Shown here in pieces: positions 1 through 64,000 of a DNA stretch of 64,000 nucleotides; the stretch's first letter is position 1; every line of letters starts with the position of its first letter. Under the pieces are notes generated by a model. It saw only the letters and a program-made list of their open reading frames with translations, was not told where the DNA came from and searched no databases. Source of the stretch: Limisphaerales bacterium (GTDB lineage Bacteria > Verrucomicrobiota > Verrucomicrobiia > Limisphaerales > JAYTXL01); assembly GCA_046593035.1 (NCBI GenBank), contig JBKJSC010000097.1:44013-108012 (forward strand), in the 5' to 3' direction. Position numbers and translations under genes: made by a program.

Positions 1-865
1 CGTCCGGATCGGTCGGTGCCAGTTCGTCACCCGCGAGCATTTCCCGGATCATCTGGTCGTAACCCTTGTCCTGATTGAGGGACTCAATAATCCAGTCGCG
101 CCAATGCCAGATATGTTTCTGGCTGTTCCGTAGCTGGGCATCGAGACCATACCAATCGCTGTAGCGCCAGAGATCCATGAAATGCCGGCCCCAGCGCTCG
201 CCGTAATGCGGGCTTTTCAGCAGCCGTTCGACGACCAGTTCATAGGCGTCCGGGGCCAAGTCGGCGAGAAACGCCTGCGTCTCCTGGCGCGTCGGGGGCA
301 GGCCGGTCAGATCAAGGTAAACCCGGCGCAACAGCAGGGATTTTTCCACCGTGGACTGCGGTTTGAGGCCGCGCTTTTCCTGTTCCGTCAGCAGAAATAA
401 ATCCACCGGATTGCGCGCCCATTTTTTATTTTTCACTTTCGGAACGGGCGGGCGGACCGGCGGTTGAAAAGCCCAGTGCCGGCTGGGATCCTGATCCGCT
501 TGTTCATTGGCTGCGCCCTTGGCACCCGTGTCGATCCATCGCTTGAGCGCATCGATTTGCGACGCAGAAAGCGGTTCGCCTTCCTGCGGCATCCGTTCAT
601 CCGTGTCATGCGTGGTGACGCGCACGACAAGCAGGCTTTTATCCGGTTTTCCCGGCAGGACGGCGGGGCCGTGTTTGCCGCCTTTGCGAATCGCATCTGC
701 GGTGTCGAGACGCAGACCGGCCTTTTGTTTCAGCGCGCCGTGGCAGGCGTAGCAACGCGCCGCGAGCACCGGCTTGATCTCCTTGAGATAATTCACCGGC
801 TCGGCGGCGAAAACTCCGCCAGCGAGACTCAACCCAAGCACCACGTTGCTGCTGATCCGTTTCAT
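1..865 (-). CDS. PSCyt1 (planctomycete cytochrome c) + DUF1549/PSCyt2 family protein, N-terminal part; gene continues beyond left edge
   Basis: Absent from the ORF track because it is open at the window edge. My reverse-strand translation from the ATG at 865 gives MKRISSNVVLGLSLAGGVFAAEPVNYLKEIKPVLAARCYACHG (CxxCH) ...[19 protein letters not shown]...WHWRDWIIESLNQDKGYDQMIREMLAGDE. This is the same architecture as the 1063-aa protein at 15998-19189. Confidence 0.85.
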   Translation of the reverse strand, partial: MKRISSNVVLGLSLAGGVFAAEPVNYLKEIKPVLAARCYACHGALKQKAGLRLDTADAIRKGGKHGPAVLPGKPDKSLLVVRVTTHDTDERMPQEGEPLSASQIDALKRWIDTGAKGAANEQADQDPSRHWAFQPPVRPPVPKVKNKKWARNPVDLFLLTEQEKRGLKPQSTVEKSLLLRRVYLDLTGLPPTRQETQAFLADLAPDAYELVVERLLKSPHYGERWGRHFMDLWRYSDWYGLDAQLRNSQKHIWHWRDWIIESLNQDKGYDQMIREMLAGDELAPTDPD

Positions 866-1040
866 CAACACATTTCCACCACCACTCGTCTGAAAAATGC
901 CAGGCTTCAAACTTGGACTGGGATGGTTGTGTTTCCATTCAACCCCGAAGGCCGGTGGATTTCCAGCAGTATTCGGGACCCTGATAAAAACTTAAATTTA
1001 CTCTCCATTGCGGCGTCAATAGCTGCTTAAATTGAAGTGC

Positions 1041-2189
1041 ATGGAATATCTTAGGTTGCTTGAACGCCCGGCGACGCGGTTGGCCATGGTCTTGGCCGCG
1101 CTCGCGCTGCTGCCTCTTGCCTGCCAGAAACCGGCGGCGGAGGCGAATAAAACCAGCCTGAACCTGGCCGTGCCCATCACCGTGGCTGCGGTGGAAACCG
1201 TGGTGGCGGACCGCACCATTCCCATCGTGGGCACGTTGTTTCCAAAAGACGAGGCGACCGTCTGCGCCGAAGTCGAAGGCCGGGTGGAAAAGACGACCGT
1301 GGAGTTCGGCGACCGCATCAAGACCGGCCAGGAACTTGGGCAGATTGACACCGCGTCGTACGAAGCGTACGCGCGCAAGGCCAGGGCTGAGGTGGCGCGG
1401 GCCAAGGCCACAGTGGCCAATGCGGAGCAAAATCTACGGCGCATCCAGGAGCTGCGAAAAAACAACATCGCGTCCTCCAGTGACCTGGACAAAGCCACGG
1501 CCGAGGCGGATCAGGCCCGCGCCGAAATCAAGGCGGCGGAAGCGGCGCAGGCGATCGCGGATTTGAACGTCACCCGTTCCCGGGTTCAAGCGCCTTTCGA
1601 TTCGGCCATCTCGGAACGACTGGTGGGTGCGGGGGATTTCGTACATGTGGGCACGCCGCTGTTCCGCATCGTCAACGACCGGCTCATCAAATTCATCACC
1701 TCCGTACCGGAGCGCTTCGCTGGCGAGGTGCAGAAGGAGCAGCTCGCACAGTTCAACGTGGACGCCTATCCCGGCCAGACCTTTGAAGGTCGCGTGCTGT
1801 TGATCAGTCCCGCCGTCACCACGCGCACGCGGGCTTTTTCGTTCGGCGTGCTGGTGCATAACGAAGACCTGAAGCTCAAGGCGAACTCGTTTGCCCGCGG
1901 CGAACTGGTCGTGGAACGCAACGTGCCGGTGCTGGTCGTGCCGCTCGACGCCGTGCAAAATTTCTCCGGCATCAACAGGGTGTTTGTCGTCGAGAACGGC
2001 ATTACCCGGGTGCGCGAAGTTCAAGTGGGCAAAATCAAGGACGGCAAGCAGCAGATCCTCGCTGGCTTGAAGGCGGGTGAAACGGTCGTCCTCAGCGGCC
2101 AGAGCAAATTGCGCGACGGCACGAAAGTGATCGTGAAGCCGGAAACCGCCCTCGGTGCGACACGTTCGACGCCCGCCAAACAGCCGTAG
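1041..2189 (+). CDS. RND efflux periplasmic adaptor (membrane fusion protein, HlyD family), lipoprotein
   Basis: Track ORF 1032-2189 starts at TTG; the ATG at 1041 gives MEYLRLL...LLPLAC lipobox. Coiled-coil hairpin region (ARAEVARAKATVANAEQNLRRIQEL...) and beta-barrel C-terminus are typical of MFPs. It lies directly upstream of the RND permease. Confidence 0.85.
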   Translation: MEYLRLLERPATRLAMVLAALALLPLACQKPAAEANKTSLNLAVPITVAAVETVVADRTIPIVGTLFPKDEATVCAEVEGRVEKTTVEFGDRIKTGQELGQIDTASYEAYARKARAEVARAKATVANAEQNLRRIQELRKNNIASSSDLDKATAEADQARAEIKAAEAAQAIADLNVTRSRVQAPFDSAISERLVGAGDFVHVGTPLFRIVNDRLIKFITSVPERFAGEVQKEQLAQFNVDAYPGQTFEGRVLLISPAVTTRTRAFSFGVLVHNEDLKLKANSFARGELVVERNVPVLVVPLDAVQNFSGINRVFVVENGITRVREVQVGKIKDGKQQILAGLKAGETVVLSGQSKLRDGTKVIVKPETALGATRSTPAKQP

Positions 2190-2287
2190 AAAATGACCTC
2201 ACAGAAATCCACTATGCCGAAAGCGGTTTCCCGTTCGGACGACGAAGGTGTTCGCACTTCGGCATTCGTCATTGATGATCCGGCTGC

Positions 2288-5200
2288 ATGATGTCCGATT
2301 CCGCCCCCAATCCTGCGCCCGGCACGCCGCCCATTCGAGGCGTTGGCCTGGCCGACTTGTGCATTCGCCGCCCGGTCTTCGCCACGATGATGAACCTGCT
2401 CCTGGTCGTGCTGGGCCTGGTTTCCTTTTTCAGCATCGGCATTGACCAGTTTCCGAACGTCGAACTGCCCATCGTCACGGTCACGACCACACTGCGCGGG
2501 GCGTCGCCGGAGGAAATGGAAACCGGCGTCACCAAACCGCTGGAGGAAATCATCAACACCGTGCAGGGCATTGATGAATTGACCAGCGTCACGCGCGAAG
2601 GCGTTTCGAGCATCACCATCCAGTTCCTCTACGAACGCAACCGCGACAGCGCCGCGCAGGACGTGCGGGACAAGGTCAACACCATCCTCTCGCGCCTGCC
2701 GCCCGGCACGGAGCCGCCGATCATCGACAAGTTCGATGTGGACGCCACGCCGGTGATCGCCATCAGTGTCAGCGCGCCGCGGGATTTGCGCGAAGTGACT
2801 TATCTCACGGACAAGGTCATCAAGCAGAATCTGGAAACGGTGCTCGACGTCGGCTCGGTGAACCTGGCCGGTGGCCGCACGCGCGCGGTGCAAGTGACCG
2901 TGGACATTGACGAGTTACGCGCTCGGAACCTCACCATCGAGGACGTGCGCGCGGCGCTGCAAGCGCAGAACATCGAGGTGCCCGGCGGCCGGTTGGAGCA
3001 AGGCTCGCGCGAGTTGATCGTGCGCACGCTGGGCCGCATGGTTTCGGTGGTGGAGTTTGAAAACATCATCGTGGGCAGCTTCAACGGCCAAAACATCCAT
3101 TTGAAGGAGACCGCCGCGGTCACTGATTCGGTGGAGGAGCCGCGCTCCCTGTCGCGCCTGAACGGCAACAATTCCGTCACGCTGGTCGTGCGCAAACAGT
3201 CGGGCAGCAACACGGTGAAGGTGATCGACGGGGTGAAGCATCGCTTGCAGGAGCTGGAAGCGGTCGTGCCGGCTCATTTCAAAATGGACATCATCCGTGA
3301 CCAGTCGCGTTTCATCCGCCGCTCGCTGGACGAGGTTAGTTTTCATTTGATCCTCGGCGCGATTCTCGTGGCCATCACCGTGTTCGCTTTTTTGCATGAC
3401 TGGCGCGGTACGGTCATCGCTTCGGTGGCCATCCCCGCGTCCATCATCGCCACGTTTGCGCTGATGCGGACGATGAACTACTCGCTCAACAACTTCACGA
3501 TGCTCGGTCTCGTGTTCGCGGTCGGCATTGTGATCGACGACGCCATCGTGGTACTCGAAAACATCCACCGCACGATGGAGGAAAAAGGCTTGAATGGCCG
3601 CGACGCCGCGATGCTGGGCACACGGGAAATTGCGCTGGCCGTGTTGGCCACGACGCTTTCGCTCGTCGTCATCTTCCTGCCGCTCGCCTTCATGAAGGGA
3701 CGCGTGGGCCTGTTCTTTTCCAGCTACGGCGTGACGGTGGCGTTTGCCATCATGGTGTCGCTGTTTGTTTCGTTCACGCTCACGCCGATGCTGGCGTCGC
3801 GCTTTCTGCGGCACACGGACAACGAAAAAACCCGCGAGAAAAAAGCGCACGGCGGCCCGCTGATGCAATGGCTCGCGAACCTCTACCTCGCGGCCCTGCG
3901 CTGGAGCCTGCGGCATCGTTGGGTCATCGTCACGGCGTCGCTGGCCTGCATGGCGTCGCTCTACTGGCTCGTGCCGATGACGAAGTTCAATTATTTACCG
4001 CAAGACGATTCGAGCGAGTTTGAAGTCGTGCTTCAAACGCCCGAAGGTTCCAGCCTCGAACGCACAGCGGCCTTGTGCGTGGAAATCGAGCGGGAGATGA
4101 AAACGATCCGCATTGCCGGCCAGACGGTGATTACCGACACGCTCGTCACGCTCGGCGAAACCAGCGGGCGCGTGGGCAAAGGCGAGGGCGATGTGACACT
4201 GGTGAACATTTTCTGCCGCCTGCCGGAGCTGGGCGGGCGCTGGGAAACGATGACCGGCAAGACGCGCCGTTGGACGCAGACCGAAGCGATGAATCGCGTG
4301 CGGCAAATCTTGGCGCAATTCCCCGACATCCGCGCCAGCGTGCAACGTATTTCCAACATCGGCCAGACCGGCCGCAACTCGGACTTGTCGTTCAACCTGC
4401 TCGGCCCCGATCTCGACAAGCTCACGGAGTATTCGAGCTACATCGTCGAGCAACTCCGCGAGCAACCGGGCCTGGCGGATGTCGATACGACGCTGGCCAA
4501 CCGCAAGCCGGAACTGCAAGTCCGCATCGACCGCGAGAAATCCAGCCAGTTGGGCGTGCGGGTGGTGGACGTAGCGAATACATTGCGCACGCTGGTCGGT
4601 GGGCAAATTGTTTCCAACTACAAAGAAGCCGACGACCAGTATGACGTGTGGCTGCGCGCCAACCCGCGCGATCGCAGCACCCAGGAATCACTCGACCAGA
4701 TCATGGTGCGCGCCTCGACCGTGACCAGTACCAACACCGATTCGCAATTGTTGCAGCTCGCCAACTTCGTCTCCCTCCAGGAAGCGCGTGGGCCAAACCA
4801 AATTGATCGCTTCCAACGCCAGCGCAAGGTGACGGTCGTGGCCAACACCGTCGGCCTGTCGTTGAATGACGGGATGGCGGAGGTCAACCGCATCATCGCC
4901 GGTATGAACCTGCCCGCCGATTACCGGGTCTATTTCACGGGCCGCGCCAAGACGCTGATCGAGACGGCGCAGAACTTCGGCATCGCGTTTGGTCTCGCGA
5001 TGATCTTCATGTACATGATCCTAGCGGCGCAGTTCGAGCATTTCATCCACCCGATTTCGATCATGCTGGCAGTGCCGCTGTCGCTCCCGTTTGCGCTGTT
5101 CAGCATGATCGTGCTGAACGAAACGTTTAACATCTACGCCATCTTCGGCCTGTTCATGCTCTTCGGCATTGTGAAGAAAAACGGCATTCTCCAGGTGGAT

Positions 5201-5569
5201 TACACCAACACGCTGCGCGCGCAAGGCATGGAGCGCGAAGCCGCCATCCTCCAGGCCAATCGCGTGCGGCTGCGCCCGATCCTCATGACCACGATGATGC
5301 TCGTCGTCTCCATGATCCCCATCGCCCTCGGCACCGGCCCCGGATCGGGCGGCCGCGCCTCCATGGCGAAAGTCATCATCGGCGGCCAGATGCTGTGCCT
5401 GCTCTTGACACTGCTGGTGACGCCGGTCAGCTATTCCATTTTCGATGACTGGGGGCAGGGGAAGTTTTTCAACTTCCGTCGCCGCGCGAAAAAACCGGTG
5501 GCGTCCTCTGCGCCCGACGGTTTGCTCGCACCGGAAACGAATCAACTCGGCGTGCCGCCCCAATCGTAG
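2288..5569 (+). CDS. RND efflux transporter permease (AcrB/HAE-type, 12 TM)
   Basis: 1093 aa with typical AcrB-family blocks (RRPVFATMMNLLLVVLG, GIVIDDAIVVLENI, FGIVKKNGILQVDY). No outer-membrane factor gene is adjacent. Confidence 0.95.
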   Translation: MMSDSAPNPAPGTPPIRGVGLADLCIRRPVFATMMNLLLVVLGLVSFFSIGIDQFPNVELPIVTVTTTLRGASPEEMETGVTKPLEEIINTVQGIDELTSVTREGVSSITIQFLYERNRDSAAQDVRDKVNTILSRLPPGTEPPIIDKFDVDATPVIAISVSAPRDLREVTYLTDKVIKQNLETVLDVGSVNLAGGRTRAVQVTVDIDELRARNLTIEDVRAALQAQNIEVPGGRLEQGSRELIVRTLGRMVSVVEFENIIVGSFNGQNIHLKETAAVTDSVEEPRSLSRLNGNNSVTLVVRKQSGSNTVKVIDGVKHRLQELEAVVPAHFKMDIIRDQSRFIRRSLDEVSFHLILGAILVAITVFAFLHDWRGTVIASVAIPASIIATFALMRTMNYSLNNFTMLGLVFAVGIVIDDAIVVLENIHRTMEEKGLNGRDAAMLGTREIALAVLATTLSLVVIFLPLAFMKGRVGLFFSSYGVTVAFAIMVSLFVSFTLTPMLASRFLRHTDNEKTREKKAHGGPLMQWLANLYLAALRWSLRHRWVIVTASLACMASLYWLVPMTKFNYLPQDDSSEFEVVLQTPEGSSLERTAALCVEIEREMKTIRIAGQTVITDTLVTLGETSGRVGKGEGDVTLVNIFCRLPELGGRWETMTGKTRRWTQTEAMNRVRQILAQFPDIRASVQRISNIGQTGRNSDLSFNLLGPDLDKLTEYSSYIVEQLREQPGLADVDTTLANRKPELQVRIDREKSSQLGVRVVDVANTLRTLVGGQIVSNYKEADDQYDVWLRANPRDRSTQESLDQIMVRASTVTSTNTDSQLLQLANFVSLQEARGPNQIDRFQRQRKVTVVANTVGLSLNDGMAEVNRIIAGMNLPADYRVYFTGRAKTLIETAQNFGIAFGLAMIFMYMILAAQFEHFIHPISIMLAVPLSLPFALFSMIVLNETFNIYAIFGLFMLFGIVKKNGILQVDYTNTLRAQGMEREAAILQANRVRLRPILMTTMMLVVSMIPIALGTGPGSGGRASMAKVIIGGQMLCLLLTLLVTPVSYSIFDDWGQGKFFNFRRRAKKPVASSAPDGLLAPETNQLGVPPQS

Positions 5570-5581
5570 AGCAACGAAGAC

Positions 5582-7132
5582 TTATCGGGGTTGGGCCTTG
5601 AGGACGATCTCCACCTGCAAACCGGATGGACTGCGATTCTTGGCGGTGACGGTTCCCTGACAGGCTTCCACGCACGTCTTCACGATGGCCAGTCCGAGTC
5701 CAGTGCCGCCGGTGTCGCGGCTGCGAGATTGTTCCAACCGGAAAAAAGGATCGAAGATTTGGCCCATCGTTTCCTCCGGCACGCCGGGGCCGCAGTCCGC
5801 CACCGTGAGAGTGATGCGTCCGTCCTGCGAAGTGGCGGAAACCGTGATCGGTCCTGCCTGGCCCGCGTACCGGAGGGCGTTGCGCACCAAATTAGCCAGC
5901 GCCCGCGACAACAGTTCCGGTTCGGCCTGCGCCTGCAATGCCTCGTCGATTTGGATTTCGATGCGAGTCGCATCGGCGGCTTCGCGCGCGACGACGCGAC
6001 GCGCGAGATCGGCCAGATTGACCGGCTCCAGTTTGATTTCTTTTTGCTGCAAGCCCGCCTTGGAAAAGGAGAGGAGTTCGTTCACCAGGCCGGACATGTG
6101 CTGCACCTCTTCGCGCACGTCTTCGACATAGGCTTTCTGGCTGGCGTCGGCTCGTTGTTCGAGGATGCCCAGCGCCACTTGGATGCGCGCGATGGGGGAG
6201 CAAAGTTCGTGAGCGATATCGCCGAGAAAACGTTTCTGTCCGCTGACAAATCCCGCCAGCCGCATGGCCATGCGGTTGACGGCCTGTCCGAGACGGCCCA
6301 GCTCATCCCGGCGGCCGGCTTCGACGCGCGCCTCGAAGCGGCCTTCTGAAATCTGCTCGGTGGCGTGCGTCAATTGTGACAAGGAACGCGTGATGCCGCG
6401 CACCAGCGGAACCCAAAACAACACCGAGACAAACACCACGCCCAGCCCGACGCCCACCCACGGCAGGAAATCAAAGAACAAACCGCCGCCGCGGATGGAA
6501 TTGGACACGGCGATCAAAGTCACCGGAATTGGCCGCTGCTGTTCGCGATCCAAAACCGGAACGCGGACGAACACCCAATAACGGCTTGGGCTGGACGTGT
6601 GCAGCATGAACCTGGCTCGCTGGCCGAAGCCCGGCGATCCCGGCGGCTGCGTTTGGGGCGGGCGGTTGGGGCGGGATTCCTCCGGTGGCCTGCGGCGTCC
6701 GCGTTCGTCATCGGCTTCACCGTTAGGCGGTGGCCGGCTCGAGCGGGGCTCCTGGGGTGGCCCGGGCTGGCGCTCGGGCTGCCACATCGGCCCGCGGCGT
6801 TCGCCGAACTTGGACTGGACTTCTGGAGGCAACACAATGGAATCGCCAGCCGCTTGCACACCGTCGTTGCGGAAAAGAAAAAACTGCACCTGGTACGCGC
6901 TGCTGAAACGTTCCAAGATGGCGCTCCAGCTGGCCTTCGGCGCGGCGTTTAATTCGAAGGAGATGACCTCGCTCACCGCTTGAATGCGATCCCCCGCCTG
7001 GCCCATGAGCAGCGAATCCAGACCGAGGTGAAACTGGATTTTCAGGAAGGCAAAAAAAACGACTGCCAGGAAAACCAGGTTCAGGAAGAACCAAAGCAAA
7101 ATTCGGGCGTAAAGCGGAAAACGGATTTTCAT
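5582..7132 (-). CDS. sensor histidine kinase (CpxA-like: 2 TM, HAMP, HisKA, HATPase_c) with a proline-rich periplasmic insert
   Basis: H-box FLGDIAHELCSPI, N/G boxes (LVRNALRYAG, DCGPGVP, GTGLGLAIV), and HAMP after TM2. It ends 5 nt from the response-regulator gene. Confidence 0.9.
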   Translation of the reverse strand: MKIRFPLYARILLWFFLNLVFLAVVFFAFLKIQFHLGLDSLLMGQAGDRIQAVSEVISFELNAAPKASWSAILERFSSAYQVQFFLFRNDGVQAAGDSIVLPPEVQSKFGERRGPMWQPERQPGPPQEPRSSRPPPNGEADDERGRRRPPEESRPNRPPQTQPPGSPGFGQRARFMLHTSSPSRYWVFVRVPVLDREQQRPIPVTLIAVSNSIRGGGLFFDFLPWVGVGLGVVFVSVLFWVPLVRGITRSLSQLTHATEQISEGRFEARVEAGRRDELGRLGQAVNRMAMRLAGFVSGQKRFLGDIAHELCSPIARIQVALGILEQRADASQKAYVEDVREEVQHMSGLVNELLSFSKAGLQQKEIKLEPVNLADLARRVVAREAADATRIEIQIDEALQAQAEPELLSRALANLVRNALRYAGQAGPITVSATSQDGRITLTVADCGPGVPEETMGQIFDPFFRLEQSRSRDTGGTGLGLAIVKTCVEACQGTVTAKNRSPSGLQVEIVLKAQPR

Positions 7133-7136
7133 CGGC

Positions 7137-7895
7137 TCAAGGGTAATCGTCGTCGGGATTGATCAACAGGTAGCCAGCGGCGCGCACGGTGCGAATGAAG
7201 CGTGGCGTTTTGGGATCGTCGCCCAGCTTCTTGCGCAACGCCGAGATATGCACGTCAATCGAGCGGTCGAAGACGTCGTAGTTCCGGTCACGGATTTCAT
7301 CAAGGAGTTGCTCGCGCGATTTGACGCGGCCTTTCGCGCGGGCCAGCGAGGCGAGCAAGTCAAACTCCACCGGCGTCAATACGAGCGGTTGGTCGCCAAG
7401 GATCGCCGTGTGGGCAGCAGTATTGACGCGCAAGGAACCAATGATGATTTCGGGAGCGGGCTTGTCCCCGCCGTCGGCGGCGGTGGCGGCGGCGCGGCGG
7501 ATCACAGCGCGCAGCCGGGCGAGCAGTTCGCGCGTGGAAAAAGTTTTTGGCAGATAATCATCCGCGCCAATCTCCAGGCCGACAATGCGGTCGGATTCCT
7601 CGCCCCGCGAAGTGAGCATCAGCACGGGCACGTTGGACTTGTGCCGGATTTGTTTGAGCACTTCGAAGCCGTCCATGCCCGGCATCATCACGTCGAGCAA
7701 CACGGCTTGATAACTCCCGCCCGCCAACTTTTCCAAACCTTCCGGGCCGGAGTGAACGCTCGTGACTTCGTAGCCCATCGGCTCCAGATAATCCTTGATG
7801 AGCCGGCACAACTTGCGGTCGTCATCAATCATCAGCAGCCGGGTGCAGGCGTTCGAACCGGCTGGCATTTCATTCGATTGATGGATGTTCGGCAT
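7137..7895 (-). CDS. OmpR/PhoB-family response regulator (CpxR-like)
   Basis: Receiver domain (LLMIDDD...VLLDVMMPGMDGF...LMLTSRG) plus winged-helix C-terminus (LTPVEFDLL...IRTVRAAGY). Confidence 0.9.
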   Translation of the reverse strand: MPNIHQSNEMPAGSNACTRLLMIDDDRKLCRLIKDYLEPMGYEVTSVHSGPEGLEKLAGGSYQAVLLDVMMPGMDGFEVLKQIRHKSNVPVLMLTSRGEESDRIVGLEIGADDYLPKTFSTRELLARLRAVIRRAAATAADGGDKPAPEIIIGSLRVNTAAHTAILGDQPLVLTPVEFDLLASLARAKGRVKSREQLLDEIRDRNYDVFDRSIDVHISALRKKLGDDPKTPRFIRTVRAAGYLLINPDDDYP

Positions 7896-8020
7896 GTTTG
7901 TTTCGTCGCGTCGGTCGCAGAAATTACCTTTCCCCAGCGCGAAAAGCTTTATCTTTTACACTCCCTTAACAATTTTCCCGCTGTATCCACACAAAGGCTT
8001 AACGTAGCCGGTGTTTATTT

Positions 8021-8299
8021 ATGGAAGATCAAATGCGTGATTTACCAAAAATTTACGAAGCCATGAAAACGCCGGTGCCGGAAGCCGGGGAACTCTGCGC
8101 CTTGCTCGACCATTCGTTGGTGACGGGTAGCAATGCGCGTGCTTTCATGGAGCTGTTCGCCCGTCAAGACAGCCAGTTTCAAGAATACATCGAACTCGCC
8201 CTTGCCAAAGCAGACCACTCATGCGAATCGTCGGCGCAATATTCCAAAACCGCAAACCCGGTGCCATCTCCCACGACTGTTTCAACCCTCGAACCATGA
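8021..8299 (+). CDS. hypothetical small protein (92 aa)
   Basis: ORF with a plausible helical sequence. Its TGA (8297-8299) overlaps the ATG (8296-8298) of the next gene as ATGA. I recognise no homology. Confidence 0.3.
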   Translation: MEDQMRDLPKIYEAMKTPVPEAGELCALLDHSLVTGSNARAFMELFARQDSQFQEYIELALAKADHSCESSAQYSKTANPVPSPTTVSTLEP

Positions 8300-9645
8300 A
8301 AATGCTCCCTCGCTTCGTCCGCCTCGGCTGGCTCGCCGCACTGAGCGGCCACGTCCTGCTTGCCGGTGATTGGCCGCGCTTTCGCGGCGCGGACGGATCA
8401 GGTGTCGCCGCCGACGTGACAGCGCCCGTGACGTGGAGCGACACGCAAGGTGTGAAATGGAAAACACCTTTACCCGGCCCCGGTTCGTCGAGTCCGATCA
8501 TTCGCGGCGACCGCGTGTTCGTGACGTGCTACTCGGGTTATGGGGATAGCGCCAGCGGTTCGTCCAGCCCAGAAAACCTCCAACGTCACCTGGTTTGCAT
8601 CTCGCGGAAGGATGGCAAGATTCTTTGGTCACAAGCCGTGAAGGCAACGCTGCCGGAGGATTCATATAGCGGCTTCATCGCGGAACACGGCTACGCCAGC
8701 AACACTCCGGTGATCGACGCCGAACGTGTCTATGCCTTCTTCGGCAAAACCGGTGTGGTGGCGTTCGACCACGAGGGCAAACAGCTCTGGCAAGTCAACG
8801 TGGGCAAGGATTCGAGCAATCGTCGCTGGGGTTCCGGTTCGAGCCTGATTCTTTACAAAGACTTCGTCATCGTGACCGCGGCGGAAGAAAGCCGCTCCAT
8901 TCGCGCGCTCGACAAACGTACCGGCAAGGAAGTTTGGAAAGCCGCCGCCGACACTCTGGAGTTGACGTACGGCACGCCCTCGCTCATCGAAACCGCCGGC
9001 GGCCAAGCCGAGCTGGTGATCGCCGTGCCTTCCGAGGTGTGGAGTTTGAATCCGGACACCGGCAAACTCCGCTGGTATGCGGAGACGTCGCTCACCGGCA
9101 ACGTCGGCCCAAGCGTGGTCGTGGCGGACGGAATCGTATATGCCACGGGTGGTTTTCCGGGCACGGGCAGCGTCGCGGTGCGCGCGGGCGGCAAGGGCGA
9201 TGTCACGAAGACCCATGTGGTCTGGTCCAGCAACAACGGCTCCTACATTCCTTCGCCGGTGGTGCATCAGGGACGCCTCCATTACGTAAATGACCAGGGC
9301 TTCGCCGTTTGTCTCGACGCCAAGACGGGCAGCCTAGTTTACAAGGAACGTCTGCCGGGCGCGGCGAGTGGCGGTGGTGGTTTTGGGGCGAAACCATTTT
9401 ACGCTTCCGACGTGCTCGCCAACGGAAACCTTTACGCCGTGAGCCGGCGCAACGGCACGTTCGTCATCGCCGCCACGCCGGAGTTCAAGCTCGTCGCCCA
9501 AAACAAACTCGCCGCCGATGGCAGCGACTTCAACGCGACACCCGCCCTCAGCGGCAACCAGATTTTCCTCCGCTCGAACCGTTTCCTCTACTGCATCGAA
9601 GCCGATGCGGGCGGCCGCCGCGGGCAGGAAAAAGCAGGCAACTAA
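8296..9645 (+). CDS. PQQ-like beta-propeller repeat protein (BamB/YxaL-like), secreted
   Basis: Track ORF 8221-9645; the internal ATG at 8296 gives signal peptide MKMLPRFVRLGWLAALSGHVLLAGDWPRFRG. Repeated ...G.L.A.D..TGK..W motifs are typical of PQQ_2/PQQ_3 propellers. Confidence 0.8.
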   Translation: MKMLPRFVRLGWLAALSGHVLLAGDWPRFRGADGSGVAADVTAPVTWSDTQGVKWKTPLPGPGSSSPIIRGDRVFVTCYSGYGDSASGSSSPENLQRHLVCISRKDGKILWSQAVKATLPEDSYSGFIAEHGYASNTPVIDAERVYAFFGKTGVVAFDHEGKQLWQVNVGKDSSNRRWGSGSSLILYKDFVIVTAAEESRSIRALDKRTGKEVWKAAADTLELTYGTPSLIETAGGQAELVIAVPSEVWSLNPDTGKLRWYAETSLTGNVGPSVVVADGIVYATGGFPGTGSVAVRAGGKGDVTKTHVVWSSNNGSYIPSPVVHQGRLHYVNDQGFAVCLDAKTGSLVYKERLPGAASGGGGFGAKPFYASDVLANGNLYAVSRRNGTFVIAATPEFKLVAQNKLAADGSDFNATPALSGNQIFLRSNRFLYCIEADAGGRRGQEKAGN

Positions 9646-9653
9646 AACATCCC

Positions 9654-10406
9654 ATGAAAACACTCACACAACTCACGATGGCCGGTGCGCTCGGCGTAGC
9701 GCTGCTGGCCAATTCAGTCAGCGCCCAAGCTCCGCCCGACGGCAAACGCCCCGGCGGCAATCGTCCCGACGGTGCGCCTCCGGGAGGCGGTCAGCCCGGC
9801 GGTTTCCGTGGCGGCCCCGGTGGTCCCGGTGGTCCCGGCGGCGGAGATCAAGTGCTCCGCGAACTCAACTTGACGGACGCGCAACAGGGCAAGGTGGACG
9901 CGCTCCGGCAGGCGCAGCAGGAAAGGATGAAGGCGTTAAACGACGACTTCACAGCGAAATTGAAAGGCATCCTCAACGAGGAGCAATTCAAGAAATACAG
10001 CGAGGCTCAAAGCCGGGGCGGACGTCAGGGCGGCCCGGGCGGCCAAGGTGGTCCCGGTGGACCGGGCGGACAGCGCGGCGGCTTCAATCCCTTGGAACAA
10101 ATCGCCAAGGATCTCAACCTGACCGCTGAACAGCAGCCGAAGTTCGACGCGGCTCGCCAATCCATGATGGAAAAGAGCCAGGCGCTCTTCCAAAAAGTTC
10201 AGTCGGGCGAACTCGACCGTGAAAGCATGAGGGGCGAAATGTCCAAGGTGCGGGACGGCCTGTTGAAGGAGTTGAAGGGCTTCCTGAACAACGAACAATA
10301 CCAGAAAGTCGATGAGGCCATGAAGCGCGGTCCCGGAGCGGGTGGCCCTCCCGGTGGTGGTCAACCCGGCGGCCAGCGCCCGGAAGGCAAGAAGCGCCCT
10401 GAGTAG
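9654..10406 (+). CDS. periplasmic LTXXQ-motif protein (Spy/CpxP family-like) with Gly/Pro-rich linkers, internally duplicated
   Basis: Track ORF 9309-10406 over-extends into the previous gene. The ATG at 9654 gives signal peptide MKTLTQLTMAGALGVALLANSVSAQA. There are two modules, LNLTDAQQGKVDAL... and LNLTAEQQPKFDAA..., each followed by L(N)xEQ(F/Y)xK and flanked by GGPGGPGG tracts. Confidence 0.75.
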   Translation: MKTLTQLTMAGALGVALLANSVSAQAPPDGKRPGGNRPDGAPPGGGQPGGFRGGPGGPGGPGGGDQVLRELNLTDAQQGKVDALRQAQQERMKALNDDFTAKLKGILNEEQFKKYSEAQSRGGRQGGPGGQGGPGGPGGQRGGFNPLEQIAKDLNLTAEQQPKFDAARQSMMEKSQALFQKVQSGELDRESMRGEMSKVRDGLLKELKGFLNNEQYQKVDEAMKRGPGAGGPPGGGQPGGQRPEGKKRPE

Positions 10407-10431
10407 GGTGTGCGGGAATGCGGTTTGCAAA

Positions 10432-10461
10432 TTCGAGCCGGGACGGAAGTCCCGGCTCGAA
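10432..10461. terminator. strong hairpin between convergent genes (probable intrinsic terminator)
   Basis: TTCGAGCCGGGAC-GGAA-GTCCCGGCTCGAA is a perfect 13-bp stem followed by ATGTTTTC on the + strand, 26 nt after the stop at 10406. Confidence 0.6.
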
Positions 10462-10505
10462 ATGTTTTCGGAGATGCCACCAAATAACTTCGACGCTGTA
10501 GCGCC

Positions 10506-10946
10506 CTACTCTCGCCTTCTTTTGGGCTGCGCTGCAAAGTGACCAATGGAGAAAATCCCATACGTCCATGACGTATCCCGACGCTCTTTGTATTCTGAAA
10601 ACCAAAGGATGCCATCACCAATCATAAGTCCTTGCCAGTTCTTGAAAAGCGGCTTCTTGGCATCATTAGTAATCTTCGCGCGAACGCTTTCGGTGAATTC
10701 TCGGGCGAGAATGGGAATGAACTCCTCTTTCGTTTTCACAATTCGCGTCCCGTTGCTCGCAACAAGTGAAAGCGGATAGACCATATGACCAGCAATCCAT
10801 GCCACGTCATTTTTGTGTACGGCATCCAGTATCTCGGCGAGGAACTTCTTGTCGGCATCGGTAACAGCATAGAAGTCGAAGGCGACCACGCTCAGAGGCC
10901 GTGAAAGCGCAAGCAAAACGAGAATCGTTCCGAGCACGGTATGCAT
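10506..10946 (-). CDS. hypothetical secreted protein (AT-richer orphan)
   Basis: Track ORF 10506-10973; the ATG at 10946 gives signal-like MHTVLGTILVLLALSRPLSVVA. Composition is visibly AT-richer than the flanks. No family recognised. Confidence 0.5.
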   Translation of the reverse strand: MHTVLGTILVLLALSRPLSVVAFDFYAVTDADKKFLAEILDAVHKNDVAWIAGHMVYPLSLVASNGTRIVKTKEEFIPILAREFTESVRAKITNDAKKPLFKNWQGLMIGDGILWFSEYKERRDTSWTYGIFSIGHFAAQPKRRRE

Positions 10947-11077
10947 AGAGCTATTTATTGATGTTAGTACCACCGGTCGAGTTTTGCACGCAGAAAATAA
11001 TTACGGAGCGGCCTCACAACAGCGATAATTACTGTTCGCCTTGGAACAGGTTTGCCAAGTTCCCACCGACATCGGGA

Positions 11078-11773
11078 TCAAGCCTCCGGTGTGAAGCCGA
11101 GCACCACGTCGAACTTGGCCGTGAGTTCCCCCACGCGCGAGCCTTTGAGCGGATTGAAATCCACCATGATGGAGGCGCGCGCTTTGGGATCGCTGATCCC
11201 GCGCAGTACTCCATCGCGATCATTTTGCGGATGGCCCTTGATGTAGCACTGCGTGGTGAGCATTTCCTTGCCGGTGCGTTTGATTTTGAAGTGAATGTGC
11301 GGCGTGCGGCCGGGATAGGGCACCGGCTTGATGGTGCGGAACAAATACTCGCCAGACGAACCGGTGAGGAAACGCCCGAAGCCCTGAAAGTTTTTGTCGC
11401 GTTTGTCGGCCTGGCCGGTTCGCGTGTGGTGGTAGGCGCCGTTATGGTCGCACTGCCAGATTTCCACCAGCGCGTTGCGAAGCGGTTCACCGCGCGCATC
11501 CAGAATGCGTCCGTTGAGCCAAGTGACTTCACCCACACCGGGCGTGAGGGTATCGTTGACGATGAGCAGGTCGTTGTCGGTGTCGAGCGGCAGTTTGTCC
11601 GGGTAGAACGGTCCTTCAGTTTGCGCCGGCGTGCGGACGAGTTCTTCGGCATAAGCTCCCGGCACGGCGAAGAGCGCGGTGCTCAGGCCAAGTTGCCAGA
11701 GAAAACGGCGACGGTCGGGCGATGCAATCGCAGGAGTGTGGGCCAGGTGTGTTTTTATTGGTGGAAGGGGCAT
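11078..11773 (-). CDS. intradiol ring-cleavage dioxygenase family protein (protocatechuate 3,4-dioxygenase beta-like), Tat signal
   Basis: The track ORF 11078-12271 is over-extended; its upstream part overlaps the opposite-strand NYN gene. The ATG at 11773 gives MPLPPIK...SPDRRRFLWQLGLSTALF (twin-arginine). The protein continues TEGPFYPD...GRILDARGEPL...VEIWQCDHNGAYHH...GRTPHIHFK. Confidence 0.8.
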   Translation of the reverse strand: MPLPPIKTHLAHTPAIASPDRRRFLWQLGLSTALFAVPGAYAEELVRTPAQTEGPFYPDKLPLDTDNDLLIVNDTLTPGVGEVTWLNGRILDARGEPLRNALVEIWQCDHNGAYHHTRTGQADKRDKNFQGFGRFLTGSSGEYLFRTIKPVPYPGRTPHIHFKIKRTGKEMLTTQCYIKGHPQNDRDGVLRGISDPKARASIMVDFNPLKGSRVGELTAKFDVVLGFTPEA

Positions 11774-11962
11774 GGCATTCCTGTTTCGTTGATTCAAAGA
11801 TTTCCGTTCACGCCGAGGGAAACACCGCGAAAAGATTCTGGTTTCGTTTTTTGACAGGAGCACGGTTTGCCTTTCACTCCGGGGAATTCCAAGGCGGGGA
11901 GTTTTTTGCGATTCCTGCTGTCCGACAGCCGGGCCGTGTAGTAGGCTCCGCTTAGTAAGAAT

Positions 11963-12772
11963 ATGAGCACCCACGATTCCGACGCGACCATGGCGGTTTT
12001 TCTCGACCTGGAAAACATCGCCCTTGGTGCCCACGACGCGCATTACCCGCCGTTTAGCATCCAAAAAGTTCTTGAGCGTCTCCTGCTCAAAGGACACATC
12101 GTCGTCAAGAAGGCCTACTGTGATTTCGACCGCTACAAGACTTTCAAGCGCGATCTGCACGAGGCCGCTTTCGAACTCATTGAGATTCCGCACCTGCGGA
12201 TGTCCGGCAAGAACTCCGCCGACATCCGCATGGTCGTGGATGCGCTCGACCTCTGCTACACGAAGGGCCACATGGACACCTTCGTCATCATCAGCGGCGA
12301 TTCGGATTTCTCGCCGTTGGTGAGCAAGCTGCGCGAGAACGCCAAGACAGTCATTGGCGTGGGTGTGAAGAACTCCACCTCCGACCTGTTCATCAGCAAC
12401 TGCGACGAGTTCATTTATTACGACGATCTAGTGCGGGTCGCGCCGTTGAAGGCGCAGCGTCGCCGGACGGCAAGCGCCTCCGCCCCGCCGAAAACCGCGG
12501 AGGGCGACAATACGGGGCCTTCGCTCGAAAAGGCGTTTGACCTCGTGGTGGAAACCTTCGAAGCGATCACCCAGGAACGGCAGGCAGACGAGCCGATCTG
12601 GGGTTCCATGATCAAGCAGGCGATCAAGCGGCGGAACCCCGGTTTCAACGAGCGCGCCTATGGATTCCGTTCCTTCAACGACCTGCTTCTAGAGGCGCAA
12701 AAGCGCGGCCTCCTGAAGCTGGAGGCGGATGAAAAGTCCGGCGGTTACACGGTCCGCGCCGTGGAGAGCTGA
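11963..12772 (+). CDS. NYN-domain (LabA-like PIN-fold nuclease) + C-terminal OST-HTH/LOTUS domain protein
   Basis: AVFLDLENI...KKAYCDF...GKNSADIRMVVDALDL...FVIISGDSDFSPLV...VIGVG (NYN), then ...WGSMIKQAIKRRNPGFNERAYGFRSFNDLLLEAQKRGLLKLE (LOTUS-like). Confidence 0.85.
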   Translation: MSTHDSDATMAVFLDLENIALGAHDAHYPPFSIQKVLERLLLKGHIVVKKAYCDFDRYKTFKRDLHEAAFELIEIPHLRMSGKNSADIRMVVDALDLCYTKGHMDTFVIISGDSDFSPLVSKLRENAKTVIGVGVKNSTSDLFISNCDEFIYYDDLVRVAPLKAQRRRTASASAPPKTAEGDNTGPSLEKAFDLVVETFEAITQERQADEPIWGSMIKQAIKRRNPGFNERAYGFRSFNDLLLEAQKRGLLKLEADEKSGGYTVRAVES

Positions 12773-12835
12773 GGAAACGACCGAGTTAAACGTTGGGCGA
12801 ATTGAACATTTTGTGAGCGTCACCGTCCAAAAACC

Positions 12836-13045
12836 ATGAAACGAAGAATTTCGGTCAAACCATTGGAAAGCGGTCAGGTCTGGCAATTGGGAGATTCCAA
12901 TCTACAAATCCAGTTGGTCGGCAAGCGGCTGGTGCATTACAAGCATTTCAAGGGCAAGAACCACCGCGCGCCCATTTCCCTTTCCGGCAAGGAGGCGTTG
13001 GAAAAATACCTGAAAGTGAACAAGGGGATTTTGGTTCAGGCATAA
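12836..13045 (+). CDS. hypothetical small basic protein (69 aa)
   Basis: ATG-initiated ORF in an AT-richer patch, bracketed by the 13-nt direct repeat GACCGAGTTAAAC (12779-12791 and 13256-13268). No family recognised. Confidence 0.35.
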   Translation: MKRRISVKPLESGQVWQLGDSNLQIQLVGKRLVHYKHFKGKNHRAPISLSGKEALEKYLKVNKGILVQA

Positions 13046-13309
13046 CCCTCGGTGTTACACGAGACGTTCGGTTCGCGGGAATCCCCCCTCGAAGTGGGTG
13101 CTCGCAGCTTCTGCCGTGACGTCACGGGGAATATCTGAACGGATAACGTGTCTCGCCCGATGGCCCTGACGCGGCCTGTGTCAAAGACCGGCTCTTGACA
13201 TTCCACCCCGGAATTCCACGCGCGTCTCCAGACTGTCCTAACTACCAGATCATGAGACCGAGTTAAACAGGAAAGTGGTTGACACTCCAAAGATAGAGGG
13301 AGTGTTAAC

Positions 13310-13752
13310 ATGAATGAACAAACAGTAGTAGAGAAGAAGAGGAAGAGCCCCCCGAGGGGGCTGGTGCCGAAAGAAAGTTGCGGCGCTTCACGGTGGATGA
13401 AAAGCTCAAGGCCGTCCGGCTGCACTTGGAGGAGGGCTTCAGCCTGGCGCTGGCCTCGGACGGCAAGGTCTCGTGGGGCTACAATGGCGACGGCGAATTG
13501 GGCGACAACTCGACCTCGGAAAGTCACGTTCCGGTGGCCGATCCAGACGATTTGGTGGTAAAAATCGAGGTGTATGTGGACAACGTGCTCATCGCCAGCA
13601 GCGTGGATCAGATCAATGGCTTCACCTCGCCTTCCAATCTTCTTATCACGCCACCGCAGGCACTCTCGGTCGGAGCGCATTCGGTCAAAGTGATTGTTTA
13701 CGACCAAAGCGGAATCACCGGTCAGGATATACAGATTCTGAACATGCCGTAG
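13310..13752 (+). pseudogene. composite gene debris: IS3-type transposase OrfA-like N-terminal fragment fused to an RCC1-repeat plus Ig-like C-terminal fragment
   Basis: Two frames are involved. MNEQTVVEKKRKSPP.. then ..RRFTVDEKLKAVRLHLEEGFS resembles the HTH of IS3 OrfA. LALASDGKVSWGYNGDGELGDNSTSESHVPV is an RCC1 repeat. The remainder is KIEVYVDNVLIASS...HSVKVIVYDQSGITG, the C-terminus of an adhesin-type Ig domain. No intact product is possible. Confidence 0.45.
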
Positions 13753-13979
13753 TCCGGCTTAAAATTACCCAACCGCTGTTTGGCGACCGACAGCAAATCC
13801 GTCTTGAGGCTTTGATGGAGGAGCTTGCTCTTGATCCGCAAACGGGCATAGTAGGTGCCCGATGGTACGTAGCGGATAAATTTGCGAACTGAGTTTTCTG
13901 CCATTCCTTCCCGGAACGGATGGCTGTTGACTGCTGATTTTGTGTTTCCGTACAGCCAGCATACAAAACTAGCATCCAA
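13722..13979 (-). pseudogene. tyrosine integrase N-terminal remnant next to tRNA-Arg
   Basis: ..VRKFIRYVPSGTYYARLRIKSKLLHQSLKTDLLSVAKQRLGNF resembles the N-terminal arm-binding region of PVC-type phage integrases. The ORF then stops after about 85 codons with no catalytic domain. It starts about 40 nt from the tRNA 5-prime end. Confidence 0.5.
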
Positions 13980-14017
13980 ATTTCAAAACACTCATTTTAC
14001 CCTGTAAATAAAGGGTC

Positions 14018-14093
14018 GCTCCCGTAGCTCAAATGGATAGAGCAGCGGTTTCCTAAACCGTTGATCCCGGTTCAATTCCGGGCGGGAGTACCA
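14018..14093 (+). tRNA. tRNA-Arg (anticodon CCT), CCA encoded
   Basis: Hand-folded cloverleaf. Acceptor GCTCCCG/CGGGAGT (G1-U72 wobble). D arm GCTC-AAATGGATA-GAGC. Anticodon arm GCGGT-TTCCTAA-ACCGT. Variable TGAT. T arm CCCGG-TTCAATT-CCGGG. Discriminator A plus CCA. Confidence 0.9.
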
Positions 14094-14117
14094 TTGGATT
14101 CGGCGGCTGGACTTCGA

Positions 14118-14528
14118 TTACTTGATTACAGCGGGGAATTTTATCCTACCCGCTGCGAGTCGTTCATCCTCTTTCAAGAGCCGTGAAGCCTCGGCTGACT
14201 GCCATCTCGGAATATACACCGCAAATCCAACGACATTTGAACCGTCCAAACCCGGAGAAATCCCGTGCTCTTTGAGAATACTAACTACGAGTCGATATGT
14301 CTCATCGCTCCGTGACCAAATAAACGCAACGACAACAGCATCGAATTCCGCCACTGTGTTAGTGTTTCCCACATCCGAAGCAATTGCCGAAGCAGGAGCT
14401 TGTCTCTCATTACTTCCGGTACGTGTCAGGTGCGCACGCTGATGATTGGGGCTGGAGCATCCCCCCGCTGTTACACATACAATCAGTAGGACCGCTCTTA
14501 CGCATAGACGGGTGCGTTTTAAGTTCAT
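14118..14528 (-). CDS. hypothetical lipoprotein (AT-richer orphan)
   Basis: MNLKRTRLCVRAVLLIVCVTAGGC lipobox. No family recognised. Confidence 0.5.
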   Translation of the reverse strand: MNLKRTRLCVRAVLLIVCVTAGGCSSPNHQRAHLTRTGSNERQAPASAIASDVGNTNTVAEFDAVVVAFIWSRSDETYRLVVSILKEHGISPGLDGSNVVGFAVYIPRWQSAEASRLLKEDERLAAGRIKFPAVIK

Positions 14529-14553
14529 AAAGCCCGCTAGACCCAGCTCACCA

Positions 14554-15993
14554 TCACGCCAAAAGTCCCTTCACCAGTTCGCCATGCACGTCGGTGAGCC
14601 GGAAGTCACGGCCCTGGAAACGATACGTCAACTTCGTATGATCAAACCCCAGCAGGTGCAGCAGGGTCGCATGCAGGTCGTGCACATGCACTTTGTCCCG
14701 CGTTGCGTTGAAGCCGAATTCATCCGACTCGCCCAGCGTGACACCCGGCTTCACTCCGCCGCCGGCCAGCCACATCGTGAAACAATTCGGATGATGATCG
14801 CGGCCATCGTTCCCGCCCTGCACCATCGGCGTGCGGCCGAATTCACCGCCCCAAATCACCAGCGTGTCGTCAAGCATCCCGCGTTGCTTGAGATCCCGGA
14901 TCAGCGCGGCGCTGGCCCGATCGGTCTTGCCGCACTGGTCTTTCAACCCGCTCACCAGCCCTCCGTGATGGTCCCAGGCCTCATGGAAAATCTGCACGAA
15001 ACGCACGCCCCGCTCCACCAACCGCCGCGCCAGCAGACAGCTGGTGGCGAAATTCGTTTTCCCCGGTTCCGCGCCGTACAGGTCGAGCGTTTCCTTGCTC
15101 TCCTTGGAAATGTCCATCAACTCTGGCGCGCTGGTCTGCATGCGGTACGCCATTTCAAACGAATTAATTCGCGTCGCGATTTCCGGGTCGCCGACCGCCG
15201 CCAGATGTTTTAGATTGAGCTCCTTGAGGGTGTCGAGCGACTCGCGCTGCACCTGCGCGTCCACGCCTTTCGGATTGGAAAGAAACAACACCGGGTCGCC
15301 CGTGTTGCGGAAGATGGTGCCTTGATGGAGGGACGGTAGAAAACCGCTGCCCCAATTCGACGCGCCGCCGCTGGTGCCTTTCGCACCGGTGCTGAACACC
15401 ACGTAAGCGGGCAGATCCTGGGATTCGCTGCCGAGTCCGTAGGTTGTCCACGCGCCGAAGCTCGGCCGGCCGAACTGCACGGAACCGGTGTTCATGAAGA
15501 TTTGCGCCGGTGCGTGGTTGAACGCGTCGGTGTGCATCGATTTCACAATCGCCAGTTCATCCGCCACGCCCGCGAGATGCGGCAACAATTCCGAAAGTTC
15601 CGCGCCACTCTGGCCGTGTCTGGCGAATTTGAACTTTGGCCCCAGCAACGTGGAGTTGGGATTGATGAACGCCGCGCGATAACCTTTGAGCAATTCCGCC
15701 GGGGGCAATTTGCCGTCCCACTTGGCGAGCTCCGGCTTGTTGTCAAACAATTCGAGGTGGCTCGGCGCGCCGGCCATGAAAAGGAAGATGACGCGCTTGG
15801 CCTTGGCGGCGAAGGGCGGCAACTTGGGCCCGAGCGAATTCAAACCCGCGCTAGGATCCGCCGCCAACACGTTGCCACCGTCCAGCAGTGAACGCAGCGC
15901 GACGGCCCCGAGGCCAACCCCGCATTGCTTGAAAAACCAGCGGCGGGTGATGTCCTGGCGATGTTCGTTTTGAAAATGTTCTCGCTTGGTCAT
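14554..15993 (-). CDS. DUF1501 domain protein (sulfatase/alkaline-phosphatase-like fold), Tat signal
   Basis: [19 protein letters not shown] twin-arginine signal. Hallmark blocks are [23 protein letters not shown] and GRDHHP. It is the usual partner of DUF1553 proteins. Confidence 0.9.
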
Positions 15994-15997
15994 GGCG

Positions 15998-18900
15998 TCA
16001 TTCCTTGGTGATGGTTTCGTCGAGGTTCAATAACACCCGCGAGACAACGGTGTAAGCGGCGAGCTGGGTTGCAGTCACACCGGCGGGAAGATTCTGGGGA
16101 ACCTCGCTGGCACCGGTGGCAATCTCGTTGGCGTTGAGCGCGCCCGTGGCCAGGCGCTGCCGCTGTTTCTCCAGCAACGCGAGCAAAGCCCGCTGTTCGT
16201 CACCGCTCGGCGGACGAGAGAGCGCGCGGCGAAAAGCGTAGGTGATGCGATCGGCGTCCGTGGCGCCGCCTTCGGCGAGCGTCTTGCGCGCGAGGGATTG
16301 CGCGCACTCGACAAAGATCGGCTCGTTCAGTGACACGAGCGCCTGCAATGGCGAATTCGAGCGCAGCCGGCGGACGCACGACTGGTCGGCGTTGGGCACG
16401 TCGAAGGTCTGAAGCGCGGGATACGGTGTGGAACGGCGGCGGAACGTGTAGAGGCCACGGCGGTATTTTTCCAAACCCTCCTCATCTTTCCAGGGGAACG
16501 GCGCGTAACTGGCCGGCGGCTGGAAAAGAAACGCGGGCGCCGGCGGCATCACGCTGCGGCCGCCGACTTTTTCGTTGAGCAGCCCACTCGCCGCGAGCGC
16601 AATGTCCCGGACGATTTCGCCTTCGACGCGGAAACGCGGACCGCGCGCGAGCAGGCGGTTAAATGGATCTTTGGCGTAAGCCTCCGGCGTGACTTTGCTG
16701 TCCTGCCGGTAGGTCGCCGAATTAACAATGAGCCGGTGCACGTGCTTGATGCTCCAGCCGTGGTCCATGAATTCGGTCGCGAGCCAGTCCAACAACTCGG
16801 GATGACTCGGCGGTTCACTTTGGGTGCCGAAATCCTCCGACGTGCTGACGAGGCCGGTACCGAAATATTCCTGCCAAATGCGGTTCACAAACACGCGCGC
16901 GGTGGTCGGTGATTTTTTGTCCACCAGCCAGCGCGCGAAGGTGAGGCGGGTGAGTGGTGCGTTTTTCGGAAGGGCATGTAGGGCGGCGGGCACGCCGGGG
17001 ACGACCGCTTTGGTGGGCTTGAGCCAGTCGCCGCGTTTGAGCACCCGGGTGTCGCGCATTTCGTCACGGGTCAGCAACGTGAGCGCAGTCACGCCGGCGG
17101 GCCAGTCGTTCAGCAACGCGTCGATCTTCGCATTCGCCTCGCGCCACTCCGGCACCGTGGTGCGCCAGGAATTGAAAATCATGGCGGTCTGTGCGGACGT
17201 GCGCTTTTCGCGCGGGACGCTGGTCAGCAGGTCGCGGACTTTTTTGGGCAGTGGATCTGCGGTGATCGGCCCGGTGTTCGTCGTAACACTCAGGCGGAAG
17301 CGGCCCAGATTGTTGTTCATGTGATCGTCGCTGTTCCAGCCGCCGTGATTCTGCTGGAGGCCGATGCGCCACGCGGTGCCGCCCGCAAAGCCGACCGGTT
17401 TTTCCGCCACGAACACCGCCTTGCGTTCCTGATTGCGGCGGCCCGGACCCGCGTCGATGCCCCAAGCCGTGTCACCCTTGCCATCAATGGCGAAGGCGAT
17501 GGGACCGGTGGCGCGGTTGTTGGTGGATTTGTCGTAAAAATTCGCGGCCAAAAGCTGCTCGGCAGGGTTGATGTCCGCGCTGGCGCCGGCCCATTTCACG
17601 TTCACCTTGTTCTTTGGCTGCTGCGTGTCGGTGGCTTCCACCGAGAATTCGCTGAGCGCGCAGGTGCCCGTGAAGGATCGGCCCGGCCCGCCAAAAGGCA
17701 GGTTCGGATCGGTCAACAACTCGAGCCGGAACGCCGTCACTCCGCTGAGATTGTTGGTGATGCGAAACCATTGCGTGAACTTGGTCGGCGCATACCCCTC
17801 GGCCAGGAGCGAGCCGTCCTTGAGCGACTGGTAACGCTGCGATTTGTCACCTTCCTGATCGAGGCCGTGCAGCACGATCCACTCAGGCTGGCTCCGCGCG
17901 ACTTCCTGCTCCCAGGCCGCCATGCGTTTTTCCCAACCGGGCATCCGGCGTTTGAGATCCAGCTCCACCTCCGCGATGCCGCGATGGATTCCGCCAATTT
18001 TCCGCTGCTCATCCGGAGTGTACACCGCCGGACGCGCTTCATGGTCGCTGTTGATAAACGCGAACATCCGATAATATTCCTCCTGCGTCAGTGGATCGTA
18101 TTTGTGATTGTGGCATTGCGTGCATTGAATCGTGAGGCCCAGCACGGCTTTCCCAATCGCATCCATTCTGTCGAACATCGCGTCCATGCGGAACTGTTCC
18201 GGATCAATCGCCCCTTCCTGGTTGATCATCGAATTGCGGAGAAACCCAGTTGCCACAATTTGATCCTGCGTTGCTTTGGGAAGTGTGTCGCCAGCGAGTT
18301 GTTCGATGATGAACTGGTCGTACGGCAGATCCCGATTGAAGGCGTTGATCACGTAGTCGCGATAGAAATAAACCTGCCGCGACATGTCCTTTTCATAACC
18401 ATCACTGTCGGCGTAACGCGCCGCGTCCAGCCAGTGCCGGCCCCAACGTTCGCCGTAGTGCGGTGAGTCGAGCAACCGTTCGACCTGCTTCGCGTAGGCG
18501 TCCTTAGATTTGTCGGCAAGGAAGGCGTCCACCCCGGCAATGGTCGGGGGCAAGCCGATCAGGTCGAGCGAAAGTCGGCGAAGCAATGTGATTTTCTCCG
18601 CTTCGGAGGACGGCTTGAGGTTTTCCTTTTCCAATTTCGCGAGCACAAAATTATCAATCGGTGTGCGCGCCCACTTTTTGTCCTGCACGCGCGGCAGCTT
18701 CGGCTTCACCGGAGCTTTGAACGCCCATTCCGCCTTCGCGTCCCGACCCTGCGCGGTGGCACCTTCCGGCCAGACCGCGCCTTGATCGATCCACGCGCGG
18801 AGCAAACCGACCTGTTCTGCCGTGAGCGGGTCGCCCTTCTTGGGCATCTTCAAATCGGAATGGGCGTGCGCCACGGCCTGCACCAGCACGCTCGCCGCGC

Positions 18901-19189
18901 CTTTGCCCGGCACAATGGCCGCCGCGCCAAAAGTTTCCCCGCCCTTGAATGCGCGCGCCTTCTGGTCGAGGCGCAATGCCGACTCCTGTTTCTGCGGTCC
19001 GTGGCAACTGTAACAATGATCGGCGAAGATCGGCTGAATGTCTTTGGCGAAGTCAACGGTGCGCGCCGCCGGCGGCGGCAGTTTGGCGATGGCCACATCG
19101 GCGGCAGCGAGGGACTGGGAGAAATAAACGGAAACAACCGTCAACGCCATCAAGGAGACGATCCAGAAAAGGTCAGATTTTTTCATCAC
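15998..19189 (-). CDS. PSCyt1 + DUF1549 (PSCyt2) + DUF1553 (PSD1) giant protein
   Basis: 1063 aa. N-terminal CYSCHG heme motif, [19 protein letters not shown] (DUF1549), a central [11 protein letters not shown] block, and a DUF1553 C-terminus. There is a 4-nt gap to DUF1501. Confidence 0.9.
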
Positions 19190-19313
19190 TAGAAACAGGA
19201 TTTATCCAATTATTGCGCGACTCCGGCTCTCCGTCGATAGAGATTTTGTATCAATGGGTTTCATTCAGGTTTGACATCGCCCCGCTCGCAGTCTGTCCTT
19301 ACGGCTGTCCGTC

Positions 19314-20123
19314 ATGTTACAAAACATCTTTCACGGCCTCAATTCATTGATGGAACCGATCGGGTTCCTCTGGGTTTTGCAACTCGCAGCGGCGGCGGTG
19401 TTGCTGCACCGGCGGCGACGACGACTCGCGCTGCTGTTCGGCGCGATGGCGCTTTTTATCTGGTTGATCGGCGGCAGCGGTTTGCCGGACCGATTGTTGG
19501 GCGCGCTGGAACGGCCGCAGGTGGGAACGGGTTTGGCGGAGGTTCCGGTGGGCGACGCGGTGGTGATGCTGGGTGGCGCGCATCGCCATTCCCAGCACGA
19601 CGCGTTCGAGATGGATTTGACCGCCGCCGCCGACCGGGCCGTCACGGCCATGGAATTGATCCGCCTGCGCAAGGCTCCCGTGCTGGTGCTGGGCGGAAAC
19701 CATTACAAGGTGAACGACCAAAAGTTTGTGGAAGCGGAACTGTTGCAACGCTGGTTCACGGCCTGGCAGCTCACCAACGCGCCGGTGCTCAACCTCGGCA
19801 TCAACGCCAACACCCACGACGAGGCGGTGCATACCAAAGCGCTGTGCGCGGAACGCGGCTGGAAGCGCGTGATTCTCGTCACGTCCGCGTTTCACATGCG
19901 GCGCGCCGAAGCGGTGTTCCGCACGGCGGACGTGTCGGTGGTGACGGTGGCGTGTGATTACCAGACGTCGTGTGGCGAACAAATTGCCGAGATCAACGTG
20001 ATCCCCCGCTACGAAGGGTTTCAACAGCTCGGACTCTACCTGCACGAAATCTACGGCTGGTACTATTACCGGCTGCGCGGCTGGATCGACGGCAGCGCCA
20101 AGCCGACTACCACGAAAGAGTGA
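19314..20123 (+). CDS. DUF218/YdcF (ElyC-like) family membrane-anchored protein
   Basis: N-terminal TM helices, then VVMLGGA...PVLVLGG...NTHDEAV...VILVTSAFHMRRA, typical of DUF218. Confidence 0.8.
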   Translation: MLQNIFHGLNSLMEPIGFLWVLQLAAAAVLLHRRRRRLALLFGAMALFIWLIGGSGLPDRLLGALERPQVGTGLAEVPVGDAVVMLGGAHRHSQHDAFEMDLTAAADRAVTAMELIRLRKAPVLVLGGNHYKVNDQKFVEAELLQRWFTAWQLTNAPVLNLGINANTHDEAVHTKALCAERGWKRVILVTSAFHMRRAEAVFRTADVSVVTVACDYQTSCGEQIAEINVIPRYEGFQQLGLYLHEIYGWYYYRLRGWIDGSAKPTTTKE

Positions 20124-20201
20124 TCTGCTTCGCGTCTGGAAACTTTTCCGCACATTCGAGAGGATTGCACACGGCGTCGAAGCCGTTATACTCGCCGCCA
20201 T

Positions 20202-20903
20202 ATGCCAGCAGCCACCACATTGCCTGAACGATTACGGCGAGCGAATTTTGCACGGCCGGGCGGGACGTTGAGTTTGCTTCCCGCGCTGGTGGCGGTATTC
20301 GCGTTCGCGGCCGCCGCGCAAGCCCAGGCGATTGTGGAAGGCACCGTGCAATTGCCCGCGCAACCGGCGAACACGGTTTTGAACCAGCGTTATCAAGCCG
20401 CCGGGGGCACAGTCGCGGCCCCGGAACCGCCGACCGCCGTAGTGTATCTGGAAGGGACGTTTCCCGCCGCCGCGACGAACTCCGCCGTACAGATGGGCCA
20501 GAAGAATTTACAGTTCGCCAAGGGACTATTGCCCATCCAAAAAGGGACGACGGTGGAGTTTCCAAATCAAGATGAGGTATATCACAACGTGTTTTCGTAC
20601 GCCAAAATCAAGCGCTTTGATCTGGGCCGCTACCGCAAGGAGGACAAGCCCGCCACACAGACCTTCGACAAGCCGGGCGTGGTACCCTTGTTCTGTGAAA
20701 TCCACGAGCACATGCGCGCCACGATCCTCGTGCTCGACACGCCACACTTTGTGAAGACCGACGCGACCGGCAAATACCGGCTGGAGAATTTGCCACCCGG
20801 CCAATACAAGCTCAAAGCCTGGCTCAACGAAAAACTCATCTTGGAAAAGCCTGTGGAATTGAAGGCCGGCGAAACCGTGCGCGTCGATTTCCCCGGCAAA
20901 TAG
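20202..20903 (+). CDS. secreted cupredoxin-like protein ('methylamine utilization protein'-type family) + carboxypeptidase-regulatory-like domain
   Basis: Signal peptide. F.P....KGTTVEFPNQDEVYHNVFS...FDLGRY...PGVVPLFCEIHEHMRATILV (His...Cys-x2-His-x2-Met pattern), then TDATGKYRLENLPPGQYKLKAW. Confidence 0.7.
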   Translation: MPAATTLPERLRRANFARPGGTLSLLPALVAVFAFAAAAQAQAIVEGTVQLPAQPANTVLNQRYQAAGGTVAAPEPPTAVVYLEGTFPAAATNSAVQMGQKNLQFAKGLLPIQKGTTVEFPNQDEVYHNVFSYAKIKRFDLGRYRKEDKPATQTFDKPGVVPLFCEIHEHMRATILVLDTPHFVKTDATGKYRLENLPPGQYKLKAWLNEKLILEKPVELKAGETVRVDFPGK

Positions 20904-20908
20904 GCGTT

Positions 20909-22780
20909 ATGGGAGCCTTGAGTTTTCGCATCAAATTACTGCTGGCCATGATGCTCATCGTCGCGGGCGTCACCGGCGCGACGTTGATCGCCACGCAGAA
21001 ACGGGTGAAGGCCGCCTACCAGGATTTGTTTCAAGAACAGTTTGAAACGCTGATCAATTATTTCGCCGACAAACAGGAGGCCCGCCTCAGTACCGCCAAG
21101 GACAAATGTTCCGAGCTGGCCCGCACCGTCCGCTTCACCGCGTTTTTTTTGACCAACGAAAATCCGGATCCGGAAGACATCGCGGATTTGTACAAGACCG
21201 CCCAGGATGAGTTGCGCGAAGTGCGTCAAAAAGAAATTAGAAAACAACGCCCCCAGCCAGCCAAGCCGCTGCCGGCTTTGCCCCTCCGGAGAAATGGCAA
21301 GCCCGCCGTGGCGACGCAAGCGGCGGCCGCCATGCAGGAAAAATTGCTGGGTGGCGAGGCGGTGTTCCTCCGTTTTCTGAACGCCAAGGGGCAGGTCTTG
21401 CAGACCAAGGAACCGCGGGTGCTTAAGCCGGCCAACCGGGCACGCGTGGATCAACAATTGTCCGCGATCTCCCAAGGGTTGAGTAACGTCAAAGAGCAGG
21501 AGACCGGCTATTTGTCCACGGAAGAGGATAAACTTTTGGAAGTCGTCGTCACCCCAATCATCGACGCCGCCTCCGGCCAGACGCTCGCCGCGCTGGTCAT
21601 CGGCGTTCCCGTCGGGGACATGGGAGGAGATGATTTGAAAAAGATGAGCCAGATTCGCAGCGGCATCTTTCTGGGCAATCAGATTCACTCCCAGACGATT
21701 CCCAAGGAAATCCAGGCCGATCTGTCCCGGTGCCTGCAGGAGGAAATCAAACTCCACGCGGAGCCGCGAGATGACTTTGTTTTTTCGATGGCCGGCAAGC
21801 CGTATCAGGTGTTTTACAAGCCGCTCAATCCCGACTCGCCGTTTCCCATCGCCCATCACGTCGGTCTGTATTCGCTGGAAAAGGTGCGCGCGGGTGAAAG
21901 CGGGCTGCGTCTGAGCATCCTGAGCTTCAGTGCGCTGGCGTTGCTCGGCGCGCTGGCCGTCAGTTTGTTGTTGTCCCACGGCCTGGCGGCGCCGCTGCGT
22001 GAGCTGGTCGCCGCCACCCTGGAAATCAAGAAGGGCAACTTCACCGTCAAGCTGCCCGTGCGCAGCCGGGTGGACTTCGGTCAACTCGCCCACTCCTTCA
22101 ACGAAATGACCGCCGATCTCGCGTTGAAGGAAAAATATCACAACGTCCTCAACATGGTGGCCGACAAAGATGTCGCCCAGCGGCTCATGTCGGGCGACGT
22201 CGCGCTCGGCGGCGAAGTCCGCGAGATCAGCGTTCTCTTCTGCGACATCCGGGGTTTCACCGCGCTCACGCAAAACATGCCGCCCGCCGAGGTGATTCAG
22301 ATGCTGAACGAGCACATGACGGCCTTGACGCGTGTCGTTTATGAACACCACGGCGTGGTGGATAAATTTGTGGGCGATCTGATCATGGCCGTTTTTGGCG
22401 CGCCCAAAAGCTACGGCAACGACGCCTTCAACGCTGCCCGGTGCGCGGTACGGATGATCGAGGAGCGGCAAAAATTAAACCAGACCTCGCACCATAAAAT
22501 CGAAATGGGCATCGGCATCGCCACCGGCCAGGCTATCGCCGGTTGCATGGGTTCGAGCGACCGTTTGAACTACACCGTGCTCGGCGAGCGGGTCAACCTC
22601 GCCTCGCGACTGTGCGGCCAGGCCGGCCGCATGCAAGTGGTCATCGGCGAAACCACCCGCGAAAAATTGGGCGACCTGATCGAAGCGGAACCGCTGCCCG
22701 ATTTGTTGCTCAAAGGCTTTGCCGAAGCGGTCAAGGCCTACAAACTCACCGCCGTGCATTCGCAGCCGACCTCGTCATGA
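20909..22780 (+). CDS. membrane class III adenylate/guanylate cyclase with about 300-aa periplasmic sensor region and HAMP domain
   Basis: TM1 (residues about 5-27), a large extracytoplasmic region, TM2, HAMP (PLRELVAATLEIKKGNF...), and a cyclase core (VLFCDIRGFTAL...DKFVGDLIMAVFGAP...GIATGQAIAGCMGS..R.NYTVLGERVNLASRL). Confidence 0.9.
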   Translation: MGALSFRIKLLLAMMLIVAGVTGATLIATQKRVKAAYQDLFQEQFETLINYFADKQEARLSTAKDKCSELARTVRFTAFFLTNENPDPEDIADLYKTAQDELREVRQKEIRKQRPQPAKPLPALPLRRNGKPAVATQAAAAMQEKLLGGEAVFLRFLNAKGQVLQTKEPRVLKPANRARVDQQLSAISQGLSNVKEQETGYLSTEEDKLLEVVVTPIIDAASGQTLAALVIGVPVGDMGGDDLKKMSQIRSGIFLGNQIHSQTIPKEIQADLSRCLQEEIKLHAEPRDDFVFSMAGKPYQVFYKPLNPDSPFPIAHHVGLYSLEKVRAGESGLRLSILSFSALALLGALAVSLLLSHGLAAPLRELVAATLEIKKGNFTVKLPVRSRVDFGQLAHSFNEMTADLALKEKYHNVLNMVADKDVAQRLMSGDVALGGEVREISVLFCDIRGFTALTQNMPPAEVIQMLNEHMTALTRVVYEHHGVVDKFVGDLIMAVFGAPKSYGNDAFNAARCAVRMIEERQKLNQTSHHKIEMGIGIATGQAIAGCMGSSDRLNYTVLGERVNLASRLCGQAGRMQVVIGETTREKLGDLIEAEPLPDLLLKGFAEAVKAYKLTAVHSQPTSS

Positions 22781-24015
22781 AAAGAATATTTTACAGTCTG
22801 ATCCTCGGCGCGACGCTCGTTTCCACGGCGTTCACCGCCCGCGCCCAAACTCAGTGGCTGCAACAACTGGATGAAGCCCTCTTCGTCCAATCGTCCGGTG
22901 GATTTTTCCGGAGCGACCTCAGTGGGTTGATCGACCTGGAGGGCTATTACCTCGACCAACGCCCGCCCGGTTTGATTTTCGGCAACGGCGATGCGTTTTT
23001 CAATCCGCGCCTCTCGCTGTTTCTCGACACGCACCTCGGCCCGCATTTTTACAGTCTCGTACAGGCACGCGTGGATCGCGGCTTCGATCCACGTGCGGCC
23101 CGGCGCTCGGCGCGGTTTGACGAATATTTGCTCCGCTACACGCCTTTCCACGATGCGCGGCTGAATCTGCAAATCGGCAACTTCGCCACGATGATCGGCA
23201 ACTGGGTGCCCCGTCATGATTCCTGGAGCAACCCCTTCATCACCGCGCCGGTACCGTACGAAAATGTCACCACCATCACCGACCGCGCGGTGCCCGGCAC
23301 GTCTGGCGGATTCCTCGCGCGCAGGAATGTCCCCGACATAAAAACCTCCTGGTTGCCCCTTGTCTGGGGGCCGTCGTACGCGGCGGGCGTGGCGGTCTTT
23401 GGCCGGTTGGACAAATTCGATTACGCAGTCGAAATCAAAAACGCCTCAGTCTCCTCCCGGCCCACCGTGTGGGGCGCCCGCAAACTCGGCTGGGAGAATC
23501 CGACCTTCAGCGGTCGCGTTGGCTATCGTCCCGACGCGGCGTGGAACTTCGGTTCCTCGTTCAGCTACGGAGCCTATTTGACACCGACCGCGCAGACACT
23601 GCCCGCGTTTCCGAAGGGCCAGGGCTTGGGTGATTTTCCGCAAACCACCCTCGCGCAGGATGTCAGTTTCGCCTGGCATCACTGGCAACTGTGGGCGGAA
23701 GTTTTTGAATCGCGCTTTGAAGTCCCGAACGTCGGCAACGCCGACACGCTCGCGTATTTCCTCGAAGCGAAATACAAAATCACGCCGCGCCTCTTCGGTG
23801 CCCTGCGCTGGAACCAGCAACTCTTCTGGACGGTGCCCAACGGCAAGGGCGGGCGGCAACCGTGGGACCGCGACCTCTGGCGCGTGGACACGGCGCTCGG
23901 TTACCGCTTCGACCGCCATCTGCAAGGCAAGCTGCAATACAGCTACGGCCACCAGAACGGTCCGTTCCAACAAGGCGAACAACTCGTCGCGGCGCAGATC
24001 ACCGTGAAGTTTTGA
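22777..24015 (+). CDS. outer-membrane beta-barrel protein (porin-like), hypothetical
   Basis: Track ORF 22543-24015. The ATG at 22777 overlaps the cyclase TGA (ATGA) and gives signal peptide MKRIFYSLILGATLVSTAFTARAQ. The sequence is rich in alternating aromatic strands and ends ...AAQITVKF (C-terminal Phe). Confidence 0.65.
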   Translation: MKRIFYSLILGATLVSTAFTARAQTQWLQQLDEALFVQSSGGFFRSDLSGLIDLEGYYLDQRPPGLIFGNGDAFFNPRLSLFLDTHLGPHFYSLVQARVDRGFDPRAARRSARFDEYLLRYTPFHDARLNLQIGNFATMIGNWVPRHDSWSNPFITAPVPYENVTTITDRAVPGTSGGFLARRNVPDIKTSWLPLVWGPSYAAGVAVFGRLDKFDYAVEIKNASVSSRPTVWGARKLGWENPTFSGRVGYRPDAAWNFGSSFSYGAYLTPTAQTLPAFPKGQGLGDFPQTTLAQDVSFAWHHWQLWAEVFESRFEVPNVGNADTLAYFLEAKYKITPRLFGALRWNQQLFWTVPNGKGGRQPWDRDLWRVDTALGYRFDRHLQGKLQYSYGHQNGPFQQGEQLVAAQITVKF

Positions 24016-24037
24016 GCGAACCATTCCCCACAACTGC

Positions 24038-25780
24038 GTGCCGTCTGCGTCTTCATCACCGCGTTCCTCCTGGCTGCTGCTGGGGTTGACGTTGTTCACT
24101 TTCTTTTTCCTGCTCGGCACCCGTTCGCTCAACGAGCCGGATGAAGGCCGCTACGCCGAAATCGCCCGCGAGATGGTCGAGACGGGCGACTGGCTCGTGC
24201 CCACGATTTGGTACGTGCCGCACTTGGACAAACCGCCGCTGACGTATTGGGCCGTCGCCGTCTCGTTGAAACTTTTCGGCCTAAACGAATGGGCCGTGCG
24301 CCTGCCCGTGGCGCTGGCGGGCTTGAGCGGCGTGTGGGCGGCGTGGCTGCTGGGCCTTTCGCTCGGCGGGCGCGGCACGGCGCGCTGGAGCGTGCTCATC
24401 CTGCTCAGTTCGGTGCTTTACTTCGCGATGTCACGAATGCTTACCACCGATATTTTCCTCACGCAGTTTGTCGTTTGGTCGGTATATCTTTTCTGGCGCT
24501 GCTGGCGGAGCCTCGATGGTTTGAGCGACGCGGACGAAGACCGGCGTGCCCGCGCCGCGCGGAAATCTTTCATCTGGCAAGTGCTCGGCTGGGCCGCACT
24601 GGCCGGCGGTTTTCTCACGAAAGGTCCGGTGGCGCTCGCGATTCCCGCGGCCGCGTTCGGCGCGCTGCTGTTCTTTCGCCGCCGCGAGGCCGCGCGGCTG
24701 AATGTGCTATTGCTGGGCGCGATGGCCGGGGTGACACTGTTCAGCGTGCTCGCGCTACCGTGGTATTTCATGGTGTTCGATGCGCAACCCGCCGCCTTCG
24801 ATTTCATGGTGAAGAACCGTCTGGCCGGCCACGCGCTCGGCACCACGGTCAAAAATCGCGGTGGCTCGCCATTCTATTTCATCGGCATACTCGCGGTCGG
24901 TTTTCTGCCCTGGACTCCATTGCTCGGCTGGCTCTGGCGGAAGGCCCACTGGCGGAGTTTGAGCGCGCCGCAAAAGGAAGGCTGGGTGATGTTGAGCGCG
25001 TGGGTGATTTTCACCTTCGTGCTGTTCTCGCTCAACAAATCCAAACTGCCGGCGTATATCCTGCCGCTCTTCCCCGCGCTCGCCGTGATGATCGCCTTGC
25101 GCTGGCCGGATTGGAAATCTGCGGTGCCGGGCGAGTCGTTTTCCAACCGACTCTGGCTGGGAATTATTCTCGGCCCGGTCTTATTGCTCGGCGGATTTCT
25201 CGCGGCGCAACGAATCGTATTCAAGGTCGAGAACCAAAACTTGCTGCTCTGGCTGGTTCCCATCGCGGCCATTGCGCTGGTCACCTTTCATCGGCGACGA
25301 AAAGCAGAACAACCGGAAACCAGCGCCCGCGTCGCCGTCGGCGCAAGTCTCGCCGTGATGTTCTGCATCATCCTGCTCGTTCCCGGCATTGAGACGCGCC
25401 TTAAAAATAACCAAACACTCAAGCCCATCGGTGTGGCCTTGCGCGCCGAGTTCCGGCCCGGCGACCGCGTCGTAATCTGGGGTCGTCTTCCGCAAGGCCT
25501 TCCGTTCTACGCGTATCCCGCCATCAGCGCGATCCATCGGCCTTATCTCGGGGGCCTGCCCATGGATCGGATGCCCTTTGAGTTCCCCGGCAACCAGAAA
25601 CTTTTGGAAACCTGGCTCGTGCCGGACATCGACCATTTCCGCCAGATGCTTTCCGGCGATGCACGTGTGTTGGTCGTCGCCAATCGCGGCACCTTCGCCA
25701 CCGTGCGCAATTGGTCGGCCGCGCCCACCGCGCGAATGCTCGCCGAGGCCGGCGAGTGGGAAATGTTTGCCAACCGTTGA
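24038..25780 (+). CDS. GT39/GT83-type glycosyltransferase (ArnT / PMT-like, polytopic membrane)
   Basis: GTG start. N-terminal ...LNEPDEGRYAEIAREM...DKPPLTYW motif and about 12 TM segments. Confidence 0.85.
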   Translation: MPSASSSPRSSWLLLGLTLFTFFFLLGTRSLNEPDEGRYAEIAREMVETGDWLVPTIWYVPHLDKPPLTYWAVAVSLKLFGLNEWAVRLPVALAGLSGVWAAWLLGLSLGGRGTARWSVLILLSSVLYFAMSRMLTTDIFLTQFVVWSVYLFWRCWRSLDGLSDADEDRRARAARKSFIWQVLGWAALAGGFLTKGPVALAIPAAAFGALLFFRRREAARLNVLLLGAMAGVTLFSVLALPWYFMVFDAQPAAFDFMVKNRLAGHALGTTVKNRGGSPFYFIGILAVGFLPWTPLLGWLWRKAHWRSLSAPQKEGWVMLSAWVIFTFVLFSLNKSKLPAYILPLFPALAVMIALRWPDWKSAVPGESFSNRLWLGIILGPVLLLGGFLAAQRIVFKVENQNLLLWLVPIAAIALVTFHRRRKAEQPETSARVAVGASLAVMFCIILLVPGIETRLKNNQTLKPIGVALRAEFRPGDRVVIWGRLPQGLPFYAYPAISAIHRPYLGGLPMDRMPFEFPGNQKLLETWLVPDIDHFRQMLSGDARVLVVANRGTFATVRNWSAAPTARMLAEAGEWEMFANR

Positions 25781-25873
25781 AACCCCGCCCGGCCTCACGG
25801 CGTCTTCCCGGTCTGAGGGCGAGATTCATTATTTGCAGTGAATCCGCGCCCCGATTAGTCTACGCGTTCACGA

Positions 25874-27175
25874 ATGAAAAAATTGATTTTATGGGTACTG
25901 GTCTTATCGCTCCTCGGCGGCGGCGGTTATTGGGCTTGGCAGAAATATCCGGACAAGCTCGCGTTCTGGAAATCCGGCACGGCCACCGCAACCAAGAAAC
26001 CGGGGCCGCCCACCACGGCCACAGTGGCGACGCGCGACATCAATTTCGCCGTCACTGCCACGGGCGACATCGGCCCGGTGGACACGGTCTCCGTGCGGCC
26101 CGAAGTCAGCGGGCGCATCGCCAAACTGAACGTGGACATCGGTGACAAGGCGAAGAAAAACGACATTCTGTTCGCGCTCGACGATTCCGACCTGCAAATT
26201 GAAAAACTGTCGCGCAAGACCGAGATCGAAGGCGCGAAGCTGCAAATCGCGACGCAGCGGATTCAACTCGAAAAATCCAAGTTGAGTTTCGACCGCACCA
26301 AGGAATTGTTTGGCAACAAGCTGGTTTCGCAGGAAGCCTTCGACAACGCACGGCTGGACATGGAGCTGACCCAGAACAGCCTGGACATCTCCAAGAACCG
26401 GCTGGAGGCCGCGCAAACCGCGTTGCAACAGGTCGAGGACAAATTAACCAAGACCATCATCCGCGCGCCGTTCGATTGCACGATCCTCACCCGGCCCGTC
26501 TCGGTGGGCCAGGCGGTCTCCGGTTCCAGCGGCGTGAACAGCGGCACCGAAGTGCTCACCGTTGCCAACCTTTCCGACATGATCATCACCGCGCACGTCA
26601 ACCAGTCCGACGTGACGCGCCTGAAAGTCAACCAGGCGGTGGCCGTGGAAGTGGAGGCGGTGCCCGGCCTCAAGCTGGTCGGCCATGTGGATCGCATCGC
26701 GCCGCAGGCCACCATCAAAAATGGCATCAAAGGTTTTTCCACGCGCATCATTCTCAAGAACGCCGAGGCGCAGGTGCGTCCCGGGATGACCGCCAACCTT
26801 TCCATCCCGCTCATCTCCGCCGACAACGTGATCGCGGTGCCGCTGGCCGCCGTCTTCACCGACCAAGGTGAACGCTTCGTGTACGTCAAGAAAGGCGAAA
26901 CCCAATACGAGCGCCAGCCGATCCAACTGGGCGTGGCGGATTATGACTTTGCCGAGGTGACGAAAGGATTGCAGGGCGGCGAAGTGGTTTCGCTCATCAC
27001 GCCGCCGGGTGAAACCAGCGCGGCGACGCAGGCCTTTGGCGGCAAGGGCGGGCCGCCGGGGGGAATGAAATCGGGTGGCAAGGCAGGCGGAAAAACTGGC
27101 ACCCCAAAATCAGGCGGGGAAAAAGGCGGCGGCAAGTCAGGCGGCGCTCCCAAATCCTCGGCGAGTTCAAAATAA
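25874..27175 (+). CDS. MacA-type periplasmic adaptor (HlyD family) for ABC exporter
   Basis: N-terminal TM anchor, lipoyl/hairpin/beta-barrel pattern (VRPEVSGRIAKLNVDIGDKAKKNDILFALD...IRAPFDCTIL), and a Gly/Lys-rich tail. Confidence 0.85.
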   Translation: MKKLILWVLVLSLLGGGGYWAWQKYPDKLAFWKSGTATATKKPGPPTTATVATRDINFAVTATGDIGPVDTVSVRPEVSGRIAKLNVDIGDKAKKNDILFALDDSDLQIEKLSRKTEIEGAKLQIATQRIQLEKSKLSFDRTKELFGNKLVSQEAFDNARLDMELTQNSLDISKNRLEAAQTALQQVEDKLTKTIIRAPFDCTILTRPVSVGQAVSGSSGVNSGTEVLTVANLSDMIITAHVNQSDVTRLKVNQAVAVEVEAVPGLKLVGHVDRIAPQATIKNGIKGFSTRIILKNAEAQVRPGMTANLSIPLISADNVIAVPLAAVFTDQGERFVYVKKGETQYERQPIQLGVADYDFAEVTKGLQGGEVVSLITPPGETSAATQAFGGKGGPPGGMKSGGKAGGKTGTPKSGGEKGGGKSGGAPKSSASSK

Positions 27176-27182
27176 TTACCCC

Positions 27183-27914
27183 ATGCCCCTCGTCGAACTG
27201 CGCCACGTCAGCAAGATTTACCACCTCGGTGGCGAGGAAATCCGCGCGCTCGACGACGTGTCGCTCGACATCGACGCGGGCGAATTCATCTCCATCATTG
27301 GCCCGTCGGGCAGCGGCAAATCGACGCTCATGCACATTCTCGGCTGCCTGGATTCGCCGTCCAAGGGGACGATCCAGCTCGACGGCACGATGATTGAAAA
27401 CGCCTCGCAACGTGAACTGGCGCGCATCCGCAATCAGAAGATCGGGTTCGTCTTTCAGTTCTTCAATCTGCTGCCGAAATTAAATGTGCTGCAGAACGTC
27501 GAGCTGCCGATGGTTTACAGCGGCGTCTCCAGCCGCGAACGCCGCGAGCGTGCCCTCTACGCGCTTCAACTCGTGGACATGGAAAACCGCGCCAAGCACC
27601 GCCCGATGCAGCTCTCCGGCGGCCAGCAGCAGCGCACGGCCATCGCCCGCGCGCTCGTGAACAGCCCGAAAATAGTTTTCGCCGACGAGCCAACGGGCAA
27701 CCTTGATTCGCACACCGGCGAGGCGATCCTGCATTTGTTCCACAAACTCAGCCAGGAAGGCCGCACCATCGCGCTGGTGACGCACGACCCGGAAATCGCC
27801 GCTGTCACCCCACGCCGCATCGAAATCCGCGACGGCAAGATCGCCAAGAACTTGGACACCAAACTCGCGGGAACCGGCGACGCGCCAAAATTTTCCGCGC
27901 CCAATCGGAATTAA
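27183..27914 (+). CDS. ABC transporter ATP-binding protein (MacB/LolD type)
   Basis: Track ORF 27075-27914; the ATG at 27183 gives MPLVELRHVSKIY. Walker A GPSGSGKST, signature LSGGQQQR, Walker B IVFADEPTGNLD. Confidence 0.95.
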   Translation: MPLVELRHVSKIYHLGGEEIRALDDVSLDIDAGEFISIIGPSGSGKSTLMHILGCLDSPSKGTIQLDGTMIENASQRELARIRNQKIGFVFQFFNLLPKLNVLQNVELPMVYSGVSSRERRERALYALQLVDMENRAKHRPMQLSGGQQQRTAIARALVNSPKIVFADEPTGNLDSHTGEAILHLFHKLSQEGRTIALVTHDPEIAAVTPRRIEIRDGKIAKNLDTKLAGTGDAPKFSAPNRN

Positions 27915-27978
27915 ATTCTAGAGTGATTGCCAAAATACATTTCCGGATCGAACGAGTTGTGAGATTTCGCGGGCCTTT

Positions 27979-28205
27979 CCCCCTCACCCTACACCGCTGC
28001 GGTGGCAGTGGCACAGGCGTCTCGCCTGTGCGTTTCGATCCGCACGGGCGAGACGCTCGTGCCACTACCTGGTTCATGGAGAGGGGGATTCCGTTCCCGC
28101 TGCTTGGAGAAAAACTGCGGCTGGATTCGCGAAAGGCACCATCCAGTCAGCCACGACGCGGCTGCGGTTCCTTCTCCCGGCGGGAGAAGGCTAGGATGAG
28201 GGGGA
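27979..28205. repeat. composite of GC-rich palindromic intergenic repeats
   Basis: 28004-28032 and 28041-28069 are 29-nt inverted arms (25/29 complementary, 8-nt loop), and each arm is itself internally palindromic (GCACAGGCG-TCT-CGCCTGTGC). 28170-28190 is a perfect 9-bp hairpin, CCTTCTCCC-GGC-GGGAGAAGG, followed by GGATGAGGGGG. It resembles the element at 56863-56924. Confidence 0.6.
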
Positions 28206-28261
28206 ACGCGTCAAAGCACACTGTCCAGAATTGAAATTGAATACTAACTGGCCTCATTCAT

Positions 28262-28588
28262 ATGAAATTTAGAATTCAATTGCTGATGGTGATGGTTTAC
28301 GGGATTGGGTCAGGTTGCTACTTCGCTTATCAAGTTTGGACCGTACGCGATCCCTCCCGTTTGGCTTCATTGGTTGTCTTGCTGATCATGATTGCGGTGA
28401 CGGCTAGGTGCATTTGGAAGCTGCGAAGGACAACCGATGCTCAGTTTGTCCGGGAAGAACGCCAAGCAAGAGACCAGGAATCGGAGTGGGTAGCACGGCA
28501 TCCAACCTTGATGAAATGGCTCATCGTTCTTTTCTTTGTAGTGATGATCTGCAACTTCTACATCCTTTGGAACGACTATCTCCGATGA
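28262..28588 (+). CDS. hypothetical small membrane protein (108 aa, about 3 TM), AT-richer insert inside the ABC operon
   Basis: ATG ORF with hydrophobic segments (LLMVMVYGIGSGCYFAY, LASLVVLLIMIAV, WLIVLFFVVMICNFYIL). Composition is visibly AT-richer than the flanking transporter genes. Confidence 0.45.
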   Translation: MKFRIQLLMVMVYGIGSGCYFAYQVWTVRDPSRLASLVVLLIMIAVTARCIWKLRRTTDAQFVREERQARDQESEWVARHPTLMKWLIVLFFVVMICNFYILWNDYLR

Positions 28589-28607
28589 AATTCAATTGCC
28601 CGCCGTC

Positions 28608-29981
28608 ATGAATTTACTCAACGCCATCACGATCGGTTTGAAGGAAATTTGGGCGAACAAATTTCGCTCCGCGCTCACCATGCTCGGCATCATCCTCGGC
28701 GTCGGCAGCCTCGTCGCGCAGTCCGCGTTGGTCAAAGGGATGGAGAACGGGATGAAGGAGGCGCTCATCGCCATCGGCGGGCTGGAGAAAGTGCGCGTCG
28801 AAGACCAGGACATTCCCGTGTGGCAGCAACACCTGGCCGATCAGGCCGTGGGCAACACGATGAACGACGTGTACGCGCTCCAGCGCAGTGCGCCGCTCGT
28901 CAAGCTCGTCCAGCCGGAGATGCGTAACCGCATGACCACCATCACGCGCGAGGGCAAGGCGTTCAATCCGTGGAATTTCGTCGGCACCTGGCCCAGCGCC
29001 ATCGAGATGAACCAGCACGTCATCGCGCATGGCCGGATGTTCAACGAGATCGACGACGAGCTGGCGCGCAACGTCTGCGTCATCGGCACCGCGACGCGTG
29101 ACGCGCTCTTCGGTTCGCCGGAGCAGATTGGCCGCGACATCAATCCCGTCGGCGAATTTGTGAACATCAACAATCAGCGCTTCCGCATCATCGGCATGTT
29201 CGAGCATTACGAAAGCGAGCAGGACCACAAGGCGCGGGAACTGGCGAAGGCCAAGCCCCCGGAGCCGGCACAGAGCGGCCCGGCGCGCAGCAAGGGTTGG
29301 GGCGGCGGTAAAAGCAAGAGCACCAGCGGGTGGGCCTTCGACATGAAGAACAACACGATTTACATCCCGCTCAACACCATGTGGCTCAAGTTCCGCGCCA
29401 GCGCCGGGACAAACAACATTCCCGACCCTCGACTCTCTAGTCTGTCGATCAAAGTCGCCGACATCGAGCAGATGGACAACGCACTCCAGCAGGCCAAAAA
29501 CGTGATGATGCACACCCACAAGGGCATTGAGGATTTTTCGTTCCGCACCCAGGAGAACTGGTCGGAAAGCATCACCAGCGCGATCCGCAATGCGCGTTTG
29601 AGCGGCGGCATCATCGCCGCCATCAGCCTGCTCGTCGGCGGCATCGGCATCATGAACATCATGCTCGCCAGCATCACCGAGCGCGTCCGCGAGATCGGCA
29701 TCCGCAAGGCCATCGGCGCGACCTTTTTGGATGTGTTCGTCCAAATTCTCGTCGAGAGCGTCGTCATCGCCGTCATCGGCGGCGTGGCCGGTTTGATGGC
29801 GTCGAACGCGCTGGTGCAAATCCTCACGCTGGTGTCCCCCACCGACAACACGCCGGTCATCACGATGGATGCGATGCTGCTGGCCTTCGGCTTCAGCGTC
29901 TGCATCGGCGTCCTCGCCGGCATCTTCCCGGCTTTCAAGGCGGCCAAGCTGAACCCGATTCAAGCATTGCGCTACGAATAA
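28608..29981 (+). CDS. ABC transporter permease (MacB-type: MacB_PCD periplasmic domain + FtsX 4-TM)
   Basis: The track ORF starts at TTG 28596; the ATG at 28608 gives MNLLNAITIGLKEIWANKFRSALTMLGIILGV. The C-terminus is FtsX-like (GIMNIMLASITERVREIGIRKAIGA...AAKLNPIQALRYE). Confidence 0.9.
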   Translation: MNLLNAITIGLKEIWANKFRSALTMLGIILGVGSLVAQSALVKGMENGMKEALIAIGGLEKVRVEDQDIPVWQQHLADQAVGNTMNDVYALQRSAPLVKLVQPEMRNRMTTITREGKAFNPWNFVGTWPSAIEMNQHVIAHGRMFNEIDDELARNVCVIGTATRDALFGSPEQIGRDINPVGEFVNINNQRFRIIGMFEHYESEQDHKARELAKAKPPEPAQSGPARSKGWGGGKSKSTSGWAFDMKNNTIYIPLNTMWLKFRASAGTNNIPDPRLSSLSIKVADIEQMDNALQQAKNVMMHTHKGIEDFSFRTQENWSESITSAIRNARLSGGIIAAISLLVGGIGIMNIMLASITERVREIGIRKAIGATFLDVFVQILVESVVIAVIGGVAGLMASNALVQILTLVSPTDNTPVITMDAMLLAFGFSVCIGVLAGIFPAFKAAKLNPIQALRYE

Positions 29982-30000
29982 CCGAACGACGACGGAACGT

Positions 30001-30609
30001 TCAGAGCGGCGTGGTGATTACCTTGAACATCTCGTAGGCCGAATAAACCCCCAGCCCCAGTGAGAGAAACCACAGCGTCTTTTTCTTCACCACGAGACAG
30101 ATACCGCCCAGGGCAATGGCCACTTGGAAGAAGGTGATCGCCAGTCCCATGCCCTTGGAGTGGTCGGCCGCAAAGCCGGCTTTATCGCGCGCCTTGTCTC
30201 GCGCCGCCTCAAAATCTCCGGCCTTTTTAGAGATGTCGGCCATCTCCTTTTCGTATTTGTCGATCTTCTGGCTGACCCTGTTCAGCGCCTCCGGATCCGC
30301 CGTGGCGCTGCGCGTGATGTGGTCGCGGTCGATCTCGTAGAGGTTTTTCTTGATCGATTTGGCTTGGAAGAATGCCCATTGATCGGACGCCTGCGCCTGG
30401 TTGAACGTCGCCTCGTTCATCTTTTTCAGCGTGAGCGTGGTGAAACCGCCGCCCTTGAGGGTGGCGATACCGGTGAGCACGGCCAGGCAAACCAGCGTGA
30501 GCGAAACGTATTTGGTCCACGCCTCGCGCTTTTCTTTTTCCTTGGCCGCCGCGCGGTCGGCCTTGATCTGCTCGATGAAATCCTTCAGCTCGTTCAGTTC
30601 GATTTGCAT
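30001..30609 (-). CDS. DUF4337-like membrane protein
   Basis: Pattern ...WTKYVSLTLVCLAVLTGIATL...ASDQWAFFQAKSIKKNLYE... plus two C-terminal TM helices, as I recall for DUF4337. Confidence 0.65.
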   Translation of the reverse strand: MQIELNELKDFIEQIKADRAAAKEKEKREAWTKYVSLTLVCLAVLTGIATLKGGGFTTLTLKKMNEATFNQAQASDQWAFFQAKSIKKNLYEIDRDHITRSATADPEALNRVSQKIDKYEKEMADISKKAGDFEAARDKARDKAGFAADHSKGMGLAITFFQVAIALGGICLVVKKKTLWFLSLGLGVYSAYEMFKVITTPL

Positions 30610-30754
30610 AATTCAAATTGCGTTTTCAACTCGAACGCGGTTTGTACCCAGCCTTGGTTCGCTCTGCAAGTGGGTTCATGCAAGGCGCTCGTGTGAATCG
30701 ATAATTCCTTGATGAATGGCGGCGGTATCCCTGGAAGTCAGGGCCGAGCTTGGG

Positions 30755-30778
30755 TAGGGACGCGCTGTTGCGCGTCCT
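30755..30778. repeat. GC-rich hairpin repeat (AGGGACGCGC-TGTT-GCGCGTCCTT)
   Basis: 10-bp stem (one G-T pair) in the divergent intergenic region between DUF4337 and the aldehyde dehydrogenase gene. Confidence 0.5.
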
Positions 30779-31024
30779 TGATTTCAACCGGCACAATTAT
30801 CCGCCTCCCGCCCGGTCGCGGATATGCACCCACGTGTGTACGCGCGGCTCGCCGCGGAAATACCGGGCGTTCCAAATGATTTTTCGTTCCGCGCCGACCT
30901 CACCGCCCGCATTGCCCGGCTATTGCTAGCGCACCCGGAAGAATCGAATCCCCACACCCGGCGCGACAAAATCGTTTCCTTCCGGCGGCTTCTTGGTCAT
31001 CCTCTCGAAAACTTTATTGAACTC

Positions 31025-32482
31025 ATGCGAACCTATCAAAATTTCATCGGCGGCGAGTGGACCCCGGCCCAGTCTGGCCAGACCGTTCAAACCTTGAACC
31101 CGGCGGACACGCGCGAAATCGTCGCGCAGTATCCGTTGAGCGCGCGCGCAGACGCGCAAGCCGCCATCGCTGCGGCGAAGCAGACCTTCCCGGCGTGGGC
31201 AGCGATGACACCGCCCGCGCGCGGACGCATCTTGAGCAAGGCGTCGCAACTGCTCGAAGCGCGCAAGGCCGAGCTGGCCGAAGTGCTCACGCGCGAGGAA
31301 GGCAAGACGCTCGCCGAGGCCACCGGTGAAGTGCAGCGCACGGCGGACATCTTCCGGTTCTTCGGCGCGCTCGGCTACCAACTCGGCGGACAAACCATCC
31401 CGCACGATTTGCCGGGCAACTTTCTCTACACGCGGCGCGAACCGCTCGGTGTCGTGGCGCTCATCACGCCGTGGAATTTTCCAATCGCCATCCCCGCATG
31501 GAAAATGGCACCGGCGCTCATCAGCGGCAACGCGGTCGTCATCAAACCGGCTTCGCAGGCGCCGGCCATGACGTGCGAACTCGCCAAAGTTCTCGCCGAA
31601 GCCGGGCTGCCGAAAGGCGTGCTCAACGTCGTCGTGGGCGAAGGCCGCGCAGTCGGCGGTGAACTCGCGACGAATCCCGGCATCGCCGCGCTCTCGTTCA
31701 CCGGCTCGCACGGAGTCGGCTCGCAGATTTATTTGCAACTTGCCCAGCGCATGACCCGCGCGCAGATGGAAATGGGCGGCAAGAATCCGACGATTGTTTT
31801 GGCGGACGCTGATTTGGATCTGGCGGCACGCCTCGTAGCCATCGCCGGCTTTGGTCTAACCGGCCAGGCGTGCACCGCCACCAGCCGGGTCATCGTGGAG
31901 AAGAGTGTGGCGGAGGCCTTCACCGCGAAACTCATCGAGAAGGCCAAAGCCATTGTCGTCGGCAACGGCTTGAAGCCGGGCGTGACCATGGGGCCGGCGG
32001 TGAACCAGGCGGAACTGGAAGGCAACTTGAATTATCTCGCCATCGCACAACAGGAAGGCGCGAAGCTGCTTTACGGCGGACAGCGCCTCACCGACGGCGA
32101 CCTCGCGCACGGTTTTTTCATGCAGCCGGCGATTCTCGGCGACGTGACGCCCAACATGCGCATCGCGAAGGAAGAAGTCTTCGGTCCCGTCGTTGCCATC
32201 CTCGCGGTGGAAAACTTCGACGAAGCGCTCGCCGTGGCGAACGGCGTGGATGTGGGCCTGAGCGCCAGTCTTGTGACGCGCGATCTCAAGAAGGCGATGC
32301 TTTACACCGAACGCATCGAAGCCGGCGTGGTGAAGGTGAACCAGATTTCCACCGGCCTCGCGTTGCAGGCACCGTTCGGCGGCATGAAGAAATCGAGCAC
32401 CGATTCGTTCAAGGAACAGGGCGCGGGCGCGATTGATTTCTACACGCGGATCAAAACGGTTTATTTGGATTACTCGGCTTGA
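31025..32482 (+). CDS. NAD(P)-dependent aldehyde dehydrogenase family protein
   Basis: Track ORF 30824-32482; the ATG at 31025 gives MRTYQNFIGGEWT. Family blocks are ITPWNFP, FTGS..VG, EMGGKNP and the catalytic GQACTA. Confidence 0.9.
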   Translation: MRTYQNFIGGEWTPAQSGQTVQTLNPADTREIVAQYPLSARADAQAAIAAAKQTFPAWAAMTPPARGRILSKASQLLEARKAELAEVLTREEGKTLAEATGEVQRTADIFRFFGALGYQLGGQTIPHDLPGNFLYTRREPLGVVALITPWNFPIAIPAWKMAPALISGNAVVIKPASQAPAMTCELAKVLAEAGLPKGVLNVVVGEGRAVGGELATNPGIAALSFTGSHGVGSQIYLQLAQRMTRAQMEMGGKNPTIVLADADLDLAARLVAIAGFGLTGQACTATSRVIVEKSVAEAFTAKLIEKAKAIVVGNGLKPGVTMGPAVNQAELEGNLNYLAIAQQEGAKLLYGGQRLTDGDLAHGFFMQPAILGDVTPNMRIAKEEVFGPVVAILAVENFDEALAVANGVDVGLSASLVTRDLKKAMLYTERIEAGVVKVNQISTGLALQAPFGGMKKSSTDSFKEQGAGAIDFYTRIKTVYLDYSA

Positions 32483-32485
32483 CGC

Positions 32486-33247
32486 TCACAATCCCGTCGG
32501 ATGATCCAGAAATGTCCACGGCACGTTGAACTTCTTCGAGAGTTGCGCGGCGAGCGCCTTCACGCCGAAGGTTTCGGTGGCGTAATGTCCGGCGTAAAAC
32601 ACGTTCACTCCCAAATCCTCCGCCAGCGCGTACGTCCAGTGCGGGCCTTCGCCAGTGATGAACGTGTCCACGCCTTCCGCCGCCGCCTGCTTCAACTCCG
32701 CGCCCGCGCCGCCCGTCACCACCCCAATGCGCCGGCAGACGGACGTTCCACCGGGCAACAGAATCGACGCGTGGCCCACCGCCTTCGTCAGGCGCGCGCT
32801 TAATTCATTTCGCGAAATTTTGGTTTGCGACTGCCAGCCGATGGGCCGGCCTTTCGCGAAGAAGAATGGCTGGAGTTTTTTGAGTCCAAGCGCGGCACAG
32901 AGCCGGGCGTTGTTGCCGAGTTGGGGATGCGCGTCGAGCGGCAGGTGCGAACTGTAAACCGCCAGATTATTTTCCAGCAACAACCGCAGCAGTTCAAAAC
33001 GTTTGCCGGTCCACGGATGCGACGGACTCCAGAACAAGCCGTGATGCACGATCAGCAAATCCGCCCTGGCGGCCACGGCGAGTTTGGCCGTTGCCAGGCT
33101 TGCGTCCACCGCAGCGGCGATGCGCGTGACCTGACCGCGGTTTTCCACTTGCAGACCGTTCACCGCGCCATCCCAGTCGGTGAATTGATCCGTTTGCAAC
33201 CAGCGGTCGCACTGGCGAACCAGCGCGGAAAGAGAAACGTTTGCCAT
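32486..33247 (-). CDS. Nif3-like dinuclear metal centre protein (YbgI/GTP cyclohydrolase 1 type 2 homologue)
   Basis: ...NGLQVEN...DLLIVHHGLFW...HLPLDAHP..GNN...TGG.... Confidence 0.85.
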   Translation of the reverse strand: MANVSLSALVRQCDRWLQTDQFTDWDGAVNGLQVENRGQVTRIAAAVDASLATAKLAVAARADLLIVHHGLFWSPSHPWTGKRFELLRLLLENNLAVYSSHLPLDAHPQLGNNARLCAALGLKKLQPFFFAKGRPIGWQSQTKISRNELSARLTKAVGHASILLPGGTSVCRRIGVVTGGAGAELKQAAAEGVDTFITGEGPHWTYALAEDLGVNVFYAGHYATETFGVKALAAQLSKKFNVPWTFLDHPTGL

Positions 33248-33389
33248 GAGGTGATGAGAACAAATTGCGCGCGCAAAGCAAGGAGCGAACCGGCGCGCAA
33301 GCCGCCGCCGGAGCGGGCATTCTTTTTTTCACCTGCCTATTGAATTCCGCGACGGCCTCCTTATAGTCCGCTCCAATTGAGATATTGAA

Positions 33390-35327
33390 ATGAGCGAACC
33401 GATCAGCGACAACGCGCCTTGGAGCATTCCAGCCGCCCGCAGCCTGTATAACATCGACCGTTGGGGCGCGAAATATTTTGACATCAACGACGCTGGCCAC
33501 GTGGTGGCGACGCCCCTTCAGGAGGCGGGCGCGACGGTGGACATTACCGACATCATCGAAGAGGCCAAGGGGCGCGGCTTGAAATTCCCGCTGCTGATCC
33601 GCTTCCAGGATATTTTGCGGCACCGCGTCGAGTCGATCAATCACGCCTTCCGCAATTCGATCACAGAATTCAATTACCAGGGAAAATATCGCGGCGTGTT
33701 TCCAATCAAGGTGAACCAACTGCGCGAGGTCGTGGAGGAAATTCTCGACGCGGGCAAGCCGTTTCAATTCGGTCTGGAAGTTGGCAGCAAGCCGGAGTTG
33801 TTCGCGGGGCTGGCGATGCAAAGCCAGGCGGGCAGCCTCATTATTTGCAACGGCTACAAGGACGTTGGCTTCATCAAGATGGCGCTCATGGGCAACAAGC
33901 TGGGCAAAAAAGTCATCATGGTTGTGGAGAAACTGGAGGAACTGAAACAGATCATCACGGTGTCACGGCAGGTCGGCGTGGAACCGTTGATCGGCATTCG
34001 CGCACGGCTGTTGAGCAAAGGCGCGGGCAAGTGGGCGGAGAGCGGCGGGGAAAATGCGAAGTTCGGCCTGAGCACGGCGGAGTTGCTTGCCGCAACGGAA
34101 CTGTTGCGCGCGGAAAAAATGGAGCATTGCTTTTGCCTGCTGCATTTCCACATCGGCTCGCAAGTGCCGGACATTCTCACGGTAAAAAAAGCGGTGCAGG
34201 AGGCGACGCGCTTTTACGCCAAGCTGCACAAGATGGGTTTTCCCATCGACTACATTGACGTCGGCGGCGGTTTGGGCGTGGACTACGACGGCAGCCGGTC
34301 GGCGTTTGACAGTTCCACCAATTACTCGCTGCAGGAATACACGAACGACATCGTGTATTACATCGCCGATGTCTGCAATGCGGAGAAAGTGCCGCATCCC
34401 GACATCGTCAGCGAGAGCGGGCGCGCGATTGTCGCGCATCACAGCGTGCTGATCGTCGAGGTCTTCGGCTCGATTGGCAAAGCGCGCGAGTGGGAGCACT
34501 TGAAGTTTGGCGACCATGAGCATCCGCTGGTGAAGGAGCTGCTCGACATCAAGAACCACCTCGCCAAATTGAACAAACTGGAGGCGTATCACGACGCGCT
34601 GGAGCGCAAGGAGGACGCCCACAATATGTTCACGCTCGGCCTCATGGAATTGCCCGACAAGGCGAAGATCGAAAACCTCTACTGGGAAATCGGCCAGGCC
34701 GTGGTGCTGAGTTTTCGCGGGCAAGCTTACATCCCCGATGAAATCCGCAAACTGGAAGACAGCCTCGGCGACCAGTACCTCTGCAACTTCTCCGTCTTTC
34801 AATCGCTGCTCGACCATTGGGCGCTCGGCCAGCTTTTTCCCATCATGCCCGTCAGCCGCCTCAACGAACGGCCCACCCGCGAAGCCACGCTGGTGGACAT
34901 CACCTGCGATTCCGACGGCCAGATCAACAAGTTCATCGACCTGCGCGACGTGCGGGACACCTTGCCGCTGCATGCGCTCAAGGAGAATGGCAACGGGAAG
35001 GAGCAGTATTTTCTCGGATTCTTTTTGATGGGTGCGTACCAGGACATCATGGGCGACCTGCACAATCTCTTTGGCCGCGTCAACGAGGTGCATGTCTTCC
35101 TCGAACCCGACGAACCCACCGGCTATTACATCGAGGAAATCATCGAGGGCAACACCATCGTCCAGTCGCTCGCCGCCGTACAGTACGACGAGAACGAGTT
35201 GAAGCGGCAGATGAAGGCGCAAATCGACGAGGCCATCAAAGCGGACAAAATGAAACCCTCCGAAGGCATGCGCCTGCTCGATGATTACGAACGCGGCCTG
35301 AAGGAATATACTTATCTCTCCTTCTGA
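33390..35327 (+). CDS. speA: biosynthetic arginine decarboxylase
   Basis: 645 aa. YNIDRWGAKYFDIN..., FPIKVNQ (PLP lysine region), HFHIGSQ, and full-length colinearity with SpeA as I know it. Confidence 0.95.
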   Translation: MSEPISDNAPWSIPAARSLYNIDRWGAKYFDINDAGHVVATPLQEAGATVDITDIIEEAKGRGLKFPLLIRFQDILRHRVESINHAFRNSITEFNYQGKYRGVFPIKVNQLREVVEEILDAGKPFQFGLEVGSKPELFAGLAMQSQAGSLIICNGYKDVGFIKMALMGNKLGKKVIMVVEKLEELKQIITVSRQVGVEPLIGIRARLLSKGAGKWAESGGENAKFGLSTAELLAATELLRAEKMEHCFCLLHFHIGSQVPDILTVKKAVQEATRFYAKLHKMGFPIDYIDVGGGLGVDYDGSRSAFDSSTNYSLQEYTNDIVYYIADVCNAEKVPHPDIVSESGRAIVAHHSVLIVEVFGSIGKAREWEHLKFGDHEHPLVKELLDIKNHLAKLNKLEAYHDALERKEDAHNMFTLGLMELPDKAKIENLYWEIGQAVVLSFRGQAYIPDEIRKLEDSLGDQYLCNFSVFQSLLDHWALGQLFPIMPVSRLNERPTREATLVDITCDSDGQINKFIDLRDVRDTLPLHALKENGNGKEQYFLGFFLMGAYQDIMGDLHNLFGRVNEVHVFLEPDEPTGYYIEEIIEGNTIVQSLAAVQYDENELKRQMKAQIDEAIKADKMKPSEGMRLLDDYERGLKEYTYLSF

Positions 35328-35422
35328 ACTGGTGGAATGAAGAATGCAGAATCAACCTCAGCGCGCCCCGTACACTCGAATCTTCTTTCTCCTGTCTTCT
35401 ATCTTCCATCTGCCTTCTCCGC

Positions 35423-36106
35423 ATGGCTGACCCTGTACCCAACGCCGAATTGATGCGTTCGCTGGGGCGGCTCGTGCGCGGCCTCTCCGCGGTTTTTTGG
35501 GGCATGCCGATCACGCTGCTGGTTTCCGTGCAGGGTGCCGTGACCGACTGGCTGCGGCCAATGGGCATGTTTCCCCCCGTCCTCGGCAGCGCGTTGCTTT
35601 TTTTTGGACTGGTGCAAATGGGACATTTCCAAAAACAAGAGCGCATCTGGCAGACGGCGCTGGATCGCGCCAAACTGCTCGCCCTGGTCAACCTCGGCCT
35701 CTCCCCGTTCATCTATCTGTGGAACACGCTGCCGACGGAAACCTTCTTCGCCCAATCGGTGGCGGTATTGATGCTATCAAGTTTGCTCTTCCTGTTCAGC
35801 CTGAATCAGGTGTTGCAACGTCTGACCGCCATGCTGCCCGATGAAATGCTCCGCACCGAAACCAAACTTTTCGCCTCGCTCAATCGCTACCTATTGCTCA
35901 CGCTCGTGACGTTGCTGGCGGTTTATTTTCTCCTCATCCACATCGATTCCCCGCCGCTGCTCGTGGAAGTGCTCTTGAATCTGCTTGAGTTGGGCCGACG
36001 TTGGATGCTGCTTTTCATGGTGCTGTTGCCGCTGGCCATGACCATGACGCTCGTCTGGAAAATCAAGGAAGTCGTGCTGTCGAGTGTGTTCGGGCAGGGG
36101 CTCTGA
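35423..36106 (+). CDS. hypothetical polytopic membrane protein
   Basis: 227 aa with about 6 hydrophobic segments. No family recognised. Confidence 0.55.
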   Translation: MADPVPNAELMRSLGRLVRGLSAVFWGMPITLLVSVQGAVTDWLRPMGMFPPVLGSALLFFGLVQMGHFQKQERIWQTALDRAKLLALVNLGLSPFIYLWNTLPTETFFAQSVAVLMLSSLLFLFSLNQVLQRLTAMLPDEMLRTETKLFASLNRYLLLTLVTLLAVYFLLIHIDSPPLLVEVLLNLLELGRRWMLLFMVLLPLAMTMTLVWKIKEVVLSSVFGQGL

Positions 36107-36112
36107 AAGAAG

Positions 36113-37204
36113 TCACTTCACCAGCCGGTACCAGTTGTCGCGCTGGCGCGGTTCGTAGCCGAGGTCGCGGATCAAACGCTGCATGTCAGCCACGCCCATC
36201 CGGAAGGTCGTGCCCGCCTGCGAAACCACGTTCTCCTCAATCATGATGCTGCCCAGATCGTTCGCGCCGTACTTGAGCGCGATCTGGCCGATCTCCGGCC
36301 CCTGCGTCACCCACGAGCTTTGAATGTTCGGAATGTTGTCGAGGTAAATGCGCGCGAGCGCCTGCATCCGCAAATATTCGTGCGCGCCCACCGTCGGAGC
36401 CTTGAGCTTGGTGTGCTCGGCTTGAAACGTCCACGCGATGAATGCGGTAAAGCCCTTGCTCTTGTCCTGCTGCGCCCGCACCCGCTCCAGATGTTCGATG
36501 CGCTCCTCCACCGTCTCGACGTGGCCGAACATCATCGTGGCCGTGCTCGCCAGGCTCAGTTGATGCGCCACGTCCATCACGCTCAACCAGTCGTCGCTCA
36601 TGGCCTTGAGCGGCGCGATGCGCTGGCGGACGCGATCCACAAGGATTTCACCGCCGCCGCCGGGGATGGAGCCCAGGCCGGCCTTCACGAACTGCGAAAT
36701 AATTTCCTCCAGCGGCAACCCGAACACTTCGCGAAAATGAATGAGCTCGCTGGGACTGAATCCGTGGATGTTGATTTGCGGAAATTTGCTTTTGATGTGG
36801 GCGAGCAGGTCGAGATACCACTGCAGCGAAAGTTTCGGGTGATGCCCGCCTTGCATCAAAATTTGCGTGCCGCCGAGCGCGATGGTTTCCTCGATTTTCC
36901 GATCCATCTCGTCGTGAGTGATGACATAGGCGTCGTCATCTTTCTCGACCCGATAGAACGCGCAGAACTTGCAATAGACGTTGCAAACATTGGTGTAGTT
37001 AACGTTGCGATCAACAATGTAGGTGACGATCTCGTTGCCGCGACCGTTGTAAGCGTCGGCCTTGGCGAGCTGGCGGCGGCGGTCGGCGAGCGCGCCGAGT
37101 TCTTCGAGCGGCAGATGATAAAGGCGCAACGCTTCGGCCTGGTTGATGCGCTGGCCCTCCCAGACTTTCGAGAGCAGCTCGTCGAGTGAAACGTCGCAAT
37201 TCAC
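36113..37204 (-). CDS. radical SAM enzyme of the futalosine menaquinone pathway (MqnC/MqnE, CofH-like family)
   Basis: YTNVCNVYCKFCAFYR (CxxxCxxC), GGTQILMQGG, GGGGEIL, TMMFGHVET, FIAWTFQ. I cannot separate MqnC from MqnE by eye. Confidence 0.75.
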   Translation of the reverse strand: MNCDVSLDELLSKVWEGQRINQAEALRLYHLPLEELGALADRRRQLAKADAYNGRGNEIVTYIVDRNVNYTNVCNVYCKFCAFYRVEKDDDAYVITHDEMDRKIEETIALGGTQILMQGGHHPKLSLQWYLDLLAHIKSKFPQINIHGFSPSELIHFREVFGLPLEEIISQFVKAGLGSIPGGGGEILVDRVRQRIAPLKAMSDDWLSVMDVAHQLSLASTATMMFGHVETVEERIEHLERVRAQQDKSKGFTAFIAWTFQAEHTKLKAPTVGAHEYLRMQALARIYLDNIPNIQSSWVTQGPEIGQIALKYGANDLGSIMIEENVVSQAGTTFRMGVADMQRLIRDLGYEPRQRDNWYRLVK

Positions 37205-37287
37205 GGAGAGAATTTAGCTGAACGACGGAACGAAACAAGCACGCGATGCGGACTGGCTTGATGCGAGTTGATTCAGGCAACACCGGA

Positions 37288-37749
37288 TCACACGTCGATC
37301 ACCGGCCCGCCACCGCCGCGGTCATCACGGTCCGGCGGCGGCGGAGGAGGTGGCGGCGGGCCGCGACGGACTTCCACGCGGGCGCTGCCGGTGCCGGTCA
37401 GGGAATTGAGCACCAGCGACACGAGGCTGATGACCAACGCGCCCCAGAAGGCGGGCCAGAAGCCGGCGACATGGAAACCCTTCACGAGACTGCCGACCAT
37501 CCACAGCAGGAGCGCGTTGATGACCAGCATGAACAAGCCGAGCGTGAGAATCACCAGCGGCAGGGAAAGCAGCATGAGCAACGGTCGCAGAAACGTGGTG
37601 AGAATGCCCAGCAGCAACGAGGCCACGAAGAGCGCCGTGTTCGTATCACAAGTAATACCCGGCACGATTTGCACCGCGACCAGCACGGCGAGCGTGCTGA
37701 TCAGCCAGCGTTGCAAAAAAACTTTCAGCGCCGAGGGCTTGTTATCCAT
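37288..37749 (-). CDS. phage-holin-4_2 / DUF360 family 4-TM membrane protein with poly-proline tail
   Basis: Track ORF 37288-37833; the ATG is at 37749 (MDNKPSALKVFLQRWLISTLAVLVAV...). The tail is C-terminal RRG-P9-DRDDRGGGG. Confidence 0.7.
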   Translation of the reverse strand: MDNKPSALKVFLQRWLISTLAVLVAVQIVPGITCDTNTALFVASLLLGILTTFLRPLLMLLSLPLVILTLGLFMLVINALLLWMVGSLVKGFHVAGFWPAFWGALVISLVSLVLNSLTGTGSARVEVRRGPPPPPPPPPDRDDRGGGGPVIDV

Positions 37750-37870
37750 GGTTCGCCTTTCCGCCAGCGGGTCGGGCGAGTTGGTAAATGTTCCGCACGC
37801 TCGAACGATGGGATAACCGGGCGGCAATGACAAGCGGGAAGCGCGCGGGGAAGCGTGCCGAGATTTCTGT

Positions 37871-38842
37871 CTATCGAGGGCGGATCAACAGGTAGGCGGC
37901 GTCGGTTTCAGGCCAGATATCCACGTCCTGGCAGCAGGCAGGAACCACGCAAAAATCGCCGGGTTTCAGTGGGAACTTGTTGCCGCCGGTGTCGATTTCC
38001 AACCGTCCCTTGATCAAGGCGATCACGAATAGGCCAATGCCTTCCGACTGAGGCCCCCAGTGCGCGCGATCATGGTTAAGAAAAACAGTGAACAACGGAT
38101 TGTTACTCAACGTGAGGCCGCCAAATGGGTGTGCGTCTGGAAAATCTGTAGGTAACAGCGGCGGCTCGAAATCCGCGAAGTCAATCGAGGCCAGCGCCGG
38201 TTCGAGGTGTAACTCGCGCGGTTTCCCGTCCAGCCCAGCGCGGTTCCAATCGAAGACACGATAGGTCGTGTCGGAGTTTTGCTGGATTTCAAAAATGACA
38301 TTCCCGCCGCCGAGCGCATGGACGCGACCACTGGGCAGAAACATGGCGTCGCCGCGTTTCACCGGCTGGCGATGGACGCACTCCGCCACGGTTCCATCGC
38401 GAACCTTCCGCTCAAACTCCGCGCGCGTGACGCCGTGCTTCAAGCCGACAAAAATCTCGGCGTCCGGCGCGGCGTCGGCCACATACCACATCTCGGTCTT
38501 GGGTTCGCCGCCGAGTTCGGCGGCTTTCGCGGCGGGTGGATGGACTTGAAGCGAGAGTTTTTCCCGCGCGTCGAGGATTTTCACCAGCAGCGGAAAGCGT
38601 TCGGATTTTTTCGCGGGCCGGCCCAGCAATTCCTCTGCGTGATTTTCCATGAGCCAGCGAAGGTCTTTGCCGGCGAGCGGGCCGTTGGCGATGACACTCA
38701 CGCCTTCCGGACGGTCGGTGATTTCCCACGACTCGCCGATGGGGACGCCGGGCGGGAGGGGCTTGCCGTAAAGCTCCGACAGCTTGCGCCCGCCCCAGAC
38801 GCGCTCTTTGAAGATGGGATGAAAGGTGAAAGGGTAAAGCAT
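37871..38842 (-). CDS. manA: class I mannose-6-phosphate isomerase
   Basis: Track ORF extends to 38890. The ATG at 38842 gives MLYPFTFHPIFKERVWGG...ESWE...LSLQVHP...E.WYV. Confidence 0.8.
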   Translation of the reverse strand: MLYPFTFHPIFKERVWGGRKLSELYGKPLPPGVPIGESWEITDRPEGVSVIANGPLAGKDLRWLMENHAEELLGRPAKKSERFPLLVKILDAREKLSLQVHPPAAKAAELGGEPKTEMWYVADAAPDAEIFVGLKHGVTRAEFERKVRDGTVAECVHRQPVKRGDAMFLPSGRVHALGGGNVIFEIQQNSDTTYRVFDWNRAGLDGKPRELHLEPALASIDFADFEPPLLPTDFPDAHPFGGLTLSNNPLFTVFLNHDRAHWGPQSEGIGLFVIALIKGRLEIDTGGNKFPLKPGDFCVVPACCQDVDIWPETDAAYLLIRPR

Positions 38843-38984
38843 GAAACTGAAGAATTCAGAATGAAGAATGACTAGGGCATCGTAGGGCATCCAGAGAGAC
38901 CAAGAAAGAAACCGATGATCCCAGCGATAATTACGTACCGAAACAGTTTGTCACTGCTTCCAGGTTTTGCGGCCTTACTCATCA

Positions 38985-39971
38985 TCACGCCGCCGCCACC
39001 GGCTCCGGCTTCCGTTCCTCAAAATGGCCGAAGGCGCGGTATTTCGCGTAACGTTCGCGCAGACGGTCGCTGGTGGAGAGCGCTTCCAGTTGTTTAAGCT
39101 GTTTGACCAGTTGTTCCTTGAGCGTCTTAGCGGCGACGGCGGGGTCGTTGTGCGCGCCGCCGATGGGTTCAGGCACGATCTTGTCCACCAAGCCCAGTTC
39201 AAGCAAATCCTTGGCGGTGATCTTCAACGCTTCCGCCGCCTTGGGTGCCGCCGAGCGGTCTTTCCAGAGAATGGCCGCGCATCCTTCGGGGCTGATGACC
39301 GAGTAGTAGGCGTTTTCCAAAATGAGCACGCGATCCGCCACGCCGATGCCGAGCGCGCCGCCGGAACCGCCTTCGCCGATGACCACGGCGATGATGGGCA
39401 CCTCGAACAGCATCATCTCGCGCAAATTGACGGCGATGGCCTCGGCGATGTGGCGTTCCTCCGCACCGACGCCGGGATACGCGCCCGCCGTGTCGATGAG
39501 CGTGATGATGGGCAGGCCGAATTTGTCCGCCAGCCGCATGAGGCGAAGCGCCTTGCGATAGCCTTCCGGGTGGGCGGAACCGAAGTTGCGGAGGATGTTT
39601 TCCTTGGTGTCGCGCCCCTTTTGGGTGCCGATGACCATCACCTTGCGGTCGCCCAAGCGCGCAAAACCGCCGATCATCGCCCGGTCATCGGAATAAAGCC
39701 GGTCGCCGTGCAGCTCGCTGAAATCCGCGAAGGTGGCCTGGCAATAATCCAGCGCAAAGGGACGCTTGGGATGCCGGGCCAACTGGACGCGCTGCCAGGC
39801 GGTCAGATTGGTGTAGATGTGCTTCCGGGTTTCCTCGATCTTCTTATTGATTTGCCGTACTTCCTCGTCGAGGCTGATGCCCATCGAATGCTTTTCGGGA
39901 TGCTTTTCCAGCTCATCCAACTTGCGCTGCAATTCCAAAATTGGCTTTTCGAAATCAAGCTGATGTTTCAT
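38985..39971 (-). CDS. accA: acetyl-CoA carboxylase carboxyltransferase subunit alpha
   Basis: Track ORF 38985-40112 is over-extended. The ATG at 39971 gives MKHQLDFEKPILELQRKLDEL...ARHPKRP...GRDTKEN..RNFG...IDTAGAYPG..AEERG-like...GEGGSGGALG. Confidence 0.95.
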   Translation of the reverse strand: MKHQLDFEKPILELQRKLDELEKHPEKHSMGISLDEEVRQINKKIEETRKHIYTNLTAWQRVQLARHPKRPFALDYCQATFADFSELHGDRLYSDDRAMIGGFARLGDRKVMVIGTQKGRDTKENILRNFGSAHPEGYRKALRLMRLADKFGLPIITLIDTAGAYPGVGAEERHIAEAIAVNLREMMLFEVPIIAVVIGEGGSGGALGIGVADRVLILENAYYSVISPEGCAAILWKDRSAAPKAAEALKITAKDLLELGLVDKIVPEPIGGAHNDPAVAAKTLKEQLVKQLKQLEALSTSDRLRERYAKYRAFGHFEERKPEPVAAA

Positions 39972-40129
39972 CGCCGCGAATTTTAGTCGCCCGGCCCGAT
40001 TCCTGCAACCGTGAATTCTGCGATGAAAATGCCGATTAGATGGTTGAAAAAGGTTTTTACGCGGAAAACCGGCTTGCGAAACGAATCTTTTACGATAATG
40101 ATTCACTGTCACCCAGTGAACCGAATGCT

Positions 40130-40384
40130 ATGACGACACTTCTTTACGCCATCGGCCAGGCGGTTTTCATTCGCACCGACACCCCGGACTACGCGGAAGC
40201 CACCATCCCGTTCGCTTCGCTGGAAGAGATGGTGCTCGTCTGCTCCCAACCCCGGCCCAATCTGACCCTCGAAAAGATCGTCGTCTATGGCATGACCGGC
40301 AACGAACCCATTGCGCTGACGCTGGGCTTCATCTCCGCGAGCCAAGGCCAGCGGTCGGGAAATTCCCACGCGGTCAAAGGTTAG
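40130..40384 (+). CDS. hypothetical small protein (84 aa)
   Basis: ORF from an internal ATG (track 40040-40384). No family recognised. Confidence 0.3.
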   Translation: MTTLLYAIGQAVFIRTDTPDYAEATIPFASLEEMVLVCSQPRPNLTLEKIVVYGMTGNEPIALTLGFISASQGQRSGNSHAVKG

Positions 40385-40440
40385 AGGGAGCGCCGATCCC
40401 CCAGATCGGCAGGATTGCTCAAGGTGCGGGCTAATTCCGT

Positions 40441-41178
40441 TCACTTCGTTCCCTCCGATTTGATGTCGGTAAAAATGACGGTGTGTTCCCGCATCCGAAG
40501 TACGCGGGCCAAAGGCGTCCCGCTTACCGGCTTCAACGATTCACCCAACGCCCACTCCTTGCCCACGCCCGAAGCCAGCACCCAGACTTGCCGTGCAGCG
40601 GCGATGGCTGCGTAGCCCAAAGTGATCCGCCGGGGCGGTGGCTTCGACGCCGTGACCGCGCGATAGACTGCCGGGGCCGCCATGATTTCTTCTGCTTCGC
40701 CCGGAAAGAGCGAGGCCACATGGCCATCCTCGCCCATACCAAGGAAGATCAGATCAAGCATCGGCTGTCCAGCGGCATTGAGCGGGGCTAACCGGCGTAA
40801 CTCGGCTTCGGCTTCAGCTGCCGCGAACTCCGGCAGTTCCTCGCCTCGGATGCGGTGGATTTGGCGTTCGGCGATGCCCAGCGGTTGAAACAGAAACTCA
40901 TTGGCCACGGCAAAATTGCTTTCGGCATTTTGCGGCGGCACGCAGCGTTCATCTCCCCAGAAGAAGTGGATGCCAGCGAACGACTGCTGGCGGAACCGTG
41001 AAGTCGCGGCGACAGCGGAGTAGAAAGCCTGAGTTATGCGTCCGCCTGCCAACGCCACACAATAAGGAGAAGTGCGTGGAGGCAGAACCGCCAATTCAGC
41101 CAGCCAACGCCCGGCGGCCGTGGCCGCCAATGAGGTCGAGTCAATGCAGGAGACGATTTCGCGATTTGCCATGCGCAT
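40441..41178 (-). CDS. pgl: 6-phosphogluconolactonase
   Basis: Start trimmed to ATG 41178 (MRMANREIV...). VALAGG, FFWGDERCVP, LGMGEDGHVASLFPG. Confidence 0.85.
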   Translation of the reverse strand: MRMANREIVSCIDSTSLAATAAGRWLAELAVLPPRTSPYCVALAGGRITQAFYSAVAATSRFRQQSFAGIHFFWGDERCVPPQNAESNFAVANEFLFQPLGIAERQIHRIRGEELPEFAAAEAEAELRRLAPLNAAGQPMLDLIFLGMGEDGHVASLFPGEAEEIMAAPAVYRAVTASKPPPRRITLGYAAIAAARQVWVLASGVGKEWALGESLKPVSGTPLARVLRMREHTVIFTDIKSEGTK

Positions 41179-41183
41179 GAGTC

Positions 41184-41696
41184 CTATCCCAATTCCTTCA
41201 CAAAAAGGTTCATCTCCACCAATTCCGCGAATCCTTCGTCGGACATGATTTTTCCAAGTTGCCGCCAGCCTTGAGAAGCGTAGTAGCGGGGAAGAAATCC
41301 CGTTCCCGTGCCGCACTCCAGATAAGCTAGCCTGGCTCCGCACGTCTTCAAATGTTCTTCAGCCAGGCGCATGGTCTCTCTGCCTATGTTCCGGCCCGCA
41401 TACGAAGGGTGTGAAGCCAAAGCGCAAACCCACCAACAGTCGCCTGGCTCCAGCCAGGCGGCGTAAACATCAACCGTCGGCTCGCGCTTCAAGCAAACGG
41501 TGGACACAAGCTGGCCCTCGGAAAACAATCCAAAATTCTGCCCAAGCTCTTGTCGCTGCCGAAAGTCAGCCAGTGGAAACAGTTCGCTCTCCTGTCGGAT
41601 GCCTCGCGCCTTCTCCCACAAGGATCGCGCCCTCAAGATCTCGAAGGCGGGAAGGAGTTCCTCGTCGCAGAGTGGCCGAAACACATACCCGCTCAT
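41184..41696 (-). CDS. GNAT family N-acetyltransferase
   Basis: The ATG at 41696 overlaps the zwf TGA (ATGA). The motif A-like sequence is VCALASHPSYAGRNIGRETMRLAEEHL...YYASQGW. Confidence 0.7.
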   Translation of the reverse strand: MSGYVFRPLCDEELLPAFEILRARSLWEKARGIRQESELFPLADFRQRQELGQNFGLFSEGQLVSTVCLKREPTVDVYAAWLEPGDCWWVCALASHPSYAGRNIGRETMRLAEEHLKTCGARLAYLECGTGTGFLPRYYASQGWRQLGKIMSDEGFAELVEMNLFVKELG

Positions 41697-43255
41697 GTAA
41701 TCGGCTGCGGATCGCGCCACACATGGTTCCGCTTGGCGAGCAAGTCCTCGGCGGCGACTGGTCCCCAGGTTCCAGCGGAGTAAAACTCCCGGTTCGTCAG
41801 CGCCTTGCCTTCCCAACCTTTGCGAATGGCATCGACGATGCCCCACGCCGTCTCCACCTCGTCGCGGCGGATGAACAGCGTCGCATCGCCCGCCATCGCT
41901 TCGAGCAGCAGCCGCTCGTACGCCTCCGGAGTGTACGCGCCGAACTCGGTGTTGTAGCTGAAATGCATCCGCACCGGGCGCACGCTCAAACTCGTGCCCG
42001 GCACCTTACCGTTGAAGCGCAGCGAAATTCCCTCGTTGGGCTGCAAGCGCAGCGTGAGCGCGTTGGGATCAAGCTTCGAGCCGCATTGGGCGGCGAACAG
42101 CACGTTCGGCGTGGGCCGGAATTGAATCCGCACTTCACTCGCGCTCAACGGCAAGCTCTTGCCGGTGCGCAAATAAAACGGCACGCCGGACCAGCGCCAG
42201 TTGTCGATGAACAGTTTCAACGCCACGTAAGTTTCCACATTGGAATCCGTCTTCACCTTCGTCTCCTGGCGGTAACCGGGACGCAACTGCCCGTCCATCA
42301 TGCCGGCGAAGTATTGCCCGCGCACAACCTGTTTCGCCACGTCGGACGGACTGAGCGGGCGGATCGATTTGAGCAGTTTCACCTTCTCGTCGCGGATGGC
42401 TTCCGCTTCGAGCGACACGGGCGGCTCCATGGCGATCAGCGAGAGCACTTGCAGCAAATGGTTCTGCACCATGTCGCGGATGGCACCGGCCTCCTCGTAG
42501 TAGCCGCCGCGCGAGCCGACGCCGAGCTTCTCACTCACGGTGATCTGCACATGATCCACCGACTGCCGGTTCCAGAGTTGCTCGAAAATGGAATTGGAAA
42601 AGCGGAACATCAAAATGTTCTGCACCGTCTCCTTGCCCAGATAATGATCGATGCGAAAAACCTGCCGCTCGTGCGCGAAGCGGGTGAGGTCGTTGTTCAA
42701 CTCGCGCGCCGACGGCAGGTCATGGCCAAACGGTTTTTCCACCACAATGCGCTGCCAGTGCCCGACGGTTTCCTCGCGATGCAACAAGTCGGCCCCGTGC
42801 AAATGCTCGACCACTTCGGCAAACTGGCTCGGTGACGTGGCGAGATAGAAAAGCAAATTGCGTCGCAGCGCTTCACTGCCGAAGCCGGCGAGTTGCCCGC
42901 CCAATTTCCGATACGCTTCGGCATCGCCGAACTCGCCCTGGCAATAATGCACGTTCGCGGCGAACTCCGTCCAGACCGCGTCGTCCACCGGTTTGGTGCG
43001 TGAGAACTGGTCCGCAGCCGCGCGCAACTCCTCGCGAAAAGAGGTGTCGCTCTTCTCGCGGCGCGCGAAGCCGATCACGCGGTATTCGGACGGCATCTGC
43101 TTCTCCTTGTGCAAATGGTAGAGGGCGGGGATGAGTTTGCGCGCGGTGAGATCGCCGCTCGCGCCGAAGATGACGATGGTACAGGGTTCCACCGCCTTGC
43201 GCCCTTCGTCGAGGCGGCAGGTCATCAATTCTTCGAGCTGTTCGTTTTCTTCCAT
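41693..43255 (-). CDS. zwf: glucose-6-phosphate dehydrogenase
   Basis: Start trimmed to ATG 43255 (MEENEQ...). IFGASGDLTARKL, RIDHYLGKE, EKPFG. Confidence 0.95.
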   Translation of the reverse strand: MEENEQLEELMTCRLDEGRKAVEPCTIVIFGASGDLTARKLIPALYHLHKEKQMPSEYRVIGFARREKSDTSFREELRAAADQFSRTKPVDDAVWTEFAANVHYCQGEFGDAEAYRKLGGQLAGFGSEALRRNLLFYLATSPSQFAEVVEHLHGADLLHREETVGHWQRIVVEKPFGHDLPSARELNNDLTRFAHERQVFRIDHYLGKETVQNILMFRFSNSIFEQLWNRQSVDHVQITVSEKLGVGSRGGYYEEAGAIRDMVQNHLLQVLSLIAMEPPVSLEAEAIRDEKVKLLKSIRPLSPSDVAKQVVRGQYFAGMMDGQLRPGYRQETKVKTDSNVETYVALKLFIDNWRWSGVPFYLRTGKSLPLSASEVRIQFRPTPNVLFAAQCGSKLDPNALTLRLQPNEGISLRFNGKVPGTSLSVRPVRMHFSYNTEFGAYTPEAYERLLLEAMAGDATLFIRRDEVETAWGIVDAIRKGWEGKALTNREFYSAGTWGPVAAEDLLAKRNHVWRDPQPIT

Positions 43256-43518
43256 GGCCGGAGAGTGAACCCGTGCAGCGGAGAATTCAATCATTCTTGC
43301 ACCTACCCACCAATTCGAGGCAAGGCCAGTCTGATGTAGGTGTAGCTCTGCTTCCTTTCGTGTCGCGTTCGCAACCGAGACCACGCTTCGCGAAGCGAAC
43401 GACCATGCTTGGGCCACCAGCTTGTGGCGGCTTGGGAAGCCTCACCTGACCCAGCGCCGAAGCAATTTTGCAGGCACGCGCGCTGCATTGGTTGGCGCGT
43501 ACAGTTCAAACTCGCCGC

Positions 43519-43866
43519 TCACACTGGGGGGTGACCGCTCACGGTGATTGAGGATCCCTTTACATTTTCTGAGGGCATACCTTCCACAAACATTTTGATG
43601 ACTAATAATCCAATAATAAACGAGGTAATCAAGATTGTGATTACAAGAAATGACAATGACGTTGAAATTGACTTCGCCTGGTATGAAATATCATTGGCTA
43701 CTTCTAAAACTTGGGCGTCTCCCTTTGCATTACCAATCGCAAGAGCAATCGCCTCAGGATCGCTCAGATATCTACTTGCACTTCCCCCAGCTTTGATTGC
43801 ACTCAGACATTGTAGTGTCAGGATCGCACAAATCAGAAGCAGTTGAATTATTTGTTTTATTTTCAT
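43519..43866 (-). CDS. hypothetical membrane-anchored protein (strongly AT-richer orphan)
   Basis: MKIKQIIQLLLICAILTLQCLSA signal or anchor plus a C-terminal TM (LSFLVITILITSFIIGLLVI). Composition is clearly different from the flanks. Confidence 0.45.
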   Translation of the reverse strand: MKIKQIIQLLLICAILTLQCLSAIKAGGSASRYLSDPEAIALAIGNAKGDAQVLEVANDISYQAKSISTSLSFLVITILITSFIIGLLVIKMFVEGMPSENVKGSSITVSGHPPV

Positions 43867-44483
43867 GGTATATCTCTCAGCGTCTACCTTGTGCGCCCAG
43901 CTAATTCTGAGACCAAAATAAGAGAGAAGTGGTTGACACTTTTGGTTTTTGGCAAACGACGATCAGGCCGCTGGCAGCGAAGCCATGATTCCACGGTGAC
44001 CCGCCACAAGGTGGCGGGAGCGGGATGATGTCCAATGGCCATGCTTTCGACTGTCGCTCCAAACGGCTGAAGCAGCAACCGGAAAATGGTGCGGCGCTGG
44101 CGCGGGGACCGGACTCGGCTTCACCTGGTTCTTGAACTGCGGCAGCGACATCCCAGCACGGGCCGCAGGTTTTCCCACGCGGCGGTTACGGACGCGCCCG
44201 GCGCAAGAACCTGCGCGTTTGAACCGAGAGTCCGCAGGTTATCAGCGGGAACTTTCAGACGGGGGCCCCAAGTCCGCAGACAATGGCCAGGAATCTCTGG
44301 GTTTGAACCGGGTGCACGCAGGTTCCGGGTCGTTGTCCACGCGCTTGGAGTCGGAACCTGGACGTTCCGAAGCGGAACGCGAACGTTGTTGGTGTGGTCG
44401 GGGGTGTTCTTGGCGTAAAACTTGGCGGCGAAAGCGTGAGCGGACGGCTTGCATTTCGCCAGCAACTCAAATACCTTCACGTC

Positions 44484-44666
44484 ATGCGCCAGCCAGCCAG
44501 CAAACGAAAGAAGCTCGATTACCCGGAAGTAACCAATGGCACGCGCTGGGCCGCCGAAGCGCGCCGGCTCGCCAGCAAATTATCCCCCGAACAAGAGGCT
44601 GAGCATGTTCGGCGCGCAATGGCCAAGGTCTATGGCGGCAAGCAGAAAGAAGTCACTGGCGCTTGA
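44484..44666 (+). CDS. putative antitoxin (60 aa) of PIN toxin
   Basis: Small ORF whose 3-prime end overlaps the PIN gene by 35 nt. It is basic and helical (..EARRLASKLSPEQEAEHVRRAMAKVYGG). Assigned by position only. Confidence 0.5.
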   Translation: MRQPASKRKKLDYPEVTNGTRWAAEARRLASKLSPEQEAEHVRRAMAKVYGGKQKEVTGA

Positions 44667-45129
44667 TACCAACCTCCTGCTCGACCTCGCCGAGGGAAGC
44701 GACTTCGCCCACGCTTTCAGGGAGGAATTTGCCGGGCGGGGTTACAGTCTGATTATTCCACCGACGGTTCTTGCGGAGTTGGAAGCACTTGTGAGGGCAG
44801 GTCGCACGCCGCAATGTGAGTTCGCAAACACGGCCATGGAAAAGCTCGCGGCTTGGGAATGTCAGCCGTTCATGTTGTCCGCCACGAAGCTTGCCATGGC
44901 CCATCGTTTCGCGGAACGGTTGCTCGACCTGCGGCTCATCCCTGAAACCGAACGCAACGACGGGAAGATTCTGGCCCAAACTTCTCTCGTTCAAATTCCG
45001 TTGCTGGTCACTTCCGACAAACATTTGCTGGACAATGACGAGGAGGTGCTGTTGCTCGCCTTTAACGACGCTGATCTGTTTCCGGTTCATCCGGCGCATC
45101 CAAAAAGATTGCTGAAGGCATTGCGATAA
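44632..45129 (+). CDS. PIN-domain toxin (VapC-like ribonuclease)
   Basis: MAASRKKSLALDTNLLLDL... (Asp), ..VLAELE.., ERNDGKILAQ, LLVTSDKHLL: the D/E/D/D arrangement of PIN domains. Confidence 0.8.
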   Translation: MAASRKKSLALDTNLLLDLAEGSDFAHAFREEFAGRGYSLIIPPTVLAELEALVRAGRTPQCEFANTAMEKLAAWECQPFMLSATKLAMAHRFAERLLDLRLIPETERNDGKILAQTSLVQIPLLVTSDKHLLDNDEEVLLLAFNDADLFPVHPAHPKRLLKALR

Positions 45130-45137
45130 TTTCAGTT

Positions 45138-45719
45138 CTATTTCCGTTTCCGCCACCAGAGCATCAACTCCAGTCCGGTGCGGTTCGGATAGGAGCGCGG
45201 CACCCATTCGGCCAGCAACTCGAAGTGCGGCGAGAACCGCTGGAGCAATTCCTCGCGCGTGGTGCCAAAGGGCGGGCCGTCGGTGTCGGGTATGAGATAA
45301 TTCACGGCCAGATATTGGCCGCCGGGTTTGAGCCAGCGACCCACGGCGCGGACGTAATCTTCGCGTTGCGCCGGATCAATCGCGCAAAAGCAGGTGTGCT
45401 CGAAAACCCAGTCGAACAAAGCGGGCGGCTCATCGCGAAGAAAGTCGCCGAGGCGAAATTCCGCGCGCAAACCCGTCGCCACCGTTTTCTCCTGGGACAA
45501 CTTTACGGCGCTGGGCGCGATGTCGCAGCCGGTCACGTCAAAGCCCGCCCTGGCCCACGCCCGCGCGTCGTGACCAAGGCCGCATCCCGGCACCAGAACC
45601 GATCCGCGTTCCACTTCCGGATGGGCCACCAGAAAGTCCGCCAGCCCAGGCGAAGGCTCGCCCTTTTCCCACGGCATGTCACCGCTTTGATAGCGGACTT
45701 CCCACTCATTGTCGCTCAT
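45138..45719 (-). CDS. SAM-dependent methyltransferase, TPMT (thiopurine/halide-thiol methyltransferase) family
   Basis: The ATG at 45719 gives MSDNEWEVRYQSGDMPWEKGEPSP...VLVPGCGLGHDA...FDWVFEHTCFCAI. Confidence 0.8.
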   Translation of the reverse strand: MSDNEWEVRYQSGDMPWEKGEPSPGLADFLVAHPEVERGSVLVPGCGLGHDARAWARAGFDVTGCDIAPSAVKLSQEKTVATGLRAEFRLGDFLRDEPPALFDWVFEHTCFCAIDPAQREDYVRAVGRWLKPGGQYLAVNYLIPDTDGPPFGTTREELLQRFSPHFELLAEWVPRSYPNRTGLELMLWWRKRK

Positions 45720-46071
45720 GGTTTCCAATTTGGTTGGCAGGCACCACCAACACAAGGTGGAAGTTTCCACCGCGCGATGAACGGACAAACAGGGTGATTC
45801 CAAACTGATCTTGATATGCTGACTTGATTCATTATCAGTCTCGAAATCAAGTTAGAGTTGAACTGCACGGGGTCTCACGAATCCGGTGGAAATAATTGGC
45901 AAATAAGCTTGTCGCCCGCCCATCGTGGCATAACGTCACCGCAGATGAATCCGCTGAGAAATCCATTCTCTTTGAACCGCGCAGCGTCAAAAAATCAAAC
46001 TCCTGTCAGCGGCATCCAGCAGGTGGATTGACGCTTCACCTCCCGCCCCAACCCGCCAACCCGAACCTCCC

Positions 46072-46800
46072 ATGCGAAGTTCCAATCCAGTTCTCAACGA
46101 CAAAACGTTCGCTGGCCTGCGCGAAAGCACTGGCCGCATGACCATCAACGGCACGGTCACGCGCGCTCTCATCCTGCTCGTAATCGTCTTCGGTACCGCG
46201 TTGTTCACTTGGGACCGGGTGCGCTCGGGGGATGTCGCCGGAGCCATGCCGTGGGTGCTCGGCGGGGCTGTCGGCGGCTTCATTTTCTGTCTCATCACCT
46301 GCTTCGCCAAACCCGCAGCGCCGTTCACGGCGCCCCTTTACGCGATCTGCGAAGGACTTTTCCTGGGCGCGCTTTCGGCACTCATGGAGGCGAGGTTCAA
46401 AGGCATTGTGCTCGACACGGTGCTGCTCACTGGCGGCACGCTCTTCGGTTTGCTCATGGCCTATCGCAGCGGCCTCATCAAGGCGACGGAGAATTTCAAA
46501 CTAGGCGTCTTCGCGGCGACCTTGGGCATCGGGCTGGTCTATCTCGTCGGCTTCGTGATGGGATTGTTGGGGAAGAACATCCCTTACATCCACGAGTCGG
46601 GCTGGATGGGCATTGGGTTCAGCCTGTTCGTGGTCGTCATCGCAGCGCTGAACCTCGTCCTGGACTTCGACTTCATCGAGCAGGGCGAGGCAACGGGCGC
46701 GCCGAAATACATGGAGTGGTATGCCGCCTTCGGCCTGATGGTCACACTCATCTGGCTTTACATTGAGTTCCTCCACCTGCTCGCGAAGCTGCGGCGGTAG
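46072..46800 (+). CDS. Bax inhibitor-1/YccA-like membrane protein
   Basis: MRSSNPVLNDKTF... N-terminus plus 7 hydrophobic segments, typical of the BaxI_1 family. Confidence 0.8.
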   Translation: MRSSNPVLNDKTFAGLRESTGRMTINGTVTRALILLVIVFGTALFTWDRVRSGDVAGAMPWVLGGAVGGFIFCLITCFAKPAAPFTAPLYAICEGLFLGALSALMEARFKGIVLDTVLLTGGTLFGLLMAYRSGLIKATENFKLGVFAATLGIGLVYLVGFVMGLLGKNIPYIHESGWMGIGFSLFVVVIAALNLVLDFDFIEQGEATGAPKYMEWYAAFGLMVTLIWLYIEFLHLLAKLRR

Positions 46801-46867
46801 CTTTGCCCCGCGCGAACGCGATGAAGCTATCCAAGCCTCCAGCACGGTTGTTGAATCGCAAGGTGCC

Positions 46868-47986
46868 ATGCGGGAATCCGACCTAAAGAATTGCTCGGTG
46901 CTGCTGCTGACGTGGCACGGGACCACGATGCTCTCCATCCTGCGTTCGCTCGGACCGGAGGTGAAGCGAATCGTCCTACTAATCGGGTTCCCCAACCCGG
47001 TGATTGCCCGCTCGAAGCATGGCCGCCCTTATCTGGAATTCCCATCGGATATCGGTGATGACGCTCTCGTAGCCCGGATCGAAACCGTCGCCTCGGAGCA
47101 TGGCTGCCAGGTCTTGTTTCCGTGCGACGATCTCGGGGTTCAATTCACCGTGCGGAATCGGACACGGCTCGAACAGCGACTCCGGCTCACTCCCGTGTCA
47201 TCCGCCGCGTCCCTCGCCTTGGCCGGCAACAAGGCGCGACTGACCAGCTACCTTTCGGAACTGGGGATTGACCACCCGCGAAGCGTCATTTCGTCCGCCG
47301 GCGAAAGACCGGCCCCGGCCCGTTTGCAGTCACTGCGTCTGCCCGTAATCGCGAAGGCAGCCCAGATGAGCGGCGGTAAGAGTTTGTACCGCTGTGAAAC
47401 TCCAGCCCAGATCGCGGCGGCCTGTGATCGCCTCGCCAGAGAAGGCCAGCCGTTTCTCGTACAGGAATGGATCAACGGACCCGACGCGGACTGCAGCATT
47501 CTGGCGTTGAACGGCCGGATTCTGGCCCACACCACCCAGCGATCCATCTCCAAGGATCCAAAGTTTGCTCCCGCAGGCGAAATCATGTTGGAGGAACATC
47601 CCGCTTTGGTCGAAGCCACCGCCAAGATTGCGACGGCGCTGAACTGGAGCGGCCTCGCGCACTTGGATGCAGTTCTGGATGTCGAGGAAGGCCGCTACAA
47701 GGTTCTTGAAATCAATCCCCGCTGCTGGGGCAGCCTGCTGGCGTCCACTGCGGCGGGCGTGAATTTTCCGAAATTAGCCGTTCAGACCGCGCTGGGCATT
47801 CCATTTTCACGTCCCACGTTGAAGCCTCAGCGTTTCTATGCTGGTGGGCTTGGGCTCCGCCGGGTCTTGGGGATCGATAGTCCGCGCTGGCGGTTGCATG
47901 AGACGGACGTTCCGTACTTCCTGCGGGATCCCCTGCCGGAATGGACCTCCCGAAGACTCGCCCGCCTCAGCCGAGTAAGAGAGTAA
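46868..47986 (+). CDS. stand-alone ATP-grasp domain protein
   Basis: Track ORF 46763-47986; ATG at 46868. LPVIAKAAQMSGGKSL..., LVQEWINGPD, LEINPRCWGS. Confidence 0.75.
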   Translation: MRESDLKNCSVLLLTWHGTTMLSILRSLGPEVKRIVLLIGFPNPVIARSKHGRPYLEFPSDIGDDALVARIETVASEHGCQVLFPCDDLGVQFTVRNRTRLEQRLRLTPVSSAASLALAGNKARLTSYLSELGIDHPRSVISSAGERPAPARLQSLRLPVIAKAAQMSGGKSLYRCETPAQIAAACDRLAREGQPFLVQEWINGPDADCSILALNGRILAHTTQRSISKDPKFAPAGEIMLEEHPALVEATAKIATALNWSGLAHLDAVLDVEEGRYKVLEINPRCWGSLLASTAAGVNFPKLAVQTALGIPFSRPTLKPQRFYAGGLGLRRVLGIDSPRWRLHETDVPYFLRDPLPEWTSRRLARLSRVRE

Positions 47987-48106
47987 GCCGAGGTTGTTTC
48001 TCTTGAATTGCGGTCGAATCTTTTGCCCGGCAAGCCAAGCCGTCAACTCTGGGTTTGCTCCCTGAACTGATTCCTGCCCTTCACGAGCGCGCGCTGGCTC
48101 ACCTTT

Positions 48107-49525
48107 TCAAACCGCCTTGCCCGCCGCTTTCATCCGCTTGGCGCGCTGGCCCAAGGCGTCGTAGGTGGCGTATTTGTAAATCTCCGTCAGCGTCGGGTAG
48201 TTGAAACAAGTCTGGATAAACAAATCCGCGCCGGCCTGCATCAACAGCGCCGTCAAGCCCACATGCACGAGTTCGCTGGCCTGTTCGCCGATCACATGCA
48301 CGCCCAGCAGCCGCATGTCTTCCTCGTGAAAGATGAGTTTGATGAAGCCGTCTTTGTCGCCGATGATTTGTCCGCGCGCATTCGAGCTGTAACGCGCCCG
48401 GCCCACCACGTACGGAATGTTCTTCTTCGTAAGGTTCTCCTCCGTCTCGCCCGCCATGGAGCATTCGGGAATGGTGTAGATGCCGTACGGAAGAATATGC
48501 GCGAGTTGGTTTTTGTATTTCAGATCGAAGGCGTGAACCATCGCCACGCGCGCTTGTTCCATCGAAGTCGAGGCCAGCGCCGGGAAACCCACGACATCGC
48601 CGACCGCGTAAATGTGGGGCACGCTGGTCTGGTAATGTTCGTTGACTTCGAGGTTCCCCCGCGGGCTGGGCTGGACGCCGACTTTCTCGAGGCCGAGGTT
48701 GGCTGTGTTGCCCGTGCGGCCCGTCGCGGCGAGAATCGTGTGCATCGCGAGCGTTTTGCCCGACTTCAAACGGACGGCGAAGGTTTCCTCCGCTTTAATC
48801 GATTCGATGGCATCAGGCATCAGCATTTCGATGCCCATCGCTCTCATGTTATCGGTCAGCACCTGCACCACTTCCACGTCCATGAAACCGAGCAGGCGGT
48901 CGCGGCCCTCGACGAGGCTGACCTTGATGCCGAGCGCGGAGAACATGCAGGCGTATTCACAGCCGATCACGCCGCCGCCAGCGATCAGCATCGTCGGCGG
49001 AATGTCGCGCAGGTTCAAAATGGTGTCCGAGTCATACACACGCGCATCGTGAAACGGAATTGTCGCCGGATGATGCGGATGCGAACCGGTGGCGATAAGG
49101 ATGACCTCGCCTTTGATGTGCGCCGTCGGCGAATGGCTCGGCGTGATGGCGATGGTGTGGGCATCGGCGAACGCCGCCACGCCGCTGTAAAGGTCCACCT
49201 TGTGGCGCTTCAAGTTTTCGGCGATGCGCGCCCGCTCGCTTTGCACCACGAGCCGTTCGCGGTAAAGGAAATCGCGCGCCGTCACCTTGTCTTTGAGATT
49301 GAAACTGATGCCGTACAGTCCGCGCTGCTTGAAGCCGGAGAGGTAAAGCGCGGATTCGCGCAGCGTCTTGGACGGGAGCGTGCCGGTGTTGGCCGCCGCG
49401 CCGCCCAGCACCGGTTCCTTTTCGATGAGCGCGACTTTCTTGCCGAAATAAGCCGCCTGTGCCGCGCCCTTTTCCCCGGCGGGGCCGGAGCCGATGACGA
49501 TCAAATCGTATTTCTTTTCTTCCAT
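48107..49525 (-). CDS. sthA: soluble pyridine nucleotide transhydrogenase-like flavoprotein
   Basis: YDLIVIGSGPAGE, GGAAANTGTLPSK (no redox disulfide, as in SthA), second Rossmann GGGVIGCEYA, C-terminal dimerisation domain. Confidence 0.85.
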   Translation of the reverse strand: MEEKKYDLIVIGSGPAGEKGAAQAAYFGKKVALIEKEPVLGGAAANTGTLPSKTLRESALYLSGFKQRGLYGISFNLKDKVTARDFLYRERLVVQSERARIAENLKRHKVDLYSGVAAFADAHTIAITPSHSPTAHIKGEVILIATGSHPHHPATIPFHDARVYDSDTILNLRDIPPTMLIAGGGVIGCEYACMFSALGIKVSLVEGRDRLLGFMDVEVVQVLTDNMRAMGIEMLMPDAIESIKAEETFAVRLKSGKTLAMHTILAATGRTGNTANLGLEKVGVQPSPRGNLEVNEHYQTSVPHIYAVGDVVGFPALASTSMEQARVAMVHAFDLKYKNQLAHILPYGIYTIPECSMAGETEENLTKKNIPYVVGRARYSSNARGQIIGDKDGFIKLIFHEEDMRLLGVHVIGEQASELVHVGLTALLMQAGADLFIQTCFNYPTLTEIYKYATYDALGQRAKRMKAAGKAV

Positions 49526-49625
49526 AGCAACCGTGGGTTGGTGGGACGGCGTTGTTGCCCGGCTTGATTGAATACGGATGATAACGCGCGGCGGCGGCGG
49601 GGCAATATTAAAAAGTCCGCGCGGC

Positions 49626-49685
49626 GTTGGAGTTCATGCTTTAGCATGATGGCCGTCCGGAACAGCCTGAAGGCTGAACTCCAAC
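49626..49685. repeat. 60-nt nested-hairpin intergenic repeat
   Basis: GTTGGAGTTCA-[ATGC TTTA GCAT]-spacer-[GCC TGAA GGC]-TGAACTCCAAC, with perfect 11-bp outer arms. A homologous copy lies inside mfd at 53709-53763. Confidence 0.65.
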
Positions 49686-49780
49686 AGATTCGCTCGACCC
49701 ACTAAAATGCCTCGCGTAATGCAACCTCACCGGCAAAGTTTTCGCTTGTCGGGCTTTGGTTCCAACGCAATCGTGACGCC

Positions 49781-50542
49781 GTGAGTTCCCACAAAATCAC
49801 GCCCGCCACCCTGCGCGCCATGAAACAACGCGGCGACAAAATCGCGGCGTTGACGGCCTACGATTTTGCCATGGCGAAGCTGCTCGACGAGGCGGGTGTC
49901 CCGGTGATCCTCGTCGGTGATTCGCTCGGCATGGTGACGCTCGGCTATCCCGACACGACGCACGTGACGATGGCCGACATGGAGCACCACGCTCGCGCCG
50001 CGGCCCGGGCCAAGCCGCGCGCGCTGCTGGGCGGTGATCTGCCGTATCACAGCTACGAGACGCCGGAACAAGCGGTGGCCAACGCGCGACGTTTGATCAT
50101 GGCGGGCGCGGAGTTCGTGAAGGCCGAGGGTGGACGCGAAATCCTGCCACAGGTGCGCGCAATCCTCGCGGCGGACATCCCGTTCATGGGACACCTCGGC
50201 ATGTTGCCGCAGCATATCTTGGAAGAAGGCAAATACCGCATCAAAGGCCGTGACGACGCGGGCCGGGCGAAGCTGCTGGCGGACGCGGCGGCGTTGGCGG
50301 AGGCCGGAGCGTTTGCCATCGTGTTGGAACTGGTCACGCCGCCGGTCGCGAAGGAGATTTCACAAAGCATTTCCATTCCCACCCTCGGCATCGGTTCGGG
50401 GCCGGATTGCGACGGGCAGATTTTGGTCACGAACGATTTGCTCGGCACGTTTCCGTGGTTCACGCCGAAGTTCGTGCAGCCGAAACTGAATGCCGCCGAA
50501 CTGATGAAGGCGGCGGTGACGGAATGGACGAAGACAATTTGA
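49781..50542 (+). CDS. panB: 3-methyl-2-oxobutanoate hydroxymethyltransferase
   Basis: GTG start. LTAYDF..A...D.AGV..ILVGDSLGMV..G, and GAFAIVLE. Confidence 0.95.
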   Translation: MSSHKITPATLRAMKQRGDKIAALTAYDFAMAKLLDEAGVPVILVGDSLGMVTLGYPDTTHVTMADMEHHARAAARAKPRALLGGDLPYHSYETPEQAVANARRLIMAGAEFVKAEGGREILPQVRAILAADIPFMGHLGMLPQHILEEGKYRIKGRDDAGRAKLLADAAALAEAGAFAIVLELVTPPVAKEISQSISIPTLGIGSGPDCDGQILVTNDLLGTFPWFTPKFVQPKLNAAELMKAAVTEWTKTI

Positions 50543-50570
50543 TTTAACCACCAAGGCCCAAAGGCAGTTC

Positions 50571-51029
50571 ATGAAAAAACTCTCCCATCTCGACGCCCAC
50601 GGCGAAGCCAGCATGGTCGATGTCTCGGCCAAGCCGGTGATGCAGCGCGAGGCCGTGGCGCGCGGCGAAATCCGTTTGCAACGCGCCACGCTGCGACTGA
50701 TCGAATCGCACACCATCGCCAAAGGCAACGTGCTGGCCACCGCGCGGTTGGCGGGCATTCTCGCCGCGAAAAAGACCGGCGAACTCATCCCGCTGTGCCA
50801 TCCACTGCCGATCACACATTGCGAAGTGCAATTTGAAATTCCAAAGTCGCAGGATCGCATCGTCATCACAGCGTCGGCGAAGATCACGGCGCAAACCGGC
50901 GTCGAAATGGAGGCGCTCACCGCCGTCACCGTGGCGGCACTGACGATTTACGACATGTGCAAGGCGGTGGACAAAGCCATGGTCATCGGACGTGTGAAGC
51001 TCCTGTCGAAAACGAAACGTCCGTTTTAA
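50571..51029 (+). CDS. moaC: cyclic pyranopterin monophosphate synthase
   Basis: MVDVS.K..T.R.A.A...I.., KGNVLATARLAGI.AAKKT.ELIPLCHPL. Confidence 0.95.
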   Translation: MKKLSHLDAHGEASMVDVSAKPVMQREAVARGEIRLQRATLRLIESHTIAKGNVLATARLAGILAAKKTGELIPLCHPLPITHCEVQFEIPKSQDRIVITASAKITAQTGVEMEALTAVTVAALTIYDMCKAVDKAMVIGRVKLLSKTKRPF

Positions 51030-51048
51030 TCACAACTGCCGCGACCAT

Positions 51049-54000
51049 TTACAACGCCAGCAGCAGCTTCTTAATTTCGTTCAGCCGCGCCTTGGCTTCC
51101 CTCTTCACTAACCGGGGAAACTTGCCGCCGAGCGTAAGAAAATCGCCTTGGCGCGTGATCATCAACTTGTCCTCCTTGGTTTCCACCGCTGAGATCGCGC
51201 GGTCGGCGGCGAGAATTTTCAATTCACCCGCCAGCAACAACAGTTCAACCGGTGGCGGCAACGGGCCGAAGCGGTCACGCAACTCGGCGCGCAGCGTGTC
51301 CACGCCCGCCTTGTCCGTTGCCTGCGCCAGCTTGCGATACACTTCGATGCGATGTTGCGGCTCGCGGATGTAGGCGTGTGAAATGTAGGCGGCAACCCTG
51401 CCAATTGCCGATGGCGAATTGCCGATTGCTGGTTGGGAATCTAAGTCCGGTTCGTTGCCGATGTACGTCATCACTTCGCGCGGCACGTTGACCGATGGTT
51501 TCTCCGGATTTGAACTCCGAACTTTGGACTCTGAACTCTGAACGCTCGTTTCCTCCCCCGGATTGAGCGCGAGAAAATCCAGCCGCATTTCCACCTCGAC
51601 ACGATGCTTCACCTTCTCGCCCTTGAGCGACGCGACGCTTTGCTTGAGCAACTGGCAATACAGATCGAAGCCCACCGCCGTGATGTGGCCGCTTTGCTGC
51701 GAGCCAAGCAGGTTGCCCGCGCCGCGAATCTCCAGATCGCGCATGGCAATTTTGAAGCCACTGCCCAGTGTCGAATACTGCTTGATCGCGCTCATCCGTT
51801 TGCGCACGTCGGCGAGCAGACTGGCGTGGCGCGGCAATAGGAGATAAGCGTGCGCCTGGTGTTTGTAGCGGCCCACCCGCCCGCGCAACTGGTAAAGCTC
51901 GCTCAAGCCAAAGCGATCGGCGCGATCAATGATGATCGTGTTCGCGTTCGGAATATCCAGCCCGCTCTCGATGATGCTGGTCGAAAGCAGCACGTCGGCG
52001 TCGCCGTTCACGAACTTCGTCATCACTTCCTCCAAGTCGTCCGCGTGCATCTGGCCGTGACCAACGACAACGCGAGCTTTCGGCACAAGCTTGGCAAGCG
52101 TTTGTTTCATCGCGTCAATCGTCAGCACGCGGTTGTGCAGAAAATATACCTGGCCGCCACGATTCAATTCGCGCTGGATGGCATCGCGAATCAACCGCTC
52201 GTCGTAATGCGTGACGATCGTTTCCACTGGCAAACGGTCGTGCGGCGGCGTTTGAATCGTGCTCATGTCGCGTGCGCCCGTCAGCGCGAGGTAAAGCGTA
52301 CGCGGAATCGGCGTGGCGCTGAGGGTGAGCACATCGACGAGTTTGCGAAGCTGCTTGAAGCGTTCCTTGTGCAACACGCCGAAGCGTTGCTCCTCGTCCA
52401 CGACGACGAGGCCGAGGTCTTTGAACGCGATGTCCGCCTGCACCAGCCGGTGCGTGCCGATGACGATGTCCACCGCGCCCACCGCGAGGTCGCCGATGAC
52501 TTTCGTTTGCTCGCGTCGCGTACGAAAACGTGAGAGCAACTCGACGCGCACTGGATAATCCGCCATGCGCTCGCGAAACGTGTTGAAGTGTTGCTGCGCG
52601 AGAATGGTTGTCGGCACCAGAATGGCGACTTGCTTGCCACCCATCACGGCCTTGAACGCCGCGCGGATGGCGACCTCCGTTTTACCGTAGCCCACGTCCC
52701 CGCAGATGAGGCGGTCCATCGGCTTGGGCGCTTCCAAATCATTTTTGGTTTCGAGAATCGCGCGCGCTTGATCGAAGGTTTCCTCGTAGATAAACGAGCC
52801 TTCAAACTCCCGCTGCCACGGCGTGTCCGCGCCGAACGCGTGGCCGGCCTGCGCCGCGCGCGCGGCCTGGATGTGGAGCAATTCCGCCGCGAGATCGCGC
52901 ACGGATTTTTCCGCGTGCGCCTTGGCCTTCGCCCAACGCCCGCCGCCTAATGTGTTGAGCGGCGGACGCGCCTTACCCGCACCGACGTATTTGCTGATGA
53001 GGTGCGATTCGGTGAGCGGCACGTAGAGCTTCGGCGGTGATTGCCCGAAATCGTGCGCCGCGTACTCGATGACGAGGCATTCCTGGCCAGAGTCGGGTTT
53101 GGGGTCTGGCGTCTCGGGTCTCGTACTTGGCGAAGCCAGCGGCAATATTTTTAACCCGCAGTACCGCCCGATGCCGTGCTGCAAATGGACAACGTAATCG
53201 CCTTCCGCCAAATCCGCGAAATCGATGTCCAGCGCCGAGCGCGCGGCGACGGCATGAGGCGACTTGAGCCGGCGCGGGCGTTGCACCTTGTAGCGTCCGA
53301 AGATTTCGGCGTCGGTGATGATGACCAGCTTCGCTTCCTCGCACAAAAACCCGCGCGCGAGCGAGCCGATTCGGCTCTGGGGTTTGGTGGCTGGAACCTG
53401 GGGTCTGGGGTCTGGCGTCTGGCGTCTGGGAGGGCGCGCTTCCTGCCCCAAACGCGAGACGCCAGACCCTGGACCCAATTCTGCAACTCCCAGTTCCATC
53501 TCCTTCCAAATTTCCTCGAACCGCTGCCGCTCGCCGTCAGTGTTGCAGAAGACATGGACCGCGAAGCCCTGCCGCAACCAGCGATGCAGTTGCGCGAAAA
53601 ACTCACGCCGTTGCGCCTCGGCGATTTGCGGCTCCAACGCGCGCTCGCCCAACGGACGAAAAGCGTCGAGCGAACTGAACCACCGAGCGCCGAGCCACGG
53701 CTCTGCTGGTTGGAGTTCACGCTTTAGCGTGTCCTCCAAACAAGCTGAAGCTTGAACTCCAGCCTCGCCGTCACTCACTTCGATGGTCGTCATCTCTCGA
53801 GTCCGGAGTTGCTCGCGAAACTCCGGCCACGGAACGAAGAACGGATCGCCCTCCGGCACTTGTGCGGCGTAGGCTTCGGCCTGCGCCGCGACCGAGTCCG
53901 GCTCGCAGAGCAGAAAGATGGTTTCCGCCGGCAGGTGGTCGAGCAGAGTTGCCAAAGGAGCGCGGTCTTCAGGCCGCTTCAACGCTCGTTCTCCGAGCAA

Positions 54001-54885
54001 CGACGCAAGACCTGACGCCTGTTCATCTTTGGGCGGCGAAGCGGCTTGAAGGCCGCGCTCCGCCTCGCGTTTCAAAATTCCAAGTTCGCCCGCTGGCGGC
54101 AGCGTCACGACGGATATCTCTTCACGTGAGATTTGTGTCAGCGGGTCGAAATGACGGAGCGATTCCAATTCGTTGCCAAAGAACTCCAAACGCACCGGCC
54201 ACGGACTCGTGAGCGGAAACACGTCAAGGATGCCGCCACGCAAAGCGATCTCGCCCTTCTGCGTCACCTGCGCTTCCGGTTCGTAGCCTTGTTCCTCCAG
54301 CCACTCGACGAGATCAAGCGGTTCTTGGCGGTCGCCGCGCCGCAGTGTGCGGGTGCGCGCCGCGATGGCGCCGGGCGCGAAGGTGCGCTGAACCAAGGCG
54401 ATAACGGAAGTGACGATGATGGGAGATGGCAAATGGGAGTTGGCCGATCGGGAAGACAAAACGACGAGTGTTTCCAACCGTTCACTGATGACGTCGGCAT
54501 GCGGGAGCTTCGATTCGTGCGGGAGAATTTCCCAAGCAGGGAAGAACAAGGGGCGAGGTGGGAGAGGCGAGGTGAGAGCCGTTGAGCATTCGGTTCGCCC
54601 CTCTGCCCTCTCAACTCGCCCTTCACCCAGCCACGTCTCGATATCTTGCTGGAAGCTTTCCTGCGTCTTGAGTCCTTCGGTAACAACAACGATGGGCCGC
54701 CGGGGAAAAAGCCGTTGCAACAGCACGGCGAGAAACGGCTGGGCCGCGGCGCAAACGCCGCCGCACGACCATGCGCCGCCCGCCTCCACGCGCCGTTGCA
54801 GAGCCTGCACGGCGGGAGTTTGAACGGCTGCGGCGAAGGGATCGCCCTTCGCCGGCGGAGTTTTCACGGACGCCAAACAGGCCAA
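51049..54885 (-). CDS. mfd: transcription-repair coupling factor (1278 aa) carrying multiple in-frame repeat-derived inserts
   Basis: RID block [11 protein letters not shown]...KLYVP...LISKY. Helicase motifs [40 protein letters not shown] and D7 regions are present. The start is uncertain (TTG 54885 or GTG 54867; no ATG). Confidence 0.95.
53401..53476. repeat. intragenic palindromic repeat in mfd
   Basis: Arms GGGTCTGGGGTCTGGCGTCT (53401-53420) and AGACGCCAGACCCTGGACCC (53457-53476) are 18/20 complementary. The 14-mer GGGGTCTGGCGTCT recurs at 53101-53114. Confidence 0.6.
53709..53763. repeat. intragenic copy (in mfd) of the 49626-49685 nested-hairpin repeat
   Basis: GTTGGAGTTCA-[CACGC TTTA GCGTG]-spacer-[AAGC TGAA GCTT]-TGAACTCCAGC. 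It is translated in frame as [17 protein letters not shown]. Confidence 0.65.
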
Positions 54886-54973
54886 AGCTCGCAGCCGCAG
54901 TGCGGCGCGTCAAGCTGCGGAGCAGCGAGCTTTCGGATGACACGCTGCGCGAATTCATGCTTCAATCGGCGCG

Positions 54974-55675
54974 ATGCGAAATCCTATCATCGTCGCGCTG
55001 GATGTTCCCCTCCTGGATGCCGCGCTGAAACTGGCGGAGCAACTCGCGCCCGTGGTCGGCGCTTTCAAGATCGGCAAGGAGTTGTTCACCAGCGCCGGGC
55101 CGGAAGTGGTGCGGCGCATCCGCAGCACGGGTGCGGCGGTGTTTCTCGACCTGAAATTTCACGACATCCCGAACACGGTGGCCAAAGCGGTTGAAGCGGC
55201 GGTGCAGCTCGACGTACAGATGCTCACCGTCCACGCGAGCGGCGGTTCCGCCATGATGCGGGCGGCAGAGCAGGCGGCGCAGGAAAGCGCGCAGAAACTG
55301 GGACGACCCACGCCGTTGGTGCTCGGCGTGACGGTGTTGACGAGCATGGACACCAACGATCTCGCTGAGATTGGCGTCGAGGCGAACGTCGCGAAACAAG
55401 TCGAACGGCTGGCCATGCTCGCGGCGAAAGCCGGGCTGCGCGGACTGGTTTGTTCTCCGTTGGAAATCACGTCGCTGCGCCAGCTCATTCCATCCACGAT
55501 GCAACTGGTCACGCCCGGCATCCGCCCCGCCGCGAGCCAGGTGGACGACCAGAAGCGCACGCTGACGCCGCAGGAAGCGCTCGCCGCCGGAGCGAACTGG
55601 CTAGTGATCGGCCGCCCCATTTACGCAGCGGAAAACCCGCGCGCGGCGGCGGAAAAGATTCTTGCTTCGCTGTAA
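54974..55675 (+). CDS. pyrF: orotidine 5-prime-phosphate decarboxylase
   Basis: IIVALDV....A..L......FKIG.ELF...G, and FLDLKFHDIPNTV. Confidence 0.95.
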   Translation: MRNPIIVALDVPLLDAALKLAEQLAPVVGAFKIGKELFTSAGPEVVRRIRSTGAAVFLDLKFHDIPNTVAKAVEAAVQLDVQMLTVHASGGSAMMRAAEQAAQESAQKLGRPTPLVLGVTVLTSMDTNDLAEIGVEANVAKQVERLAMLAAKAGLRGLVCSPLEITSLRQLIPSTMQLVTPGIRPAASQVDDQKRTLTPQEALAAGANWLVIGRPIYAAENPRAAAEKILASL

Positions 55676-55899
55676 CGGCGTTCGCGCGACGCCCACGCAT
55701 TGCTTCACACACCGCCCTGCGGCAACCACACTCGTTATCATTGGAAGTGGAGGCATCAGGGCCGACCCGTAGCCACACAGGTCCCGCTTGAGGAACGCAC
55801 GGCAAGACGTTCCAGACTTCGATTTTCGCAACTACTGCCTTTCATCGGGAATTGGCATTACTGATTTACGGATGACTCCTTCACTGCTTTACTCTCCTG

Positions 55900-56382
55900 A
55901 TGCAAATTCAAACCGGCATCATCACTGTCAGCGACCGTGCGTCGAAGGGGCTTTATGACGATCTCGGTGGTCCGGCGCTGAAGAAAGCCGCCGAAGGCTA
56001 CGGCTGGACAGTTCTGGCCGATGCGCTCGTGCCGGATGAAAAGCGCGACATCCAGCGCGCCATTCGAGAGCAGATTGCGAAAGGCTGCGTGCTCATTCTC
56101 ACCACCGGCGGCACGGGTGTGGCGTTGCGCGATGTGACGCCCGAAGCAGTGCGTGAGATCGCCGTCCGCGAACTTCCGGGCTTCGGCGAGGTGATGCGCG
56201 CGGAGTCGATGAAGGTCACCAGGAACGCCATCCTCTCGCGCAATCTCGCGGCGGTCGTGGACACAGCGCTCGTCATTTGTCTTCCGGGGAAACCAAACGG
56301 GGCCGTCGAGTGTTTAAGCTTTGTGGTCGGCGCCATTCCGCATTGCGTAGAGGTGTTGCAGGAAGTGCCGACGAGTTGCTGA
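55900..56382 (+). CDS. molybdenum cofactor biosynthesis protein (MogA/MoaB family, molybdopterin adenylyltransferase-like)
   Basis: GIITVSDRAS.G.Y.D..G, ILTTGGTG...RDVTPEA, and PGKP. Confidence 0.85.
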   Translation: MQIQTGIITVSDRASKGLYDDLGGPALKKAAEGYGWTVLADALVPDEKRDIQRAIREQIAKGCVLILTTGGTGVALRDVTPEAVREIAVRELPGFGEVMRAESMKVTRNAILSRNLAAVVDTALVICLPGKPNGAVECLSFVVGAIPHCVEVLQEVPTSC

Positions 56383-56390
56383 AACGGATT

Positions 56391-56765
56391 ATGAAAACCC
56401 TTTTCACGGTTGGCCTGCTGCTCGCGCTCGCGTCGGCCGGATGCACCACCAAGAGCAAGGCTTTGGCGCAATCGCGCGGGGCGTTCATCGCGGGCCAGCA
56501 ACAGGGGTTCGCACAAGCGCAGGTACTGGCACCAGCCACGTCGGTCACGATCTTGGGTGACGTGCGCAATCGCACGGTGGAATGGGTCGAGGACTTGACG
56601 CTCACGCAGGCGATTGTGACCGCTGAATATCTTCATCCCCGCGATCCCAGCTTGATCACCATCACCCGGCAGGGCCGGAAATACGAAGTCAACCCGAAGC
56701 GATTGCTCAAAGGTTTGGAGGATCCGTATCTGGAACCGGGCGACGTGGTGGAACTACACCGGTAA
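56391..56765 (+). CDS. small lipoprotein with SLBB-like (soluble-ligand-binding beta-grasp) C-terminus
   Basis: Track ORF 56277-56765; the ATG at 56391 gives the MKTLFTVGLLLALASAGC lipobox. ...VTILGDVRN..VEW.EDLTLTQAI..A......GDVVEL resembles polysaccharide-export SLBB domains. Confidence 0.5.
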   Translation: MKTLFTVGLLLALASAGCTTKSKALAQSRGAFIAGQQQGFAQAQVLAPATSVTILGDVRNRTVEWVEDLTLTQAIVTAEYLHPRDPSLITITRQGRKYEVNPKRLLKGLEDPYLEPGDVVELHR

Positions 56766-58354
56766 TGGCGCGCGTTGTCGCAGGAACGGCAAACCTCACA
56801 ATAATTATGAACCAGAAACTTGAACCGTTCCGCGCTGAAAACCTGTCCGAACAGCAAGACGACCCCCTCACCCGCCCTTCGGGCACCCTCTCCCCCACTG
56901 GGGGAGAGGGATGGGGTGAGGGGGAAAGCTTGGATGCGAGTATCCCATCCTTATTCCGATCAGTTATCACGCGACGGCGCGCGCTCGGTTCACTGGCGGT
57001 GGCTTGTGGCGCTGCGGTGGCTTTCGACACCTTTGCAGCCGCTACTGGCAAAGGTTATCGTTTGGCGACATTCTCCGCTGACGTGACGCCGCCGTTGGGA
57101 CATCCGCTCATGGGCGGCGGCATTGCTCATGCGTCCGTCGTGGTCGATCCACTTTTCGCAAAAGGCCTGGTTCTGCTGGGCTTCGACGCGCCGCTCGTGT
57201 TGGTGTCGGTGGACTGGTGCGAGATTCGCAACGACGCCTATGATCGCTGGCGCGCGTTGCTGGCCGAGGCCGCCGGGACCACGCCGGAGCGCGTGCTGGT
57301 GACGAGCACGCATGTGCATGACTCGCCGATCGCCGATCTGGAGGCCGAGCGCATTCTGAAACAACACAAGGCTACCGGCAGCATTTGCATGTTGGAATTT
57401 CATGAACAGGCCGTGCGTCGCGTCGCCGCCGCGTTGCGGGACAACCTCGGGAAAGCGCAGCGCATTTCCCACATCGGCACCGGTCAGGCGAAGGTTTCCC
57501 AAGTGGCGTCCAACCGGCGCTACCTCGGGCCCGACGGCAAACCCGCGTTTGACCGGGGCAGCGCCACGCGCAATGCGGCGCTCCGAGAATTGCCGGAAGG
57601 CACCATTGATCCGTGGCTGAAAACGCTCAGTTTTTGGGACGGAGATCGCGCGGTGGCTGCGGTGAATGCTTACGCCACGCACCCGATGAGTTATTATGGC
57701 AAGGGCGGTGTCTCGGATGATTTTGTCGGGCTGGCGCGTCGCCGTCGGATGGCGGATGACCCCAAGGTGTTTCAAATTTATGTCTCCGGTTGCAGCGGCA
57801 ACGTCACGGCGGGCAAGTTCAACGACGGCTCGCCGGAGAATCGCGCCGTGCTCGCGGAGCGCATGTACCAGGCGATGTCCGCCGCGTGGAAAGCAACGCA
57901 ACGCCGGCCGATCAAGACCTTTGATTTTCGCGTCGTGCCCTTGCGGCTGGAGCCGCGCAATTCACCGGGCTTGACCGTGGAGGATTTGACCAAGCGGCTG
58001 ACCACCGATCCCCGGCCGTTCGGACAATGCCTCGCCGCGCTGGGCTTGAGCTGGCGGAAGCGCGCGGACGCCGGCGGCAAGATTGATTTGCCCGTGCTCG
58101 ATTTTGGATTCGCGCAGTTGCTGTTGCTGCCGGGTGAATCGTATGTGGAATATCAACTCCTCGCCCAACAGTTGCGCCCGGATTCCTTTGTAATGGTGAT
58201 GGGCTACGGCGAATCGGCCACCGGCTACATCCCGACCGATCAGGCCTTTGCGGAAGACGACACGAATCTGCGCGACTGGTGCTGGGTCGCGCCCGGCTCC
58301 GAAGCCGCGATGGCGGCGGCATTGAAAGCGGCGTTGAAACCGTCGCAGCGTTAG
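56765..58354 (+). CDS. Tat-signal protein, neutral-ceramidase-N-terminal-like hydrolase fold (hypothetical)
   Basis: SVITRRRALGSLAVACGAAVA twin-arginine signal. DVTPPLGHPLMGG...DPLFAKGLVL......LVSVDW...VLVTSTHVHDSP resembles the ceramidase_alk N-domain. The start is ambiguous. ATG 56765 overlaps the previous stop (TAATG), but codons about 33-54 are a palindromic repeat. An in-frame TTG at 56930 would place the repeat in the 5-prime UTR. Confidence 0.55.
   Translation: MARVVAGTANLTIIMNQKLEPFRAENLSEQQDDPLTRPSGTLSPTGGEGWGEGESLDASIPSLFRSVITRRRALGSLAVACGAAVAFDTFAAATGKGYRLATFSADVTPPLGHPLMGGGIAHASVVVDPLFAKGLVLLGFDAPLVLVSVDWCEIRNDAYDRWRALLAEAAGTTPERVLVTSTHVHDSPIADLEAERILKQHKATGSICMLEFHEQAVRRVAAALRDNLGKAQRISHIGTGQAKVSQVASNRRYLGPDGKPAFDRGSATRNAALRELPEGTIDPWLKTLSFWDGDRAVAAVNAYATHPMSYYGKGGVSDDFVGLARRRRMADDPKVFQIYVSGCSGNVTAGKFNDGSPENRAVLAERMYQAMSAAWKATQRRPIKTFDFRVVPLRLEPRNSPGLTVEDLTKRLTTDPRPFGQCLAALGLSWRKRADAGGKIDLPVLDFGFAQLLLLPGESYVEYQLLAQQLRPDSFVMVMGYGESATGYIPTDQAFAEDDTNLRDWCWVAPGSEAAMAAALKAALKPSQR
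56863..56924. repeat. nested perfect palindrome repeat
   Basis: The outer pair is CCCCCTCACCC (56863-56873) / GGGTGAGGGGG. The inner pair is CCCTCTCCCCC-ACT-GGGGGAGAGGG (56886-56910, perfect 11 bp). It is related to 28170-28205. Confidence 0.65.
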
Positions 58355-58734
58355 GCCATACTCTTGGACTGACCGTGTAACTCTCGTGCATGGATAACAA
58401 ACTCAAGGAACGACAAGCGATGCCCGCATTTCGCGCAACACTTGTCCTTGGTGATGACCGGCTCAACACTGCGAATAAACTGCCATCCGCGCGCCATGCC
58501 AACACTCCGACCAAGTGGAAGCCCAAAATACGTCGGATCCCATGAGCTGAAGTCGGCCTGGCAAAAATCGCACAGGACAAGTGAAAGGTCGCCGAAGACG
58601 CGATACTCAGCGTACGTGTGCTCGCCATCGCGTGCCTCGTCAATCTCGCCGGTGGCACTTCCACACTCCATGCAAGGAGCGACTTCACGAATCTCCAGTT
58701 GCTCGTAACACAGTGGACAGTGAGTGGCTTGCAT
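58351..58734 (-). CDS. hypothetical Cys-rich zinc-ribbon protein (127 aa)
   Basis: CPLC...CMEC...CDFC...CAKC, i.e. four CxxC pairs. It overlaps the convergent gene end by 4 nt. No family recognised. Confidence 0.5.
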   Translation of the reverse strand: MQATHCPLCYEQLEIREVAPCMECGSATGEIDEARDGEHTYAEYRVFGDLSLVLCDFCQADFSSWDPTYFGLPLGRSVGMARGWQFIRSVEPVITKDKCCAKCGHRLSFLEFVIHARELHGQSKSMA

Positions 58735-58754
58735 GACGAACCGAGCGATGTGGC

Positions 58755-58886
58755 CTATCGTATAAACCCAACCGGCTTGGGGAACAGGGCTTCGATTTCC
58801 GCCAAGTCTTTCGGGTCGGCGGGGTGCGGGGTTTCCGGTTGCCCGTTGAGCGTCACGATTTCGGATTCGCGCTGGGTTGATTTCAT
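58755..58886 (-). CDS. 43-aa mini-protein duplicating the C-terminal tail of the FecR-domain protein
   Basis: Not in the track (under 60 aa). My translation is MKSTQRESEIVTLNGQPETPHPADPKDLAEIEALFPKPVGFIR*. The ATG lies 1 nt after the TGA of the upstream ORF. Against the FecR-gene tail, 7 of 9 differing codons are synonymous. Confidence 0.55.
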   Translation of the reverse strand: MKSTQRESEIVTLNGQPETPHPADPKDLAEIEALFPKPVGFIR

Positions 58887-58887
58887 A

Positions 58888-59082
58888 TCACGCCTTGCGG
58901 CGTTTGGTTTGAAGGTTCACGACCGGATGGCCGGAATGTTTCTGACGCTCGCGCGCCTCGGCGAAAAGGCGGTCAATGCTGTGGCCGCGCGCGGCGGAAA
59001 GCGCATCCTTGGCACGCCACACTTCGCGCAGCACCAAATCCTTTTCCACGTAAAGGTTGGCTGTCTTCGTTGTCTTGCTCAT
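58888..59082 (-). CDS. hypothetical small protein (64 aa)
   Basis: MSKTTKTANLYVEKDLVLREVWRAKDALSAARGHSIDRLFAEARERQKHSGHPVVNLQTKRRKA. It lies between the two copies of the duplicated FecR 3-prime end. No family name known to me. Confidence 0.45.
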   Translation of the reverse strand: MSKTTKTANLYVEKDLVLREVWRAKDALSAARGHSIDRLFAEARERQKHSGHPVVNLQTKRRKA

Positions 59083-59130
59083 AGGATTCTTGCAGCAGTT
59101 CTTCCGGCGTTCACGTCGAAATGAATTGGG

Positions 59131-60171
59131 CTATCGGATAAACCCGACGGGCTTGGGGAACAGGGCTTCGATTTCGGCCAGGTCTTTCGGGTCGGCGGGG
59201 TGCGGGTCTGCCGGCTGCCCGTTGAGCGTTACGCTGGCGGCTTCACCGAGCTTGATCGTCACGGTGCGGGACGCGGAGGTGTTCCCATTGAACGCCACCG
59301 AACCGTCGCCCACGGTGGACGTGGTGGTCTTTTGCGCGTTGGAATCAACGATGAACTTGGTGCCGAGAATGCCCGTGGTGGCCGCCGGGGTTTTCACGCT
59401 GAACTTGGATTTCATCGCGCCGGGCTTGATGCTCGCGATGATGCGACCTTCATCGACTTGCAGGGAAACCTGTCCGTCGGCGAGCCGGAGGTGCAGCCGG
59501 GATTGCGGGCGCAAACTGACCTGACCGGCAGTACCGAGATTGAGCATCAGTTCCGAGTTTTCCTTCGTCATGATTTCCGAGCCGATGACGAGCGTGAGGT
59601 TGGTTTTGGAAACGGTTTCCCAGGCGTTGAACGGTGAGGGGCGATGGCGGACTTCGCCTTTGAATTGCGCGACCATCGGCGCATTGGATTTCAGACTTTG
59701 AAAACCAAGGTTCGCGGCCACCACGAGAATCCCGACCAGCACCAGCGCGCCGATCCAGGCGAACAGACTGCCGCGATAGGTGCCGCGAAACAGGATCATC
59801 GTCAGCGGCACGACCAACAGCAGCAACACGCCCAGCCCGGCGACGAGCAGCAGCAGCAATTTGGAAATGCTGGGCAGCGAGGGCGCAACATAGACCTCCA
59901 TCGCCGCCAGGCCAAACAGCAGCAGCGCGGCCCCGAGAACGGCGGCGATGCCGGCGACTCCGCCGGTGTTGTTGCGGGCCTGACAGCGCGATTGGATGAG
60001 CCGGAGCGTGGGCGGGATCACGACGAGCAACACTGCGGCGGCGGCCCAGAGTTGCAGCGTGGAACCGGCGTTGAGCAAGGCGGACTGCAAACAGCCCAAG
60101 GCCTTTTCGACTAGTGGATGGGTGAGCATAATGTGATGTGTTGACGTGATGTTTCGTGAGCCACCACTCAA
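59131..60171 (-). CDS. FecR-domain protein with N-terminal multi-TM region
   Basis: About 4 TM helices, then the FecR-like beta region (..GEVRHRP....W......L..G..I.T...S...L.L......L.P.S.L.L......L.V..G......K.......F.V.TP.A..GILGTKF.V). An alternative ATG is at 60129. Confidence 0.8.
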   Translation of the reverse strand: MSGGSRNITSTHHIMLTHPLVEKALGCLQSALLNAGSTLQLWAAAAVLLVVIPPTLRLIQSRCQARNNTGGVAGIAAVLGAALLLFGLAAMEVYVAPSLPSISKLLLLLVAGLGVLLLLVVPLTMILFRGTYRGSLFAWIGALVLVGILVVAANLGFQSLKSNAPMVAQFKGEVRHRPSPFNAWETVSKTNLTLVIGSEIMTKENSELMLNLGTAGQVSLRPQSRLHLRLADGQVSLQVDEGRIIASIKPGAMKSKFSVKTPAATTGILGTKFIVDSNAQKTTTSTVGDGSVAFNGNTSASRTVTIKLGEAASVTLNGQPADPHPADPKDLAEIEALFPKPVGFIR

Positions 60172-60206
60172 AAGTCAAATTGTAAAATGGGTGATGCCGT
60201 ACTCGC

Positions 60207-62318
60207 TCAAGCGGACGGCGGCGGTTGGGAACTGGGACGAATCACAGTGGTCTCCAACGTTGCATTGGCCCAGGGGACTTCAAAGATTTTCACCGGTTCT
60301 TGAATGCCTTGCACCAAGGTCGGCGGCAATTCGCGGCAGGTAGCGGCCAGGGCGGGATCATCGCGCAGCAAGTCCTGATACGTCGTTTCGCCGATGATGA
60401 TTTGGTCGCGCTCGGCGACGCCCTCCAGACGGCTGGCCAGATTCACCTCCCGGCCAAAGACGGTGTAATTCAAGATATGCGTTTCTGAACCCATCAGGCC
60501 CACCGTGGCCATGCCGGTGTTGATGCCGGTGCCCAGCGTGAGGAGGGAGAGCATCGGCAACTTCGGCTGGCTATCAGTACGGTTTTCCTGTTCACGCCGA
60601 CGGTTTTCCGCTGCGCGTTCGAGGTTCAATGCTTGAATCGCCCGGTGTGCTTCTATGGCGGCTTTGACGGTGCTTACCGCGTGGCGCTCGTTCGGAACGG
60701 GCGCGCCCCAAAACGCCATGACGGAATCGCCGATGTATTTGTCGAGCGTGCCGCCGTGTTGCTTCACTTGGTCGGCGACGATGCTGAGGTACAGATTGAC
60801 CGTGCCAAGCACATCGCCGGCTTGGGCGTTCATGCACGCCGCCGCCGCCGGGCCGGTCAATTGGCGCGTACGCACCTGTTCCAGCGCCTCCAGATGGCGG
60901 GTGTTGGTCAATTCCGTGAAGCCGCGAATGTCGGCGAAGCAGATCGTCACCGGGCGATTCTCGCCGCCGAGCGACAGGTGCGGGGCGCGGAGCAATTCAT
61001 CCACAACTTCCGGAGCGACGATCTTCGCAAACACCGCCCGGACGCGCCGCCGTTCGTTCTGCTCGAAGATCACGCGATAAGTCACCAGGCAAACGTGGGT
61101 CAGCACCAGTGCCCCCACCGGCATGACCACCGGAAGCCAGTAGCGTTGCGTTGTGTACACGAACGCGGCCAACGCAACGTACACCGCCGCGAGTCCCACG
61201 ATCCAGCCCGAAGCGCGGAGCACGCGCGTTTGCTGGGTGACGAACGCGGACACACCGGCGAGCAACAGGATCAATCCCAGCGCCATGCTTACCGGCGCGC
61301 GCCGCACGAATCGTCCGGTCAGCACCGAGTTCGCCACGTTCCATTGTTTGCTCAAGAGATACGTGTCCTTGGCCAGCGGCGTGGTGCCGATGTCGGAAAC
61401 ATTGTTGCCCGAAACGATGGAGCCGATCACCACGAGCTTGTCGCGCCAGACGGTTTCATTCGTGATCGTTCCACCTGCCGCGCGCTGCCGGGCCTGTTGC
61501 AACAAGTCGGAAAAACTTTCGGTGGCGATGCGCCCGTCATTCCACGCCAGGCTCCAGTCGATGTAGAAAAAACCATCCTGGTCCGCCGGGATGACCCGCT
61601 CCACGCCGCCGGGGCCGCGCAAAACGATGCGGCCCGGTTCAACCGTCGCGTGCGCCAGGTCCAGCCCCAGATCGCGCGCGGCCAGCACGATGGCCAGTTG
61701 CCAGATGCGCCCATGCACCGGGTCATCGCGAAAGGCGCGCGCCCGGCGCAACACGCCGTCGGAATCCGCGTCGCTGACGATGTGTGCGGTGGCGGCGGCG
61801 TTGGTGCGAAACAGGTCGGCGGGCATGAGCGCGTGCCAAGTGCGGTTGGTGGTTTCGCCCATCGCCGCCAGCACCACGTTGCCGGTTTCCCGAAGTTGCC
61901 GCGCGAAATATTCATCCGATTCCAACCGGCCTTCGCCGGGCATTTCGACGGCGGTGGCGGGATTGGACGGATGCAACTCACCGAAGCGAATATCGAACCC
62001 CACCGCCTTCGCGCCTTGCGCCTTCAACTCCCGAATCACCCGCCCGTGAAGCTGGCGCGGCCACGGCCAGTTAACCTGATGCTCGCGGTTGACGGCGGTG
62101 AGGCTGTCATCGTCGATGAACACCGCACCGAGATTGGGGGCCACTGGCGCGGTGGCATCGAAGGCGAGGCGCACGCGCCAGTCGTAGGTGATCCATTCCA
62201 AGCGCTCGAACAGATTGAAACCGGGGGAAACCGTCGGCAGGACTTGGAGCAAGCCCGTCAGCGACACGACCGCGACGGCAATCACCATCGGGACGAACTT
62301 CGCTGGGACTGGTTTCAC
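60207..62318 (-). CDS. CHASE2-domain class III adenylate/guanylate cyclase
   Basis: N-terminal TM plus a CHASE2 extracytoplasmic domain (LERLEWITYDWRVR...VFIDDDSL...), 3 TM, and a cyclase core (ICFADIRGFTEL...DKYIGDSVMAFWGAP...GINTGMATVGLMGS....NYTVFGREVNLASRLE). Confidence 0.9.
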   Translation of the reverse strand: MKPVPAKFVPMVIAVAVVSLTGLLQVLPTVSPGFNLFERLEWITYDWRVRLAFDATAPVAPNLGAVFIDDDSLTAVNREHQVNWPWPRQLHGRVIRELKAQGAKAVGFDIRFGELHPSNPATAVEMPGEGRLESDEYFARQLRETGNVVLAAMGETTNRTWHALMPADLFRTNAAATAHIVSDADSDGVLRRARAFRDDPVHGRIWQLAIVLAARDLGLDLAHATVEPGRIVLRGPGGVERVIPADQDGFFYIDWSLAWNDGRIATESFSDLLQQARQRAAGGTITNETVWRDKLVVIGSIVSGNNVSDIGTTPLAKDTYLLSKQWNVANSVLTGRFVRRAPVSMALGLILLLAGVSAFVTQQTRVLRASGWIVGLAAVYVALAAFVYTTQRYWLPVVMPVGALVLTHVCLVTYRVIFEQNERRRVRAVFAKIVAPEVVDELLRAPHLSLGGENRPVTICFADIRGFTELTNTRHLEALEQVRTRQLTGPAAAACMNAQAGDVLGTVNLYLSIVADQVKQHGGTLDKYIGDSVMAFWGAPVPNERHAVSTVKAAIEAHRAIQALNLERAAENRRREQENRTDSQPKLPMLSLLTLGTGINTGMATVGLMGSETHILNYTVFGREVNLASRLEGVAERDQIIIGETTYQDLLRDDPALAATCRELPPTLVQGIQEPVKIFEVPWANATLETTVIRPSSQPPPSA

Positions 62319-62415
62319 GCGCCGAAGCCAAGCAAATTAAGCCGAGCAACACAAGCGCGTTGACGGTGCAAACTTTTTCCGTGTCCTGCGCGCGGTGCTG
62401 GTTTATGAATGAGGC

Positions 62416-63531
62416 GTGAAGACTTTACCACCGCCCCTGCAACAGGTGGATCGCACATACGTTCTCTTTCGCGGTCGCAAGCTGTCCTACTTCGGCGGCT
62501 GCGATTACTTCCGACTCGCGAGTCATCCGGCGGTGGTGCGCGCGGTGCATGAGGGCTTGGACCAGTTCGGCCTGAACGTCGCCGCCTCGCGCAAAACCAC
62601 TGGCAATCACCGGCTCTACGAGGAACTGGAGCAAAAGCTCGCGCGGTTTTTCAAAGCTGAACGCGCGGTGTTCGTCTCGAATGGCTATCTCACCAACCTC
62701 GTCGTGGCGCAGGTGCTGGCGGGTGAGTTCACGCACGCGCTCGTGGATGCGCGGGCGCACGCGAGCTTGCAGGACGCGGCGGAGTTGCTGGGTTGTCCGG
62801 TCATCCCTTGCGCGCATCGCGACCCGGCGGACTTCGCGCGGCGCTTGCAGCGGCTCGCCAAATCGGCCAAACCGCTGCTCCTTACCGACGGCATGTTCGC
62901 GTACGATGGCTCCCTCGCGCCACTGGCCGCGTATATGAAACTTCTGCCCCGCCACGGCCGCCTGCTCGTGGACGACGCGCACGGCGCGGGCGTGCTCGGC
63001 AAAAGCGGCGGCGGAACGGTGGAACTGGAAGGCCTCGGCCGTGAGCGCGTCATCCAGACAGTGACGTTGAGCAAGGCCTTCGGCGTCTATGGCGGCGCGG
63101 TGCTGGCGTCGAGAGAAGTCTGTGGGCGCATCGCCGAGCGCAGCCGCATGTTCACGGGTAACACCCCGCTGCCGTTGCCGCTGGTGAACGCGGCTTTGCA
63201 GGCGTTGAAAATTTTTCAAAGCGACCGGCTGATGCGCCATCGTCTCGCGCGGAACACGCAACGCGTGAAGAATGCTTTGCGCGCCACCGGCCTGCCGTTG
63301 GCCGACACGCCCAGTCCGATTATCGCCGTGACGCCCCGCAATCCAGGTCACGCGCGGCGGCTGCAGCAAAACCTTCTGTCGGCGGGCATTTACCCCAGCT
63401 TCATCCGCTATCCCGGCGGGCCGGAGAACGGCTACTTTCGTTTTGCGCTGTCGAGCGAGCACACGCCCGCGCAACTCGGCCAGCTCGTGAAAGTGCTGTC
63501 TGAATTCGGATGTCCCGTGAAGGTTTGTTGA
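62416..63531 (+). CDS. bioF: alpha-oxoamine synthase family PLP enzyme (8-amino-7-oxononanoate synthase-like)
   Basis: GTG start. ...YFGGCDYFRLASHP....A......G....ASR...G......LE..LA.F.......F.SGY.AN; DDAHG.GVLG; TLSKAFG (PLP lysine). The symbol is tentative, because KBL/SPT paralogues look similar. Confidence 0.7.
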   Translation: MKTLPPPLQQVDRTYVLFRGRKLSYFGGCDYFRLASHPAVVRAVHEGLDQFGLNVAASRKTTGNHRLYEELEQKLARFFKAERAVFVSNGYLTNLVVAQVLAGEFTHALVDARAHASLQDAAELLGCPVIPCAHRDPADFARRLQRLAKSAKPLLLTDGMFAYDGSLAPLAAYMKLLPRHGRLLVDDAHGAGVLGKSGGGTVELEGLGRERVIQTVTLSKAFGVYGGAVLASREVCGRIAERSRMFTGNTPLPLPLVNAALQALKIFQSDRLMRHRLARNTQRVKNALRATGLPLADTPSPIIAVTPRNPGHARRLQQNLLSAGIYPSFIRYPGGPENGYFRFALSSEHTPAQLGQLVKVLSEFGCPVKVC

Positions 63532-63561
63532 CGCAGCGAGCGGAATCTTCAGAATCAGTTC

Positions 63562-64000
63562 ATGCAAACTCTACTCCGGCGCACTGCCTTTCTACTGCTC
63601 ACCTTCAATCTCTGCTGCACCGTCCGCGCCGCCGACGATTATCAGCCCGGTCCCGACTCCAAACCGCAGGAAGGCGTGCCCAAAGGCGAGGCCACACATT
63701 ACACGTTCGAGAGCAGTAAGATTTTTCCCGGCACCACGCGCGACTACTGGGTCTATGTGCCCAAGCAATACGATCCGGCCAAGCCCGCCTGCGTCTTCGT
63801 CTGTCAGGACGGCATCCAGTACAATGCGCCGGTGGTGTTCGACAACCTCATTCACAAAAAGGAAATGCCGGTGACGATCGGTGTCTTCATCATGCACGGG
63901 CGCGTGAAAGCGCCGAATGATCAGGCACTCGACCGTTTCAATCGCAGCTACGAGTACGACGGTCTCGGCGACGCCTATGCGCGCTTCGTGCTGGAGGAAA
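63562..64000 (+). CDS. secreted esterase-family (PF00756-like) protein, N-terminal part; continues beyond right edge
   Basis: Absent from the track (open at the edge). My translation is MQTLLRRTAFLLLTFNLCCTVRAADDYQPGPDSKPQEGVPKGE...SKIFPGTTRDYWVYVPKQYDPAKPACVFVCQDG... Confidence 0.65.
   Translation, partial: MQTLLRRTAFLLLTFNLCCTVRAADDYQPGPDSKPQEGVPKGEATHYTFESSKIFPGTTRDYWVYVPKQYDPAKPACVFVCQDGIQYNAPVVFDNLIHKKEMPVTIGVFIMHGRVKAPNDQALDRFNRSYEYDGLGDAYARFVLEE

Follow-up and report, generated by a model that had tools for sequence, protein, structure and literature searches.

In this study, we examined a 43-codon ORF (the mini-ORF) downstream of a FecR-domain gene in a 64,000-nt stretch of DNA (the window) from a Limisphaerales bacterium, and we consider it most probably (about 70%) a rearrangement scar, in which the first 10 codons of an antitoxin gene have been fused in frame to a displaced 3′ end of the FecR gene. 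The window holds two copies of this 3′ end, copy A within the mini-ORF and copy B at the end of the FecR gene itself, and judging by the sequences compared below the silent differences between them can be explained without a working mini-protein. The features of the locus are listed in Table 1.

Table 1. Features at the FecR locus, in window coordinates and ordered from the cyclase gene downstream
Feature	Position	Strand	Basis or remark
CHASE2 adenylate/guanylate cyclase gene, upstream of the FecR gene	60207..62318	-	Pfam CHASE2 3.5e-34, Guanylate_cyc 5.7e-17
FecR-domain membrane protein gene, 332 aa from ATG 60129	59131..60129	-	Pfam PF04773; four orthologues
Copy B, last 33 codons plus TAG of the FecR gene (VTLNGQPADPHPADPKDLAEIEALFPKPVGFIR)	59131..59232	-	Repeat and codon comparison
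Copy B 3′ flank (cccaattcatttcgacgtga)	59111..59130	-	Homologous to the flank past the FecR stop in L004
PIN-like toxin gene 3′ remnant, last 14 codons (TPEELLQESYEQDN)	59069..59110	-	tblastn with the L017 PIN-like protein
64-aa gene, large and highly conserved Verrucomicrobiota small-protein family	58888..59082	-	364 clusters, 70-90% identity
Mini-ORF, 43 aa (MKSTQRESEI plus 33 tail residues)	58755-58886	-	ORF list; equals 58857-58886 plus copy A
Antitoxin gene start, first 10 codons MKSTQRESEI (Phd/YefM- or RelB-like)	58857..58886	-	Supplies the mini-ORF ATG
Junction microhomology CGTGACGC, 8 nt	58850..58857	-	Common to the antitoxin gene (GAAATCGTGACGCGCAAAGGCAAACCC) and the FecR tail start (AGCGTGACGCTCAACGGGCAACCG)
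Copy A, displaced FecR 3′ end, 33 codons plus TAG	58755..58856	-	Repeat and L001 collinearity
127-aa cysteine-rich (zinc-ribbon-like) gene	58351..58734	-	Start 20 nt past the copy A stop

A repeat search returned direct repeats at 58751-58868 and 59127-59244 (118 nt, 87% identity, spacing 376). The same arrangement was present in a second assembly made with another assembler (Logan contig L015, run SRR31159421), which is 100% identical to the window over 5022 nt. The direct repeats 376 bp apart noted in the preliminary description were confirmed. The well-conserved core of each copy is 102 nt, that is, 33 codons plus the stop and not 34 codons as first counted, and the two cores share 90% nucleotide identity. 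Codon-by-codon comparison reproduced the 10 nucleotide differences given earlier: seven codons are changed synonymously (copy A/copy B: GTG/GTA, CAA/CAG, TTG/CTG, GCG/GCC, CCG/CCC, GTT/GTC, and ATA/ATC), and the other three nucleotides replace two adjacent residues (ET in copy A, AD in copy B). The final 24 residues (PHPADPKDLAEIEALFPKPVGFIR) are the same in both copies despite five silent changes within them. The repeat alignment thus supports the view that the mini-ORF carries a paralogous copy of the FecR tail. No FecR-body sequence is found upstream of copy A, and the motif VT(L/I)N(G)(Q/K)P contains the start of the repeat, which does not coincide with any obvious module boundary. A longer repeat, reaching upstream of codon 11, was considered and rejected, since the 45 nt preceding each copy have no similarity above that of shuffled sequences.

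The mini-ORF is intact, and its ATG lies 1 nt past the TGA of the 64-aa ORF (TGAtATG) and 6 nt downstream of a weak AAGG; from this frame and start context, it may well be translated. Its product has neither a signal peptide nor a hydrophobic segment. Each copy uses one codon that is rare in the reference genes (copy A, ATA; copy B, GTA; 2% each), and codon usage does not discriminate between them. Searches of PDB, PADLOC, Pfam, and NCBIfam gave no match for the 64-aa, 127-aa, or 43-aa proteins. The sole Rfam match, MH_s36, is on the opposite strand with an E-value of 0.47, below the gathering score, and was rejected as a known RNA.

The ORF of the FecR gene extends to a TTG at 60171 (59131-60171), and gene callers start it at the ATG. 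The protein matches PF04773 with 46.5 bits (cut-off 24) and the NCBIfam FecR equivalog with 23.5 bits, against a cut-off of 385. Its hydropathy profile gives about four N-terminal hydrophobic helices, followed by the FecR domain and the conserved 24-aa tail. All four orthologues are 332 aa long, with 78-87% identity and a nearly invariant tail, and the tail is clade-specific, being confined to one 50%-identity cluster. No ECF sigma factor partner lies beside the gene, whose upstream neighbour is the CHASE2 cyclase gene, and the protein has no anti-sigma N-terminal domain, its membrane helices standing there instead. FecR domains beside CHASE2 sensors have been described as extracytoplasmic (PMC5192318), and by this family knowledge the C-terminus of the present protein is probably periplasmic. 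The positive-inside charge count was ambiguous, and the structure prediction (pLDDT 37 from a 5-sequence alignment) was unusable.

The two tails are separated by a 274-bp insert. Its first part, the copy B flank, is shared with the related locus L004, the BLAST alignment continuing 17 nt beyond the FecR stop codon; a terminator scan placed this flank within a weak terminator-like hairpin and T-run (59128-59145). The PIN-like remnant that follows is identical to the L017 PIN-like protein at all 14 residues (tblastn, E=1.8e-4), while L004 retains 40 codons of this gene (E=2e-17). As in intact modules, the remnant runs into the start of the 64-aa gene; elsewhere too this gene lies behind a PIN-like gene, with stop and start overlapping, and its dN/dS against L004 is 0.27. 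The first 30 nt of the mini-ORF match the starts of the antitoxin genes of L012, L013, L014, L016, and L017 at 22-23 of 30 positions, ungapped and start-aligned. Across 187 kb of loci, only five positions reached 21 or more of 30 matches, each of them the start of an antitoxin gene, and among shuffled queries none of 400 reached 23 and at most 0.3% reached 22. The module occurs in many Verrucomicrobiota and at unrelated loci, with a patchy distribution and in multiple copies (L008, L012 with two copies, L013, L014, L016, and L017), and the relatives' proteins gave Pfam matches below the cut-offs (PhdYeFM_antitox 27.3 bits against 29.8, RelB-like 25.7 against 27, PIN E=0.039). On these homologies, the 64-aa gene is a remnant of a mobile module made up of a Phd/YefM-like antitoxin gene, a PIN-like gene, and the 64-aa gene. 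The peptide MQVTRES, encoded after the 64-aa gene of L004, was tried as a second homologue of the mini-ORF start and discarded; it belongs to the ordinary spacer of the module and is homologous to the spacer of L016 and L017.

The antitoxin fragment and copy A meet at the 8-nt microhomology. In the 21 nt beyond it, the antitoxin gene and the FecR tail are identical at 16 positions, in frame (VTRKGKP versus VTLNGQP). Because the antitoxin (..EIVTRKGKP) and FecR (..SVTLNGQP) coding sequences share CGTGACGC in the same reading frame, a join at this point is in frame and inherits the antitoxin ATG. The donor that such a join requires, a 64-aa gene stop directly followed by an antitoxin gene beginning MKSTQRESEIVTRKGKP, was not found, and an intact MKSTQRESEIVT antitoxin, sought with a degenerate DNA pattern, gave 0 matches in the JGI metagenomes.

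Comparison with relatives revealed that the slot between the FecR gene and a convergent 529-aa gene is, by its gene content, variable in a small Verrucomicrobiota clade. In L001, the closest relative, the FecR tail runs directly into the 127-aa gene, giving an empty site with no mini-ORF; copy A and the DNA downstream of it are collinear with this region (92.5% over 864 nt), and the 20-nt spacing from the tail stop to the 127-aa gene is the same in both. In L002, a single tail is directly followed by the homologue of the 529-aa gene. In L004, the FecR tail is followed by the copy B-type flank, the module remnant, and the 64-aa gene, with no second tail. The downstream DNA of copy A is therefore of the L001 type and that of copy B of the L004 type. 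All three relatives have a single tail and no mini-ORF. The locus thus has what is expected of an orphan 3′ fragment: the 3′ end of the adjacent gene only, an empty site in a relative, an insert of foreign or mobile origin, and a junction at microhomology.

These arrangements suggest two structural alleles, one (L001 type) in which the FecR tail would be followed by the 127-aa gene and another (L004 type, already decayed in that genome) in which it would be followed by the antitoxin, PIN-like, and 64-aa genes. The window would then represent the two alleles stacked: the FecR gene with tail B, the L004-type flank, 14 PIN-like codons, and the 64-aa gene, and after these the 10 antitoxin codons, tail A, the L001-type flank, and the 127-aa gene. 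The right-hand join probably formed by illegitimate or homeologous recombination at the 8-nt CGTGACGC. The likeliest route would be homology-facilitated illegitimate recombination, in which one side pairs homologously and the other is joined illegitimately, together with one or more internal deletions of the module. We infer the one-sided homologous anchor, like the order and number of the events and the identity of the resident copy, from the arrangement of the segments. The two tails would have diverged under purifying selection, each while it ended a functional FecR gene, and have been juxtaposed later. Such divergence as alleles would leave mainly silent differences and requires no selection on the free-standing ORF.

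The preliminary description had taken the silent changes as evidence that both copies are translated and that the tail peptide itself is under purifying selection. A formal test supported the excess as statistically real: S=25, N=74, Sd=7, and Nd=3, giving dS=0.35, dN=0.042, and dN/dS=0.12 (Fisher p=0.002; Monte-Carlo p=0.003). Purifying selection on the tail holds for the tail as part of the FecR protein, given its near-invariance in the four orthologues. The further step to two translated and selected copies does not follow, as it is valid only if the copies diverged in place after duplication, and a pairwise dN/dS of 0.12 cannot be assigned to one branch. The dS of the window against L001 is 0.13 for copy A and 0.18 for copy B, both below the 0.35 between the copies; it is 0.32 for the C-terminal half of the FecR gene, 0.25 for the 127-aa gene, and 0.21 for the 529-aa gene. 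Orthologous genes of the window and L001 span 0.21-0.41, a range that includes the value for A against B; two functional FecR-tail alleles made neighbours would thus be expected to show such a silent excess. Against L001, there is no step in divergence at the 376-bp unit, either in sliding identity or in dS (gradient 0.51, 0.32, 0.25, 0.21).

At each A/B difference, one of the two states is that of L001, and at 6 of the 10 nucleotide differences both states are present among the orthologues. Only two changes are unique to copy A (GTT and ATA); both are silent, which is not significant (p about 0.07). An internal control is provided by L004, whose dead fragment MKSTQRRVG followed by a stop codon agrees with the MKSTQR of the window at 6/6 residues with four synonymous codon differences, indicating that silent-only divergence can be inherited from a functional past. 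Under neutrality at 0.1 or more substitutions per site, the probability that the ORF stays intact with at most two replacements is below 1%. Since an old free-standing state would thus reject neutrality, our explanation needs either a young fusion or tails from different lineages, and we infer that the fusion is recent and without function. This history is drawn from four related loci and few sites. A crossover pattern, in which the silent sites of L001 would match copy A in the 5′ half and copy B in the 3′ half, was post hoc and is broken by positions 25-26, and it was discounted.

Across 5.8 billion protein clusters and 1.84 billion representatives, a single genome carried the mini-ORF, so that an intact stand-alone ORF conserved in several diverged genomes was not seen. 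Searches with the tail and the mini-ORF in the same protein collections, the JGI metagenomes, and IMG/VR revealed no stand-alone tail gene elsewhere: none of the 506 pattern matches to the tail peptide in the JGI metagenomes or of the 63 in IMG/VR was confirmed, and a word-indexed search of the 5.8 billion proteins returned the mini-ORF itself only. An exhaustive phmmer search of the 1.84 billion representatives yielded the FecR cluster plus two spurious repeat proteins. These, a eukaryotic kinase-repeat protein and a Bacteroidota surface-repeat protein, have only VT(L/I)N.(Q/K)P..P in common with the query and were rejected. In these two weak matches, the motif is a strand-plus-proline-linker element of repeat proteins.

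It had been proposed that the 43-aa product acts as a mimic or competitor of the FecR tail for a shared partner in the CHASE2-cyclase pathway. In this reading it would be a soluble tail copy, translated by coupling to the 64-aa gene and maintained by selection. The silent excess (dN/dS=0.12, p=0.002), the identity of the last 24 residues, the intact ORF with its TGAtATG arrangement, the silent nature of the changes unique to copy A, and the rejection of neutrality under an old in-place duplication are all in keeping with this proposal. However, the mini-ORF is absent from the closest relative and the others, its N-terminus is a fragment of an antitoxin gene joined at microhomology, and juxtaposed alleles predict the silent excess equally well. 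A product without a signal peptide or hydrophobic segment also fits poorly with FecR domains that are extracytoplasmic beside CHASE2 (PMC5192318). With one genome and such a product, we found no positive evidence for the mimic and consider it unlikely, as we do a selected mini-protein of any kind. A related idea, which we would rate as improbable, is that the chimeric ORF has been co-opted as a micro-protein newly born from a recombination scar, whose translation, coupled to that of the 64-aa gene, would supply a soluble, clade-specific FecR tail that modulates CHASE2-cyclase signalling. It is very improbable that the frame is kept open only to deliver ribosomes to the 127-aa gene, the peptide being irrelevant. 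Such a role would fit a 127-aa start that lies equally far behind the tail stop in the window and L001, and a mini-ORF start coupled to the 64-aa stop, but the arrangement is seen in a single genome and the role predicts no amino-acid constraint.

Two further explanations concern the origin of the arrangement. Direct repeats that flank a 274-bp insert of mobile origin, in a slot that varies between relatives, recall attL/attR-like duplications left by a site-specific cassette that targets the FecR 3′ end and brings a replacement tail. Nevertheless, no recombinase is encoded in the 376-bp unit, and the neighbours are housekeeping or signalling genes; the differences are spread across the whole repeat, with no identical core and longest identical runs of 25 and 26 nt; the left boundary is antitoxin-gene homology instead of an att core; and L004 has the cassette without the duplication. 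We therefore regard a site-specific cassette as highly unlikely. An assembly chimera of co-occurring L004-type and L001-type strains is conceivable for a metagenome-assembled genome when both structural alleles are present in related populations. It is, however, barely credible here, as the novel junction has just 8 nt in common with the alternative contexts, much less than the k-mers that assemblers use, and the NCBI contig (146 kb) and the Logan contig (6.2 kb) agree at 100%.

Taken as a rearrangement scar, the locus is a cautionary case: a significant silent excess between paralogues shows selection somewhere in their shared history, not that both copies are functional now, and copies juxtaposed by recombination between structural alleles would carry this signature with them. 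The locus also offers a fully dissected example of a toxin-antitoxin gene fused in frame to a signalling gene through 8 nt of microhomology, and it shows the convergent slot behind the FecR gene to be a hotspot where accessory and defence cargo collects in these Verrucomicrobiota. Were the fused ORF expressed, it would be a candidate for the de novo birth of a micro-protein.

C-terminal displacement that leaves orphaned 3′ fragments and is attributed to homology-facilitated illegitimate recombination is known from the rhs, CDI, and T6SS effector loci (Kirchberger et al., 2017, PMC5361080, citing Jackson et al., 2009; de Vries and Wackernagel, 2002; Meier and Wackernagel, 2003). As in those loci, incoming DNA would have paired with a conserved resident part, the old 3′ end would have been pushed downstream to survive as an orphan, the slot gathers accessory genes, and one join would be homologous while the other lies at microhomology. 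Unlike in those loci, the duplicated 3′ end is the conserved part and not a variable toxin tip, the FecR gene has no toxin/immunity logic, and the insert is only 274 bp of a decayed module. The module itself resembles type II toxin-antitoxin systems (Phd/YefM or RelB with PIN/VapC-like toxins) in that the relatives have a small antitoxin gene followed by an overlapping or closely spaced PIN-like gene. It differs from them in that the relatives' Pfam matches remain below the curated cut-offs, the 64-aa gene and often a further 44-aa gene are present as third and fourth members, and the window retains only 10 antitoxin and 14 PIN-like codons. The LysM-FecR/CHASE2 histidine-kinase operon likewise places a FecR gene beside a CHASE2 sensor gene (PMC5192318), and in the window the FecR-domain gene lies directly downstream of a CHASE2 signalling gene; the output domain here, however, is a class III cyclase, and the FecR protein has about four N-terminal membrane helices, no LysM, and a clade-specific 24-aa tail.

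The repeat search found one long direct repeat in this region, two 118-nt segments of 87% identity at a spacing of 376, with a well-conserved core of 33 codons and the TAG stop; the preliminary description gave the repeat accurately except that it counted 34 shared codons. The core copies, A in the 43-aa mini-ORF and B at the 3′ end of the FecR-domain gene, differ at 10 nt, comprising seven synonymous codon changes and the adjacent replacements ET/AD, and their final 24 residues are the same despite five silent changes. By the Nei-Gojobori method, Sd was 7 over 25 synonymous sites and Nd was 3 over 74 non-synonymous sites (dS = 0.35, dN = 0.042, dN/dS = 0.12; Fisher p = 0.002, Monte-Carlo p = 0.003), confirming that the silent excess is real.

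Features of the window and of the related locus L004
Feature	Coordinates	Strand	Remark
CHASE2 cyclase gene	60207-62318	-	first in minus-strand order
FecR-domain gene	59131-60129 or 60171	-	after CHASE2 cyclase gene
64-aa ORF	58888-59082	-	after FecR-domain gene
43-aa ORF (mini-ORF)	58755-58886	-	after 64-aa ORF
127-aa cysteine-rich ORF	58351-58734	-	after 43-aa ORF
529-aa gene	56765-58354	+	convergent, after 127-aa ORF
Direct repeat with copy A	58751-58868		
Direct repeat with copy B	59127-59244		
Terminator-like hairpin	59128-59145	-	weak; overlaps FecR stop codon
Mini-ORF junction 16-mer	58857-58872	-	
16-mer recurrence	58100-58115	-	one mismatch
L004 fragment MKSTQRRVG*	7021-7050		
L004 ATPase	7448-10069	-	slot equivalent to window 58351-59130

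The 127-aa protein has several CxxC pairs and no family assignment beyond weak double-zinc-ribbon matches; its gene was found only in the window and in L001, the closest related locus (dN/dS 0.17 between the two). The 529-aa gene is kept in all three related loci (L001, L002 and L004), although Pfam and NCBIfam gave nothing for its product at E up to 0.1. The hairpin after copy B consists of GGGTTTATCCGATAGCCC and then AATTCATTTC; the sequence after the FecR stop in L004 resembles this flank, and a T-run is absent after copy A, unlike after copy B. No Rfam family matched in the region.

Among 5.8 billion protein clusters, the FecR protein has only three relatives (87, 78 and 79% identity), all of 332 aa and all with the tail; the genomes that encode them are Verrucomicrobiota assembled from metagenomes of glacier-fed streams and from one in ENA. 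Since the tail is nearly invariant across these orthologues, it is under purifying selection as part of FecR; the earlier claim of selection on the tail peptide holds to this extent, but the selection is not assignable to the free-standing copy. The DNA 3′ of the tail is different in each of the four loci. In L002 the tail is followed directly by the 529-aa gene homologue, in L001 the 127-aa gene starts 20 nt past the FecR stop, and in L004 there is a decayed module including a 64-aa gene and then an 873-aa ATPase. This ATPase, of the AAA_13 type, scores E = 3e-242 against PDC-S06, a candidate defence family in PADLOC. With contents that differ in all four genomes, the slot after the FecR gene acts as an accessory/defence hotspot.

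The window has both the 64-aa and the 127-aa gene, each with its own tail copy ahead of it. Copy A and all DNA beyond it are collinear with the L001 tail and downstream DNA (92.5% over 864 nt), and the copy-B 3′ flank and 64-aa gene are collinear with L004. A second tail is absent in all three relatives. The stand-alone tail ORF was likewise confined to this one genome: an indexed protein search returned only the mini-ORF itself, exhaustive phmmer over 1.84 billion representatives gave, apart from the FecR cluster, just two repeat proteins of no relevance, and the tail peptide was not found in JGI metagenomes or IMG/VR.

The 64-aa protein is one of a large and highly conserved family in Verrucomicrobiota, comprising at least 364 clusters at 70-90% identity; Pfam, NCBIfam, PADLOC and PDB searches gave no match for it. 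Its gene almost always lies directly after a 148-161-aa PIN-like gene, with overlapping stop and start, often with a 66-aa Phd/YefM- or RelB-like antitoxin gene ahead (the antitoxin and PIN-like Pfam matches are under curated cut-offs) and at times with a 44-aa gene or tandem 57-63-aa paralogues on the 3′ side. Besides the window, such a gene is present at L008, L012, L013, L014, L016 and L017, and it may be a third component of a toxin-antitoxin module. The 14 codons before and overlapping its start in the window read TPEELLQESYEQDN, which matches the end of the L017 PIN-like protein residue for residue; in L004, 40 such codons are left. This remnant and the usual gene context identify the insert as a wrecked mobile toxin-antitoxin-like module.

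The first ten codons of the mini-ORF can be traced to the same module. When their 30 nt, ATGAAATCAACCCAGCGCGAATCCGAAATC, are set without gaps against the first bases of the antitoxin gene, ATGAAAGCAACCTTGCCCGAACTTGAAATC (MKATLPELEI), start codon on start codon, 22-23 of 30 positions are identical at five loci. In 187 kb of fetched DNA, just those five gene starts reach at least 21/30; none of 400 shuffled queries reached 23, and 0.3% reached 22. The antitoxin gene reads on as GTGACGCGCAAAGGCAAACCC (VTRKGKP) and the FecR tail opens with GTGACGCTCAACGGGCAACCG (VTLNGQP), and the two have in common the 8-mer CGTGACGC, 16 of the 21 following bases and the reading frame. The left edge of the repeat is thereby fully accounted for, as an illegitimate or homeologous join at microhomology that supplies the displaced tail with a start codon (ATG) and keeps its frame open. 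In L004, the dead 9-codon fragment MKSTQRRVG*, which follows the FecR stop and precedes the PIN-like remnant, probably represents this antitoxin start in its natural position, although its nucleotide match is borderline significant taken alone. The mini-ORF junction 16-mer, GCGCGAATCCGAAATC, recurs 757 nt downstream, antisense within the 529-aa gene and conserved in L001; the recurrence is probably chance, though rarer than expected.

The dN/dS test shows purifying selection somewhere on the path from copy A to copy B and says nothing on which part of it, so the earlier conclusion that both copies are translated and selected does not follow: the signal cannot be placed on copy A. The dS between the copies is on par with that between window and L001 orthologues (FecR C-terminal half 0.32, 127-aa gene 0.25, 529-aa gene 0.21, whole FecR body 0.41), and the single L001 tail is closer to each copy (dS 0.13 and 0.18) than the copies are to each other. 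At all 10 differing positions one state is that of L001, at six both states are seen among orthologues, and only two changes (GTT, ATA) are confined to copy A. Such levels and states are expected from two working FecR-tail alleles brought next to each other after diverging in separate lineages. An internal control is the dead fragment of L004: it has the same first six residues as the mini-ORF (6/6), and the four codons that differ among them do so silently.

If copy A had evolved neutrally as a free-standing ORF over at least 0.1 substitutions per site, an intact frame with at most two replacements would have had a chance below 1%. The alternatives are therefore a young fusion (or one made from alleles) and an ORF under selection. 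That the product is a mimic peptide kept by selection has a low probability. In its favour, the mini-ORF is intact, with a TGAtATG start arrangement and a weak AAGG upstream. However, it occurs in one genome only, opens with an antitoxin fragment, carries a tail copy whose first residues fall inside a strand-plus-linker motif and not at a module boundary, and has no export signal. In contrast, an extracytoplasmic location is reported for FecR domains next to CHASE2 sensors (PMC5192318); for this FecR protein, the topology judged by charge is ambiguous. The sequence data by themselves are compatible with both alternatives, but a young or allele-derived fusion fits all the structural evidence. 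Site-specific integration as the source of the repeats is unlikely, given that there is no recombinase, that the differences are scattered over the repeat and that in L004 the cassette is present with a single tail. Nor is an assembly chimera likely: the junction has only 8 nt in common with alternative contexts, and a Logan contig of the same organism (run SRR31159421), from a different assembler, is identical to the window over 5 kb.

Divergence from L001 (window 59600-62318 compared with L001 1-1500) rises to a dS of 0.51 in the FecR N-terminal half, against 0.21-0.32 in the C-terminal half and the 127-aa and 529-aa genes; the 3′ part of the CHASE2 cyclase gene aligns poorly (BLAST only 229 nt), making its nominal dS of 0.9 and dN of 0.54 unreliable. 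This unevenness suggests mosaic ancestry by recombination inside the operon. We propose that an L004-type chromosome recombined with L001-type DNA, with homologous pairing at the FecR gene or at the 127-aa/529-aa side and, on the other side, an illegitimate join at the shared 8-mer between the antitoxin start after the 64-aa gene and the FecR tail start. Later internal deletion, in one or more steps, would have taken out the antitoxin gene and the bulk of the PIN-like gene. The antitoxin start lies after the 64-aa gene here, whereas it usually lies before the PIN-like gene; such an order could arise where modules stand in tandem, as they do in L012 to L014.

Taken together, the mini-ORF is, with a probability of roughly 70%, the orphaned 3′ end of a gene joined to what is left of a toxin-antitoxin module, a rearrangement scar of a known kind. 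Its value is mainly as a caution against reading function into the pairwise dN/dS of neighbouring paralogous fragments. The proposed event corresponds to homology-facilitated illegitimate recombination, or ‘C-terminal displacement’, as reported at the effector loci of rhs and T6SS systems (PMC5361080).
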